A stretch of DNA of 34,530 nucleotides. Source: Thermoleophilia bacterium (GTDB taxonomy: Bacteria > Actinomycetota > Thermoleophilia > Gaiellales > Gaiellaceae). Of this stretch, positions 1 through 34,530 are shown one piece after another. The stretch covers positions 1-34,530 of the forward strand of contig JAICVP010000001.1 in assembly GCA_025935275.1 (NCBI GenBank). The letters are read 5' to 3'. The notes below the pieces were generated by a model. That model saw only the letters and a list, made by a program, of their open reading frames with translations, was not told the origin of the DNA and searched no databases. Every line of letters begins with the position of its first letter. Within the stretch, counting starts at the first letter, position 1. The position numbers and the translations under genes are program-made.

Positions 1-1
1 G

Positions 2-1285
2 CCGCAGCCGGTTCTGCATCCCGGGACGGGCGAGCCCGTGGGCCCGGACGACCTTGCGCCGCTCTTCCCGATGGAGCTCATCCTCCAGGAGGTCTCCGAC
101 GCGCCCGAGATCCCGATTCCGGAGCCCGTGCGGGAGATCTTGCGCCTGTGGCGCCCGACGCCGCTCATCCGCGCGCATCGACTGGAGCAGGCGCTCGGCA
201 CGAGGTCGCGGATCTTCTACAAGTACGAGGGCGTCTCGCCGGCGGGGAGCCACAAGCCCAACACAGCGGTCGCCCAGGCGTACTACTCCAAGCAGGAAGG
301 CCGGGAGCGGCTCGCCACGGAGACCGGCGCAGGCCAGTGGGGAAGCGCACTGGCGCTTGCCTGCCGCCTGCTCGGGCTCGAGTGCAAGGTCTACATGGTC
401 AAGGTCTCGTACCACCAGAAGCCTTACCGGCGCTCGATGATGGAAACGTGGGGCGCGAGCGTGATCGCAAGCCCGTCGGAGGAGACGCAGTCCGGGCGCT
501 CGATCCTCGAGGCCGACCCGGATTCGCCGGGAAGCCTCGGCATCGCCATCTCCGAGGCCGTCGAGGACGCCGCAGGACGGGACGACACGGCCTATGCGCT
601 CGGAAGCGTGCTCAACCACGTGCTCCTGCACCAGACGGTCATCGGCCAGGAGGCGCTCGCGCAGCTGGAGCTGGCGGGCGCATTCCCGGATGTGATCATC
701 GGTTGTGTGGGCGGTGGCTCGAACTTCGCCGGCCTTGCCTTCCCCTTCATCCGCGAGAAGATCGGCGGCAAGGAGATCGACGTGCTCGCCTGCGAGCCCG
801 CGGCCTGCCCGACGCTCACCCGCGGTCCATTCGCTTACGACTTCGGGGACACCGGGCAGCTGACTCCGCTCGTTCCCATGCACACGCTCGGCCACGACTT
901 CGTCCCGGCGGGGATCCACGCGGGCGGTCTCCGCTACCACGGAGTCGCGCCTCTGATCTCGCAGCTCGTCCTCGACGGCCTCGTGCGCGGAGAGGCCTAC
1001 GCGCAGAACGACGTCTTCGCGTCCGCCGTCACCTTCGCGGGCAGCGAAGGGATCATCCCGGCGCCCGAATCGGCCCATGCAATCCATGGCGCCCTGCTGA
1101 ATGCCATGGCGGCGGACGACGAGGGAGTGGAGCGGACGATCCTCTTCAACCTCTCGGGACACGGGCATTTCGACATGGCCGCGTACGACGACTACCTGGC
1201 CGGCCGGCTCGAGGACTTCGCGCTCCCGGAGGAAGAGATCCAGCGGGCGCTCGTGGCCATCGAGCCGCTGCCGAAGCCTGCTTAG
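2..1285 (+). CDS. trpB: Tryptophan synthase beta-like PLP enzyme (TrpB2 class); 5' end runs off the window
   Basis: The frame stays open back to base 2 ([25 protein letters not shown]...). Motifs [35 protein letters not shown] (PLP lysine), [13 protein letters not shown] and [11 protein letters not shown] match the TrpB2 family as I recall it. Confidence 0.85.
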
Positions 1286-1590
1286 CGCTCTTCCAGCTTC
1301 AAGAGGTCGAGCAGCTCGCCGATCGCGTGATCGTGCTGGGCTCGGTGGCGCATGCGCAGCTCGCGGTTGATCACGTACCGATTCCGGCGCCCGACGCGCT
1401 GCCGCTCGACGAAGCCGCTTTCGACCAGGTCACGCACGATTCGCTGGGCGGCTCGCTCGGTGATCCCGATCGACTCGGCCATGGTCTTCATTCGTGCATC
1501 GGGGTCGCGGGCGATGCAAAGCAGCACCTGCGTGTGGTTGGTGACGAATCGCCAGGGCTTGTCGGACTGGGCTGTTGACACAAGCGACAT
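1282..1590 (-). CDS. Small winged-helix (MarR/ArsR-like) transcriptional regulator
   Basis: 102 aa. The segment [41 protein letters not shown] looks like an HTH plus wing. Its 3' end overlaps the trpB-like stop by 4 nt (TTAG). It is divergent from a small CECG protein gene. Confidence 0.65.
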
Positions 1591-1604
1591 ATGTGTCGTA
1601 TCTT
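1575..1604 (+). promoter_or_regulatory. Candidate sigma70-type promoter with embedded inverted repeat (possible operator)
   Basis: TTGACA (1575-1580), an 18-nt spacer, then TATCTT (1599-1604). The inverted repeat GACACA(1577-1582)/TGTGTC(1592-1597) flanks the palindrome ACATATGT. The element overlaps the first codons of the divergent regulator. Confidence 0.4.
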
Positions 1605-1640
1605 TTTTGTCGTCAGTTGCGTTCGCATAGTAGCAAACGT

Positions 1641-1898
1641 ATGACGACCCCCCACGAAAGCCACGGAGCCTCGGGTAACGGGCGCGGCGACGGCCAGCCG
1701 GTGCGAAGCGAGTTGCTTCGCGAGGTCAACGACCGCATCCGGGAAGTGGGCAGGGAAGGTGACTTCCCGAGCCTCGAGTTCGTGTGCGAATGTGGGAACG
1801 GCGGGTGTGTCGAGGTCGTGGAGCTGACCACGGCGGACTACGACAGCATCCGCGAGCAGACGGCTCTGGTGCTCGCCGCGGGACACGTGACGGTCTAG
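1641..1898 (+). CDS. Small hypothetical protein with a CECGxxxC knuckle
   Basis: I chose ATG 1641 because third-position GC is low between the track start (1575) and 1641. 85 aa, including SLEFVCECGNGGCVEVVELTTADYDSIRE. Its stop overlaps the convergent amidohydrolase stop (CTAG). Confidence 0.6.
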   Translation: MTTPHESHGASGNGRGDGQPVRSELLREVNDRIREVGREGDFPSLEFVCECGNGGCVEVVELTTADYDSIREQTALVLAAGHVTV

Positions 1899-2905
1899 GC
1901 GGCGAAGACGTCCGCGCCGCAGCCGAAGACGAGCGCGGCCTCGACCTCTTCCTCCGCCACCCCGGCCAGGGAGGGATGGCCGAGGTCGGCCTCGACCCCG
2001 GGCCACTCGTCGAGCCCGAGCGCCTTCGCTCCCTCGGCGGAGCCGATCTCCAGCAGGTCCTGCACCGAGACGACATTGCGCCGTAGCTCCTGGCGCCGCG
2101 CGATTCCCTCGAGCTCGCGCAGCTCCTCGAGCGGGTCGAGCCTGACGTTGGAGTCAGACCCGATGCAGAGTCGAATTCCGTGCTCGCGCACGCGTGCGAC
2201 GGGGAGGAAGCCGTCGCCGAGATTGGCCTCGGTGAGCGGGCAGACGCAGATGCCGGCTCCCGACTCGGCGAGGAGCGCGAGCTCGTTCTCGTCTGCGTGT
2301 GTTCCGTGGACGATCGTCGTCCGGGGGCCGAGGCAGCCGGTCTGGGCCAGGAGCTCGATCGGCCTGACGCCGTGCTCTGCGAGGCATTCCTCGATCTCCT
2401 TCGGCTGCTCGTCCGCGTGGATATGGAGGACGAGGCCTTCGCGCTCGGCGTGGGCGCCGATCTCCTGCAGCCAGTCGGCCGGGCAGGCGCGGACGGAGTG
2501 GGGGGCGACGCCTACGCGCGCACCTGACTCGCGTAGCTCCTCGACCTGCTCGAGGTAGGCGCCCACGGAGGGCTGGCGGAACCGCTCGAGGCCCCCGCGT
2601 GCGTAGGCGGAGAGGAGAAGGACGAGCTCGATACCGGCCGCTGCGGCCGCCTCGACGGCCGCCTTGGCCTCCGGCAGGCCGACATAGTGAAACTCCCCGA
2701 CGGCGGTGTAGCCAGCCGCGAGCATCTCCCTGTACGTCTCCTCGTACGAGGTGCGGACGCCGTCCGGTGTCAGGCCCTGGGCGAGCTCGAGCATCGCATC
2801 GCGCCAGGCCCAGAAGTCGTCTCCCTGGGCGCGGCCCCGCATGGCGCGCTGGAACGCGTGGCTATGGGCGGTGACGAATCCGGGCAGGGAATGCCGGTCG
2901 GACAT
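1895..2905 (-). CDS. Amidohydrolase-superfamily deaminase (formimidoylglutamate deiminase / HutF-like), short N-terminus
   Basis: GFVTAHSHAFQRAMRG (HxH metal motif), HIHADEQ, IVHGTHA and CIGSDSN are amidohydrolase metal-ligand motifs. I chose the start at MSDRH (2905) rather than the track start at 2941, which would overlap pgsA. Confidence 0.8.
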   Translation of the reverse strand: MSDRHSLPGFVTAHSHAFQRAMRGRAQGDDFWAWRDAMLELAQGLTPDGVRTSYEETYREMLAAGYTAVGEFHYVGLPEAKAAVEAAAAAGIELVLLLSAYARGGLERFRQPSVGAYLEQVEELRESGARVGVAPHSVRACPADWLQEIGAHAEREGLVLHIHADEQPKEIEECLAEHGVRPIELLAQTGCLGPRTTIVHGTHADENELALLAESGAGICVCPLTEANLGDGFLPVARVREHGIRLCIGSDSNVRLDPLEELRELEGIARRQELRRNVVSVQDLLEIGSAEGAKALGLDEWPGVEADLGHPSLAGVAEEEVEAALVFGCGADVFAA

Positions 2906-2912
2906 CCGCGCG

Positions 2913-2922
2913 AGGCTACCAT
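2913..2922. promoter_or_regulatory. Overlapping back-to-back -10 hexamers for two divergent, apparently leaderless genes
   Basis: Plus strand: TACCAT (2917-2922) lies 9 nt before the pgsA ATG at 2932. Minus strand: TAGCCT (complement of 2913-2918) lies 7 nt before the amidohydrolase ATG at 2905. The whole intergenic gap is only 26 bp. Confidence 0.35.
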
Positions 2923-2931
2923 TGCCCCACC

Positions 2932-3483
2932 ATGGCGACACGAGCCGTGCCCGCGCCCCTCGCGCAGCTGCCCAACGCGCTCACCATCCTCCGCCTGGTG
3001 CTTATCCCGGTGTTCGTGGTTCTCGTGGTGGACGCAGGCGGGGATGCGAGCTGGCCCGCCGGAATCGTCTTCGGCGTGGCGGGGATCACGGATCAGGTCG
3101 ACGGCTGGCTGGCGCGCCGCTGGGAGGTCGAGTCGGAGTTCGGTAAGTTCGCCGACCCGCTGGCCGACCGGCTGATGATCGACATCGCCGTCATCCTGCT
3201 CTTCGCGTACGACCGGCTCCCCTGGCCGGCGCTCGTCCTCATCGTCATCCGCGACGGGCTCCTCGTGCTCGGGACGCCGTTCGCGCTCCGGCGCGGGTAC
3301 GACTTCTCCGTCAGCTTCCTCGGCAAGGCGGCGACCTGGGTGCTGTACGCGTCGATCGCGTTCATCCTCGTCACGGACGCGGGCACCGACTGGCCCCTCG
3401 CGCTCTTCTGGAGCGGGGTTGCATTGGCTTCCCTGGCGGGAATCCTCTACGGCGTGGCGGTCTGGAAGGCGGTGAGGCAGTGA
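2932..3483 (+). CDS. pgsA: CDP-alcohol phosphatidyltransferase (phosphatidylglycerophosphate synthase-like)
   Basis: The signature [25 protein letters not shown] matches D-G-x2-A-R-x8-G-x3-D-x3-D. The protein is multi-TM and hydrophobic. The stop overlaps the next start (GTGA at 3480). Confidence 0.85.
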
Positions 3484-5996
3484 AGGCGGTCGTGATGGCG
3501 GGCGGCGAGGGCACGCGCCTGCGCCCGCTCACCTCGAACCAGCCCAAGCCGATGGTTCCCATCGTCGGCAAGCCGTGCATGGAGCACATCGTCGAGCTCC
3601 TCAAGCACCACGGCTTCGACGACATCGTCGTCACCCTCGCATTCATGCCGCAGGCGATTCGCGGCTACTTCGGCGCGGGGGAGAGCCACGGCGTTTCGAT
3701 CCGGTACTCCGTGGAGGAGTCTCCGATGGGCACCGCGGGCTCGGTGAAGCTCGCCGAGGACGCACTCGACGAGCCCTTCCTCGTCATCTCGGGTGACGCG
3801 CTCTGCGACATCGACCTCGGTGCGCTCGTGCGGTTTCACCAGGAAAAGGAAGCCATGGTGACCATCGGCCTGAAGAGCGTCGACAATCCGCTCGAGTTCG
3901 GGATCGTCGTGACCGACGATGACGGGCGCATCGAGCGGTTCCTGGAGAAGCCCTCCTGGGGCCAGGTCTTCACGGACACGATCAACACGGGCATCTACGT
4001 GCTCGACCCGGAGGTGCTCCGTCACGTGCCCGAGGGCGAGCCGTATGACTTCTCGAAGGAGCTCTTCCCGCTCCTCCTCGAGATGGGCCGCCCCCTCTAC
4101 GGCTACGTCGCGGACGGCTACTGGCAGGACATCGGGAACCTCGACCAGTTCCGCCAGGCGAACTTCGACGCTCTCGACGAGCGGGTGGCGCTGAACGTCG
4201 CCGGCATCAAGCTGCGCGGCAACGTCTGGGTCGGCGAGGGGGTCGAGCTGGCCGACCTCGAATCCGTCGAAGGCCCCGCGTTCATCGGCAACTACTGCCG
4301 CATCGCGCCGCAGGCGTCCGTCGGCCCGTACTCCGTGCTCTCGCCGAGCGTGACGCTGCGTGAGCATGCGCGCACGACGCGGTCGGTCGTGGACTCGTCC
4401 ACGTACATCGGCCGGAGCGCGCTCGTGGAGGGTGCGATCGCAGGCAAGTCCTGCGACATCAGGCCGCACGCCCGGCTGCACGAGGGGGTGGCGGTGGGGG
4501 ACAGCTGCACGATCGGCGAGCAGAGCGTCGTCATGCCTGGAATCCGCATCTATCCGTTCAAAGAGGTCGAAGCGGGCGCGCTCGTCGACCGGAACCTGAT
4601 CTGGGAGTCGCGCCTGGCCTCGAGGCTCTTCGGCCGCGACGCGGTCGCCGGCCTCGTGAACGTCGACCTGACGCCCGAGACCGCGCTGCGGGTCGGGATC
4701 GCGCTCGGCACGGCCCTGAAGCGCGGCGTCCGCGTGGTGACGAGCCGAGACGGCTCTCCCGCGAGCCGGCTCCTCAAGCGAGCGGTCGTCTCCGGCATCA
4801 CCTCCACGGGCGTCCAGGTCGCCGACCTCCACGTCATGCCGGCCGCCGTCAACCGCCACTTCCTGAAGAGCGAGGGCCTCGGCGCGGGCGTCCACGTTCG
4901 TCCGAGCACAGTCGATCCCGAGATCATGCAGATCCAATTCTTCGAGCCGCCGGGCATCCAGGCGACGCCCGAGTTCCTCAAGGAGATCGAGAAGCACTTC
5001 CAGCGCCAGGAGTTCCGGCGCGCCGCGTACGACGAGGTGGGCCAGATCTACACGCCGACACGGGCCGCCGAGACCTACGCGGACGACCTCCTGGGGACGC
5101 TCGACGTCGAGGCCATCAGGGCGCGCACCTTCAGGATCGTGGTCGACTATGCCCACTCGGCGGCCTCGATCGTGCTTCCGGTCGTGCTCGGCCCGCTCGG
5201 TGTCGAGATGATCGCCGCGCATCCGTACGGCGGGGAGCAGACCGCGGACTCGGCGGACGGGGTGCGAGAGGCGCTCGGCCATGCAAAGCGCCTCGTTGCG
5301 GCGGTCGGAGCCGACTTCGGCGTCGTGTTCGACCGCTCCGGCGAACGGATCTACCTCGTCGACGAGCAGGCGCATGAAGTCCCGGTCGAGCAGGAGCTGC
5401 TCCTTTTCCTCAGCCTCCTCGCCTCCGACGGCAAGAGCGGGACACTCGCGCTTCCGATCACGGTCACGAGCCTCGCGGAGCCGCTCGTCAAAGGCTCGAA
5501 GCTCGAGGTCACGCGAACGGCCGCCTCCCTCTCGGCGCTCACGCGCGCGTCCGCCGGTGACGGCGTCGTCTTCGCGGGGTCCATCGGCGGCGGCTTCGTC
5601 TTCCCCGAGTTCTTGCCCGCTTACGACGGCGTCGCCAGCCTCTGCAACCTGCTGCAGCTGCTCGCGCCCGTCGACCGTCCACTCTCGGAGCTTGTTTCCG
5701 GCCTGCCGCAGTCCACCGTCATCCATCGCCAGGTGCGCTGCCCGTGGGCCCGCAAGGGCGCTGTCATGCGCATCCTCACGGAACGCGTGAAGGGGAAGAA
5801 GGTGGACACCCTCGACGGGATCAAGGTCTACGAGGACGGCGGGTGGGCACAGGTGCTTCCCGACCCCGACGAGCCGCTCGTCCACGTGTACGCCGAAGGG
5901 AAGACACCGGAGGACGCGGCGACCCTCGAAGAGCGCTTCCTCAAGCTCGTCGAGGACATCGTCGCGGGCACCGATGAAGAGGACGGGGTGGCATAA
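3480..5996 (+). CDS. Sugar-1-phosphate nucleotidyltransferase (mannose-1-P guanylyltransferase-like) + hexapeptide beta-helix + phosphohexomutase-like C-terminal half
   Basis: The N-terminus [28 protein letters not shown] is the NTP-transferase G-loop. The middle part shows a left-handed beta-helix repeat pattern. The C-terminal ~460 aa is arranged like PGM/PMM, but the four catalytic motifs look degenerate (see findings). Confidence 0.85.
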
Positions 5997-6077
5997 CCCT
6001 CAAGTCCAGGTTGAAGGATTGGCGAGCGCTTGCCATACTTCAGGAGCCCCTCGTTCCTCTCCGATCGGAGTTAACAC

Positions 6078-6329
6078 GTGGAAGCCCTTCCCGACCTCGA
6101 TTCTCTGTCCGACCAGGAGTTGCGCGACCTCATCCGCGACCTCATGGACGAGGAGCGCGAGGTTTCGTACCGGCGCCGCATCCTGCATGGCAAGATCGAC
6201 ATCCTGCGCGCGGAGCTGCAGGCGCGCCTGAAGAAGGACGTGGGGGAGGGCAAGAGCCCGCTCCACGACATCGACGTCGACAAGCTGGCGGAGATCCTCG
6301 CCACCAAGGCGTCCCCGCCGGCCGAATAG
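6078..6329 (+). CDS. Small acidic coiled-coil protein, RsiG-like (single E-x3-S-x2-R-x3-[Q/H]-x3-D motif)
   Basis: 83 aa. GTG start with GGAG 8 nt upstream. The segment EEREVSYRRRILHGKIDILRAEL carries the spaced motif at residues E26/S30/R33/H37/D41. It is the first gene of the FHA-MerR-apt operon. Confidence 0.7.
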   Translation: MEALPDLDSLSDQELRDLIRDLMDEEREVSYRRRILHGKIDILRAELQARLKKDVGEGKSPLHDIDVDKLAEILATKASPPAE

Positions 6330-6336
6330 GCTCGCC

Positions 6337-6804
6337 GTGAGCCACGTCCACTGTCCGGAGTGCGGCTTCCAGAATCCCGAAGCCTCCAATTACTGCTCCA
6401 AGTGCGGAGCGCTGCTCCCGCGTGACGAGCCCGGCGCGCACACGACCATGACCTTCACCCCGGAGGAGGTGGCCGAGGACGACTCGCTCTCGCTCGCCGA
6501 TCTCCGCATCGAAGGCCCTGCGCTCGTGGTCCGCTCCGGCGGCGGCCGGTCCGGCGAGACATACGCCGTCGAGTCGGAGCGCCTGGGCATCGGCCGCGGG
6601 CCCGAGAACGAGGTCTTTCTCGACGACGTCACGGTCTCCCGCAGGCACGCGGTGCTCGTCCACCGCGACGACGGCTATTACATCGACGACGAGGAGAGCC
6701 TGAACGGCACGTACGTCAATCGCCGCAGGGTCGAGAGCGCCAAGCTCGAAGACGGAGACGAGGTGCAGATCGGGAAGTACCGCCTCACGTTCCTGGAGTC
6801 CTAG
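6337..6804 (+). CDS. FHA-domain protein (GarA/OdhI-like) with N-terminal zinc ribbon
   Basis: CPECGFQNPEASNYCSKCG is a CxxC...CxxC ribbon. The FHA core is LGIGRGPENEVFLDDVTVSRRHAVL...SLNGTYVNRRRV...GDEVQIGKYRLTF. A Thr-rich linker (HTTMTFTPEE) lies between them. Confidence 0.85.
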   Translation: MSHVHCPECGFQNPEASNYCSKCGALLPRDEPGAHTTMTFTPEEVAEDDSLSLADLRIEGPALVVRSGGGRSGETYAVESERLGIGRGPENEVFLDDVTVSRRHAVLVHRDDGYYIDDEESLNGTYVNRRRVESAKLEDGDEVQIGKYRLTFLES

Positions 6805-6806
6805 CC

Positions 6807-7502
6807 ATGGCCACCGTCGTCTCCCGAGTCGAGTCCGACGGGCCGCGCGAGCGGCCCCTAACCATCGGCGCGGTCTGCCGGCGGCTCCAGGACGAGTTCC
6901 CTGACATCTCGATCTCGAAGATCCGCTACCTCGAGGATCAGGGCCTGCTCACGCCGAGGCGGACGCAGGGCGGTTACAGGCTCTTCACCGAGGACGACGT
7001 CGACCGGCTCGAGACCATCCTCCGGCTGCAGCGCGACGAGTTCCTCCCCCTGCGCGTCATTCGCCAGGAGCTCGCGGCGCCGAGACGCAAGCCGCGCCAG
7101 CGGATGGGACTCGGCGAGCCCGAGCAGGAGCTCGACTTCGACACGCTGTGCGAGCGGACCGGGGCGACGCCCGCCTTCGTGCGCGACCTCGAGGATTACG
7201 GGCTGCTCGCCCCCGCCGGGGACGGCAGCGAGCGCCGGTATCCCGAACGGGACGTGGACGTCGTGACCGCGTGCCTGCAGCTCGCGCGTTACGGCGTCGA
7301 GCCCCGCAACCTGCGGCCGTTCAAGACGGGCGCGGAGCAGGAAGCCGCCAAGCTGGAGCAGATCGTCGCGCCGAAGCTCCGCTCCCACAACCCGGACCGG
7401 CACCGAGCAGGGCTCGAAGACCTGCAGACGCTCGCGGCGCTCTCCCAGGAGCTCTCACAGCTCCTCTTCTGGCGGGCCGTCCGCTCGCTGGCGCGGCCGT
7501 AA
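6807..7502 (+). CDS. MerR-family transcriptional regulator (Rv1828/FtsR-like)
   Basis: LTIGAVCRRLQDEFPDISISKIRYLEDQGLLTPRRTQGGYRLFTEDDVDRLETILRLQRD is a MerR HTH. The gene starts 2 nt after the FHA stop, with GGAG 8 nt upstream. Confidence 0.85.
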   Translation: MATVVSRVESDGPRERPLTIGAVCRRLQDEFPDISISKIRYLEDQGLLTPRRTQGGYRLFTEDDVDRLETILRLQRDEFLPLRVIRQELAAPRRKPRQRMGLGEPEQELDFDTLCERTGATPAFVRDLEDYGLLAPAGDGSERRYPERDVDVVTACLQLARYGVEPRNLRPFKTGAEQEAAKLEQIVAPKLRSHNPDRHRAGLEDLQTLAALSQELSQLLFWRAVRSLARP

Positions 7503-7503
7503 C

Positions 7504-8022
7504 GTGCCGGTCGACCTCAGCACGAAGATCCGGGACATCCCGGACTTCCCGAAGCGGGGCATTGTCTTCAAGGACATCATGCCGCTCCTCGCCGATGCCG
7601 AGGCGCTGCACGAAACGGTCGACCAGCTTGCCGAGTTCGCCGAGCCCCGCAAGCCCGACCTGATCCTGGGCGCCGAGGCCCGCGGCTTCATTCTCGGCGC
7701 CGCGCTCGCGTACCGGCTCAACTGCGGCTTCGTGGCCGCGCGCAAGCCCGGGAAACTCCCCTGGAGAACGGTCAGCGCGAAGTACGCGCTCGAGTACGGC
7801 TTCGACGCGCTCGAGCTCCACGCGGACGCGATCAAGAACGGCGCCCGGGTTCTGATCCACGACGATCTCCTCGCCACCGGTGGCACGGCGAAGGCGAAGG
7901 TCGACCTCGTGGAGCAGCTCGGCGGCGAGGTCGTCGGCCTCGCATTCGTCATCGAGCTGGAGTTCCTGCACGGGCGAGAGAAGCTCGACGGCTACGACCT
8001 CTGCTCGCTGATCAAGTACTGA
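7504..8022 (+). CDS. apt: Adenine phosphoribosyltransferase
   Basis: IRDIPDFPKRGIVFKDIMPLL and the PRPP loop VLIHDDLLATGGTAKA. The GTG start lies 1 nt after the MerR stop. Confidence 0.9.
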   Translation: MPVDLSTKIRDIPDFPKRGIVFKDIMPLLADAEALHETVDQLAEFAEPRKPDLILGAEARGFILGAALAYRLNCGFVAARKPGKLPWRTVSAKYALEYGFDALELHADAIKNGARVLIHDDLLATGGTAKAKVDLVEQLGGEVVGLAFVIELEFLHGREKLDGYDLCSLIKY

Positions 8023-8074
8023 TCCGTACAAGGTCTGACGTTTTCCGTCTGACCTGCCGATAAATAATCCGGAA

Positions 8075-8677
8075 ATGTACGACGGGCTGACCGGGCTCTA
8101 CACCTTCGCGTGCCCCGTCAGGGGCGAAGTCCGGCTGCCGCTCTCCGCCTTCAGAGTCATCGACCGGCTGCCCGGCGCGGCGCATCCCGCGGTCTACAAG
8201 GTCACGTTTTCGTGTGAGTGCGGGGACGAGCACGACGGCCTCGTCGCGCACGACGACCTCGACTGGGCGCCGCTGGCGGGCGGAGATGTCTCCTTCGTGA
8301 ATCTCATGACGTCGAAGCTCGAGTCCGCCGCGGCCGACCTCCTGGAGCTCGCCGCCACCCAGATCCGCGCAGGGGCATGGCCCTGGAGCTTCTTCTGCTA
8401 CCCGGAGGAGCGCGCACGGCCCGTGTTCCCGTCCTCGTTCCGTGCTCTCGGCGCGGGGGAGGACCGGATCGGCCTGGCCGTCGAGTGCCCGTCGTGCTCC
8501 CGCACCTCGGTCAATCTCGTGACGCACCGTCACGTCGACGTCCCGTTCTACAACGACCGCAAGGTGGACGTTGTCGAGTACATGTTCTCCGGCGACCGCC
8601 AGACGACCCTCGAGGCATTTCGCGCCGAGGTCGACTCCGGACGCTTCGACGCGCGCCGCCGCGACCTCGCGGCGTAA
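8075..8677 (+). CDS. Hypothetical cytosolic Cys/His-rich protein
   Basis: 200 aa with balanced composition and high third-position GC. An AT-rich patch sits just upstream (GATAAATAATCCGGAAATG). Contains FSCECGDEHDG and ECPSCS. No family recognised. Confidence 0.6.
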   Translation: MYDGLTGLYTFACPVRGEVRLPLSAFRVIDRLPGAAHPAVYKVTFSCECGDEHDGLVAHDDLDWAPLAGGDVSFVNLMTSKLESAAADLLELAATQIRAGAWPWSFFCYPEERARPVFPSSFRALGAGEDRIGLAVECPSCSRTSVNLVTHRHVDVPFYNDRKVDVVEYMFSGDRQTTLEAFRAEVDSGRFDARRRDLAA

Positions 8678-8704
8678 CGGAATCGCGGTTACAGACGTTG
8701 CTCC

Positions 8705-9451
8705 ATGGGGAACGCTCCCCTGGAACCCGACGAAGACGAGGTGACGAAAGTGGCACTTTCCCCTAGACGGAGCGACGAGGACGTCGCCGCCACGGAGATT
8801 CGCCGTGAGGAATCCGACGTGCGCGGGTGGGGCAGCCCACCGCTCGTGCGGGCGCTCTTCACGCTCGCGGGGGTCGCTGTCGCCGGCTTGCTCATCTGGC
8901 TTGCGCAGACTTTCGACCTCACGAGCACGAACGGCTTCTGGGCGGCCATGGGCCTGATCGCGGCCGCCGGGCTGGCACTGGGGCTCTCGCAGCTCTTCGG
9001 CGGCTGGACGAAGTGGGGCCTCCCGGTCATGAGCCCGGGCGTCTTCCTGCTCGCGTTCATCCCGACCGCGATCGTGGTCGGCTGGATCCTGCTCGCTACG
9101 CAGCCTGACGGCGGCTGGCAGCAGGACCGCTTCACGGGCTGGAGCAGCGACCTGGGGATCACCGGCCTCGTGAACGATCTCGGCACGCTGCCCGCGGCCC
9201 TCGCCATGGGCCTCGGCATCGTATTCGCGTTCACGTTCGACACCACCGGCCCGCGCACGCGTGAAGTGGTACGGGAAGAGCGGGACGTCGTCCCGGACGA
9301 GGACGTCCACGACTACGACGACCGCCAGGTCGTCGTCCCCGCCGGCACGACCGCGACTACTACGGACGACGACCGCACGATGGTCGCCGCCGGCGATACG
9401 CGGCCGGAGCGGGTGGAGATCAGCGATCCCGAGAGGCGCGACACGCCGTAA
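8705..9451 (+). CDS. Hypothetical integral membrane protein (about 4 TM) with acidic C-terminal tail
   Basis: Hydrophobic segments include LFTLAGVAVAGLLIWLA, FWAAMGLIAAAGLALGL, VFLLAFIPTAIVVGWILLA and LPAALAMGLGIVFAF. The gene is followed by a strong hairpin. Confidence 0.6.
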   Translation: MGNAPLEPDEDEVTKVALSPRRSDEDVAATEIRREESDVRGWGSPPLVRALFTLAGVAVAGLLIWLAQTFDLTSTNGFWAAMGLIAAAGLALGLSQLFGGWTKWGLPVMSPGVFLLAFIPTAIVVGWILLATQPDGGWQQDRFTGWSSDLGITGLVNDLGTLPAALAMGLGIVFAFTFDTTGPRTREVVREERDVVPDEDVHDYDDRQVVVPAGTTATTTDDDRTMVAAGDTRPERVEISDPERRDTP

Positions 9452-9472
9452 CGCGGGATCGCATCCGATCAG

Positions 9473-9499
9473 GAGGGGCGCCGCCGGCCGGCGCCCCTC
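9473..9499. terminator. Perfect 11-bp GC hairpin; likely intrinsic terminator, possibly bidirectional
   Basis: GAGGGGCGCCG (9473-9483), loop CCGGC, CGGCGCCCCTC (9489-9499), followed by GTCGTTTCT. It lies between convergent genes. Confidence 0.55.
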
Positions 9500-9515
9500 G
9501 TCGTTTCTGGACTGT

Positions 9516-9707
9516 TCACTCGCGCCAGGGATTGCCCGATCGGCGCGCAACACCGATGCAGGCGGCATGGAGATCGCCGCCCCGGGACACACGGGCGATG
9601 CCCGTGGCGCGCCCCGCCTCCTGGAGCACTGCGCCGCCGTCGAGCGGCTCCTCCAGGCCGAAGGTGGAACCGCTCGCGCACGTCTCGAGAACGAGCTGGG
9701 CGGGCAC
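9516..9707 (-). CDS. Possible small protein (63 aa), unknown function
   Basis: GTG start preceded by GGAGG 8 nt upstream. By hand count, third-position GC is high (~85%) inside the ORF and much lower immediately upstream. No recognisable family. Confidence 0.35.
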   Translation of the reverse strand: MPAQLVLETCASGSTFGLEEPLDGGAVLQEAGRATGIARVSRGGDLHAACIGVARRSGNPWRE

Positions 9708-9780
9708 CTCGCCGGCCTCCTCTGCCGCGCCCTTGTGCAGCGGCAGCCCTCGCGGGCGCTGATCCTCGCGCTCTAGCGCG

Positions 9781-9975
9781 TCAGCGGTTCAGCTGGTCGG
9801 CGCCGCGGAGGCGTACGTAGAAGAAGATCAGGAACCCCGCGAGGATCCCGGTCACGAGCGCCGTGCCCTTGGAGATCCCGATCGCCAGCATCCCGACGAT
9901 GATGTAGCTCCCGAGGACGAGGCCCCAGACGAATGCCGTGAACCCCGGGCTGAAGGCTGGAAAGCGGAGATGCAT
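9781..9975 (-). CDS. Small 2-TM membrane protein
   Basis: MHLRFPAFSPGFTAFVWGLVLGSYIIVGMLAIGISKGTALVTGILAGFLIFFYVRL. I chose the internal ATG at 9975. TAAAGT lies 8 nt upstream, which suggests a leaderless transcript. Confidence 0.5.
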   Translation of the reverse strand: MHLRFPAFSPGFTAFVWGLVLGSYIIVGMLAIGISKGTALVTGILAGFLIFFYVRLRGADQLNR

Positions 9976-10175
9976 CGGCCGAGACTTTAGCCTGCGCGCT
10001 TCACCGGCGGTGGGCCGGACCAAAAAAATTCACCGAGCGGGTGGCGCTTTCGTCCACCTCACCGACCGACCTTCCGCTTCCGCGTACTGCCGCCCGGTGG
10101 GGCTTCGACCTACTTGCGCTCCCTGCTCGGTGCAAGCGGCAATCTAGGGGGTCGCCAGGTGCGATGCAAGGAGTC

Positions 10176-10203
10176 TGAAAAACGAAAATCCGCAATTTGC
10201 GGA
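10176..10203 (-). terminator. Weak intrinsic terminator downstream of the EamA gene
   Basis: Minus strand reads TCCGCA-AAT-TGCGGA followed by TTTTCGTTTTTC. The stem is only 6 bp. Confidence 0.4.
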
Positions 10204-10273
10204 CAGTTCACTTTTCCACATTTTCCACTGCCTCGGAGACGATCTGTGGGCAGGTTTGTGGAAGGCGGGCAGC

Positions 10274-11152
10274 CTAGCGGAAAATCGAGATCAACGTGCC
10301 GCCGGCGACCACCAAGAGCACGGCTCCGGCCAGGCGCGCTCCGACCACTTCCGTCCGCTTGAAGAGCAGCACGGAGAGCGTCACGCCCCAGAGGGACTCG
10401 GTCGCGACGAGCGGGGAGACCACGGTGACGCGCGCCCGGTAGTAGGCGGCGAAGAGGCACACGTAGGACAGGCCGAAGAAGAGGCCGCCGACCGCGAACG
10501 GCTTCCACGCGATGCGGCGAGCATCCCCGGCGAGCCCCCGTCGCCGGGTGACGGCGAGGTAGGCCAATGTGCCGACCGCGCCTGCGCCCATCGCGACGGC
10601 TGCGCCTTTGACCGAGCCGCTCGAGGTCTCGCCGGAATACCAGCGGACGAGGTTGTCGCGGCTCGTGAAGAGCAGCGTCGCGGCGAAGGCGATCGCGATG
10701 CCGCTCAGGCGCACGTGCTCGGGCCGCGTCGGCTCGCTGACGAGGATCAGGCCCGCTGCGACCACGAGCAGCCCGCCGATCACGAGGGGCGCTTCGATCG
10801 GCTCGTCGAGGAAGACGATGGCCAGCACGGCGGCGAAGAGCGGAGCGGTTCCGACCACCACCGAGGTGCGTGAAGGGCCCGCGTCGCGCACAGCCCGCGT
10901 GAAGAAGAGCTGCGAGGCACCGGGCGCGATCAGCCCGGCCAGGGCGAAGAACGCCGCGTCCCGGAGGGTGAGCTGGGTGCCTTCCCGGTCGAGGACCGCC
11001 GCGACTGCCGCGACCAGGGCCGCTGCGGCGGTGCAGACGAAGGCGCCGAGCTCTGCGTCCGGAGCCCTGCCGTCGCGAAAGCCATACCGAAGCGCCACCG
11101 TCATCGCGCCGAAGAGCGCTGCGGAGAGCAGCGCGAGGACGACTGCGAGCAC
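10274..11152 (-). CDS. EamA/DMT-superfamily transporter (10 TM)
   Basis: 292 aa, hydrophobic throughout, with two similar halves typical of EamA repeats. GTG start. Confidence 0.8.
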   Translation of the reverse strand: MLAVVLALLSAALFGAMTVALRYGFRDGRAPDAELGAFVCTAAAALVAAVAAVLDREGTQLTLRDAAFFALAGLIAPGASQLFFTRAVRDAGPSRTSVVVGTAPLFAAVLAIVFLDEPIEAPLVIGGLLVVAAGLILVSEPTRPEHVRLSGIAIAFAATLLFTSRDNLVRWYSGETSSGSVKGAAVAMGAGAVGTLAYLAVTRRRGLAGDARRIAWKPFAVGGLFFGLSYVCLFAAYYRARVTVVSPLVATESLWGVTLSVLLFKRTEVVGARLAGAVLLVVAGGTLISIFR

Positions 11153-11167
11153 GGGGGAGGGCCCGGC

Positions 11168-12358
11168 CTACCGGTCGGCGAGGGCGCCGTGCGTGTAGAC
11201 GCCGGCGGCGTTCCAGAGCAGGTATCCCTCGGCGCCGGCGTCGCGGGCGGCCTCGATCTGGTCCTGGACATCGGCGAGGGTGTACGTGCGGCCGAGTGAG
11301 AAGTCCTGGAGCCAGGGGACGAGGCGCGTGTCGAGGCCGGTCAGCTGCCGGTCGAAATCCCGGAGCGCGAGCCCGACGGTACGGCCGGGCTGCGCGTTCG
11401 GGTCGGGGAGGTTGTACTCGCCGGGCCCGAAGTGGGACGGATAGACCATGGGATAGATCGTGTCGAGGTAGGGGCCGAGCTTCTTGGGGCGCTGCCCGAT
11501 GCCCATGTTCCGCGTCGCCGTTAGGCCGAAGACGTCGGCCCCGACGCGCACGCCGTACGGCTCGAGCTTTTCGCTCGCGTACTTGGCGAAGCTCGTGATC
11601 ACCGCCGTCCTCGACTGGTCGGTCTTGCCCCGGAAAACCGCGTCGGACAAGTCCCCGTCCGTGGGGAACCGGACATAGTCGAACTGGATCTCGTCGAAGC
11701 CCGCTTTCGCCGCCGCGATCCCGAGCTCGATGTTGTAGTCCCAGACGCGCTTGTCGTACTGATTCACCCAGCCGAGCCCCGCAGCGGTCGTCCAGACGCC
11801 GCCGGAACTCGTGCGGATCGCGTAGCCCGGGGCGTTCTGGCTCAGCACGGGATCTTCGAAGCAAACGACGCGGCCGATGAGGTACACGCCCGCCGCGTGG
11901 GCTTTCTCCGCCACCTCGACCGGGTCGTAGTAGTCCTTGGCGGCGCCCACCTGGCGTGCCAGGGCCACCTTGGGCTTGCGGAAGCCGACCTCGCCGTTTT
12001 CGTCCTTGATGTCGAGCTCGAGCGTGTTCAGCCCGTGCTTCGTGAGCGCGAGGTAGTCGTCGATCTTCCCGGGCACGGAGGCGAGGGCCATCGTGACGTG
12101 CACGCCGCGAATCTCGTCGGGATAGGGCCTGAACTGCGGCTTGGGCGCCGCTGCAGCCTGAGTGGTGGGCGCCTGGCCGTCCCCGGAGCCAGCAACGTGG
12201 GCGTCACGCTCGGTGAGAAAACGTGCGCCGAGGGTCGTCCCGGCCGCGGCGAGCGCTACGACTGCAAGGGCGGCGGTCCTTCGTATCGCGCGTCGCTTCC
12301 GGGCTTGTCGACGCCTGCTACGGAATCGTTCGTTTGGGTCAACAGGCTCCAGAAGCAT
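11168..12358 (-). CDS. Membrane-anchored putative glycoside hydrolase (DUF4015-like TIM barrel)
   Basis: I chose the start at MLLEPVD (12358). A basic N-terminus and one TM (AALAVVALAAAGTTL) precede IRGVHVT...LELDIKDENG...GVYLIGRVVCFEDP...DEIQFDYVRFP, which I recall as the DUF4015 putative glycosyl hydrolase pattern. Confidence 0.65.
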   Translation of the reverse strand: MLLEPVDPNERFRSRRRQARKRRAIRRTAALAVVALAAAGTTLGARFLTERDAHVAGSGDGQAPTTQAAAAPKPQFRPYPDEIRGVHVTMALASVPGKIDDYLALTKHGLNTLELDIKDENGEVGFRKPKVALARQVGAAKDYYDPVEVAEKAHAAGVYLIGRVVCFEDPVLSQNAPGYAIRTSSGGVWTTAAGLGWVNQYDKRVWDYNIELGIAAAKAGFDEIQFDYVRFPTDGDLSDAVFRGKTDQSRTAVITSFAKYASEKLEPYGVRVGADVFGLTATRNMGIGQRPKKLGPYLDTIYPMVYPSHFGPGEYNLPDPNAQPGRTVGLALRDFDRQLTGLDTRLVPWLQDFSLGRTYTLADVQDQIEAARDAGAEGYLLWNAAGVYTHGALADR

Positions 12359-12412
12359 GAACCCCGGCACGCTAATGGAATGTGCATGTTGGCCGCAAGA
12401 AGTAAAACCGCG

Positions 12413-12442
12413 TTGACGCAACACTTTTTGTTGCGCTAAGAT
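12413..12442 (+). promoter_or_regulatory. Promoter of the toxin-antitoxin operon with operator-like inverted repeat; leaderless
   Basis: TTGACG (12413-12418), an 18-nt spacer, TAAGAT (12437-12442), then 6 nt to ATG 12449. A perfect 7-bp inverted repeat CGCAACA(12417-12423)/TGTTGCG(12429-12435) sits in the spacer. Confidence 0.55.
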
Positions 12443-12448
12443 TCGGCC

Positions 12449-12781
12449 ATGCCTGTTGCCACCGCACTCAAGGTCGAGGCCCTGAGCAAGGACTTCCATT
12501 CGCAGCGACAGCTCGCCGCTGCGCTCGGTGTCAGCCCGGCGCAGGTGAGCCGCTGGCGCCGCGGACAGGGGATCGACCCCGAGAACGCGGAGCGGCTCGA
12601 CCTACTCGAGCTCGTCATGTCGTCACTCCTGCGTCTCTATCAGCCCGAGACGGCGGAGAAGTGGCTTTTCGGCCTCAATCCGCTGCTGCGCCACCGGCGT
12701 CCGATCGACGTCATCCGCCAGGGAAGGCCCGAGGAGCTGCTCGCGGCCATCCGTCAGGAGCAAGCGGACTCCTACGCGTGA
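12449..12781 (+). CDS. Xre-type antitoxin (HTH + DUF2384/MbcA/ParS toxin-binding domain)
   Basis: HTH SQRQLAAALGVSPAQVSRWRRG. The C-terminal WLFGLNPLLRHRRPIDVIRQGRPEELLAAI is typical of the RES-neutralising antitoxin domain. The stop overlaps the toxin start (GTGA). Confidence 0.8.
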   Translation: MPVATALKVEALSKDFHSQRQLAAALGVSPAQVSRWRRGQGIDPENAERLDLLELVMSSLLRLYQPETAEKWLFGLNPLLRHRRPIDVIRQGRPEELLAAIRQEQADSYA

Positions 12782-13335
12782 TCCTGTTTCGCTGCCTTGC
12801 CTGGGACAAGGCGGCGTCGCCGCGCGCGCGGGGCGGCCCGCTCTGGTTCCCGCGCATGCTCCAGGGCAACGGACGGCACGACAATCCCGAGGTCTACGGC
12901 TGCCTGTACGTCTCCGTGGAGCCGGTGTCGGCCGTCGCCGAGCAGATCCAGCGCTTGGCCGGCACGTCCCTCGAGCCCGCGGACCTCGTCCGTCGCGGGC
13001 TGCCGCTCGCGCTTGCGGCCGTCGACTTCGACGAGAGCGGCGAGCTCGTCGACCTCGACGATCCCGGCGTTCTCGTGGGGGAGGGGCTGCGCCCGTCGCA
13101 GATCGCCACCAACGACCGTTCCGTGACCCAGGCGGGCGCCGCAGAGATCCATGCGCGGCATCCCGAGGCTCTCGGCCTCCGCTGGTGGTCGACGATCGAG
13201 GCCCTCTGGCCGAACGTCACGCTCTTCGACCGCGCGGAGGAGCTCCTGTCGGTGGGGGACGTCCATCCGCTCGAGCTGGGGGACGGGATCGTGGTCGAGG
13301 CGGCCGAGTATCTCGGCATTCCGATGTCGACTTGA
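12778..13335 (+). CDS. RES-domain toxin (MbcT/ParT-like NAD+-targeting enzyme)
   Basis: GNGRHDNPEVYGCLYVSVEPVSAVAE supplies the R and E of RES, and WWSTIEALWPNVTLF supplies the S. GTG start at 12778, in frame within the longer track ORF. Confidence 0.8.
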   Translation: MILFRCLAWDKAASPRARGGPLWFPRMLQGNGRHDNPEVYGCLYVSVEPVSAVAEQIQRLAGTSLEPADLVRRGLPLALAAVDFDESGELVDLDDPGVLVGEGLRPSQIATNDRSVTQAGAAEIHARHPEALGLRWWSTIEALWPNVTLFDRAEELLSVGDVHPLELGDGIVVEAAEYLGIPMST

Positions 13336-14121
13336 CATAACGCTGATTATCGTGAATCGGGCTCCTAGCCGGTACTCCTGAAACGCGAGGTCCAGCTTAG
13401 TTCCGGCTCGCTGAGACCACTGAGTAGGAGACCACACATTGCAACGTTACGACGGAAACGAGCCAGGGTCTTCGGCCCTTCGGACAGGTTCTTCGCCTCG
13501 ATCCATCGGTGGGGGCGGAGCCACCGCATCAGCCCCACCCCCGAATCGCATCAAGAGGGCGTACTCAGGGATCGGGAACCGTTATTCGGTTAGCCGGAAC
13601 CCCACCAAGGGATGGCCTGGGTTCGGATGTTCCAGAGAGCCGGGCGCGGCCGACGAGTATGCGGCTAGCACCCGCCGGCCTTCACCAGGGAGAGTGTTGG
13701 CTAAGCCCGGTTCTCCTCACTGTACGACGCGCGCCGGCCATTGTGGAGCGCGTATGCCGGCGCCCACGGACTCGCCGCCGATTTGTCCGGCGGCGTTTGA
13801 ATGTGGGAGCATCGCAGGAGGCTGGGGTCGCACACGCCGCAGGGAGCGAGGTCACCCTCTTGCGCCCTCGCTCCCGCTCTCCCGCGGCCCCAGCCTTTCT
13901 CCACAATCTTCCCGGCTTCGCGTCTGTGGGTAAATCGGCCTTTTGACGTAGTTCCCCAAGTCAACCGGGGCTTGTACACGCGCTGAGGCCAGGGATCCGT
14001 CCTTCGGCCATGGCTGGGGCCTCCGCCACACGAACGCGCCAGGGAAGTGGGCTGGTAGTCGGCATCTTTGAGATGTCGTCGGCGACCCGGAAGACCGCGT
14101 CCGCGGCCGCGTGGGCCCCGC
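13336..14121. other. ORF-poor, hairpin-dense, lower-GC spacer; candidate structured RNA(s) or decayed element
   Basis: No frame has coding-like composition; the longest + ORF has third-position GC of only ~65% by hand count, and its translation is R/P/G/S junk. Strong helices: 13731-13738/13756-13763 (8 bp); 13773-13780/13788-13795 (8 bp, followed by TTT); nested 13820-13827/13888-13895 (8 bp) around 13842-13851/13866-13875 (10 bp); 13985-13990/14018-14023 (6 bp). Confidence 0.3.
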
Positions 14122-14580
14122 CTACGGCTTGAGATCGAGCGATGCCTGACTGCTCTCCATATCGAAGGGCACCGAGGCATGTGTATGAGTGACCGTCCAG
14201 TGCTCGCCGAGCTTGCGGAAGCAGGCGGTCGCTCGCCAAAACATGTCGATCTCTTGCCCCTGCTTGGTCGTGGCGCGGACGTGATTCAGGGAGTGGCTGA
14301 ACGCAATGCCATCGCCAGCGGTGATCTTCAAGTCGTGGTTTTCGAAATCGATCGGGCCGTCGAACGACGAGAACCAATCCTCGAGGCGCCTCCGAACGGC
14401 ATCGACGCCAACGTTTTGGAGCGGATTGACGAGGTCGAACGTGAGCACATCGGGCGCATAGCCAAAGACGCTCCCGTCGATGTCCTTGGCACGAATCGAC
14501 TTGGCCCAACCGTCGATCAGTCGGCGGATTTGGGCTCCGTCCGTCTCTGTGCTTGCGGTCGTGCTCCTCGGCGCATCCAT
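14122..14580 (-). CDS. NTF2-like / SnoaL-like (DUF4440-type) small protein
   Basis: I chose the start at MDAPRS (14580), with AGGAG 5 nt upstream. IRRLIDGWAKSIRAKDIDGSVFGYAPDVLTFD...FWRATACFRKLGEHWTVTHTHASVPF is the typical NTF2-fold pattern. Confidence 0.7.
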   Translation of the reverse strand: MDAPRSTTASTETDGAQIRRLIDGWAKSIRAKDIDGSVFGYAPDVLTFDLVNPLQNVGVDAVRRRLEDWFSSFDGPIDFENHDLKITAGDGIAFSHSLNHVRATTKQGQEIDMFWRATACFRKLGEHWTVTHTHASVPFDMESSQASLDLKP

Positions 14581-15002
14581 GTCATCTCCTGTTTGTGCGG
14601 GCCGCTTGTATCCGTCCTCCCCATCCCCACTTGAGCGAATGCGAACACTCGCGCGGGCGTAGCCCGCGCCGGCCACCCTTCCGCAAAGTCAAGGCTCCCG
14701 GCTCGCTGCCGATACCTGACGATGGGTCGGGGCAAGCTCTCCTCTCTCCCGAGTCAGGACCGCCGATGAGCCGCATGTCGCTGAGGTCCGCGCCCCGGCC
14801 CCTCCCAAACTCTGAGCGTAGGGCTTCCGCCCGAGCCGCCGAGCGACGAATGAGCTCTTCGGTCTTCCTCGCGGCCAGGCGAATTGCGGCTTTAGACCCG
14901 GATTTGCCCCGGACGGGGGATGTAGTGAGGACGGGTTTCGACCTTCCTTAGAGAGGCTCGTTCATGCGAGAGCTGACGGGAACTGCGGATAGGAGAGCGG
15001 CT

Positions 15003-15734
15003 ATGAGGAAATGCTTGAGAAGGGCGTTCATCCTCTCTGTGTTCATCGTCGTCTTCGTGGCGACAGCGGCGACTGCGGCGAACGCGGGTGATTCAACCGG
15101 GGAAGTTGCCCAGCTCGAGGACGTCTCGAAGCAGGTGTCCTCCATCGAGAACAAGATTGACGAGCTGCTCGGGCACGGGGGGTGGGCAAGGCCAGGACGG
15201 CTGCTCGAAAGTGCGGATTGCGGTTACGGCGATCCGTCTTCCCAGTTCGCAGCATGGGGAGATGCCGCTGCCTACGTGCTGGCGCCCCAGGGCGACCTGT
15301 CGGCCACCGACGGCTGGACACTGAACAAGCAGGCGACCGTCGTTTACTCGGCGGACCCGTTCAGCGGCGCCGAGCATTCACTCCTACTCTCAAAGGGAGC
15401 GGAGGCGGGAACGCCGGCGATGTGTGTGACGCTCGACAACCCTACGATCCGCTTTTTCATCAGGGATCGCGGCGGCAACGAGAAGTCTCATCTGAAGGTC
15501 GACGTTCTCTACGAGGACTTCGGCGGCCACATCAAGCGTCTAACGATCGCGAGGCTACAGGCCGGAAGCGAATGGGAGCCGTCTTTGATCCTCCCGATCT
15601 ACATGAACGTCCTCGCGCTCGCGTCGCCGAGCGGCGTGACTGCCGTCGCATTTCGGTTCAAGGCCGAAGGGCTGCAGAAGGACGAAACGCTGTCGATCTC
15701 GAGTCTCTACATCGATCCCCTCAAGATGAGCTAA
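15003..15734 (+). CDS. Secreted hypothetical protein
   Basis: I chose ATG 15003, with GGAGAG about 7 nt upstream. Signal peptide MRKCLRRAFILSVFIVVFVATAATAANA. The rest is beta-rich. No family recognised. Confidence 0.65.
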   Translation: MRKCLRRAFILSVFIVVFVATAATAANAGDSTGEVAQLEDVSKQVSSIENKIDELLGHGGWARPGRLLESADCGYGDPSSQFAAWGDAAAYVLAPQGDLSATDGWTLNKQATVVYSADPFSGAEHSLLLSKGAEAGTPAMCVTLDNPTIRFFIRDRGGNEKSHLKVDVLYEDFGGHIKRLTIARLQAGSEWEPSLILPIYMNVLALASPSGVTAVAFRFKAEGLQKDETLSISSLYIDPLKMS

Positions 15735-15744
15735 ATCAGCGGCG

Positions 15745-16011
15745 GTGCCGCGGCGTGTCCACGACCGCGAAACGTCATCAACGGATGACGCGTCGTCCAC
15801 CCTCCCGCTCATCTGCGAGTGCGGCTCGGCGGATTGCAAGGACACGATTGAGGAAGTACCCAGCCTGGCATCCTGCGGCCTAGCCCGACTTTTCATTGCA
15901 CTGCCGGCATCGCATGCGACGGGAGTCCTCTTCCTTCGCTTTTTCTCAGCCCGTGAACGCCGGTTATCGCCGGCTTGCCACCGCTCCGCGGGAAGGCTAG
16001 GTGCTGCCTAG
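15745..16011 (+). CDS. Possible degenerate paralogue of the CECGxxxC small protein (may be a pseudogene)
   Basis: PLICECGSADCKDTIE resembles 1641-1898. By hand count, third-position GC is high up to about 15845 and then falls to ~55%, which suggests a decayed or replaced 3' part. Confidence 0.3.
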   Translation: MPRRVHDRETSSTDDASSTLPLICECGSADCKDTIEEVPSLASCGLARLFIALPASHATGVLFLRFFSARERRLSPACHRSAGRLGAA

Positions 16012-16109
16012 CCGGAAGGCGGTTTTACATTTTCCAAACGTGGTATATCCCACGGCCAAGGGTCTTCCATTGGGAGAGGATCCGGGACGTACAAAGGGAG
16101 AGGGGAAGC

Positions 16110-16337
16110 ATGAACCGCCTCATCGCAGTTCTCGCCGTTCTCATGGTCAGCTTCGTGCTGGTCATTCCGGCCTTTGCGGCAAACCCGTCGGGTCAGACTC
16201 CGAAGCAGGGAAAGGCCACCTGCCTCGCCAACGGCGGGACCTGGTTCTCGAAGTCACAGACGTGTCTCACCACGAGTGGCGAGTGTGTCGCGCTCACCGG
16301 TGAGCTCGTCTCGCCGGAGCGGTTCTGCCGTATCTAG
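16110..16337 (+). CDS. Small secreted Cys-rich peptide (75-aa precursor, ~50-aa mature with 4 Cys)
   Basis: GGAGAGGGGAAG precedes ATG 16110. Signal peptide MNRLIAVLAVLMVSFVLVIPAFA/ANP. The mature part is TCLANGGTWFSKSQTCLTTSGECVALTGELVSPERFC. Third-position GC is high. Confidence 0.6.
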   Translation: MNRLIAVLAVLMVSFVLVIPAFAANPSGQTPKQGKATCLANGGTWFSKSQTCLTTSGECVALTGELVSPERFCRI

Positions 16338-16526
16338 CGTGATCCGCGAACTGCCCTAGAGCAGTCGCGACATAGGAACGAAGGAGCCGGGGCTGTAAGG
16401 AGGAGTTCGGTCACGCCCTAGTGCCGTTGAGCCTGCCCCGGCTCCGTCGTCTCGTCCCTCTCAGTATCGGCCTTTCCCGCGCGCTGTCGCGTTGATCTTC
16501 ATAAACGCTAAGCGGAAGGGCCCGGA

Positions 16527-17903
16527 GTGCCGATTTCCCTTGGTGAAATGCGCTTTCGGCTCTTCACACTCTGCTTTGCGGGGGCCGCGGCGGGCCTGAC
16601 GGCTGCCGCGAGCCTCATCCCGGGCTTCACCCTCGCGTACTCGAGCCCCCAGCTCCATATCGCGCTCGAGACGGCGACCGCGCTCATCTCATTCCTCGTC
16701 GCGTTCCTCGTGTACGGACGTTTTCGGGAGCGGAAGCGGTTCGACGACCTGATGCTGGCCTGCGCCCTCGTGATCATCGCGTCCACGAGCCTTGTCTTCT
16801 CGGCGCTGCCGCACACGGTGCCGGCTGAAGGCTCGAGGAACTTCAGCGTGTGGGGATCGGTCGGCGGCGCGGTCCTCGGCGCCTTCACCCTCGCGCTCGC
16901 GGCCTTCGCTCCCAGTCGGCGCGTCGCCTCGCAGCGCCGGGCGACCGTTCTCGGCGCGCTCCTCTGCGCGGGCGCTCTCATCGCCACCGGGTCGATCGTG
17001 GCGCTCTTCGCGAACGGCGTCGACCCGGACATCCCGCTCAGTCTCTCGCCGGAGACGTCGCACCGCCCGATTCTGCTCGGGCAGCACTTCTTGCTCGGGA
17101 CGCAGGTGGTCGGCGTGCTTCTGTTCGCCGTCGCGGCGCTCGGCTTCATCCAGCGTGGCGAGCGCGACAACGACGAGCTCATGCGCTGGTTTGCGGCCGG
17201 CGCCGCACTCTCTGCCTTCGCGCGCTTCAACTACTTCCTCTTCCCCTCCCTCTACTCCGACTGGGTCTTCACCGGGGACTTCCTGCGCCTGGGCTTCTGC
17301 CTCCTTCTCCTCGCCGGCGCCGCGCGCGAGATCGGGAGCTACTGGCGCCGGCTCGCGTCGCTGGCCGTCCTCGAGGAGCGCCGCCGGATCGCCCGTGAGC
17401 TCCACGACGGCGTCGCGCAGGAGCTCGCCTACATCGTGGCCGAGTCCAACGGCTCGCTCGCGGCCGCTGCCGAGCGTGCACTGGACGAGTCGAGGCGCGC
17501 GATCGCGGCGCTGACGCGGCCCGTCGACGAGCCGCTCGAGGTTGCTCTCGTGCAGGCCGCCGAGGAGGTGGCGGGCCGCGTCGGTGTCCAGCTCCGCATC
17601 GAAGTCTGCAAGGGAGCCCAGGTCTCGCCGGACGAGCGCGAGGCGCTCATCCGCATCGTGCGAGAGGCGATAACAAACGCGGGGCGCCACGGCGGTGCCG
17701 AGAACGTCTCGCTCGAGCTGTCGAACGGCAACGGCACCCTGCTTCGCATCGCGGACGACGGCACCGGGTTCGACCCCGGCCACACGAGGGTCGGCGGGTT
17801 CGGGCTCGTGAGCATGCGCGAGCGCACGGAAGCCCTCGGAGGCCGGTTCAAGCTCTCCTCTGAAGCCGGCGAGGGCACGCGGATCGAGGTTCGGCTGCCG
17901 TGA
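16527..17903 (+). CDS. Membrane sensor histidine kinase (HisKA_3 / NarL-partner type)
   Basis: About 6-7 N-terminal TM segments, the H-box RRRIARELHDGVAQEL, and an ATPase region (NAGRHGGA, DDGTGF, GFGLVSMRER). The start may be GTG 16527 or ATG 16548. Confidence 0.85.
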   Translation: MPISLGEMRFRLFTLCFAGAAAGLTAAASLIPGFTLAYSSPQLHIALETATALISFLVAFLVYGRFRERKRFDDLMLACALVIIASTSLVFSALPHTVPAEGSRNFSVWGSVGGAVLGAFTLALAAFAPSRRVASQRRATVLGALLCAGALIATGSIVALFANGVDPDIPLSLSPETSHRPILLGQHFLLGTQVVGVLLFAVAALGFIQRGERDNDELMRWFAAGAALSAFARFNYFLFPSLYSDWVFTGDFLRLGFCLLLLAGAAREIGSYWRRLASLAVLEERRRIARELHDGVAQELAYIVAESNGSLAAAAERALDESRRAIAALTRPVDEPLEVALVQAAEEVAGRVGVQLRIEVCKGAQVSPDEREALIRIVREAITNAGRHGGAENVSLELSNGNGTLLRIADDGTGFDPGHTRVGGFGLVSMRERTEALGGRFKLSSEAGEGTRIEVRLP

Positions 17904-18544
17904 GCGAGCGCATCCGCATCGTCATCGCTGACGACCACGCTCCGACGCGTGCCGGGATCCGCACGGTGCTCGAGGAGGACGGGTTCGAGGTCTGCGGCGA
18001 AGCGGCCAGTGCGGACGCCGCGGTCGAGCTCGCCCTCGAGGAGCGCCCGGCCGTCTGCCTGCTCGACATCAACATGCCAGGCGGCGGGATCGCAGCGGCC
18101 GGCGCAATTTCGGAGTGTCTGCCGGAGACGGCCATCGTCATGCTCACCGTGTCACGCGACGACGCCGATCTCTTCGACGCGCTGCGCGCGGGGGCGGCCG
18201 GGTACCTCCTCAAGGACATCGAGCGCCGCCAGCTGCCCGCCGACCTCCGTGGCGTGCTCGCGGGTGAGGCGCCTCTCCCCCGCGCTCTCGTCACCAAGCT
18301 GATCGAGGAGTTTCGCGAGCGGGGGCGCCGACGCAAGGTTCTCCTCGCCGAACGGCCGGGAGTGCAGCTCCGCCAGCGCGAATGGGAGATCCTCGAGCTC
18401 CTCGCCGAAGGGCTCTCCACGGCGGAGATCGCTTCGCGGCTCTTCATCGCCGAGGTGACCGTGCGGACGCACGTGTCCTCGATCCTCAAGAAGCTCCGCG
18501 TGCCGACGCGCGAAGCGGCCGTCGAGCTACTGCGCGGCCGATAG
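17900..18544 (+). CDS. NarL/LuxR-family response regulator
   Basis: Receiver domain IRIVIADDH...LLDINMPGG...LLKD, and LuxR HTH LSTAEIASRLFIAEVTVRTHVSSILKKL. GTGA overlap with the kinase stop. Confidence 0.9.
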   Translation: MSERIRIVIADDHAPTRAGIRTVLEEDGFEVCGEAASADAAVELALEERPAVCLLDINMPGGGIAAAGAISECLPETAIVMLTVSRDDADLFDALRAGAAGYLLKDIERRQLPADLRGVLAGEAPLPRALVTKLIEEFRERGRRRKVLLAERPGVQLRQREWEILELLAEGLSTAEIASRLFIAEVTVRTHVSSILKKLRVPTREAAVELLRGR

Positions 18545-19642
18545 ACGGTCGACGCCGGTCTGCTTCGCCCGCTCGAGGGCGGCCTCCGCACGCTCTCGGA
18601 ACCCGCTCGCGTCGTCTTCGGCCCGCAGCTCGACGAGCCCCGCGTGGAGGCGGACTCCGTCGGCGCCGGTATCGACCCTGCCTCCGAGCGCGCACTGCAC
18701 GCGGCGATGGAGGCGCTCGGCGTCCGCCTCGGCGGCCTCAGGGAGGATGACGGCGAAGCGCTCGTCCCCGAGGTGGCTCGCGATGTCCGTGGCGCGCACG
18801 GCAGCACGGATCCGTTCGGCGGCGGCGACGAGGTCTCCCCCTTCCCCCTGCTCCAGGTCGAAGACGAGGAGTCCGAGGCGCCGGTCGTAGCGCCGCGCCC
18901 GTGCAAGCTCGAGGCGCAGGCGCTCGTCGAAGTAGCGCGCATTGTGGAGACCGGTGACGTGGTCGGTGTCCGCAAGACGGCGGGCTTCCGAGAAGAGCCG
19001 TGCGTTTTCGAGCGCGGGGCCGAAGACGCGCGAGAGCTCCTCGAACAGCTCGAGCTCGGAGTCGGAGAGCGTCCGCTCCACACGCCGCCAGAAGATTGCG
19101 AGCGTGCCGATCCGGTCCTCGTTCTCGCCGAGGAGCGGGACGGCCAGGCCTCCGCTCAGACGGAACTCGTCATTGCCTGCCTCTTCCGGGGTGTAGAGGT
19201 AGCTCAGCCGGACAGCGCGCGCCCTGCCCCCGTTGGGCGGGAGGCCGATGAGCTCGCGCGTGGACTCCTCCTCCGAGAGGCCGAAAGCAGCGGTGATGGG
19301 CTCCCCCTCCTCCTGGCGCAGGACGATCATCGCCGCGTCGGCGCCGGTCAACTCGCTGACCGCCTCCAGCGCCCGCCGCAGCGCGGCGTCGAGGTCGAGC
19401 GTCGCCCCGAGCTCTCCGAGCAGCGCCACGCGGCGCCCTTCCTCTTGGGCGTCCGCGAGCGCGGCGCGGATCTCCCTGACGAGGCGCTCCGTCCGGGCGG
19501 TCGACTCCTGTACCGCCGCGATCTCCCTTTTGGCGGCGCGGCGCCAGCGCCAGAAGAGGACGATGCCGAGGGCGAGGAACAGCGCGGCCAGGCCGAGCGC
19601 GCCCGCGCTCGTCCAGGTTGCGCTTTCATCTGCGAAAGTCAT
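18527..19642 (-). CDS. Membrane-anchored GAF + degenerate GGDEF protein (I-site retained)
   Basis: I chose the start at MTFADES (19642), with GGGGAG 6 nt upstream. One TM segment and a GAF-like middle. The GGDEF domain has RATD-IASHL-GDERF in place of RxxD-x5-GG(D/E)EF, and the DxDxFKxxND region is shortened to DLEQGEGGD. Confidence 0.8.
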   Translation of the reverse strand: MTFADESATWTSAGALGLAALFLALGIVLFWRWRRAAKREIAAVQESTARTERLVREIRAALADAQEEGRRVALLGELGATLDLDAALRRALEAVSELTGADAAMIVLRQEEGEPITAAFGLSEEESTRELIGLPPNGGRARAVRLSYLYTPEEAGNDEFRLSGGLAVPLLGENEDRIGTLAIFWRRVERTLSDSELELFEELSRVFGPALENARLFSEARRLADTDHVTGLHNARYFDERLRLELARARRYDRRLGLLVFDLEQGEGGDLVAAAERIRAAVRATDIASHLGDERFAVILPEAAEADAERLHRRVQCALGGRVDTGADGVRLHAGLVELRAEDDASGFRERAEAALERAKQTGVDRLSAAQ

Positions 19643-19826
19643 CCCCGGCTCCCCTCGATTGCGCCGCAGAAAGGCGAGCTTCAGTCGCACAATAGGGCGG
19701 ATTTTGCGAATTACCACCAGGCGGCAGCCTTCGCCGGATGTTTACTTTCGAATCGAGGTTGGTAGGGTTAGGCGGCAGCGCGTCCGGATGCGACCGGCAG
19801 GTCGGGAATCCGGGCGTTTCGACTGA

Positions 19827-20888
19827 ATGGCCGACGAAACCAACGCTCTTCACCACGAGGAGGTCCAGCACCTCCTGGAGCGCGGCGAAGCTGCCGGCTT
19901 CCTCGAGTCAACCGATATTTCAGAGGTGCTCGACACGCTCGAGCTGGATGCTGCCGACGTCGAGCTCGTGCACCGGGAGCTCGAGGAGCGGAACATCGAG
20001 GTCGTCGAGGTCGTCAAGGAGCCCCCGCGTGAGCCCACGGCTCCGCCCAGGGCCTCCGAGGTCCTCGAAACGACCACAGACGCCCTGCAACTCTTCCTCC
20101 GGGAGATCGGCCGCCATCCGCTCCTGACCGCGGCCGACGAGGTCGAGCTGTCGAAGCGCATCGAGCGCGGCGACATGGAGGCGAAGCGCCGGATGATCGA
20201 GAGCAACCTGCGCCTGGTCGTCTCGATCGCCAAGAACTACCGCAACCAGGGCCTCCCCTTCCTCGATCTCATCCAGGAAGGGATGTTCGGGCTCATCCGC
20301 GCGGTCGAGAAGTTCGAGTGGCAGCGCGGCCTCAAGTTCTCGACCTACGCGACCTGGTGGATCCGCCAGGCCGTCGCTCGCGCGATCGCGGACAAGGCGC
20401 GGACGATTCGCGTCCCGGTTCACGTGGTCGAGCGCATGCAGAAGATGCACCGCGCCGAGCGGCACCTGTGGACGCAACTCGCCCGCGAGCCGACCCTCGA
20501 GGAGATCGCGCACGAAGCCGGCCTGCCCCTGCAACAGGCAATCGAGGTCCGGGCCGCCGCGCGCGCCTCCACGAGCCTCGACCAGCCGATCGGCGAGCAG
20601 GAAGACGCGGTCTTCGGAGATCTCGTCGCCGGCGAGGATCCGCTGCCCGAGGAAGAGACCGAGCGCCGCCTCCAGAAGGAAGCCCTCGACCGCGCCCTCG
20701 ACTCGCTCCCCGAGCGCGACCGGCGCGTCCTCGAGCTCCGCTACGGGCTCGGCGGCGAGGAGCCGCACACGCTCGAGCACATCGGCCGCCGGCTCGGCAT
20801 CACGCGTGAGCGCGTCCGGCAGATCGAGATCGAGTCGCTCTCGCGCCTAGCGTCCCTGCGCGAGATCGACGCTGTCGCCAGCCGCTAG
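19827..20888 (+). CDS. RpoD-like sigma-70 factor (groups 1/2) with a region-1.1-like N-terminus
   Basis: [93 protein letters not shown], and region 4 [19 protein letters not shown]. Confidence 0.9.
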
Positions 20889-21575
20889 CCCGGCCAGCGC
20901 GCTTCCGTCGAAGAGCCTTCGGGCTCCCTCCCCCACCCGCGACTCCACGAGCCGGTAGGCGTCGTCGAGGATGGCCGGCCGCGCGGTTCGGTGCCCGTCG
21001 GAGCCGAAGAGGTCGACCAGGTCATCTCCGAGGAGCCGCCAGGCCGTCAGCTCAATGGCCGCCCCGTGGTAGCCGAGCACGCTCGTCGCGTTCATCTGCA
21101 GGAGCCAGCCTCGCGCGCGCAGGCCCGCAGCGAGCCCTGGATCGTCGACAACGGCCTCAGAGCGCTCAGGATGCGCGATGACAGGCACCAGTCCGGAACC
21201 CTGTATCCGCTCTCCGAGAGCCTCAGCGAGGCGTAGGGAGCCGTGGAACGGCAGCTCCATCAGGACGGCGGGCAGATCGCCCAGCCGGTAGCGCCCCAGG
21301 TCGTCCTCGAGGAGCGCCGGCGCCGGGGTCAGCTCGAAGCCGAGCCGAAGGTCGAGGCCGAACGCCCTTGCCTCCGCAGCGAGCTCGGAGTGGGCCGCGA
21401 GTATCCGCTCCTCGCGCTCCTCGGTGAGTACGAGGCTCGGCCAGATGTGCGGCGTGGCGAAGAGGACGCTCGTGCCGTGCCCGCTCGCCGTCCGGCAGAG
21501 CGCGATGCCCTCCTCCAGGCTCTGTGCCCCGTCGTCGCCGGACGGGACCACGTGGGACTGGACGTCCCAGAACAC
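20847..21575 (-). CDS. PHP-family (CpsB/YwqE-like) protein-tyrosine phosphatase
   Basis: [22 protein letters not shown]...LFATPH...VIAHPERS...GSDGH parallels the YwqE N-terminus MIDIHCHILPGxDDG. The first His is Gln here. GTG start 20 nt after the upstream sigma stop. Confidence 0.75.
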
Positions 21576-21595
21576 CTACGAGACGCTACCTGCGG

Positions 21596-22573
21596 CTACT
21601 CGGCGCGGAGGTAGAAGCGAAGGTCCGGCGCCGCGGCCTGGAGCTCGCGGAGAGCGCGGGACTCGAGCTGGCGGACGCGCTCGCGCGTGACCCCGAGCTC
21701 GGTGCCGACCTCTTCGAGCGTCTTCGGGGTCGCCCCGGCGAGGCCGAACCGAAGCTCGAGGACGTGGCGCATGCGGTCGGAGAGCTTGTCCAGGGCGAGG
21801 TGGAGCTCGACGCCGCGCAGCAGCTCGGCCAGGACGAGATCCGGCTGCTCGGCGTTCACGTCCTCCAGCATGTCGCTGTAGATCGAATCGCCGTCGCCCA
21901 CCGGTGTCTCGAGGCTGACGGGGTCCTCGACGAGGTCGAGCAGCTCGTTGACGCGCTTGACCTCGAACCCGCTCTCCTTGGCGATCTCATGCGGGAGTGG
22001 GTCGCGATTCAGCTTCTGCGTGAGCACACGCCGGGCCCGCATGACGCGGCGCACCTGGTCGACGACATGTACGGGCAGGCGAATCGTCCGGCCCTGGTCG
22101 GCGATCGCGCGTGTGACGGCCTGGCGGATCCACCACGTCGCGTACGTGGAGAGCTTGTAGCCCATCTTGTAGTCGAACTTCTCCACCGCCCTGATCAGGC
22201 CGAGGTTGCCCTCCTGGATCAGGTCGAGGAGCGGGACGCCCGAGTTCACGTAGTTCCGCGTGATGGACATGACGAGGCGCAGGTTCGACTCGATGAGCTT
22301 CTTCTTAGCCTCCTCGTCCCCCTCGTCCTTGCGGCGCGCGAGCTCGCGCTCCTCTTGCGCGGTCAGGAGCGGGCCGTCGCCGATCTGGCGGACGTAGAGC
22401 TTGAGCGGGTCCTGCGTGGGACCGGCTACGAGCTTCTCGCGGGCCTCTTCCTTCTCGTCCTCGTCGACCGGCGAATCGAGCGCGGTCGGGTCCGCGACGA
22501 GCCCGAGCTTCGGCTCGTCGGCTTCGGGCTCGGGCTCTGGCTGCGGCAGCTTGGAGACTGGGCGCTGTCCCAC
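21596..22573 (-). CDS. RpoD-like sigma-70 factor (group 2-like, no region 1.1)
   Basis: [91 protein letters not shown], and [19 protein letters not shown]. The start is uncertain. GTG 22573 is the most upstream start that does not run into the divergent amidotransferase gene. Confidence 0.8.
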
Positions 22574-22672
22574 GAGCCGTCTATCGGCCTCGATCGAACC
22601 GGCCTTGAGGCGCGCTACCGAGAAGAGGGATGCGGATCGGAACCGCCGGAGCCGATTGCTATCGTGGTCACC

Positions 22673-23485
22673 TTGTGCGGCATCGCGGGATATAGCCTCA
22701 GCGACTCGAGTCGGGTCGACCCCACCCTCGCAACGCAGATCCTCATGGCCGCGATCTCCGAACGGGGATCCGACGCAGCCGGCTATTGCTACCGGGGGCC
22801 TGACGTGGCGCTCGCGGTCCACAAGCAGCGCTCTGGCGCGAGCCGGCTCCTCGACTCCATCCGGGTGCCCGCCAAGGCGCGACAGGCTCTCGTCCACGTC
22901 CGCGACTACACGAAGGGCCATCCAAGCCTCGAGGCCAACAATCACCCGATCCGGCACGGATCCGTCGTCGGGATCCACAACGGGATCATCAAGAACGACG
23001 AGGAGATCTTCGCGGAGTACGGTTTCGAGCGGGCCGCGCCGCGGATGACCGTCGACTCCGAGGCAATCTTCGCGCTCATGGAGCTCGAGCGGAGTTCGCC
23101 GAAGGCCCTCGACAAGCTCTACGGCTCGATGGCGACGGCGTGGATGGATGAGCGCGAGCCCGAAGTCCTGTACCTCGCCCGTGGAATGGGCCGGCCGCTC
23201 TGGGTCGGCGAAGGGCGCAAGGAGCTCTTCTTCGCCTCGACGAAGGCAGCGCTCGAGCTCGTCGAGAGCTACGCAGGCGTCTCCCTCGTCAGCCGCGAAG
23301 TCTCCGAGGGCACGTTCCTCACGGTGAGCGGCGGACAGATCTCCGGCACGGATTCCTTCCGCCCCGACATGGAGTTCAGCGAGACCCCCCTCCCCGCCGT
23401 GCGGGCTCCCGAGGAACACCGCTCGTGCCTCGCGCTCCTCGCTTCGCTGGCCGCCCCGGCCGCGGCTCGCGCGGCTGCCCGCTAG
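22673..23485 (+). CDS. Stand-alone class II (Ntn) glutamine amidotransferase-like protein
   Basis: The N-terminus (M)CGIAGY with nucleophile Cys, plus HNGIIKNDEEI, are typical of GATase class II. The start is TTG 22673 immediately before Cys, or GTG 22664, which would give a 3-aa propeptide. The rest of track ORF 21524-23485 is antisense to the sigma gene. Confidence 0.7.
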   Translation: MCGIAGYSLSDSSRVDPTLATQILMAAISERGSDAAGYCYRGPDVALAVHKQRSGASRLLDSIRVPAKARQALVHVRDYTKGHPSLEANNHPIRHGSVVGIHNGIIKNDEEIFAEYGFERAAPRMTVDSEAIFALMELERSSPKALDKLYGSMATAWMDEREPEVLYLARGMGRPLWVGEGRKELFFASTKAALELVESYAGVSLVSREVSEGTFLTVSGGQISGTDSFRPDMEFSETPLPAVRAPEEHRSCLALLASLAAPAAARAAAR

Positions 23486-24059
23486 CCAGCCTCCGCTCCA
23501 CCTTCCGCAGAAACGCCGCCCAGGCGCCCTTGCGCGCGCCGAACAGCCGGTAGACCTGCCACTCGCTCGGGAGACTGGCGTCTCGGGCCCGTTCGCGCGC
23601 CCAGTCCTCGAACGTCGGCAGGCGCCGAAGCCTCGTCGCGATGCGCACGCCCTCCTCCACGGCGCGATCCGAGCGCTCCTTCGTAGCCGGAACATCGAAG
23701 CCGGCTGCCCGGAGTGCGGCGCGGAAGGAGCCGAATGCCTGCCAGTAAAGCGACTTCGAGGGCATCGACCGGCGCCTCGTCACGAGGTCCGCGCCCGTCG
23801 GAGTCCTCCCCAGCTCCTGGCCGAGCTCCCGGAGCTGCAGCAGGAGCTCTTCACGCGTCGCGAAGCGCCGCGCGACGAGCCCGGCCCGCCGCTTGGCCCG
23901 GTTCCAGCTTCCGAAGCGCGCCACGATGGTCTGGGGGTGCGGCTTCGCCCTGGGATCCAGTGCGAACTCCCGCATCGTCGGGGAGCGACCAAGTCTTCTC
24001 GCGCAGCCCCGGAGCTCCCTCAGGAGCAGCTCGTCCGTGTATCGCTGCGACCGGGCCAT
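23376..24059 (-). CDS. Protein made of three homing-endonuclease-associated repeats (HEAR), no nuclease domain
   Basis: Repeats: YTDELLLRELRGCARRLGRSPTMREF...PQTIVARFGSWNRAKRRAGL; TREELLLQLRELGQELGRTPTGADL...FGSFRAALRAAGF; and a third, weaker copy. The low-complexity C-terminus overlaps the convergent gene, so the true 3' end is uncertain. Confidence 0.6.
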   Translation of the reverse strand: MARSQRYTDELLLRELRGCARRLGRSPTMREFALDPRAKPHPQTIVARFGSWNRAKRRAGLVARRFATREELLLQLRELGQELGRTPTGADLVTRRRSMPSKSLYWQAFGSFRAALRAAGFDVPATKERSDRAVEEGVRIATRLRRLPTFEDWARERARDASLPSEWQVYRLFGARKGAWAAFLRKVERRLASGQPREPRPGRPAKRGARGTSGVPREPARRGGGSR

Positions 24060-24106
24060 GGCGGTCGCCGCAAAGGATAGAGCAGGCTAGACCGCCCGCA
24101 AGAGGC

Positions 24107-26854
24107 TCAGGCGGTGGCGATGAGCTTCGAGGGCGGCTCGGCCTCGCCGGGCTCCTCGGTTTGGAGCAGGCGCTCGAGCGCCGAGACGCAGCGCGGGCAG
24201 AACTGGCTTCCCGATCCACGCCTGAGCTCGTCGAGAGCCTCGTCGGCGGGCCGGGCGGCGCGATAGATGCGCGTCGTGAGCATCGAGTCGAGCGCGTCGG
24301 CGACGTGAATGATGCGGGCGCCGAGCGGGATCTCCTCGCCCGAGATGCCGTCGGGATAGCCGGTGCCGTCGAAGCGCTCGTGGTGGTGGCGGATCGCAGG
24401 CACCGCGTCCTGCAGGAAGCCGAGGCGGTCGATGATGCGCGCGCCCTCGTCCGCGTGGCGCTGCATCAGGGCCCACTCGTCGGGCGTGAGGCTCGCCGGC
24501 TTCAGGAGGATGGCGTCCGGAATCGCGAGCTTGCCGATGTCGTGGAAGAGCGCCGCGTGTCCGAGGAGGTCGAGCTCGGCCTGCGAGAGACCCAGCTCCC
24601 GGCCGATGGCGAGGGCGAGCTGCTGGACGCGGCGCGAATGGCCGGCCGTGTAGGCATCCCGCGCGTCGACGGTTGCAGAGAGGCTCTCCATCGCCGCGGT
24701 CGAGCGCTCCTTCAGCAGCCGGTTCGCCTGCTCGAGGGAAACGTTCTGCTGGCGGATGGTCTCGGCGGCGCTGCGCAGCTTCTTCGTCGACTTCTCCGTG
24801 TGGCCGAGGTAGGCGGCCATCGTCTTGCGCATCAGGAAGAGCGGCAGGACGAAGACCGCGAGGCCGTAGAGGCCGATGGCGGAGTAGGCGAGCGCGATCG
24901 CCCCGCCGACCGCACCGAAGGCCACGTAGTGCGGCAAGAGCCACGAGAAGCGCTCGTTCCAGACACTCCTCCACTTGTCGTGCCCTTCCAGCGCCATCGC
25001 GCCCGAGAGGAGCCCCGTGTTGACCACGAAGTACGCGCCGCCGGCGACGAGGCCGGCCGCTGCGATGACGAGCTCGCCCGTGCGGGTCTCGCTGGAGCCG
25101 ATGCTGAACACGGCCGCCGCTGCGAGTGAGGCGAGGCTGAGCGCGCCGATGTTGAAGCAGACGTAGTACCAGGCATCGCGGCGTGAGCTCCACTCGACCG
25201 CGACGGTGGCCACGGCGAGCGGCAGCGCCGCTCTCGGGCCGAAGAGCGCTGCGCCGGCGAGGGCGCCGACGGCGCTGACCGAGATCGAGCCCGCTTCCAT
25301 CTCGAGGGAGAGCGCCTGCCCGCCGCCGACGAGGATGATGATCGCGATCAACCCGATCAGGTTGTCGTTCGTCCCGAGGAAGGCTCCCGCGATGCCGGCG
25401 CCGATCCCCGCGATGGAGACGAGGGCGACCAGCGAAGCCACGGGCGGCGACAGTGCGAGGAAGTGCGGACGGCCGGGCGAGTGCGGTCGCGGCTGCTGCT
25501 GCTCGCGGCGCTCGCTTGCTCGCTGCTTGGGGAGCGCACGCGAGACGACGGAGGCGTACTCCCCGTCCTCCGGCACGGCGGCGAGGCGCGCGGGCCGCTC
25601 GGAGGGCGAGAGGAGCAAAGGCTCGGAACTTGCGCCCTGGACGCGGTTCCGCCCCTGGAGCTTCGCGCGGTAGACGGCCAGGTCGGCCTGGTGGATGAGC
25701 TCGTTCGGGTCCGCCCCGTCCTTGGGGAAGCCCGCGACGCCGAGCGAGACCGTGGCGCGGATCGGCTCGCTCGAGGTCTCGACCTCGAAGCGGCGGTCGG
25801 CAACCGCCCGCCGGATGCGCTCGGCGATCTCGAGCGCTTGCTCCGGCGGGGTCTCCGGCAGCAGGATGGCGAACTCCTCGCCACCGAACCGTGCGGGCAC
25901 GTCGTAGTGGCGAAGCTGCTTGCGGAAGACCTCTGCAATGCCCTTGAGGACTGCGTCGCCGGCGAGGTGGCCGTACGAGTTGTTGATGTCCCTGAGGAGG
26001 TCGAGGTCGGCCATGATGATCGACATCGGCCGGTCCATCCGGCTCGCCCGGACGAGCTCCTCACGCAGCTCCCCCGCGAAGTAGCGGGCGTTGAAGAGCC
26101 CGGTCTTCGGATCGACGCGCGCCTCCTCCTGGAGGGCCGGGACGCTCAGCGAGCGGTGGATCAGGAGGAGCGGGGCGACTGCGGTGGGAAGCAGCCAGGG
26201 ATTCCACGTCCAGATGGCCGCGAAGGCGACGCCCAGCGCCGCAAGGACGAAGTCGGTCGAGAGGCTCTCTGCGGAGAAGAGCCCGGTCTCACGAAGCGTG
26301 TGCCCGCGCGCGAAGTGGAGCATGGTCGCGAGCAGGACGTGGTTCAGGGTGACGAAGACGACGGAAGCAGCGAGCCCGGCCAGCGCGAAGGTCACGTCCG
26401 GGTTCAGGTCCCAGCTTTCCACCAGGGTGACCGCCCCCCACGCCGCCAGCCCGTTCAGCGTGTAGTTGGCGATGTTGAAGCCCTGGATGTACCAGGGGTA
26501 GCGCACCTTCAGCCATTCCGGGATGTGCTGCACGACGCCCATGAGGGCGACGAGCTCCGGCGGGAGCAGCATCGCGGCCGGAATGAGGAAGACGATGGTC
26601 GTGTGGTAGCTCTGGTCGCGGGGCGTCCGCACGACGAAGAGCTGTGCGACGGCCGCGCAGGAGGCGAGCACGAGGAACGTCGGCCAGCCGTGCGTTCCGG
26701 GCTTCAGGTGCGAAAGCGGAACCAGAGCCGCGGCGACGGCGATTGCGGCGATCGTGAAGAGGTAGGCCTTGGCCTGGCGCGAGAGCGATTCCTCGGGCGG
26801 CTCGGGCCCGCTGCGGCGCTCGGTGGCGCCAAACTCGCTCGAAACTGCGCTCAT
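24107..26854 (-). CDS. Polytopic membrane hybrid: TM module - GGDEF diguanylate cyclase - second TM module - HD-GYP phosphodiesterase
   Basis: RHYDVPARFGGEEFAILLPET carries the I-site RxxD and an intact GGEEF. The HD-GYP part is HSRRVQQLA...LFHDIGKLAIP...HHERFDGTGYPDG. Two hydrophobic blocks of ~200 aa each. Confidence 0.9.
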   Translation of the reverse strand: MSAVSSEFGATERRSGPEPPEESLSRQAKAYLFTIAAIAVAAALVPLSHLKPGTHGWPTFLVLASCAAVAQLFVVRTPRDQSYHTTIVFLIPAAMLLPPELVALMGVVQHIPEWLKVRYPWYIQGFNIANYTLNGLAAWGAVTLVESWDLNPDVTFALAGLAASVVFVTLNHVLLATMLHFARGHTLRETGLFSAESLSTDFVLAALGVAFAAIWTWNPWLLPTAVAPLLLIHRSLSVPALQEEARVDPKTGLFNARYFAGELREELVRASRMDRPMSIIMADLDLLRDINNSYGHLAGDAVLKGIAEVFRKQLRHYDVPARFGGEEFAILLPETPPEQALEIAERIRRAVADRRFEVETSSEPIRATVSLGVAGFPKDGADPNELIHQADLAVYRAKLQGRNRVQGASSEPLLLSPSERPARLAAVPEDGEYASVVSRALPKQRASERREQQQPRPHSPGRPHFLALSPPVASLVALVSIAGIGAGIAGAFLGTNDNLIGLIAIIILVGGGQALSLEMEAGSISVSAVGALAGAALFGPRAALPLAVATVAVEWSSRRDAWYYVCFNIGALSLASLAAAAVFSIGSSETRTGELVIAAAGLVAGGAYFVVNTGLLSGAMALEGHDKWRSVWNERFSWLLPHYVAFGAVGGAIALAYSAIGLYGLAVFVLPLFLMRKTMAAYLGHTEKSTKKLRSAAETIRQQNVSLEQANRLLKERSTAAMESLSATVDARDAYTAGHSRRVQQLALAIGRELGLSQAELDLLGHAALFHDIGKLAIPDAILLKPASLTPDEWALMQRHADEGARIIDRLGFLQDAVPAIRHHHERFDGTGYPDGISGEEIPLGARIIHVADALDSMLTTRIYRAARPADEALDELRRGSGSQFCPRCVSALERLLQTEEPGEAEPPSKLIATA

Positions 26855-27052
26855 CTATGTCACTCCAGGGGACGCCATACGCCGTTGGACGCTCCGTTCC
26901 ACGCATGCGCGCGGGGCCGCAGAGCCATAACTGCAAGGTACGACCTGCAGAAAGGGGGAGCGTCCCCCGTTCGAGGGACGCCCTGACTAGGTTAGAAAGT
27001 TCCCCCGAAAGGGTGAGCCCGGCGGTTCAGGGCTCTGCTCAGCGCCCGAGGA

Positions 27053-28858
27053 TCACGGGAGCGGCAGAGCGGTCGTGTCGAGCCCGAGGTCGGCTGCGAA
27101 CTGTGCGAGCTCGGCGTCGCTCAGATACTCGCCATCCTCGGACGGCGCCTCGACCTCGGCGTTGTCCGACCAGGAGGCCGAAGCCCACGAGGCGCTCGCC
27201 CACGAGGCGGCCGACTGGGAGTCGCTCGCCCAGGAGGCCGAAGCCCACGAGGCGGAGGCCCACGACGCGCTCGCCCAGCTGGCGGAGTTCCAGGACGCGG
27301 AGGCCCAGGAGGCGTCCGACCACGAGGCGCTCGCCCAGGACGCGTTTGCCGAGGCCGTGCTGGCCCAGCTCGCGGCGTCGAAGACCTTGCCGCCGCTGAT
27401 GTCCGTCCCGATGAACCGGTTCAGCGCCGCGTTCGGGTTCGGAGCGCTCGAGAGCGCCACCGCCTTGGCGACGTCCACGATCCCGACGCCCTGCGAGAGG
27501 GGTGCGGCATTCGGCGTCCTGCTCGCGGTCAGCATGAGCGCGCCCTTGACCTGGTCGGGCGTCCACGTGGGATGCGCCGAGAGGATCTGGGCAGCCGCGC
27601 CAGCCACCACGGGGGCGGCGAAGGACGTGCCGGAGAGCTGGATGTAGCCGGGGGCGACGACGCTCGTCGGCTTCTCGGTAACGAGGGTCGAGGCGGTCGG
27701 CACCGGGCCGACCATGTAGCGGCCGGGAGCGCCGATATCCGGCTTCGCGAAGCCGTCCAGCGTGTAGCCGTAGGCCGACCAGGGTGCCGCCAGGTCGTCG
27801 CTCGTCGACACGGAGCCGTCGATGTCATCCGCGCCGACCGTGATCACGAAAGGATCGTTGCCCGGGGCGAACGGAACGCCGCTCGGCCTGCCGTCGACAC
27901 CGTAGTTGCCGGCGGCGACCACCACGACGACGCCCGAGAACCAGAGTCGCTCGACCGCCTGATCCAGCGGGTCGTACATGAAGCTGTTCGCCTGCGATGA
28001 GTGGAGCGAGAAGTTCGCGACGCGGATCCCGTACTTGTCCTTGTTCGCGAGGATCCAGTCGGCGGCCGCGATGACGTCGCGCGTCATCGCCATGCCCTGA
28101 TCGTCCATGACATCGATCGAGACGAGCTTGGAAGCGGGCGCAGCGCCGGCATAGCCGTCGCCGGAGCCCGCTGCGATACCGGCCACGAAGGTGCCGTGGC
28201 CGCGGCCGTCGCCGGCTGAGTTGCCCGTCAGCGAGGTCATGTTCGCCTGAGCGACGACGCGGCCGCCGAAATCGGGGCGCGAAGCGTCGATGCCCGAGTC
28301 GACGACGGCGATCGTCGGCGTCGCCGCAGCCGTTCCGTTCGCCCAGAACTTCTGGACGCCGGAGACGAACGGCCAGCGCTGCTTGTTCGAGAGGCCGCCG
28401 GCGAGTTGGACGGGAGCGTCGGTGGTGATCGCGGCGATGCCCGGCTTCGAGACCAGGTGGACGATCTGCGCGCCGGTGAGGTTCGCTGCGACGCCGTTCA
28501 CCGAGGTGAACTGCCGCTTGATGCCCTTCGCAGCACCGCGCTCGCCGCTCTTGAGCTCGTTCTTGACGACCGAGGCGATCGCGGCGGTCGACTTGTCGGG
28601 GTTGCCCTGGATGATGACGTTGAATGTCTGCGACGGGCTCGCCTTCGCGGACGAGAGGAGCCCCGGCGTCGTGTAGGCGTAGCGCGAGGCGGCGCCTGCG
28701 GCCGACGAGGCCGTCAGCGCCAGCGCAACGACGACAAACGAGACGAAGCCGCGTCCACCCTTCCCCCAGAGCGCGCTCGAGCGCGTCTCGCCCTTTGCGG
28801 GCTTACCCCAGAGGGCACTCTTCCGAAGATCTCCGTGGGTACCACGATCGAGCCGCAT
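27053..28858 (-). CDS. Secreted subtilisin-like serine protease (S8), paralogue 1, with xxASW pentapeptide tail and acidic C-terminal extension
   Basis: Triad motifs IAVVDSGID, GHGTFVAGIAAG and SGTSFAAPVVAGAAAQ. Signal anchor FVSFVVVALALTASSAAGAA. Start at MRLDRG (28858). Confidence 0.9.
   Translation of the reverse strand: MRLDRGTHGDLRKSALWGKPAKGETRSSALWGKGGRGFVSFVVVALALTASSAAGAASRYAYTTPGLLSSAKASPSQTFNVIIQGNPDKSTAAIASVVKNELKSGERGAAKGIKRQFTSVNGVAANLTGAQIVHLVSKPGIAAITTDAPVQLAGGLSNKQRWPFVSGVQKFWANGTAAATPTIAVVDSGIDASRPDFGGRVVAQANMTSLTGNSAGDGRGHGTFVAGIAAGSGDGYAGAAPASKLVSIDVMDDQGMAMTRDVIAAADWILANKDKYGIRVANFSLHSSQANSFMYDPLDQAVERLWFSGVVVVVAAGNYGVDGRPSGVPFAPGNDPFVITVGADDIDGSVSTSDDLAAPWSAYGYTLDGFAKPDIGAPGRYMVGPVPTASTLVTEKPTSVVAPGYIQLSGTSFAAPVVAGAAAQILSAHPTWTPDQVKGALMLTASRTPNAAPLSQGVGIVDVAKAVALSSAPNPNAALNRFIGTDISGGKVFDAASWASTASANASWASASWSDASWASASWNSASWASASWASASWASASWASDSQSAASWASASWASASWSDNAEVEAPSEDGEYLSDAELAQFAADLGLDTTALPLP
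27164..27382 (-). repeat. In-frame 15-nt tandem repeats encoding (xxASW)n, 12 Trp
   Basis: Translation: FDAASWASTASANASWASASWSDASWASASWNSASWASASWASASWASASW...ASWSD. The DNA units contain CCAGG/CCTGG dyads. Confidence 0.85.
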
Positions 28859-28954
28859 TAGATCTTGTCCCTCTCCCTTTCCCTCCCCCACCAAGGCCGC
28901 AGGCCCGGGTGAGGTTTGCAACGCCAGGTCGCAAGCTAGGGCCTCGCAAAGAGA

Positions 28955-28984
28955 GGAGCCTCCCCCTTTTGTGGGAGAGGCTCC
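28955..28984 (-). terminator. Intrinsic terminator after protease 2
   Basis: Minus strand reads GGAGCCTCTCCC-ACAAAA-GGGGGAGGCTCC (12 bp including one G-U), followed by TCTCTTTGCG. It is near-identical to the hairpin at 30903-30932. Confidence 0.6.
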
Positions 28985-29035
28985 GAATTTCCCTCGTTTG
29001 GGGGATCAGCGCCCCCCGGGGGCGCATGCCCCGTT

Positions 29036-30814
29036 CTAGGAGGCCCAGGCGGCCGCTGCCCAGCTGGCGGCGTTCCAGCTCGCCGCGGCCCACGAGGCGG
29101 CTGCCCACGAGGCGCTGTTCCAGGAGGCCGAGGCCCAGCTCGCCTGGTTCCAGGAAGCACTCGCCCAGGAGGCCTGGTTCCAGGAGGCACTCGCCCAGGA
29201 GGCCTGGTTCCAGGAAGCCTGGTTCCACGACGCCTGGTTCCAGGAAGCGTCCGCGGTGGCCGCGTTCGACCAGCTGGCCGAGTCGAAGGCCGGGGCCCCG
29301 GTGGAGTCCGGCGTGACGTACTGGTTCAGGCCCGCATTCGGGTTCGGAGGCGTGCCGCCGGCCAGGGTGCTGTAGTCGAATCCGTACGCGCCCTTGACGT
29401 TCAGCTCGCCGACGCCGAGCCCCATGCCTGAGGCCGTCGCGCGCGCGGTCAGCATGAGAGCGCCCTTGACCTGGTCCGGCGTCCAGTTCGGATACTTGGC
29501 GAGGAGCTGTGCAGCCGCTCCCGAGACGATCGGAGCCGCGAACGACGTGCCCGACATCCACATGTAGCCGCTCGCGGTCACGCGCTCGGGATGCTCGAGA
29601 GGCATCGTCGCCGTGGCCTGCACCGGGCCGATGAGCGTGCGCCCGGGGGCGCCGATGTCCGGCTTCGCGAAGCCGTCCAGCGTGTAGCCGAAGGCCGACC
29701 AGGGAGCCGCGAAGTCGTCACCGCGGTTCGTGGGGGTGCCGTTCAGGTCGGCCGCGCCGACGGTGATCACGAAGGGATCGTTGCCGGGCGCGTAGGCGAC
29801 CGTCGTCGGGAGTCCGTCGACGCCGTAGGTCCCTGCAGCGACGACCACGACCACACCGTTGAACCAGAGCTTCTCGACCGCCTTGTTGAGCGGGTCGTAC
29901 ATGAAGCTGCCGGAGACCGTCGACTGCAGCGAGAAGTTCGCGACGCGGATGTTGTAACGAGCCTTGTTCGCGAGGATCCAGTCCGCCGCGGCGATCACGT
30001 CGCTCGTGATCGCCATGCCGTTGTCGTCCATGACGTCGATCGAGACGATCGGAGCCGTGGGGGCGGTGCCGGCATAGCCGTCGCGCGAGCCGGCAGCGAG
30101 GCCCGCCACGAGCGTTCCGTGGCCGCGGCCGTCGCCGCTCGAGTTCGGCAGCAGGCTCGTCATGGTCACCTTGGCGACCACGCGCGTGTTGCAGCCGACC
30201 CCGGTGTCTCCGAAGTCCGCGCGGCAGGACTGGACGCCCGAGTCGACCACTGCGATCGCCGGGGTTTTCAGGTTCGGATTCCAGACGTCGGCCGCGCTCA
30301 CAGCGCTGACCCAGTTCTGGTTGCTGGAGAAACCGTTGTTGTAGACGGACAGGCGAATCTTCGAGTCAGGGGTGATCGAGAGGATCCCCGTCCGGCCCGC
30401 GAGCTCGACGATCTGGGCGCCCGTCAGCTGGGCAGCCACGCCGTTGACGCTGGAAAACGTCCGCGTGAGGCCCTTGGCCTTCCCGGGCTTCGCCGCCGTC
30501 GAGTCGACGACCGTGTTCGCCACCGCGGAGCTCTTCGTGCCGCGCTTGCCCTGGACGATGACGGAGAAAAGCTGATTGGGGTGTGCCTGGGCGTCCGCCA
30601 TGAGGCTCGCGGGGACGATCGCGCTCTTGCCCTGAACCGAACGGTCGCCTGCCGTCGCCGCGACGGGAGCCGCCAGAGCGACGACGAGCGCCATTGCCAC
30701 GAAGCCTCGTCCGGGCTTGCCCCACAGGGCGCTCGAGCGAGTCGAGCCCTTCGCGGGCTTGCCCCAGAGGGCGCTCTGCCGAGTGTCTCCGTTTCTACCG
30801 CGTTCCAGCCGCAT
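29036..30814 (-). CDS. Secreted S8 subtilase, paralogue 2, ending inside the xxASW repeat
   Basis: IAVVDSGVQ, GHGTLVAGLAAG and SGTSFAAPIVSGAAAQ. Start at MRLERG (30814). Confidence 0.9.
   Translation of the reverse strand: MRLERGRNGDTRQSALWGKPAKGSTRSSALWGKPGRGFVAMALVVALAAPVAATAGDRSVQGKSAIVPASLMADAQAHPNQLFSVIVQGKRGTKSSAVANTVVDSTAAKPGKAKGLTRTFSSVNGVAAQLTGAQIVELAGRTGILSITPDSKIRLSVYNNGFSSNQNWVSAVSAADVWNPNLKTPAIAVVDSGVQSCRADFGDTGVGCNTRVVAKVTMTSLLPNSSGDGRGHGTLVAGLAAGSRDGYAGTAPTAPIVSIDVMDDNGMAITSDVIAAADWILANKARYNIRVANFSLQSTVSGSFMYDPLNKAVEKLWFNGVVVVVAAGTYGVDGLPTTVAYAPGNDPFVITVGAADLNGTPTNRGDDFAAPWSAFGYTLDGFAKPDIGAPGRTLIGPVQATATMPLEHPERVTASGYMWMSGTSFAAPIVSGAAAQLLAKYPNWTPDQVKGALMLTARATASGMGLGVGELNVKGAYGFDYSTLAGGTPPNPNAGLNQYVTPDSTGAPAFDSASWSNAATADASWNQASWNQASWNQASWASASWNQASWASASWNQASWASASWNSASWAAASWAAASWNAASWAAAAWAS
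29039..29287 (-). repeat. In-frame 15-nt tandem repeats encoding (xxASW)n, 15 Trp
   Basis: Translation: FDSASWSNAATADASWNQASWNQASWNQASWASASWNQASWASASWNQASWASASWNSASWAAASWAAASWNAASWAAAAWAS followed by the stop. Confidence 0.85.
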
Positions 30815-30902
30815 TCGAGTACTTCCCTTTCCTCTCTCACCTGAAGGCCGCAGGGCCGAGTGAGGTAGACGCCAGACCGGACGGTACGACCGAAAGACGA
30901 AA

Positions 30903-30932
30903 GGAGCCTCCCCCTTTTGCGGGAGAGGCTCC
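30903..30932 (-). terminator. Intrinsic terminator after protease 3
   Basis: Minus strand reads GGAGCCTCTCCC-GCAAAA-GGGGGAGGCTCC followed by TTTCGTCTTTCGG. Confidence 0.6.
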
Positions 30933-30977
30933 GAATTCACTCGATTGAGGGGTCAGCGACCTAGCATGCCGGCCCGC

Positions 30978-32720
30978 CTACGCTGCCCAGGACGCGGCTG
31001 CCCAGCTCGCCGCATTCCAGCTCGCGGCGGCCCAGGAAGCAGTTGCCCACGAGGCGTTGTTCCAGGAGGCCGAAGACCAGCTGGCGTTCGCCCAGGAAGC
31101 AGCAGCCCAGGAGGCCTGATTCCAGGAGGCGTTCGCCCAGGAAGCCTGGTTCCAGGAAGCCTGGTTCCAGGACGCCTGGTTCCAGGAGGCGTTTGCCGTT
31201 GCGTTGTTCGCCCAGCTCGCCGAGTCGAAGGTCACGCCACCGGTTCCGTCGGAGCCGACGAACTGGTTCAGCGCGAGGTTCGGGTTCGGCGGGTTCGTGA
31301 CGTCGAACGCGCCCTTGGCGTTGACTTCGCCGACGCCGAGCCCCATGCCGGCGGCCGTCGGGCGGGCGCTCAGCATGAGCGCGCCCTTGACCTTGTCCGG
31401 GGTCCAGGTCGGGTTCTTGGCCAGGATCAGGGCCGCGGCGCCGGAGACGACCGGGGCCGAGAACGACGTCCCGGACATCCACATGTACCCGGGGGCCGTG
31501 ACACGGTTCGGTGCCTCGAGCGCCATCGTCGACAGCGACGGAACCGGGCCGATGAGCTGGCGGCCGGGAGCGCCGATGTCGGGCTTCGAGAAGCCGTCGA
31601 GCGTGTAGCCGAAGGCCGACCACGGAGCCACGGTGTCGTCAGCCGACGTGTAGCCCGTGCCGTTGGTGTCGCTCGCGCCGACGGTGATCACGAAGGGATC
31701 GTTGCCGGGCGCATAGGCGACCGTCGTCGGCAGGCCGTCGACTCCGTAGTTGCCGGCTGCAGCGACCACGACCACGCCGTTGAACCAGAGCTTCTCGACC
31801 GCCTTGTTGAGCGGGTCGTACATGAAGCTCCCGGCCAGCGTCGACTGCAGCGAGAAGTTGGCGACCTTGATGTTGTAGGTGCGCTTGTTCGCCAGGATCC
31901 AGTCGGCAGCCGCGATGACGTCGCTCGTGAGCGCCATGCCGTTGTCGTCCATGACGTCGATCGAGACGATCGGAGCCGTGGGCGCCACGCCGGCATAGCC
32001 GCTCTTGGAGCCCGCGGCGATGCCCGCCACGAAGGTGCCATGACCGCGGCCGTCGCCGGTCGAGTTCGGGAGCAGGCCCGTCATCGTCACCGACTTGATG
32101 ACACGGCCGCCGAAGTCGAGGCGGCCCGCCTGCACGCCGCTGTCGACCACCGCGATCGCGGGGACGTTCAGCGGAGAGAGTGCCTGCCCGACGTAGAAGT
32201 CGGAGACGCCGGCCGAGTCGACCCAGGTCTGGTCGTTCGAGTACTGGGCCGACAGGCGGATCCGCGAGTCGAGCGTGATCGCGAGGATCCCCGGCCGCTT
32301 GGCCAGGTCGAGGATCTGAGCCCCGGTCAGCTGAGCGGAGGTGCCGTTCACGCTCGTGAACACCTTCTTGACGCCCTTCGCCTTGCCGGGCTTTGCGCTC
32401 AGTGAATTGTTCACCGACTGCGCGACCGTGGAGCTCTTCGTCCCACGGCTGCCCTGCACGATGACGCTGAAGACCTGGTTCGGGTGCGCCTGGGCCTCCG
32501 CGAGGAGGCTCGCCGGAACGAGAGCGCGCGCGGCCTGAACCGAACGACCGGAGCTGCCTGCGGTTGCAGCGACCGGAGCGGCCAGGGCGGCGACAAGCGC
32601 CAGAATCACAAAACCACGTCCGGGCTTGCCCCAGAGCGCGCTCGAACGAGACTCGCCCTTGGGCTTACCCCAAAGCGCACTGCCTCGCAAAGTCCCCCTT
32701 GTGCCGCTGCCTTGCCGCAT
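30978..32720 (-). CDS. Secreted S8 subtilase, paralogue 3, ending inside the xxASW repeat
   Basis: IAVVDSGVQ, GHGTFVAGIAAG and SGTSFSAPVVSGAAAL. Start at MRQGSG (32720), with GGAGGAAGGAA upstream. The longer track ORF (to 33566) is antisense to murT. Confidence 0.9.
   Translation of the reverse strand: MRQGSGTRGTLRGSALWGKPKGESRSSALWGKPGRGFVILALVAALAAPVAATAGSSGRSVQAARALVPASLLAEAQAHPNQVFSVIVQGSRGTKSSTVAQSVNNSLSAKPGKAKGVKKVFTSVNGTSAQLTGAQILDLAKRPGILAITLDSRIRLSAQYSNDQTWVDSAGVSDFYVGQALSPLNVPAIAVVDSGVQAGRLDFGGRVIKSVTMTGLLPNSTGDGRGHGTFVAGIAAGSKSGYAGVAPTAPIVSIDVMDDNGMALTSDVIAAADWILANKRTYNIKVANFSLQSTLAGSFMYDPLNKAVEKLWFNGVVVVAAAGNYGVDGLPTTVAYAPGNDPFVITVGASDTNGTGYTSADDTVAPWSAFGYTLDGFSKPDIGAPGRQLIGPVPSLSTMALEAPNRVTAPGYMWMSGTSFSAPVVSGAAALILAKNPTWTPDKVKGALMLSARPTAAGMGLGVGEVNAKGAFDVTNPPNPNLALNQFVGSDGTGGVTFDSASWANNATANASWNQASWNQASWNQASWANASWNQASWAAASWANASWSSASWNNASWATASWAAASWNAASWAAASWAA
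30981..31229 (-). repeat. In-frame 15-nt tandem repeats encoding (xxASW)n, 15 Trp
   Basis: Translation: FDSASWANNATANASWNQASWNQASWNQASWANASWNQASWAAASWANASWSSASWNNASWATASWAAASWNAASWAAASWAA followed by the stop. Confidence 0.85.
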
Positions 32721-32863
32721 GTTGGTCGTTCCTTCCTCCGCGCAACGCCGCGCGGGCCGCAGTTGGAATTCAGTCCGATGATCGGCGCCCGAGGGCCGTT
32801 CACCCCACCTCGTTCGAGGGAAAGCGGCGAACTTCACTCGTTCGAGTGACCGAAGAGCGCCCG

Positions 32864-32869
32864 TAGACT
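32864..32869 (+). promoter_or_regulatory. -10 hexamer placed for a leaderless murT transcript
   Basis: TAGACT (a TANNNT match), then 7 nt to GTG 32877. No Shine-Dalgarno sequence in between. Confidence 0.35.
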
Positions 32870-32876
32870 GGCTCCC

Positions 32877-34244
32877 GTGCGGCTCCGAGTCGAAATCGCC
32901 CTCGCGCGGGCAGCGGGAAGTCTCTCGCGGCTCGCCGGGAGAGGCGGCGGCACCACGATTCCCGGGAAGATCCTCGCCACGGTGGATCCCGCCGCCCTGG
33001 GGACGCTCGCGGGACGGCTCCCGCTCGGATCCGCGATCGTCTCGGCCACCAACGGTAAGACGACGACCGCCGCGATGGTCGCCGAGATCGTGGGAGACCG
33101 CGTCAAGCTTGCACACAACCGCGCGGGCGCGAACCTCGTCTCGGGGGTGGCCTCGGCCCTGCTCTACTCGGACGGGGCCGAGCTCGGGCTCTTCGAGGTC
33201 GACGAAGGCGCATTCCCGGACATCGCGGGCCGCATCAGGCCGCAGGCGGTCTGCCTCGGCAACCTCTTTCGCGACCAGCTCGACCGCTACGGCGAGCTGG
33301 AGCACATCGCCGAGCGCTGGCGCACGGCGGTCGCGGATCTCGACCCCGCGGCCTGGACGGTCGTGAATGCCGACGACCCCCTTCTGACCGACATCGCACG
33401 CGGGCGCACAGAGGCCCTCCGGTTCGGGATCGACGACCCTTCCGTGGCGCGGGAACGCCTTTCCCACGCTGCCGACTCGAAGTACTGCCGAACGTGCGGC
33501 GCGCCGTACGACTACGCGGCCTCGTACGTGGGTCATCTCGGCGACTACCGCTGCCCGAACTGCCACGAGGCGAGGCCCCCGCTCGACGTCGCCGCGAAGG
33601 CGATCGCGCTCGCAGGCCTCGAGAGCTCGTCCTTCGACCTCGTCACGCCAGAGGGGACCCGCCGGGTCTCCGTCCCGCTTCCGGGGCTCTACAACGTCTA
33701 CAACGCGCTCGCCGCAGCTTCGCTCAGCCTCGTCCTCGGCGCGGGCCTCGACGACATAGAGGCCGGGCTGGGGCGGTTTCGGGCGGCCTTCGGCCGGTTC
33801 GAGCGCATCACGGCAGGCGACCGCACCGTCCTCCTGCTCCTGATCAAGAATCCCGCGGGTGCGAACGAGGTCGTGCGGACGCTGGTCGACGCGGGTGCTC
33901 CCGGACGGCTGCTGATCGCGCTGAACGACGACATCGCGGACGGGCGCGATGTCTCCTGGATCTGGGACGTCGATTTCGAGCCGCTCATCGGGTCGCTGCA
34001 GGAGCTCGTCGCGACCGGCGCCCGCGCCCAGGAGCTGGCTCTCCGCTTCAAGTACGGCGGCCTCGACCCGGCCAGGATCACGCTCCTCCCGGATCTCTCG
34101 GAAGCCCTGTCCTACGGAGTCGAGAGCACGCCCGCCGGCGGCGAGCTCGTCGTTCTCCCGACCTATACCGCCATGCTCGCCCTGCGCGAGATTGCGTCCG
34201 ACCAGGGCCTGGTGCGTCCCTACTGGGAGGAAGCCGTCGCGTGA
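32877..34244 (+). CDS. murT: Lipid II isoglutaminyl synthase, Mur-ligase-like subunit MurT
   Basis: P-loop VSATNGKTTTAAMV. Cys4 ribbon CRTCGAPYDY...YRCPNCH. A DUF1727-like C-terminus. Followed by gatD with a GTGA overlap. Confidence 0.9.
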   Translation: MRLRVEIALARAAGSLSRLAGRGGGTTIPGKILATVDPAALGTLAGRLPLGSAIVSATNGKTTTAAMVAEIVGDRVKLAHNRAGANLVSGVASALLYSDGAELGLFEVDEGAFPDIAGRIRPQAVCLGNLFRDQLDRYGELEHIAERWRTAVADLDPAAWTVVNADDPLLTDIARGRTEALRFGIDDPSVARERLSHAADSKYCRTCGAPYDYAASYVGHLGDYRCPNCHEARPPLDVAAKAIALAGLESSSFDLVTPEGTRRVSVPLPGLYNVYNALAAASLSLVLGAGLDDIEAGLGRFRAAFGRFERITAGDRTVLLLLIKNPAGANEVVRTLVDAGAPGRLLIALNDDIADGRDVSWIWDVDFEPLIGSLQELVATGARAQELALRFKYGGLDPARITLLPDLSEALSYGVESTPAGGELVVLPTYTAMLALREIASDQGLVRPYWEEAVA

Positions 34245-34530
34245 AGCTCGTCGTCGGTCACCTCTATCCCGAGTACCTCAACATCTACGCGGACCGGGGC
34301 AACATCGCGGTGCTCGAGCGTCGCAGCGCCTGGCGCGGAATCGAGCTCGACTACCGGACGATCGGCCTCGGCGAGCGGGTGCGGCCCGGAGAGCACGACC
34401 TCTACTATGTCGGCGGCGGCCAGGACCGCGAGCAGGCGCTGATCGCGCCCGACCTCGCCGCCAAGGGCGACGCGCTGCGGGCCGAGGTCGCGGACGGAGC
34501 GGCCCTGCTCGCGGTGTGCGGCGGCTACCA
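34241..34530 (+). CDS. gatD: Lipid II isoglutaminyl synthase glutaminase subunit GatD (CobQ-type GATase); 3' end off the window
   Basis: VKLVVGHLYPEYLNIYADRGNIAVL...YYVGGGQDREQ...LLAVCGGY includes the nucleophile Cys. Confidence 0.85.
   Translation, partial: MKLVVGHLYPEYLNIYADRGNIAVLERRSAWRGIELDYRTIGLGERVRPGEHDLYYVGGGQDREQALIAPDLAAKGDALRAEVADGAALLAVCGGY

Follow-up and report, generated by a model that had tools for sequence, protein, structure and literature searches.

Among the 34,530 nucleotides of contig JAICVP010000001.1 that were analysed here (the window), the segment 13336-14121 raises the question of what is carried by almost 0.8 kb of DNA that is rich in strong helices and apparently free of genes. 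A sequence-only reading had named two candidates, a large structured RNA and a decayed mobile remnant. The window comes from the metagenome-assembled genome GCA_025935275.1 of a Thermoleophilia bacterium (G000; 383 contigs, 87% complete, 3.6% contamination), and the 13 genomes of the source genus (G000 to G012, of which G006 is near-complete) were compared throughout. Among the uncultured Actinomycetota of soil, the Gaiellaceae rank with the most abundant, and to our knowledge their non-coding and mobile DNA is almost undescribed. The segment is very probably a non-coding mosaic within an islet inserted at dif; the features of the locus are collected in Table 1.

Table 1. Features in and around the segment 13336-14121 (window coordinates).
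Feature	Position	Strand	Basis or remark
Xre antitoxin gene, partner of the RES gene	12449-12781		Pfam HTH_3
RES-domain toxin gene	12778-13335	+	Pfam RES, codon score; left neighbour of dif
Candidate dif site	13330-13357	minus in XerC-centre-XerD orientation	28 bp; two 11-bp arms, 6-bp centre
Long form of module A	13358-13771	no strand	~414 nt, non-coding; left end is the islet/dif junction
Strain-specific 3.0-kb insert	13360-16376	no strand	congener comparison; contains the module stretch
Module A core	13507-13720	no strand	~215 nt; 5' hairpin, further helices, TWJ as 3' part
Three-way-junction element (TWJ)	13634-13717	family favours the window minus strand	84 nt; model R2
Two 8-bp GC helices	13731-13795	+	13731-13738/13756-13763 and 13773-13780/13788-13795 (then TTTGA)
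Module B	13789-13955	no strand	conserved GAUGUGGGAGCAUCG motif, then long nested hairpin
Unconserved tail	13956-14121	no strand	abuts the SnoaL stop; helix 13985-13990/14018-14023
SnoaL_3-domain gene, insert cargo	14122-14580	-	Pfam SnoaL_3, E = 1e-15; codon score
Divergent weak TWJ-like copy	14721-14803	-	26 bits to R2, E ~ 1e-3
Fragment of second repeat family	14812-14849	+	~100 nt, core CCGCCCGAGCAGCCGAGCGACGACGG
Degenerate dif-like site	15947-15974	no strand	CAGCCCGTGAA / CGCCGG / TTATCGCCGGC
Core-genome hairpin	16378-16450	+	GGAGCCGGGGC .. GCCCCGGCUCC; inverted repeat I7, 94% complementary

The absence of a credible ORF, as it had been claimed, was borne out. The GC content by codon position is flat (0.6-0.7 at all three positions) in every stop-to-stop ORF of 13336-14121, and no ORF of the segment passes a codon-usage score trained on G000. 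A Pfam search with 15 ORF translations from the segment, covering all frames, yielded neither a credible match nor a recognisable gene fragment as expected of a pseudogene. Furthermore, homologous copies of its modules are separated by indels of 1-2 nt. The segment is non-coding DNA. Its G + C content of 0.59-0.69, compared with 0.70-0.73 in the flanks, and the lack of the insert in three congeners agree with the lower-GC accessory islet that had been proposed.

Four of the five helices listed in the sequence-only reading were verified by their letters: both 8-bp GC helices, the nested hairpin 13820-13827/13888-13895 with 13842-13851/13866-13875, and the helix of the tail are exact complements, and the 8-nt direct repeat GAGACCAC was found again at 13413-13420 and 13428-13435. 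Not every one of them is special, since the single-sequence fold z-scores are merely modest (-1.1 and -2.5 for the two strands of 13505-13725). The structural case rests on the conservation and covariation of two sub-regions and not on the number of helices. The copy sets, and likewise the neighbours in other genomes, differ between 13358-13771, the core contained in it (13507-13720) and 13789-13955. At least two portable non-coding modules are combined in the 786 bp, which form a mosaic. A consensus scan detected neither a sigma-70 promoter nor, over 13200-15100, a canonical terminator.

At its left border, the segment overlaps a site that shows the properties of a chromosomal dif, as judged from sequence comparison. 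It reads ACTTGACATAA / CGCTGA / TTATCGTGAAT on the plus strand and ATTCACGATAA / TCAGCG / TTATGTCAAGT on the minus strand. In comparison with the dif sequence proposed for Frankia alni (PMC3025954), 11/11 bases of the XerD arm and 6/6 of the inner XerC arm are identical. The site is unique in the G000 assembly and is found once per genome in 25 of 41 relatives; G002 alone has it twice, both times at contig ends, and a reversed control pattern resulted in zero matches among the same relatives. On contig C1 of G006, dif is located at 251.94 kb, at the flip of the coding-strand bias (coding sequences mainly on the plus strand left of 252 kb and on the minus strand to the right), and 20-40 kb from the peak of the cumulative GC skew at 272-292 kb. 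Tandem tyrosine-recombinase genes occur in all genomes of the genus (in G000 at C186:3020-4661) and were provisionally read as XerC and XerD, the typing coming from partial TIGR02249 matches alone.

The "perfect TTGACA" described previously is indeed present at 13332-13337, overlapping the TGA stop codon (13333-13335) of the RES gene, yet it is part of the XerD arm and not a promoter box. The RES gene itself belongs to the core genome; it is syntenic at 76-88% identity in G006, G005, G008, G009, G001 and G002 (in G002 at a contig end only).

The DNA to the right of dif (13360-16376) is polymorphic, being present or absent among congeners. An empty site, in which ~13354-13359 is joined to 16377 within 6-24 nt, was found in G006, G009 and G001, and other DNA is located at dif in G005, G008, G002 and G010. 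A soil DNA contig (record 19, 12831-13509) bridges the RES-dif-islet junction independently, and the empty dif junction is also seen in one RNA-library contig. The segment 13336-14121 is the dif-proximal end of this insert. In G008 and G002, the inserts end in a second dif-like site, with 17/28 matches (centre and XerC arm kept) and 19/28 matches, respectively. The corresponding candidate in the window (15947-15974) reaches 14/28 as a whole 28-mer, which is within the chance range. Its 14 nt AACGCCGGTTATCG (15956-15969) are identical to the dif of G005, G006, G008 and G010, and homology to a "dif + peptide cassette" of G005 begins at 15956. The site probably marks the start of a second cassette, which carries a 4-Cys peptide gene. 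No additional full 28-mer copy of dif scored above chance when the islet was scanned.

The right boundary of the islet is 16376/16377 according to the congener comparison, and the motif CATAAACGCT at 16494-16508 was rejected as an alternative. The core-genome hairpin directly right of the insertion point is kept at the empty sites of G006, G009 and G001; its stem resembles the P1 stem of the TWJ described below. Within the insert, the weak TWJ-like copy lies in a block (14676-14806) with 89% identity to G010:C8, and the second repeat family is represented by eight further copies in G000 and by same-orientation arrays elsewhere in the genus. The dif-side genes of G002 and of the window code for a MerR-cyclase, a PAP2-like protein, SnoaL and a secreted protein of no known kind. 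Neither Zot nor Rep is among them, and an inovirus remnant was rejected.

The long form of module A has a homologue with 74% identity over 429 nt in G006 (C1, ~46.1 kb), which is located downstream of V-type ATPase genes and not at dif. Its core contains an invariant 5' hairpin (GGGGC GG AGCCA CC .. GCCCC), and the indels between the core copies are not multiples of three. Using model R1, 11 copies of the core were identified at 104-222 bits, comprising G006, G010 (two), G012, the window and 6 soil contigs. Apart from chance matches, a pattern scan of the genome contigs for module A gave the four genus copies already known and no others. Little or no conservation was seen in 13360-13506. Contigs from RNA libraries match 13007-13468, 13618-13704 and 14749-14922, and module-A-type junction sequence is present in such contigs as well; they are strandless, without ends and possibly derived from DNA.

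The TWJ consists of an 11-bp closing stem P1 (GAGAGCCGGGC / GCCCGGYUCUC), which is conserved in sequence, a hairpin P2 with a covarying stem and an invariant UGCGGC in the loop, a joining strand J2/3 of (G/C)UUC, and a covarying hairpin P3 with a GGGAGA-type loop. Read on the minus strand, the sequence-conserved loops are GCCGCA and UCUCCC. The search with R2 revealed 25 copies in 8 of the 13 genus genomes (1-8 per genome), and the element was found in more than 120 soil metagenome contigs. The family is confined to a few Gaiellaceae genera; an R2 search of 150 genomes at class level gave nothing outside it. In the alignments A6 and A9, 83-84% of the cells are paired, and 15-17 of the 26 pairs are changed on both sides. 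The covariation score of 0.24-0.26, as opposed to 0.13 for shuffled alignments, was reached by 0 of 500 shuffles, and the pairing drops to 27-51% when the register is slid. In genus g11, P1 covaries as well (GAGCCGAGGC / GCCUCGGCUC), whereas within the source genus it is conserved in sequence instead. The copies are 70-90% identical and almost all of them can still be folded. In genus g8, a single-copy form without P3 occupies the same locus in three genomes.

These alignments indicate a fold that compensatory changes have preserved in a multi-copy family restricted to this lineage, and in all likelihood the TWJ is a selected structure. Both the extra copies and the covariation, for which checks had been suggested, were thus found. 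The idea of a decayed mobile remnant holds insofar as the DNA was inserted at dif in a strain-specific manner; decay does not describe its best module, which appears from its covariation to be kept by selection on structure.

The strand on which the TWJ folds was addressed by several measures. The model strand has 50 A.C mismatches vs 21 G.U pairs, folding of the opposite strand is favoured in 44 of 55 copies, with a mean advantage of 4.2 kcal/mol, and 50 neighbouring genes are co-oriented with this opposite strand vs 30. The copy in the window (-43.6 on the plus vs -42.0 on the minus strand) leaves the strand undecided. It is located 405 nt downstream of the stop codon of the SnoaL gene, which is co-oriented with the better-folding family strand. 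The 5' part of module A is richer in G.U on the plus strand (28 G.U vs 11 A.C), so that the strand suggested differs between the two module-A halves; the folding energies of this 5' part fail to separate the strands. For an RNA reading, the marginal preference of the window copy for the plus strand and this disagreement of the halves are adverse observations. The conserved sequence of P1 would also fit a DNA recognition site.

None of the 55 copies overlaps a gene. For about ten copies, read in the opposite-strand orientation, a co-oriented stop codon precedes the element by 5-150 nt, and the distance to the co-oriented upstream gene is usually several hundred nt. When dispersed copies are compared, the homology as a rule sets in 1-2 nt ahead of P1 and breaks off 80-95 nt further on, which makes the TWJ itself the unit. 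The neighbouring genes code for RES, SnoaL, cupin, HxlR, amidohydrolase, DUF2203 and unknown proteins, mostly at 200-1000 nt and in both orientations. One copy in G006 lies near tRNA-Trp and an integrase gene, one in G005 near tRNA-Ser and an integrase remnant, and one in G012 in a 1.8-kb ORF-less segment between two repeats of the 3' half of tRNA-Trp.

In module B, the nested hairpin is formed by GGCUGGGGUCGC .. GCGGCCCCAGCC with an inner stem of GGGAGCGAGG/CCUCGCUCCC. Copies were found in G000 (C266:4814-4921, 78% identity) and on contig C43 of G002 (77% identity). The inner stem shows a single compensatory exchange, C-G to U-A. The fold z-scores for the two strands of 13789-13960 are -2.9 and -2.6. 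The second of the GC helices in front of module B had been called terminator-like, an assignment that was not upheld, as the scan finds no U-tract and the helix is situated outside the conserved block, the homology to G006 extending no further than 13771. In the tail, only short, GC-rich, low-complexity matches to many loci were obtained, and a Pfam search of 13956-14121 in all frames gave no match.

A comparison with known RNA families was carried out using Rfam. No match was obtained for the whole window at the gathering threshold, only noise with E above 1 for 13200-14300 at a loose threshold (to E = 10), and nothing at E up to 0.5 for three other module-bearing loci. The families considered include RNase P, tmRNA, SRP, 6S, riboswitches, OLE, GOLLD, ROOL, HEARO and others, and the earlier statement that RNase P, tmRNA, SRP RNA and the cobalamin, TPP, guanidine and ZTP riboswitch cores are not recognisable here agrees with this search. 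ARAGORN detected neither a tRNA nor a tmRNA; the pair GGGGAUGUAG..GGUUUCGAC at 14917-14945 merely resembles a tmRNA 5' end. The phage, plasmid and IMG/VR collections contained no match to the stretch, and a literature search yielded no description of the TWJ element. An integron attC site was rejected for the TWJ, as P1 is without RYYYAAC / GTTRRRY and no integron integrase (IntI; TIGR02249) was found above the cut-off in the 13 genus genomes. An intrinsic terminator was rejected as well: none was found in 13200-15100, and the 14 nt after P1 contain only 23-28% T in either orientation (48 copies). By eye, the joining strands do not fit a hammerhead core.

One large structured RNA of ~0.8 kb would explain the many helices and the conservation of the 414-nt block 13358-13771 as a single piece in G006. 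We consider this reading, the first of the two original candidates, highly improbable: the three sub-regions differ in copy sets and partners, the last 166 bp are without a conserved relative, the whole block is lacking in three congeners, Rfam gives no match even at E = 10, and neither a promoter nor a terminator was called, the supposed promoter being dif. Similarly remote is a cis-regulatory RNA, i.e., a riboswitch or leader for a downstream gene. The three-way junction is compact, its loops and joining strands are conserved, and like some riboswitch classes it has 1-8 copies per genome, but the neighbours are heterogeneous, neither orientation shows a constant downstream gene or spacing, the sequence of P1 is conserved and the flanks are mosaic. 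For the TWJ, both the riboswitch and the terminator readings fit worse than a folded 3'-end element. The neutral debris of an old insertion, with helices as a by-product of the high GC content, is unlikely for the stretch as a whole. It would be in line with the modest fold z-scores and with the little or no conservation of 13956-14121 and 13360-13506, but in two independent sets the covariation exceeds the shuffle and slide controls by a wide margin, the loop sequences do not vary, the TWJ is widespread in metagenome contigs, and the Pfam search gave no pseudogene signal. Debris is largely ruled out for 13507-13720 and 13789-13955 and possible for the remainder of the stretch.

A more serious competitor, though still doubtful, is that the TWJ, perhaps together with modules A and B, is selfish miniature mobile DNA of the REPIN, MITE or CIME type. 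A transposase or recombinase would act on folded ssDNA or a cruciform, recognising the loops and P1 with its conserved 11-bp inverted ends. The structure would persist since copies unable to fold do not propagate, so that no RNA function is needed. The clustering of the multi-copy family, homology bounded by the TWJ itself, the sequence-conserved inverted repeat P1 and the position of copies in variable islets near integrases and tRNA genes (G006, G012, G005) all suit this explanation, and G.T wobble in ssDNA would give an identical strand asymmetry. Against it stand the low copy number, the age of the copies (70-90% identity) of which nearly all are foldable, and the single-copy P3-less form of g8. 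No target-site duplication is evident in the TWJ flanks and no full-length parent IS was seen; the inverted ends expected of a MITE are present. Furthermore, PF01797 (Y1/RAYT) was detected only in G002, G003, G009 and G011 and not in G000, G004, G005, G006, G008, G010 and G012 (genomes 60-96% complete), which hold 24 of the 25 TWJ copies. A RAYT/REPIN system was rejected on this anticorrelation, 7 of 8 TWJ-bearing genomes being without a match. In our model, the chances that the TWJ works as RNA are about even, and those that it works as ssDNA or as a mobile-repeat substrate are appreciably lower.

The reading favoured by our analysis is that the TWJ would be a strand-specific folded RNA (or ssDNA), borne by a cassette and acting as a 3'-end element of the REP type. 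An accessory cassette of ~2.6-3.0 kb would have entered the chromosome at the Xer recombination site, probably by Xer-type site-specific recombination as in IMEX elements and dif modules, which may have left dif intact at one end and a decayed dif-like site at the opposite end. The TWJ would act as a folded single strand, most likely as minus-strand RNA in the 3' untranslated region of SnoaL. Its GC-rich closing stem and two conserved loops could form a protein-recognised, exonuclease-blocking 3'-end or stability element, as enterobacterial REP do. We propose that the TWJ spreads because the accessory cassettes that carry it recombine and move. The complete picture, the modular end of a dif-inserted accessory cassette with the folded TWJ as an RNA 3'-end element, is one that we would accept or reject with equal readiness.

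Beyond this, it is conceivable, if rather unlikely, that the TWJ and its 5' extension in module A represent a new functional class of folded nucleic acid in Gaiellaceae accessory DNA. Its members might be small RNAs or 3'-UTR domains that have a protein partner of their own, or a single-strand signal for the capture and maintenance of cassettes at dif and tRNA-linked hotspots. If true, it would make up a cassette system that is logically analogous to integrons and pdif modules and built from other parts. Independently of this, a well-supported dif site becomes available for the order, which fixes the replication terminus in fragmented MAGs, and dif appears as a hotspot where small accessory cassettes accumulate, for which no report was found in this lineage. 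For the TWJ, a covariation-backed model of an uncatalogued element that is widespread in soil metagenomes can now be used in searches.

Integron attC sites are imperfect palindromes that fold on one strand and also occur in CALIN arrays. The TWJ is similarly located near small cassette-like genes and toxin-antitoxin loci, and the genus has same-orientation repeat arrays spaced 0.5-1 kb, but P1 has no R''/R' core sites and the 13 genomes no integron integrase above the cut-off.

IMEX and dif-flanked islands include CTX-phi, TLC-phi and the gonococcal genetic island, and Acinetobacter plasmids contain pdif "dif modules" (PMC9226527, PMC5790767, PMC10132070). As in these systems, accessory DNA is located directly beside the chromosomal dif, flanked by an intact dif at one end and, at the other, by a second site whose XerD arm is poor (G008 and G002; degraded in the window), and the islet has no recombinase of its own, small miscellaneous cargo genes and an adjoining toxin-antitoxin pair. 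Unlike them, the islet is without phage or replication genes, its XerCD integration is deduced and the second site in the window is not significant as a 28-mer, and the host is an actinobacterial soil lineage, for which no report of such elements was found.

MITEs and structured repeats such as the Correia, ERIC and RPE elements (PMC3184786) share with the TWJ inverted ends, dispersal as a unit and folding potential in transcripts. In contrast to MITEs, no TSD or parent IS was seen for the TWJ, and its stems with repeated compensatory changes and its conserved loops are not expected from neutral MITE decay. REP, BIME and REPIN elements are short extragenic palindromes associated with RAYT transposases, and REPs behind genes stabilise the upstream mRNA (PMC3116915). 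In comparison with REP, the TWJ is an 84-nt three-way junction instead of a 20-40-nt hairpin or doublet, has 1-8 instead of hundreds of copies, is anticorrelated with RAYT in the genus and is without a conserved GTAG-type 5' tetranucleotide. Like these elements, it is short, GC-rich, extragenic, multi-copy and clustered, its structure is maintained, and it is often located behind genes.

The gene-free 786 bp between the RES toxin gene and the SnoaL gene had been proposed, in a sequence-only reading, as a large structured RNA or a decayed mobile remnant. On reading 12400-15000, the features listed for it were found in place, including a TTGACA overlapping the RES stop codon and the direct repeat GAGACCAC. 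The comparison of helices covered four of the five, outside the 4-bp inner helix (13837-13840/13884-13887), and these four are exact complements. The stretch is non-coding DNA, as had been supposed. Its stop-to-stop ORFs show flat GC across the three codon positions, and none of them passes a codon-usage score trained on long ORFs of the own genome, a score that RES, Xre and SnoaL on either side do pass. The 15 ORF translations gave no credible Pfam match, and related copies are separated by 1-2-nt indels; a pseudogene is poorly supported. In agreement with the earlier failure to recognise a known RNA, the Rfam search of the window at gathering thresholds returned nothing, and only noise (E above 1) was obtained for the stretch. 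ARAGORN detected neither a tRNA nor a tmRNA, and no canonical promoter or terminator was called.

The TTGACA is the XerD arm of the dif site rather than a promoter box, since dif spans 13330-13357. Read on the reverse complement, the XerD arm has exactly the sequence of its counterpart in the dif proposed for Frankia alni, and the XerC arm shares its conserved inner half (PMC3025954). The site is unique in the own genome. Among 41 relatives of the order, 26 had a dif match, 25 of these once per genome, and a reversed control pattern gave zero matches in the same relatives. In the congener G006, dif is located at 251.94 kb, where coding flips from mostly plus to mostly minus, with the maximum of the cumulative GC skew at most 20-40 kb away. 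Furthermore, a tandem pair of tyrosine-recombinase genes is encoded, read as XerC and XerD. Another congener, G002, has two dif copies with the centres CGCCGA and CGCCGG, both at contig ends, as would be expected if an element with a dif site on each side had been left out of the assembly.

The DNA to the right of dif is a presence/absence insertion containing the whole finding. In G006, G009 and G001, the RES-gene end region (~13354-13359) joins 16377 within 6-24 nt, and in G005, G008, G002 and G010 the same place holds 0.2-6 kb of different DNA; the segment is therefore strain-specific. The RES-dif-islet junction also lies within a soil DNA contig of independent origin, and an assembly artefact of the own MAG therefore does not account for it. 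Homology to a dif plus peptide cassette of G005 starts at an exact dif-core copy, and the insert thus looks like two cassettes in tandem; as a whole 28-mer, this internal dif-like site scores within the chance range. The insert would have entered beside dif by Xer recombination. The proposed mobile remnant is consistent with the insertion at dif, whereas decay of the three-way-junction module is contradicted by the selected structure described below. The cargo of the insert includes a 231-aa protein and a four-cysteine peptide (table); the cassette of this peptide is common to G005, G010 and G002 and missing in G006, G009 and G001. A core-genome hairpin with a stem similar to P1 of the junction family lies immediately right of the insertion point; in every congener examined, it is found between dif and the gene of a histidine kinase.

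Features of the stretch, its insertion site and related loci (positions without genome or contig label are those of the window; L, extracted locus)
Feature	Position	Description
Stretch	13336-14121	786 bp
dif site	13330-13357	11 + 6 + 11 layout: ACTTGACATAA / CGCTGA / TTATCGTGAAT
Strain-specific insertion	13360-16376
Apparent first cassette	13360 to ~15946
dif-core copy	from 15956	14 nt, exact
Apparent second cassette	15975-16376
Part of stretch	13354-13771	single matching locus, in G006
Core of that part	13509-13715	matches in G012 and at two G010 loci
Module A core	13507-13720
Three-way junction (TWJ)	13634-13717	84 nt
P1		closing stem, 11 bp, sequence conserved
P2		hairpin; stem wholly different between copies (GGCCG.., GUUGCGG.., GUCGAG..), loop keeps UGCGGC
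Joiner after P2		(G/C)UUC
P3		hairpin, covarying pairs, GGGAGA-type loop
Module B	13789-13955	matches in own contig C266 and in G002
Final 166 bp of stretch		no meaningful match
TWJ-like copy	14721-14803 (-)	weak, divergent; upstream of SnoaL gene
Block around it	14676-14806	89% identical to G010:C8
High-depth block	14749-14922	~6x flanks in a soil DNA run
Second repeat family	14812-14849; L236 (G005:C6:222000-238000); L234 (G004:C8); L235 (G005:C20)	~100 nt, core CCGCCCGAGCAGCCGAGCGACGACGG, often starting right after TAG
Cargo protein	15039-15734	231 aa, N-terminal hydrophobic leader, no Pfam match
Cargo peptide	16110-16337	75 aa, secreted, four cysteines
Core-genome hairpin	16378-16450	stem GGAGCCGGGGC / GCCCCGGCUCC
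G002 dif copies	C95:6208-6230; C101:28174-28196	centres CGCCGA and CGCCGG
Junction of genus g8 (L069-L071)	e.g. G019:C1:518343-518408	65 nt, single copy, P3 absent
L004 (G012:C62:79430-82636), segment	567-2466	1.8 kb, module A mid-way, two 45-nt tRNA-Trp 3'-half repeats
L004, only plausible ORF	2095-2256 (-)	53-aa hydrophobic peptide
L247 (G006:C1:38000-52000)	4265-5434	baeRF-family (release-factor-like) gene, with small unknown ORFs, adjoining module A copy

The MAG to which the window belongs, as contig C183, has 2.25 Mb (383 contigs, 87% complete). DNA searches of this genome and 60 relatives gave different relatives for different parts of the 786 bp, and portable modules make up the stretch as a mosaic. 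One 0.8-kb RNA from the whole stretch, as envisaged in the sequence-only reading, is poorly supported for that reason. For module A, 11 full-length members were identified, which have single-stranded motifs in common as well as a 5' hairpin that hardly varies; its 5' part combines high sequence conservation with limited covariation. Module B consists of a conserved motif and a long nested hairpin in three copies with one compensated pair, and may tentatively be regarded as a structured module.

A model of module A was built on a 215-nt core, and its last 80 positions also matched shorter loci. In four own-genome copies a three-way junction was obvious. With a separate model of this element, 25 copies were found in eight of 13 genus genomes (1-8 per genome). 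Related genera have a few, and in one such genus P1 itself contains a compensated change; none was found in 150 genomes sampled from elsewhere in the class. In metagenomes, a scan with an exact pattern revealed at least 120 contigs, almost all from soil, of which many short matches are chance matches in coding DNA; among the 80 metagenome loci listed, the model matched 37 sites at E below 1e-5. The genus and metagenome sets agree in having 83-84% of cells paired and 15-17 of 26 pairs changed on both sides. The covariation score was 0.24-0.26 compared to 0.13 in shuffles (0 of 500 as high), and register slides lowered pairing to 27-51%. The covariation check was thus positive in both sets, and the fold of the TWJ family is a selected structure.

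The element probably folds as the strand on the window minus side. The modelled strand (window plus) has 50 A.C mismatches versus 21 G.U pairs, concentrated in P2, and these mismatches become wobble pairs on the reverse complement. Of 55 distinct copies, 44 fold more stably as the reverse complement, which is favoured by a mean of 4.2 kcal/mol. Neighbouring genes are co-oriented with the reverse complement in 50 cases versus 30, and about ten copies are located 5-150 nt after a stop codon in this orientation. The minus strand is no more than likely, because the window's own copy is marginally more stable on the plus strand and the 5' part of module A (28 G.U versus 11 A.C on plus) also points to plus.

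Three genomes of genus g8 share a P3-less junction at the same locus, in the gap that separates an amidohydrolase gene from the gene of an HxlR-type regulator; it follows the amidohydrolase stop codon by 32 nt in the better-folding orientation. Near the weak copy in the window, the high contig depth at 14749-14922, which is also highest in the RNA library, marks the block as a community-wide repeat.

None of the 55 copies overlaps a predicted gene. A terminator is poorly supported, the U-tract being absent on both sides, and so is a riboswitch, no common function having been found among the neighbour genes. We propose that the TWJ would act at the RNA level, in the manner of REPs, by protecting 3' ends or stabilising transcripts. 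Its main rival, which we consider possible though rather unlikely, is a selfish DNA repeat whose folded single strand is read by a recombinase. Homology of dispersed copies usually starts 1-2 nt before P1 and stops 80-95 nt on, while further modules of 100-400 nt, common to different subsets of copies, border the element in a mosaic; such conserved ends and unit-wise dispersal are explained equally well by a selfish repeat. Y1/RAYT transposases were detected in four genomes, three of them without a junction, and not in seven of the eight junction-carrying genomes. Concerning the RNA-level role, contigs of one soil RNA library cover 13007-13468 and 13618-13704, the latter continuing into module-A-type junction sequence of relatives, and one contains the empty dif junction; having neither strand nor ends, and with DNA carry-over possible, they only hint at transcription of the stretch.

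Other copies, too, have surroundings typical of mobile DNA. An integrase-bearing element of G006 is bounded by a 45-nt repeat of the tRNA-Trp 3' half, with one junction at a distance of ~0.6 kb from this repeat, and in G005 one copy adjoins a tRNA-Ser and an integrase remnant. In G012 and one soil contig, module A lies within a 1.8-kb segment without credible ORF, flanked by two tRNA-Trp repeats; the G012 segment (L004) has the appearance of a remnant that lacks an integrase and is mobilisable in cis. Nothing similar was present in collections of phages, plasmids and viral contigs. The module A copy of G006 and its adjoining baeRF gene are located downstream of V-type ATPase A/B genes. A second repeat family forms same-orientation arrays with 0.5-1 kb spacing and small low-codon-score genes between the copies; one such array of G005 is located between prs and the L25/Ctc gene. 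These arrays resemble cassette arrays in layout, but an integron integrase above cut-off is absent from the genus.

Islands beside dif are already known, as are structured repeats outside genes. A second site with a poor XerD arm is the arrangement of IMEX elements and the gonococcal island, and a like layout is present here: the 0.5-kb insert of G008 ends in a second site with centre and XerC arm kept and a poor XerD arm, and the first 4.7 kb of the G002 insert end in a site of the same kind. Compared to these systems, three points are new: dif is assigned across the order, it serves as a hotspot for cassettes in an actinobacterial lineage of soil, and a covarying family of three-way junctions is described that had not been catalogued.

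Follow-up and report, generated by a model that had tools for sequence, protein, structure and literature searches.

The locus analyzed here, in a window of 34,530 nucleotides from a soil Gaiellaceae bacterium, encodes three adjacent S8 proteases with a repeated N-terminal motif and a tryptophan-rich tail, and raises the question of what kind of protease these proteins are and what their two ends might do. Judging from sequence features, they are most likely Sec-exported, cell-envelope-associated subtilases.

Three pre-pro-subtilase genes at a conserved locus

The ORF list and translation place three tandem genes (P1, P2, and P3) on the minus strand, where the preliminary description had put an array of S8 paralogues (Table 1). 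All three proteins carry the DSG, HGT, and GTSF catalytic motifs and match Pfam Peptidase_S8 (E 1e-40 to 1e-45), and the D/H/S triad is intact in each, as had been stated. Between the signal sequence and the S8 domain, Inhibitor_I9 (PF05922) was identified at marginal scores (21.4–22.7 bits against a cut-off of 21.2). The three genes encode pre-pro-subtilases, in which an S8 catalytic domain is accompanied by an I9-like propeptide. This propeptide was missing from the architecture first proposed, described as three-part or four-part; we count five parts (n-region motif, h-region, I9, S8, and tail), and six in P1. A further addition concerns the oxyanion hole: P2 has Thr329 at the position of Asn155 of subtilisin BPN', whereas P1 and P3 keep Asn, as do all 120 homologues listed, including the 99%-identical P0001.

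The array lies between murT-gatD and a c-di-GMP enzyme, a GGDEF + HD-GYP protein, in agreement with the earlier account. The order murT-gatD / S8 / GGDEF-HD-GYP is conserved, with one to three S8 copies, and the murT / S8 / GGDEF-HD-GYP synteny persists where S8 identity is only 45–48%. The closest relatives have the P3 ortholog type at the same locus; P3 shares 82–86% identity with the first S8 gene in the relatives' loci L121 and L123, and P1 shares 86% with the second one in L121. The array originated by tandem duplication at this conserved locus. Since one S8 copy resides stably beside murT-gatD and the c-di-GMP gene throughout Gaiellales-like genomes, the enzyme looks more like a housekeeping protease of the envelope than an accessory one for scavenging; shared ancestry alone may account for the conservation of the locus.

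Table 1. Coordinates of features in the window (aa, amino acid positions).
Feature	Coordinates	Strand	Basis or remark
P1, 601 aa	27053–28858	-	ORF/translation, Pfam; diverged type, extra acidic C-terminal module
P2, 592 aa	29036–30814	-	ORF/translation, Pfam; mosaic copy
P3, 580 aa	30978–32720	-	ORF/translation; Pfam S8 (E 2e-42) and I9; murT-adjoining copy
MurT	32877–34244		Array flank
GatD start	34241–		Array flank
GGDEF + HD-GYP protein	24107–26854		Array flank, opposite side from murT-gatD
P1 basic n-region, aa 1–38	28745–28858	-	SALWGK at 28802–28819, 28760–28777; pattern match
P2 basic n-region, aa 1–38	30701–30814	-	SALWGK at 30758–30775, 30716–30733; pattern match
P3 basic n-region, aa 1–37	32610–32720	-	SALWGK at 32664–32681, 32625–32642; pattern match
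P1 hydrophobic core, predicted signal-peptidase site	28685–28744	-	Sequence
P2 hydrophobic core, predicted signal-peptidase site (VAMALVVALAAPVAATAG)	30647–30700	-	Sequence; putative cleavage
P3 hydrophobic core, predicted signal-peptidase site	32556–32609	-	Sequence
P1 I9-like propeptide	28403–28600	-	Pfam PF05922
P2 I9-like propeptide, aa 93–155	30350–30538	-	Pfam PF05922
P3 I9-like propeptide	32253–32435	-	Pfam PF05922
P1 Peptidase_S8	27482–28318	-	Pfam
P2 Peptidase_S8, aa 184–460	29435–30265	-	Pfam; alignment to Tk-SP 3afg and subtilisin BPN'
P3 Peptidase_S8	31362–32159	-	Pfam
P2 codon 329, ACC (Thr)	29828–29830	-	Alignment; oxyanion-hole position
P1 tail, aa 493–563	27170–27382	-	Sequence; 12 Trp
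P2 tail, aa 510–590	29045–29287	-	FDSASW, then 14 more Trp; 13/14 gaps exactly five residues
P3 tail, aa 498–578	30987–31229	-	Sequence; 15 Trp
P1-type acidic module (SDNAEVEAPSEDGEYLSDAELAQFAADLGL...), 38 aa	27056–27169	-	Sequence; follows the tail
GC-rich hairpin + T-rich run, P3/P2 spacer	30903–30932	-	12-bp stem
Homologous hairpin, P2/P1 spacer	28955–28984	-	12-bp stem
Hairpin GGGCGTCCC-TCGAAC-GGGGGACGCTCC + T-containing run	26957–26983	-	Downstream of P1; conserved in L121, L123
Inverted repeat CCGCGC-loop-GCGCGG, P3 leader	32738–32755	-	Abuts Shine-Dalgarno GGAGG
CTGCGGCC copies	32755–32762, 30846–30853, 28895–28902, 26915–26922	-	Sequence

Divergence of the paralogues and their spacers

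P1 is the more diverged paralogue, as had been noted, with protein identities of 60% to P2 and 62% to P3, compared with 76% between P2 and P3. The closeness of P2 and P3 at the DNA level holds at 76.7% overall, although the segments quoted for it (29761–29830 and 31681–31750) are one base out of register. Sliding-window identity revealed a mosaic structure in P2: the spacer ahead of it and the initial ~60–90 nt are P1-like, the body and 3' hairpin P3-like. This pattern points to a single unequal crossover within the conserved SALWGK-coding stretch as the probable origin of this middle gene. The spacers preceding P1 and P2 align with each other, and the alignment covers the leader sequence proposed to be shared; P3 retains CTGCGGCC.

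The near-identical 12-bp hairpins reported for the two spacers differ by one loop base. L121, L005, and L048 also have homologous hairpins ahead of their S8 genes. In L048 the hairpin precedes a single S8 gene, with murT divergent and no preceding S8 gene; it is therefore part of the S8 unit's ancestral 5' flank rather than simply the terminator of the preceding gene. Of the earlier idea that whole transcription units were duplicated, the tandem duplication stands, but the mosaic P2 and the tie of the hairpin to the S8 5' flank do not fit it.

The SALWGK region and the tryptophan tail

The basic N-terminal extension of each protein contains the duplicated SALWGK motif previously described (aa 14 and 28 in P1 and P2; aa 14 and 27 in P3), and the degenerate DNA pattern of the doublet has exactly three matches in the window versus none in 100 shuffles. 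Among homologues the motif takes the form R-x-[SN]-A-L-W-G-[KR] in one to three copies, and its residues do not vary in an alignment of 55 sequences. Because third-position (synonymous) codons vary while S-A-L-W-G-K is invariant in the 15 genes compared, the motif is translated and under purifying selection at the protein level.

The adjoining hydrophobic segment, originally called a signal anchor, looks like a cleavable Sec signal peptide: it comprises 15–18 residues with one Pro and a conserved A-x-A(G) site, and a hydrophobic stretch followed by A-x-A occurs in 117 of 147 cluster representatives. The SALWGK doublet would then be part of an unusually long n-region. Alternatively, the segment might stay uncleaved and the cytoplasmic doublet might tether the propeptide–enzyme complex to the membrane, with a cytoplasmic input (e.g., the adjacent GGDEF-HD-GYP protein) controlling protease release. 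The n-region net charge of about +8 favours such an N-in topology, the S8/GGDEF-HD-GYP adjacency is kept over wide divergence, a CTGCGGCC leader box lies ahead of all four genes (three S8 and GGDEF-HD-GYP), and the variable motif copy number suggests avidity for a partner. We nevertheless regard this as improbable: Pro...A-x-A(G) closing a short h-region is a typical signal-peptidase I substrate, the S8 genes are set apart from the GGDEF gene by hairpin terminators, CTGCGGCC taken alone shows no significant enrichment (9 observed versus 4.6 expected), and the partner of the doublet is only postulated.

At the C-terminus, the described Trp at every fifth residue was found in all three tails (12 W in P1, 15 W each in P2 and P3). 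About 45 extra residues separate the S8 domain from the tail of ~80 residues, and the P2 gene ends two residues past its last Trp. The acidic module behind the P1 tail, which the preliminary description did not mention, has no match in Pfam and is conserved in P1-type orthologues as ADNAEGE...GE[YFW][LI]..AEL. The tail DNA consists of degenerate 15/30-bp tandem repeats, and almost all tail Trp form invariant columns (alignment A3). The units differ among homologues (ASWxx, SNWxx, TDWYx, DVSWx, WSGAS, and SAWG), with length and sequence free to change between lineages (periods 5, 4, 6, or 12); Trp, the rarest residue, is retained while the spacers drift.

Neither the N-region nor the tail matched Pfam or NCBIfam, whether in full-length proteins or with each end searched alone at E<=10, in line with the earlier remark that their combination was not recognised as a described protease architecture; the motif strings do not occur in the literature searched. 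Absence of both elements from orthologues in relatives had been named beforehand as refuting, but these orthologues keep both: of 6731 homologues detected, 113 of the best 120 retain them, the N-region profile search yielded 225 clusters at 50% identity, and both are also present in MAGs with S8 only 45–48% identical. The pro/S8 HMM matches 73 of the 95 representatives that extend 50 aa or more past the signal sequence, the others being frameshifted or too short, and in a metagenome scan all of ~45 long ORFs with (xxASW)n have S8 motifs. In these searches both elements were found almost only on S8 proteases. Both add-ons, which are absent from the domain libraries searched, are family-wide, retained in thousands of homologues and under selection at the protein level, and together they mark a large uncharacterised subtilase clade. 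That the ends are functionless, lineage-specific low-complexity drift is barely credible. A degenerate 15-bp tandem repeat in the tail DNA and the lack of a database domain at either end would suit it, but the S-A-L-W-G residues and almost all Trp of the tail do not vary among sequences 60–99% identical, with synonymous codon changes beneath, and persist at 45% identity; with Trp kept as the spacers change, the conservation data already contradict drift.

Related S8 proteases from MAGs of Acidobacteriaceae, Terracidiphilus, and Armatimonadaceae have a tail of Trp-containing repeats in the corresponding place; where their catalytic region and tail align with P2, identity is 33% (E 2e-34). Their C-terminal TALWGK repeats contain an ALWGK unit identical to the Gaiellales N-motif, with period 6 or 12, Lys and Gly, and an aromatic end (..PLEY, ..VFFAY); unlike in the array proteins, the signal peptide is short and ordinary and the N-motif is missing. 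These proteases are likewise uncharacterised.

Possible roles of the two ends and comparison with known systems

We tentatively favour clade-specific, Sec-exported pre-pro-subtilases with an extended n-region and a disordered Trp tail that sticks to envelope or substrate, an account that may well need revision. The hydrophobic segment would be cleaved as a signal peptide, and the one to three N-motif units would form a family-specific, very basic n-region that remains on the cytoplasmic side and acts before or during export, perhaps in translocation timing or targeting by analogy with ESPR, YSIRK, or KxYKxGKxW extensions. After export, the I9 propeptide would fold and then free the catalytic domain. 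The evenly spaced Trp in a small polar matrix may constitute an intrinsically disordered aromatic "sticker" holding the mature enzyme non-covalently at the cell envelope (membrane interface or wall polymer) or on its substrate.

Summed Wimley–White interfacial energies are favourable for Gaiellales tails (-9 to -13 kcal/mol), but not for the N-motif or the acidobacterial TALWGK tail. The tail structure prediction suggested earlier was run with AF2 and gave no beta-helix: the tail has pLDDT 23–34 in the full-length model and forms a single low-confidence helix alone. Since the catalytic core was also poor on the shallow alignment (mean pLDDT 50.8), low confidence at the ends supports disorder only weakly. 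The lack of a pentapeptide-repeat profile match and the variable periods with Trp kept also speak for a disordered tail.

It is quite unlikely that the tail is instead a folded, Trp-centred pentapeptide-repeat variant, a right-handed quadrilateral beta-helix with consensus [STAV][DNS]W-x-x in place of A(D/N)LXX that would act as a rigid binding or spacer domain. Pentapeptide-repeat proteins share the five-residue period, exact in most lineages here, as well as a small i-2 residue and a frequent D/N/S at i-1; SNWVS, ANWTA, and TDWYA fit [STAV][DN][centre]xx save for the central W, and two tails have marginal Pentapeptide_4 matches (E 0.18 and 0.67). These matches, however, score 10–12 bits against a gathering cut-off of 38, AF2 gave no such fold, and the period-4 (SAWG) and period-6/12 (TALWGK) tails of relatives at the same position cannot adopt it. 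The centre is always Trp; known members have Leu or Phe in the core, from which a core made up entirely of Trp differs sterically.

Another explanation, which we consider rather unlikely, is that the A-[SL]-W units (ASW; ALW of SALWGK/TALWGK) are pseudo-substrates that the active site of the same enzyme recognizes or cleaves, Trp occupying P1 and a small residue P3. The tail would then be a C-terminal pro-region or inhibitor nibbled off on activation, and its breakdown may release small Trp peptides. Subtilisins favour large hydrophobic P1 and small P2/P3 residues (e.g., the substrate AAPF), both motif kinds are essentially limited to S8 proteases of the clade, and the P1-type tail sits as a linker ahead of a further module. 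ALWGK occurs at opposite protein ends in different phyla but always with the same S8 type, which suggests a link to the protease domain itself. Against this, a motif in the n-region of a Sec signal peptide remains in the cytoplasm, where it cannot reach an exported active site, a cleavage site needs neither a strict five-residue period nor 12–16 copies (as in close homologues), and S1 pocket specificity and processing are only presumed. The occurrence of ALWGK at an exported C-terminus in Acidobacteriota and at a presumably cytoplasmic N-terminus here is left without explanation by the split into targeting and sticker roles.

Returning to the exported enzyme with a sticker tail, the classical pre-pro-subtilisins (BPN'/E; PF00082 + PF05922) likewise have a signal sequence, an I9-type propeptide, and the same D/H/S order, and the array proteins align to BPN' over aa 186–476. 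The array proteins differ by the ~37-residue SALWGK n-region, the ~80-residue Trp tail, the residues between domain and tail, and, in P2, the oxyanion Thr. The best PDB match, ahead of subtilisin BPN', is Tk-SP of Thermococcus kodakarensis (3afg, E 1e-31), which aligns with the final part of the propeptide and with the catalytic domain. The C-terminal domain of Tk-SP is a folded beta-jelly-roll, whereas the corresponding part here is a low-complexity Trp repeat of no detectable fold. Aqualysin I of Thermus is a subtilase with a C-terminal pro-sequence that is not needed for catalysis and has no Trp repeat; it is likened here by description, not sequence, as a pre-pro-enzyme with an extra C-terminal extension, tail removal in the array proteins being hypothetical.

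For the N-terminal end, ESPR (autotransporters), YSIRK-G/S, and KxYKxGKxW are conserved aromatic and basic motifs in elongated n-regions, and the array motif similarly appears to precede an ordinary hydrophobic core and cleavage site. The array motif has no sequence similarity to them and no Pfam match even at E<=10. As a point against the favoured account, YSIRK and ESPR sorting motifs occur on many different passengers, whereas the array motif is repeated one to three times and limited to one protease family in Gaiellales-like Actinomycetota, a restriction that suits a protease-specific role no less than a targeting role.

Three tandem S8 proteases at a conserved cell-wall locus

Translation of the window yielded the three open reading frames previously described, all on the minus strand (P1, P2 and P3; see the table of features), each starting with an ATG after a purine-rich Shine–Dalgarno sequence. 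In all three, Pfam searches identified Peptidase_S8 (PF00082; 139-155 bits, gathering cut-off 21.8, E 1e-40 to 1e-45) and a marginal Inhibitor_I9 propeptide (PF05922; 21.4-22.7 bits, cut-off 21.2), and an intact Asp-His-Ser triad in subtilisin order aligns to that of subtilisin BPN'. The paralogues are S8 pre-pro-enzymes of an ordinary enzyme class, with the Thermococcus kodakarensis subtilase Tk-SP (PDB 3afg, E 1e-31) and BPN' as the nearest solved structures in structure-sequence comparison. P2 and P3 share 76% protein identity, and P1 is 60% identical to P2 and 62% to P3.

The oxyanion-hole Asn (Asn155 in BPN') is kept in P1 and P3 (AAGNYG) and replaced by Thr in P2 (AAGTYG). At E<=1e-5, searches with P2 identified 6731 homologues, the majority of them from metagenomes and Gaiellaceae MAGs; named ones are mostly "serine protease AprX", an automated JGI label, or "S8 family serine peptidase [Gaiellaceae bacterium]" (NCBI). 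Asn occupies the position of P2 Thr329 in all of the best 120 of these, including P0001, a protein 99% identical to P2; Thr329 could be a genuine attenuating mutation of this strain or a sequencing or assembly error.

Features of the S8 array and its surroundings
Feature	Position	Strand	Description
P1	27053-28858	minus	601 aa; triad motifs DSG/HGT/GTSF at aa 187/221/410
P2	29036-30814	minus	592 aa; triad motifs DSG/HGT/GTSF at aa 191/232/422
P3	30978-32720	minus	580 aa; triad motifs DSG/HGT/GTSF at aa 193/227/417
P2 codon 329	29828-29830	minus	ACC (Thr), one base from AAC; from alignment to BPN'
P1 acidic module	27056-27169	minus	38 residues, C-terminal, after the tail
P2 recombination region	30700-30977		compared with 28745-29035 and 32610-32876; breakpoint in or beside the SALWGK-coding stretch
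Hairpins, 12-bp stems	28955-28984; 30903-30932
CTGCGGCC sites	within 32738-32762; 30846-30853; 28895-28902; 26915-26922	minus	precede P3, P2, P1 and the GGDEF-HD-GYP gene
Small hairpins or inverted repeats	32834-32849; 32806-32821	minus	murT-P3 spacer
Early-start ORF	30978-33566	minus	862 aa, across murT antisense

NCBIfam returned only generic S8 models, all below threshold. The best match was the type VII mycosin model (TIGR03921), yet its 100-135 bits lie far from the equivalog cut-off of 278.75; this assignment was also rejected on the C-terminus, which is a Trp repeat or acidic module without a hydrophobic helix, and on the neighbours, which are murT-gatD and a GGDEF-HD-GYP gene without an ESX locus. 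Scores for IteS anti-phage, PatA/PatG, CspBA and similar families were far under the NCBIfam cut-offs. The S8-PTS system, in which an S8 gene lies next to a BetaH-toxin gene and an immunity gene (PMC9424270), was excluded because no such neighbours occur in the window or in L121-L123, loci of relatives.

In the window, MurT and the start of GatD are divergent from P3, and a MASE9-GGDEF-HD-GYP protein is encoded downstream of P1. The same order of murT-gatD, S8 and GGDEF-HD-GYP genes was identified with one S8 gene in L123 and with two, a P3-type followed by a P1-type gene, in L121 and L122, which indicates that the three-gene state is an expansion at a stable locus. The order also occurs in L013, L048 and L049, where MurT is 65-75% and S8 only 45-48% identical.

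Whole transcription units had been proposed to be duplicated. Tandem duplication is borne out, including that of a hairpin and a leader, but sliding-window identity revealed that P2 is a mosaic of a P1 head and a P3 body: P1 is the closer match over the upstream spacer and the first ~60-90 nt (71-80%, versus 42-66% to P3), and P3 over everything that follows, 3' hairpin included. The N-terminal types "MRLDR.." and "MRQVS.." have likewise been exchanged between close homologues. One unequal crossover within the SALWGK stretches of P1 and P3 would give the arrangement P3 - spacer - (P1 head/P3 body) - spacer - P1, accounting for the duplicated hairpin and leader. This crossover was not recent, since P2-type orthologues 89% identical to P2 are present on other contigs.

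The two 12-bp-stem hairpins, which the preliminary description took for terminators, are real, and a third lies 3' of P1. However, the GGAGCCTCTCCC-loop-GGGGGAGGCTCC hairpin and the CCCTAGCKT...TCTGGCGT block following it are also found upstream of the single S8 gene of L048, at about 4280-4400, in a spacer shared with divergent murT where no co-directional gene ends. This position places the hairpin in the ancestral 5' flank of the S8 unit, and the element may have a role besides or other than terminating the preceding paralogue; terminator, insulator and operator are candidate roles.

The 8-mer CTGCGGCC is located 32-44 nt before the three S8 start codons and 61-68 nt before the GGDEF gene start, and, at 9 occurrences versus 4.6 expected, shows no significant enrichment in the window. 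P3-type leaders carry CTGCGGCC and then an inverted repeat, CCGCGC-loop-GCGCGG, abutting the Shine–Dalgarno sequence; across seven genomes its arms are nearly invariant and its loop is 4-8 nt long, and compensatory changes are absent. Together they could form a shared regulatory site. Rfam returned no family for the window, so the conserved leader corresponds to no known riboswitch or leader. The small hairpins or inverted repeats of the murT-P3 spacer share the core CTCGAACGAG (TCACTCGAACGAGTGA, CCCTCGAACGAGG) and are kept in relatives. A similar TCGAAC-loop hairpin lies 3' of P1, and the 10-mer of the CTCGAACGAG hairpins occurs four times in the window (0.7 expected).

A predicted long signal peptide and a Trp-repeat tail

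The paralogues begin with 37-38 residues of net charge about +8 that contain two SALWGK motifs each; the degenerate DNA pattern of this doublet gave three matches in the window and none in 100 shuffles. Across 15 genes of the window and related MAGs, R-x-S-A-L-W-G-K is fixed while third codon positions differ (GCC/GCG/GCT/GCA, CTC/CTG/CTT, GGC/GGG/GGT/GGA), which indicates that constraint acts on the peptide; an RNA-level constraint on this stretch was rejected on these grounds.

After the motif come G-R-G-F and 15-18 hydrophobic residues with Pro, ending in A-x-A-G (e.g. VAMALVVALAAPVAATAG), and a hydrophobic run followed by A-x-A was found in 117 of 147 cluster representatives. This is the pattern expected of a signal-peptidase I substrate, and because the h-region and A-x-A match it, we infer that the doublet is part of a very long signal-peptide n-region, not the cytoplasmic tail of a permanent anchor. 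The segment had been called a signal anchor; the Pro and the A-x-A-G pattern instead favour a predicted cleavable signal peptide, and an uncleaved anchor with cytoplasmic signalling input appears decidedly improbable. A Tat signal, which would call for S/T-R-R-x-F-L-K, was excluded: the n/h boundary of the window proteins and of most homologues is G-R-G-F, and R-R is seen in a minority only. Although the hydrophobic stretch follows R-G-F, a class III (prepilin-like) signal was likewise excluded, since Glu is lacking at +5 and the h-region is followed by a conserved A-x-A.

Public gene calls of this S8 family often begin late, at a Met or Leu within the signal peptide, and lose the N-terminal motif; others begin early, reading through the high-GC antisense of murT (late or early starts in P0001, P0065, P0105, P0152, P0165 and P0214), and the 862-aa ORF of the window is the same early-start artefact. 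Annotation thus conceals the motif.

At the other end, a linker of ~45 residues (..PPNPN..FD[SA]ASW) joins the S8 domain to a tail in which Trp recurs as described at every fifth residue, with 15 Trp in P2 and P3 and 12 in P1, nearly all spaced exactly five apart among Ala, Ser, Asn and Gln residues. The tail DNA is a degenerate 15/30-bp tandem repeat (63-87% matches), despite which nearly every tail Trp forms an invariant or near-invariant column in an alignment of 55 sequences. Both end modules are translated and conserved, and this contradicts the notion that they are products of functionless drift, which is extremely improbable. P2 and P3 end two residues past the last Trp (...ASWAAAAWAS and ...ASWAAASWAA). 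The acidic module of P1 is kept in P1-type orthologues as ADNAEGE...GE[YFW][LI]..AEL..LG and gave no database match; a P1-type gene is the sole S8 gene at the locus in several MAGs. Sorting of the LPXTG, PEP-CTERM or GlyGly-CTERM type was excluded, as signature, TM helix and basic cluster are missing and the proteins end in the Trp repeat (P2, P3) or an acidic module (P1). T1SS/RTX export was considered and excluded on sequence or context.

The view that both ends lie outside described families was upheld: Pfam and NCBIfam gave nothing over aa 1-60 or the last ~90 residues of P1, P2 and P3. No Pfam family, catalogued signal-peptide extensions such as ESPR and YSIRK included, matched the N-terminal 64 aa at E<=10, and NCBIfam left aa 1-60 uncovered in all three. 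Searched alone in Pfam at E<=10, the tails matched only Pentapeptide_4 (E 0.18-0.67), which might suggest a Trp-centred pentapeptide beta-helix; we consider this fold quite unlikely, since scores were 10-12.3 bits against a cut-off of 38. AF2 modelling of full-length P2 with 55 homologues was poor (mean pLDDT 50.8; residues 1-62 and 496-592 below 35), and the tail alone gave one long low-confidence helix (pLDDT 52-80). A single helix is the typical AF2 outcome for Ala-rich low complexity. Neither model contained a beta-helix, at low confidence. Taken with the differing repeat periods of relatives, these two weak results speak against a conserved fold of the pentapeptide-repeat beta-helix kind and would fit disorder. 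A Wimley–White sum weakly favours interface binding, for Gaiellales tails only.

Distribution of the two modules

Relatives keep both elements, with both SALWGK units and 12-16 tail Trp in 113 of the 120 best homologues (63-99% identical). An N-region profile searched against 1.84 billion representatives found 225 clusters, and the motif has the general form R-[SGA]-[SN]-A-L-W-G-[KRTSG], then G-G-R-G and a hydrophobic core. A pro/S8-region HMM matches 73 of the 95 representatives having at least 50 residues past the signal sequence; most of the remaining 22 either carry a frameshift (Arg-rich out-of-frame text) or are too short, and the start of a propeptide is visible in several of the short ones. 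Among the carriers, only P0172 may be something other than a protease: it is a right-handed beta-helix-like protein that has the N-terminal motif, a signal peptide and perhaps the beginning of a Trp repeat. Its 1232 bp contig (L124) is probably chimeric, since the 3' part codes in a different frame for an unrelated protein; if real, P0172 would be the sole non-S8 carrier seen.

Searching a protein word index with the tail by itself gave two matches, both S8 fragments; the tail is probably too low in complexity for a word index. Many matches of a metagenome scan for (xxASW)n-coding DNA were unrelated 15-bp microsatellites, and every long ORF with a C-terminal (xxASW)n tail (about 45) contained S8 motifs. 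In these searches both modules were essentially restricted to this protease family. Tail units in these ORFs include WSGAS, WGSAS, WSDAS, WADAS, WHGAS and WNSAS, with SNWxx, TDWYx, DVSWx or period-4 SAWG in other relatives. Most full-length metagenome examples have the N-terminal motif in one, two or three copies, whereas WSGAS, WGSAS and WHGAS types are without it: a Trp tail is present on every complete protein seen with the motif, but the reverse does not hold.

The ALWGK...ALWG[KR] doublet was also sought in the DNA of 185,579 species genomes; most of the matches listed were due to chance, and only those in frame within ORFs of at least 200 aa were used. The in-frame doublets listed belong to S8 proteases, at the N-terminus in MAGs of Gaiellaceae, Gaiellales and "Actinomycetes", and at the C-terminus in Acidobacteriaceae and Terracidiphilus (L036, L040, L052, L098, L106, L115) and one Armatimonadaceae MAG (L043). 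In the latter group there are 3-7 repeats of [ST]ALWGK, and most acidobacterial proteins have an aromatic residue at the end (..PLEY, ..VFFAY). All that were tested are Pfam S8 proteins with a tail lacking Pfam or NCBIfam annotation, and an acidobacterial example is 33% identical to P2 across the aligned catalytic region and tail (E 2e-34). As related S8 proteases of other phyla have Trp-repeat tails, a C-terminal Trp-repeat tail is an ancient trait of this S8 subgroup, with a unit that evolves fast.

Matches in six Solirubrobacterales MAGs (L017, L031, L047, L054, L073, L077) are due to chance and fall in a conserved non-coding element of ~70 nt (AAGTGGGGnAAAATGTGCAAnnnGGGTTGCGyTGTGGGGGAAAGTGGG, repeated GTGGG(G) boxes, then GGAGnGGCTCCTCCCACCTCTCCACC). 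At five of these six loci the element precedes a gene that looks like mraZ and starts V-A-F-R-G-T-F-D-H-T-L-D-[AV]-K-N. The element, without an Rfam match, is probably an mraZ operator or promoter region, and was excluded as an unrelated sequence.

Possible mechanism and comparison with known systems

We tentatively favour a composite mechanism, at somewhat less than even odds. The precursor would be exported by Sec and cleaved after A-x-A; the SALWGK n-region would affect timing or targeting, either ahead of translocation or while it proceeds; the I9 propeptide would fold and then free the enzyme; and the Trp tail might serve as disordered aromatic stickers holding the enzyme at the envelope or on its substrate. 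That the S8 gene keeps its place next to murT-gatD hints at a housekeeping role as an envelope protease.

ALWGK is found on a presumably cytoplasmic end in one phylum and on an exported end in another, which is the main reason to consider that the A-x-W units act on the protease itself as pseudo-substrate or autoprocessing elements, although we regard this as unlikely. There is a similarly small chance that the Trp units (ALWGK, ASWxx, SAWG, TDWYx and others) represent one mobile linear-motif class that co-evolves with this S8 domain in at least three phyla and at either end, working through the protease as pseudo-substrate or auto-inhibitor, as a docking code for chaperones or export factors before translocation, or as precursor of released Trp peptides. 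Such a class would go beyond a simple anchor and amount to a new kind of control over zymogens or sorting.

Few soil bacteria are as abundant, or as rarely cultured, as Gaiellales-like Actinomycetota. The S8 family has thousands of members in public metagenomes and a conserved locus beside cell-wall and c-di-GMP genes, and defining both modules would better annotate a large slice of soil exoproteomes. The two modules, their clade restriction, their copy-number variation and the ALWGK link between N- and C-terminal ends were not found in Pfam, NCBIfam or the searchable literature, where ALWGK retrieved only haemoglobin beta-chain peptides and tail strings retrieved nothing. Nothing so far points to a new principle; the feature itself is genuine and conserved, abounds in soil metagenomes and lends itself to experiment.

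Compared with known systems, the tail is a candidate new non-covalent retention or regulatory tail. The acidobacterial S8 example differs from the Gaiellales proteins in having an ordinary short signal peptide, and the same ALWGK unit occupies opposite protein ends in the two groups, a link that offers a testable handle on how such motifs work. The N-terminal motif is a candidate new signal-peptide n-region motif for monoderm Actinomycetota; without a sequence match to any of them, its closest analogues are the ESPR, YSIRK and KxYKxGKxW extensions.

What the first reader, a model, noticed from the sequence alone, without database searches (positions are those of the whole stretch)
29039..29287. 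C-terminal (x-x-A-S-W)n tails resemble a Trp-centred variant of the pentapeptide-repeat (A[D/N]LXX) pattern
The tails are strict 5-residue repeats: NQASW, ASASW, AAASW, NSASW and similar. There are 12, 15 and 15 Trp in the three paralogues (27164-27382, 29039-29287, 30981-31229). The pattern is small residue, polar residue, large hydrophobic residue, x, x. This mirrors the pentapeptide-repeat consensus A(D/N)(L/F)XX that forms a four-sided beta-helix, but with Trp at the centre position. Fifteen repeats would give almost four coils with a stacked Trp ladder. Such a surface could bind glycan, cell wall or lipid, or act as a sorting or anchoring module. Paralogues 2 and 3 terminate inside the repeat with no capping sequence.
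Basis: partly seen in the sequence, partly recalled or inferred. Interest (0 to 1): 0.7.

Follow-up and report, generated by a model that had tools for sequence, protein, structure and literature searches.

The report
Tryptophan five-residue repeat tails on subtilases
Three neighbouring secreted protease genes each end in a strictly conserved run of five-residue units with a tryptophan in every unit. This uncatalogued module is common in uncultured soil-type Actinomycetota, looks like a tryptophan version of the pentapeptide repeat, and has an unproven fold and function.

Summary
Three tandem S8 subtilase genes on the minus strand end in (x-x-A-S-W)n arrays with 12, 15 and 15 Trp at exact 5-residue spacing.

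The arrays are real protein features:
- All 120 closest homologues (63-99% identity, Gaiellaceae-type metagenome sequences) keep them.
- The in-phase residue is Trp in 1149 of 1151 cases.
- Length differences are multiples of five.
- dN/dS in the tail is no higher than in the catalytic core.

A profile search of 1.84 billion representative proteins found 563 hits. All 35 full-length carriers of the xxASW or xGxSW type that I checked are S8 subtilases.

Neither Pfam nor NCBIfam has a model for the array, and I found no paper describing it.

The pentapeptide-repeat resemblance can be measured. The only PDB hits are pentapeptide beta-solenoids (E = 5e-4). Changing only W to F or L makes the tail pass Pfam's Pentapeptide cut-off. 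The native sequence fails that cut-off. AlphaFold2 gives no confident fold (pLDDT about 30). Trp is almost never replaced by Leu or Phe.

Fold and function therefore remain open. My best guess is a folded solenoid-type rod or binding module.

In at least 10 of 20 other loci, from two classes, a c-di-GMP enzyme gene sits directly downstream.

The parts
29039..29287 (-). p2 tail: FDSASW lead unit, one Trp-less unit, then 14 contiguous x-x-A-S-W units (15 Trp). It ends W-A-S, followed by the stop codon.
29288..29350 (-). p2 conserved lead-in PPNPNxxLxx(Y/F)V...G.. that precedes FDSASW. It is present in distant array-bearing subtilases.
   Evidence: AF2 pLDDT is 75-83 here, modelled as a hairpin plus the start of a helix.
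29036..30814 (-). p2 gene: 592-aa pre-pro-subtilase made of signal peptide, I9 propeptide, S8 domain, lead-in and Trp array. The start is taken at MRLERG.
   Evidence: The homologues are 593 aa.
30981..31229 (-). p3 tail: 15 Trp, ending W-A-A followed by the stop codon.
30978..32720 (-). p3 gene: 580-aa subtilase (= P0055).
27164..27382 (-). p1 tail: 12 Trp, with one interrupted unit.
27056..27163 (-). p1 acidic C-terminal extension after the array (NAEVEAPSEDGEYLSDAELAQFAADLGLDTTALPLP). The motif class (E/A)DNAEGE...L..EL..L..LP recurs in distant homologues.
27053..28858 (-). p1 gene: 601-aa subtilase.
30701..30775 (-). p2 N-terminal doubled motif SALWGKP..RSSALWGKPGRGF, just upstream of the hydrophobic signal segment. 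The equivalents are at 32610-32681 (p3) and 28745-28819 (p1).
   Evidence: present in 113 of 120 homologues
24107..26854 (-). MASE9-GGDEF-HD-GYP membrane c-di-GMP enzyme gene, directly downstream of the three subtilase genes on the same strand. This neighbourhood recurs.

Best explanation
The tails are a selected, non-catalytic repeat module that belongs to one clade of Sec-secreted subtilases in Thermoleophilia (Gaiellaceae) and Acidimicrobiia. The unit is [small/hydrophobic](i-2)-Ser(i-1)-Trp(i)-x-x.

I think the most likely reading is a folded, solenoid-type rod built on pentapeptide-repeat geometry. That would be about 4 units per coil and about 3.5 coils in p2 and p3. The small residue at i-2 and the Trp would face the same side, and the two variable residues would be exposed.

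The module would stay on the mature enzyme. It would act as a rigid spacer or a binding and retention element that holds the protease on a surface. That surface could be the cell envelope, a matrix or a polymeric substrate.

Shown here: the array exists, is conserved, is under selection and is specific to subtilases, and its sequence fits the pentapeptide register. Inferred: the fold, retention on the mature enzyme, and the binding or spacer role.
For: Conservation:
- All 120 closest homologues keep the array. The in-phase residue is Trp in 1149 of 1151 cases, Ala is at i-2 and Ser at i-1 in 1145 of 1151 each, and indels come in multiples of 5.
- Individual units keep their own identity across orthologues. 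For example, x1 is Asn in units 1, 5, 9 and 12 and Ala in units 4, 10, 11 and 13 in at least 52 of 59 sequences. This pattern is expected if units are structurally non-equivalent.
- dN/dS in the tail is 0.06-0.23, against 0.11-0.22 in the core. dS in the tail is not depressed.

Fit to the pentapeptide register:
- The only PDB hits are pentapeptide solenoids.
- The W to F or L variant passes the PF00805 gathering cut-off.
- A native (TGATW)n array reaches 24.1 bits against 27 on Pentapeptide_3.
- The proteins end exactly at a unit boundary, A-S-W-x-x.

The array behaves as a module placed between domains:
- S8, array, acidic extension (p1).
- S8, array, FIMAH domain (P0259).
- I9, array, S8 (P0135, P0141, P0228).
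- [S/T]-W period-5 arrays also occur in the extracellular part of an adhesion-GPCR-like protein.

Specificity and secretion:
- 35 of 35 full-length carriers are S8.
- The proteins have signal peptides with no lipobox and no C-terminal membrane helix.

Superperiod:
- Tandem Repeats Finder's best-scoring period in p1 and p2 is 60 nt, which equals 4 units. This is suggestive only.
Against: - AlphaFold2 gives no strands and pLDDT about 30 for the repeats.
- The native sequence fails all Pfam and NCBIfam models.
- Trp is essentially never replaced by Leu, Phe or Met, although TGG to TTG is a single step. This argues that the indole itself matters, not just core filling.
- Sister arrays combine Trp with Met, Ile, Leu or Val at i-2 (DGMSW, DGISW, NGLSW). 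That combination looks too bulky for a canonical pentapeptide core (my inference).
- No clear 4-unit superperiod appears at the protein level.
- p2 and p3 have no distal domain or cap.
- There is no experimental or contextual evidence for any ligand.
Confidence: 0.38

Rival explanations
1. The tail is an intrinsically disordered, multivalent 'sticker-spacer' sequence. Evenly spaced Trp stickers sit in small polar spacers. They adsorb the protease to polysaccharide, organic matter, membranes or each other. Alternatively, they form an array of identical docking or modification sites, comparable to the RNA polymerase II CTD heptads, which are disordered yet conserved.
For: - AF2 gives pLDDT about 30 and no secondary structure in the repeats.
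- The composition is A, S, N, Q plus W, with no charge in p2 and p3.
- Unit number varies from 6 to 37 between lineages, and many arrays are perfectly homogeneous.
- Trp is irreplaceable, as expected if the indole is the functional group.
Against: - Ala at i-2 and Ser at i-1 are as invariant as Trp.
- Units have position-specific identities conserved across orthologues.
- dN/dS is as low as in the catalytic core.
- Spacers in disordered regions normally drift.
- The AF2 run was weak overall.
Confidence: 0.27
2. The array is tied to the protease's own chemistry. It could be a tandem pseudo-substrate or self-substrate (..A-S-W | x-x..) that occupies the active-site cleft and inhibits the enzyme. 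It could also be trimmed stepwise, releasing Trp-ending pentapeptides.
For: - The array is found only on S8 subtilases (35 of 35).
- It can sit either C-terminal to the catalytic domain or between the propeptide and the catalytic domain.
- Subtilisins prefer a large hydrophobic or aromatic P1 with small P2-P4 residues. Bacillus Phr pentapeptides are released by subtilisin-family enzymes. Both statements are from my own knowledge and were not tested here.
- A membrane c-di-GMP sensor enzyme gene lies directly downstream in two classes.
Against: - There is no direct evidence of cleavage.
- The conserved order and identity of units is not needed for a peptide source.
- No peptide transporter or receptor gene is recognisable in the neighbourhood.
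- In some proteins further domains follow the array (p1, P0259).
Confidence: 0.13
3. The tail is a secretion or sorting signal, or a C-terminal propeptide. It would be recognised by a dedicated export or anchoring machine and then removed.
For: - It is in a C-terminal position in most carriers.
- It ends at a fixed register.
- A conserved unusual N-terminal SALWGK motif co-occurs with it. This hints at special handling.
Against: - There is no hydrophobic helix or basic tail of the kind seen in LPXTG, PEP-CTERM or GlyGly-CTERM signals.
- NCBIfam sorting-signal models give no hit.
- No sortase-like or exosortase-like neighbour is present.
- The array can be internal or followed by other segments (p1, P0259).
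- A normal Sec signal peptide is present.
Confidence: 0.08

Closest known systems
Pentapeptide repeat proteins (Pfam PF00805, PF13576, PF13599; MfpA, Qnr, Np275/276, PENT): right-handed quadrilateral beta-helix
   Same: - Tandem 5-residue units.
- A small residue at i-2, a polar residue at i-1, a large hydrophobic residue at i, and variable polar residues at i+1 and i+2. Gly at i+2 is common in sister arrays.
- The only PDB sequence hits are to this family.
- The W to F or L variant passes the Pfam cut-off.
   Different: - The centre residue is invariably Trp, not Leu or Phe.
- Ser replaces Asp or Asn at i-1.
- The native sequence is below all family cut-offs.
- No beta-helix is predicted.
- The array is an appendage of a secreted protease, not a stand-alone cytoplasmic DNA-mimic type protein.
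- p2 and p3 have no capping element.
RTX nonapeptide beta-roll at the C-terminus of serralysin-type secreted proteases
   Same: A short tandem repeat that forms a parallel beta-solenoid, appended C-terminally to a secreted protease. It folds only outside the cell. This analogy is from my own knowledge.
   Different: - Nine-residue Gly/Asp Ca2+-binding units.
- A type I secretion signal.
- A metalloprotease host.
- No Trp.
- No sequence similarity (no HemolysinCabind hit).
Aromatic-rich cell-wall-binding repeats (choline-binding CW_binding_1, GW modules, WxL domain)
   Same: C-terminal repeats rich in Trp or Tyr that hold secreted enzymes non-covalently on the envelope. This is a functional analogy from my own knowledge.
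   Different: - These units are 20-80 residues long.
- They are usually basic.
- They have their own Pfam models, none of which hit.
- The tails here are neutral or acidic.
Mycosins (TIGR03921): type VII secretion subtilases of Actinomycetota
   Same: This is the best NCBIfam match of the catalytic domain (100-135 bits). The Trp array occupies the position of the mycosin C-terminal linker and membrane anchor (profile positions up to about 297 of 353 are matched).
   Different: - The score is far below the 278.75-bit cut-off.
- There is no C-terminal transmembrane anchor.
- No ESX genes lie nearby.

Membership tests
Pentapeptide repeat family (Pfam PF00805 / PF13576 / PF13599) | At least 8 tandem units of exactly five residues | tested here: met
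   There are 14 contiguous in-phase units in p2 and p3. The period is conserved in all 120 homologues.
Pentapeptide repeat family (Pfam PF00805 / PF13576 / PF13599) | Small residue (A/C/S/T/V) at i-2, pointing inward | tested here: met
   Ala occupies i-2 in 1145 of 1151 units. The orientation was not tested.
Pentapeptide repeat family (Pfam PF00805 / PF13576 / PF13599) | Centre residue i is Leu or Phe (occasionally Met) | tested here: not met
   Trp occupies i in 1149 of 1151 units in Gaiellaceae-type tails and 487 of 493 in diverse arrays. Phe or Leu appears 3 times in total.
Pentapeptide repeat family (Pfam PF00805 / PF13576 / PF13599) | Asp or Asn at i-1 | tested here: not met
   Ser occupies i-1 in 1145 of 1151 units.
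Pentapeptide repeat family (Pfam PF00805 / PF13576 / PF13599) | Score above the curated Pfam gathering cut-off | tested here: not met
   The native tail scores 12.3 bits on Pentapeptide_4 against a cut-off of 38 and gets no PF00805 hit. Only the in-silico W to F or L variant passes PF00805, with 26.7 and 27.7 bits against 20.2.
Pentapeptide repeat family (Pfam PF00805 / PF13576 / PF13599) | Right-handed quadrilateral beta-helix, four units per coil | tested here: inconclusive
   AF2 gives the repeats pLDDT about 30 and no strands. The full-length run was poor even for the S8 core. The best DNA superperiod of 60 nt in p1 and p2 and the Asn spacing of 4, 4 and 3 units are only hints. The lag analysis was not decisive.
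Peptidase S8 (subtilases), the host protein | Pfam Peptidase_S8 match and an Asp-His-Ser triad | tested here: met
   E = 3e-40 to 3e-45. The DSG, HGT and GTSxxxP motifs are present in all three proteins. p2 has Thr at the oxyanion Asn.
Mycosin (TIGR03921) | Score at or above 278.75 bits, a C-terminal membrane anchor and an ESX locus | tested here: not met
   The scores are 100-135 bits. The proteins have no C-terminal hydrophobic helix. There are no ESX genes nearby.
Sortase / exosortase-type C-terminal sorting signals (LPXTG, PEP-CTERM, GlyGly-CTERM and similar) | A signature motif followed by a hydrophobic helix and a basic tail at the extreme C-terminus | tested here: not met
   The tails end ...ASWAA or ...AWAS with no hydrophobic stretch. 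NCBIfam gives no hit for the tail.
Known cell-wall-binding repeats (CW_binding_1/2, GW, SLH, LysM, WxL) | A match to the family profile | tested here: not met
   Pfam gives no such hits at E up to 10 on the tails or E up to 1 on the whole proteins.

The most novel reading that the evidence does not exclude
The array could be a polyprotein of Trp-ending pentapeptides (NQASW, ASASW, AAASW and others) that the attached subtilase releases from itself. The membrane c-di-GMP enzyme encoded directly downstream would sense these peptides, or the tail itself. That enzyme is MASE9-GGDEF-HD-GYP in Gaiellaceae and GGDEF-EAL in Acidimicrobiia. Together they would form a self-contained circuit that couples extracellular protease activity to c-di-GMP signalling in abundant uncultured soil Actinomycetota.
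Probability: 0.06. Interest if true: 0.85.

Novelty: new variant of a known kind. Interest (0 to 1): 0.55.

Why it matters
Gaiellaceae and Acidimicrobiia are abundant and mostly uncultured, and subtilases are major agents of extracellular protein turnover.

A module found on thousands of their subtilases has no Pfam or NCBIfam model and, as far as I could find, no literature. It has a Trp at every fifth residue that is essentially never substituted.

If it is a pentapeptide-type beta-helix with an all-Trp interior or ladder, it extends the sequence space of a well-studied fold. It would also give a very simple, designable repeat.

If instead it is a conserved disordered array, it is an unusual bacterial example of a strictly patterned aromatic tail.

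Either way it probably determines where these proteases act. The recurrent neighbouring c-di-GMP enzyme suggests a link to surface or biofilm behaviour.

Tried and rejected
- **AF2, full-length p2** with 53 close homologues. Mean pLDDT was 48 and even the S8 core was patchy, so the run says little about the tail.
- **AF2, tail only** with 36 diverse tails. Only the lead-in was confident. Both AF2 jobs are now used. I did not run fold search, because matches to a low-confidence model are meaningless.
- **The search for related loci with the tail alignment** failed because no stretch was conserved enough. I replaced it with a degenerate DNA pattern scan of genome contigs. Only about 20 loci were genuine.
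- **A 20-residue superperiod at the protein level**. Lags of 3-4 units score slightly higher than a lag of 5 units. This is confounded by relatedness and is not decisive.
- **Literature.** Exact motif strings gave 0 papers. Searches for tryptophan with pentapeptide repeat or subtilase, and for Gaiella, found nothing relevant.
- **RiPP-precursor reading.** No maturase-type genes (radical SAM, P450, cyclodehydratase) appear among the neighbours in the syntenic loci. I kept this only as part of the low-probability peptide-release rival.
- **Recent DNA slippage or low-complexity artefact.** I rejected this. The repeat copies are only 63-87% identical, codons are mixed, dS in the tail is not reduced, and dN/dS is low.
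- **Alternative reading frames.** ORFs overlap the repeats on both strands. They are by-products of the GC-rich repeat. The S8 frame is continuous and has homologues.
- **W(K/E)(D/N)GT arrays.** These were found by the same profile but sit in unrelated proteins (adhesion GPCR, RCC1, PKD). I treated them as a separate matter.
Full report
**What is there**

The region 27053-32720 carries three tandem, co-directional genes on the minus strand.
- p3 is at 30978-32720 (580 aa).
- p2 is at 29036-30814 (592 aa).
- p1 is at 27053-28858 (601 aa).

Each protein is a pre-pro-subtilase. Each has a long basic N-terminus with a hydrophobic signal segment, an Inhibitor_I9 propeptide and a Peptidase_S8 domain (E = 3e-40 to 3e-45) with the Asp, His and Ser motifs. 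A conserved lead-in, PPNPNxxLxx(F/Y)V...FD(S/A)ASW, follows the S8 domain, and the Trp array follows the lead-in.

Trp spacing is 5 throughout, with two exceptions: the second unit lacks Trp in all three proteins, and p1 has one more interrupted unit. p2 and p3 stop two residues after the last Trp. p1 continues with a 36-residue acidic extension.

**Is it more than low-complexity DNA?**

Yes.
- The 15-nt DNA copies match only 63-87%.
- Ala and Ser use three or four codons each, while the amino acids are fixed.
- Against the syntenic orthologues in locus L001, dN/dS in the tails is 0.06, 0.14 and 0.23. In the catalytic cores it is 0.11, 0.13 and 0.22.
- Synonymous divergence in the tails is not reduced.
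- Between paralogues p2 and p3 the tail (dN/dS 0.13) is more constrained than the core (0.37).

**Conservation**

A search with p2 found more than 6,700 homologues. The named ones are S8 peptidases from Gaiellaceae MAGs (lineage).

All 120 best hits (63-99% identity) keep the array. They have a run of 9-15 in-phase Trp and nearly all (118 of 120) end two residues after the last Trp (one ends one residue after it).

At positions flanked by in-phase Trp, the residue is Trp in 1149 of 1151 cases. Ala occupies i-2 and Ser occupies i-1 in 1145 of 1151 cases each. Positions i+1 and i+2 vary among A, N, S and Q.

Units are not interchangeable. In the main 13-unit class, x1 is Asn in units 1, 5, 9 and 12 and Ala in units 4, 10, 11 and 13, in at least 52 of 59 distinct sequences.

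**Spread**

A profile of the three tails was searched against 1.84 billion representative proteins. It found 563 hits at E up to 1e-3 and 58 at E up to 1e-10. Nearly all are period-5 Trp arrays. They fall into three kinds.
- Type i: xxASW-type arrays with the same PNPN...FDxASW lead-in.
- Type ii: xGxSW or xGxTW arrays.
- Type iii: W(K/E)(D/N)GT arrays.

All 35 full-length proteins of kinds i and ii are S8 subtilases. Kind iii sits in unrelated proteins.

A few subtilases carry the array between the I9 propeptide and the catalytic domain (P0135, P0141, P0228). One has a FIMAH domain after the array (P0259).

In one-genome-per-species contigs, genuine arrays occur in several groups:
- MAGs of Gaiellaceae and Thermoleophilia;
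- MAGs labelled 'Actinomycetes' or 'Actinomycetota';
- Acidimicrobiia;
- one Acidobacteriota MAG.

**Comparison with known families**

Pfam and NCBIfam have no model that matches the tail. The best is Pentapeptide_4 at 12.3 bits against a cut-off of 38. I found no literature.

The pentapeptide-repeat resemblance is nevertheless measurable.
- A tail profile hits only pentapeptide beta-solenoids in the PDB: the designed 'beta1' proteins (E = 5e-4) and Np275/276 (E = 0.15). The alignment puts A-S-W against A-(N/D)-L.
- Substituting only W by F or L makes the p2 tail pass the PF00805 gathering cut-off. A reversed control gets no hit.
- A native (TGATW)n array reaches 24.1 bits against 27 on Pentapeptide_3.
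- In the diverse arrays, Gly holds i+2 in 53% of units, as in the canonical consensus.

In that fold, i and i-2 point inward, four units make one coil, and i-1, i+1 and i+2 are exposed (bioRxiv 10.1101/255810). The fixed and variable positions of the tail fit this arrangement.

**Evidence against simple membership**

- AlphaFold2 gives no beta-helix. The full-length run was poor overall (mean pLDDT 48, tail about 23). The tail-only run gave a confident lead-in (pLDDT 75-83) but pLDDT about 30 and no strands in the repeats.
- Trp is essentially never exchanged for Leu, Phe or Met. A mere core position would allow these.
- Sister arrays pair Trp with Met, Ile or Leu at i-2. That looks overcrowded for the canonical core (inference).
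- If the pentapeptide geometry holds, the Trp ladder would be buried.

**Mechanism**

My best-supported reading (confidence about 0.4) is a folded solenoid-like rod that remains on the mature, Sec-secreted enzyme. It would serve as a spacer or as a binding and retention element.

The rivals are:
- a conserved but disordered multivalent Trp tail (about 0.27);
- a pseudo-substrate or self-cleaved peptide source (about 0.13);
- a sorting signal or propeptide (about 0.08).

The tails are neutral to acidic, which argues against electrostatic binding to anionic wall polymers (inference).

**Context**

The triple subtilase block lies between murT/gatD-like genes and a 915-aa MASE9-GGDEF-HD-GYP gene. 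The same arrangement occurs in related contigs.

In at least 10 of 20 other genuine loci, a c-di-GMP enzyme gene lies directly downstream on the same strand. It is GGDEF-HD-GYP in Gaiellaceae-type loci and GGDEF-EAL in Acidimicrobiia and Acidobacteriota loci. This may indicate a functional link. I did not test it against a genome background.

**Verdict**

As a statement about fold and function, it is unproven. I rate it a new variant of a known kind of repeat, with moderate to high interest (0.55).

Noticed in passing
window 24107-26854 (-); loci L001, L017, L024, L036, L083, L088, L107, L039, L046, L067, L077: A c-di-GMP turnover gene lies directly downstream of the Trp-array subtilase gene or genes, on the same strand, in at least 10 of 20 other genuine loci. 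It is MASE9-GGDEF-HD-GYP in Gaiellaceae-type loci and GGDEF-EAL in Acidimicrobiia and Acidobacteriota loci. In L077 the gene is divergent. Different architectures in two classes suggest a functional link rather than plain synteny. No background statistics were computed.
   Followed up: partly
window 30701-30775, 32610-32681, 28745-28819 (all minus strand): A doubled N-terminal motif, SALWGKP..(K)G..RSSALWGKPGRGF, lies just before the hydrophobic signal segment in all three paralogues. It occurs in 113 of 120 homologues. Single or triple (A/M)(L/Q)WG(S/T)G copies occur in distant array-bearing subtilases (P0132, P0201, P0218). No family model matches it. It resembles the tail unit (S-A-x-W).
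   Followed up: partly
window p2, codon for residue 329 of the 592-aa protein (motif AAGTYG, near 29828-29830): p2 has Thr at the position of the subtilase oxyanion-hole Asn. p1, p3 and all 108 of the 120 homologues in which the motif was found have AAGN(Y/F)G, including the 99%-identical P0001. This could be a real attenuating variant or a single-base assembly error (AAC to ACC).
   Followed up: partly
window 27056-27163 (-): The p1-type tail is followed by an acidic extension (…SDNAEVEAPSEDGEYLSDAELAQFAADLGLDTTALPLP). The same class, (E/A)DNAEGE…L..EL..L..LP, recurs after arrays in distant homologues (P0148, P0163, P0179, P0182, P0180 and others). Its function is unknown.
   Followed up: no
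P0121 and about 20 other representatives: Very long period-5 Trp arrays of another type occur in unrelated proteins. Examples are (NGQVW)93 and W(K/E)(D/N)GT units in runs of 9-68. One carrier is an adhesion-GPCR-like protein with 7tm_2 and GPS domains. Others have RCC1 or PKD domains. [S/T/V]-W at period 5 may be a more general extracellular rod-like repeat.
   Followed up: no
P0135, P0141, P0228: In a few subtilases the (xSASW)n array lies between the I9 propeptide and the catalytic domain and is not at the C-terminus.
   Followed up: no
L046 (DATLRX010000096.1), 3391-7779: A subtilase with an (SGASW)15 tail followed by a GGDEF-EAL gene sits on a contig binned as Candidatus Acidiferrales (Acidobacteriota, a diderm phylum). 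This could be horizontal transfer or a mis-binned contig.
   Followed up: no
window 32877-34244 (+) and syntenic loci L001/L002: A MurT-like gene (Mur_ligase_M + MurT_C) lies divergently next to p3. In the syntenic loci L001/L002 it has a GatD-like GATase_3 partner. These are peptidoglycan amidation genes. The neighbourhood is conserved in relatives, with no evidence of a functional link.
   Followed up: no
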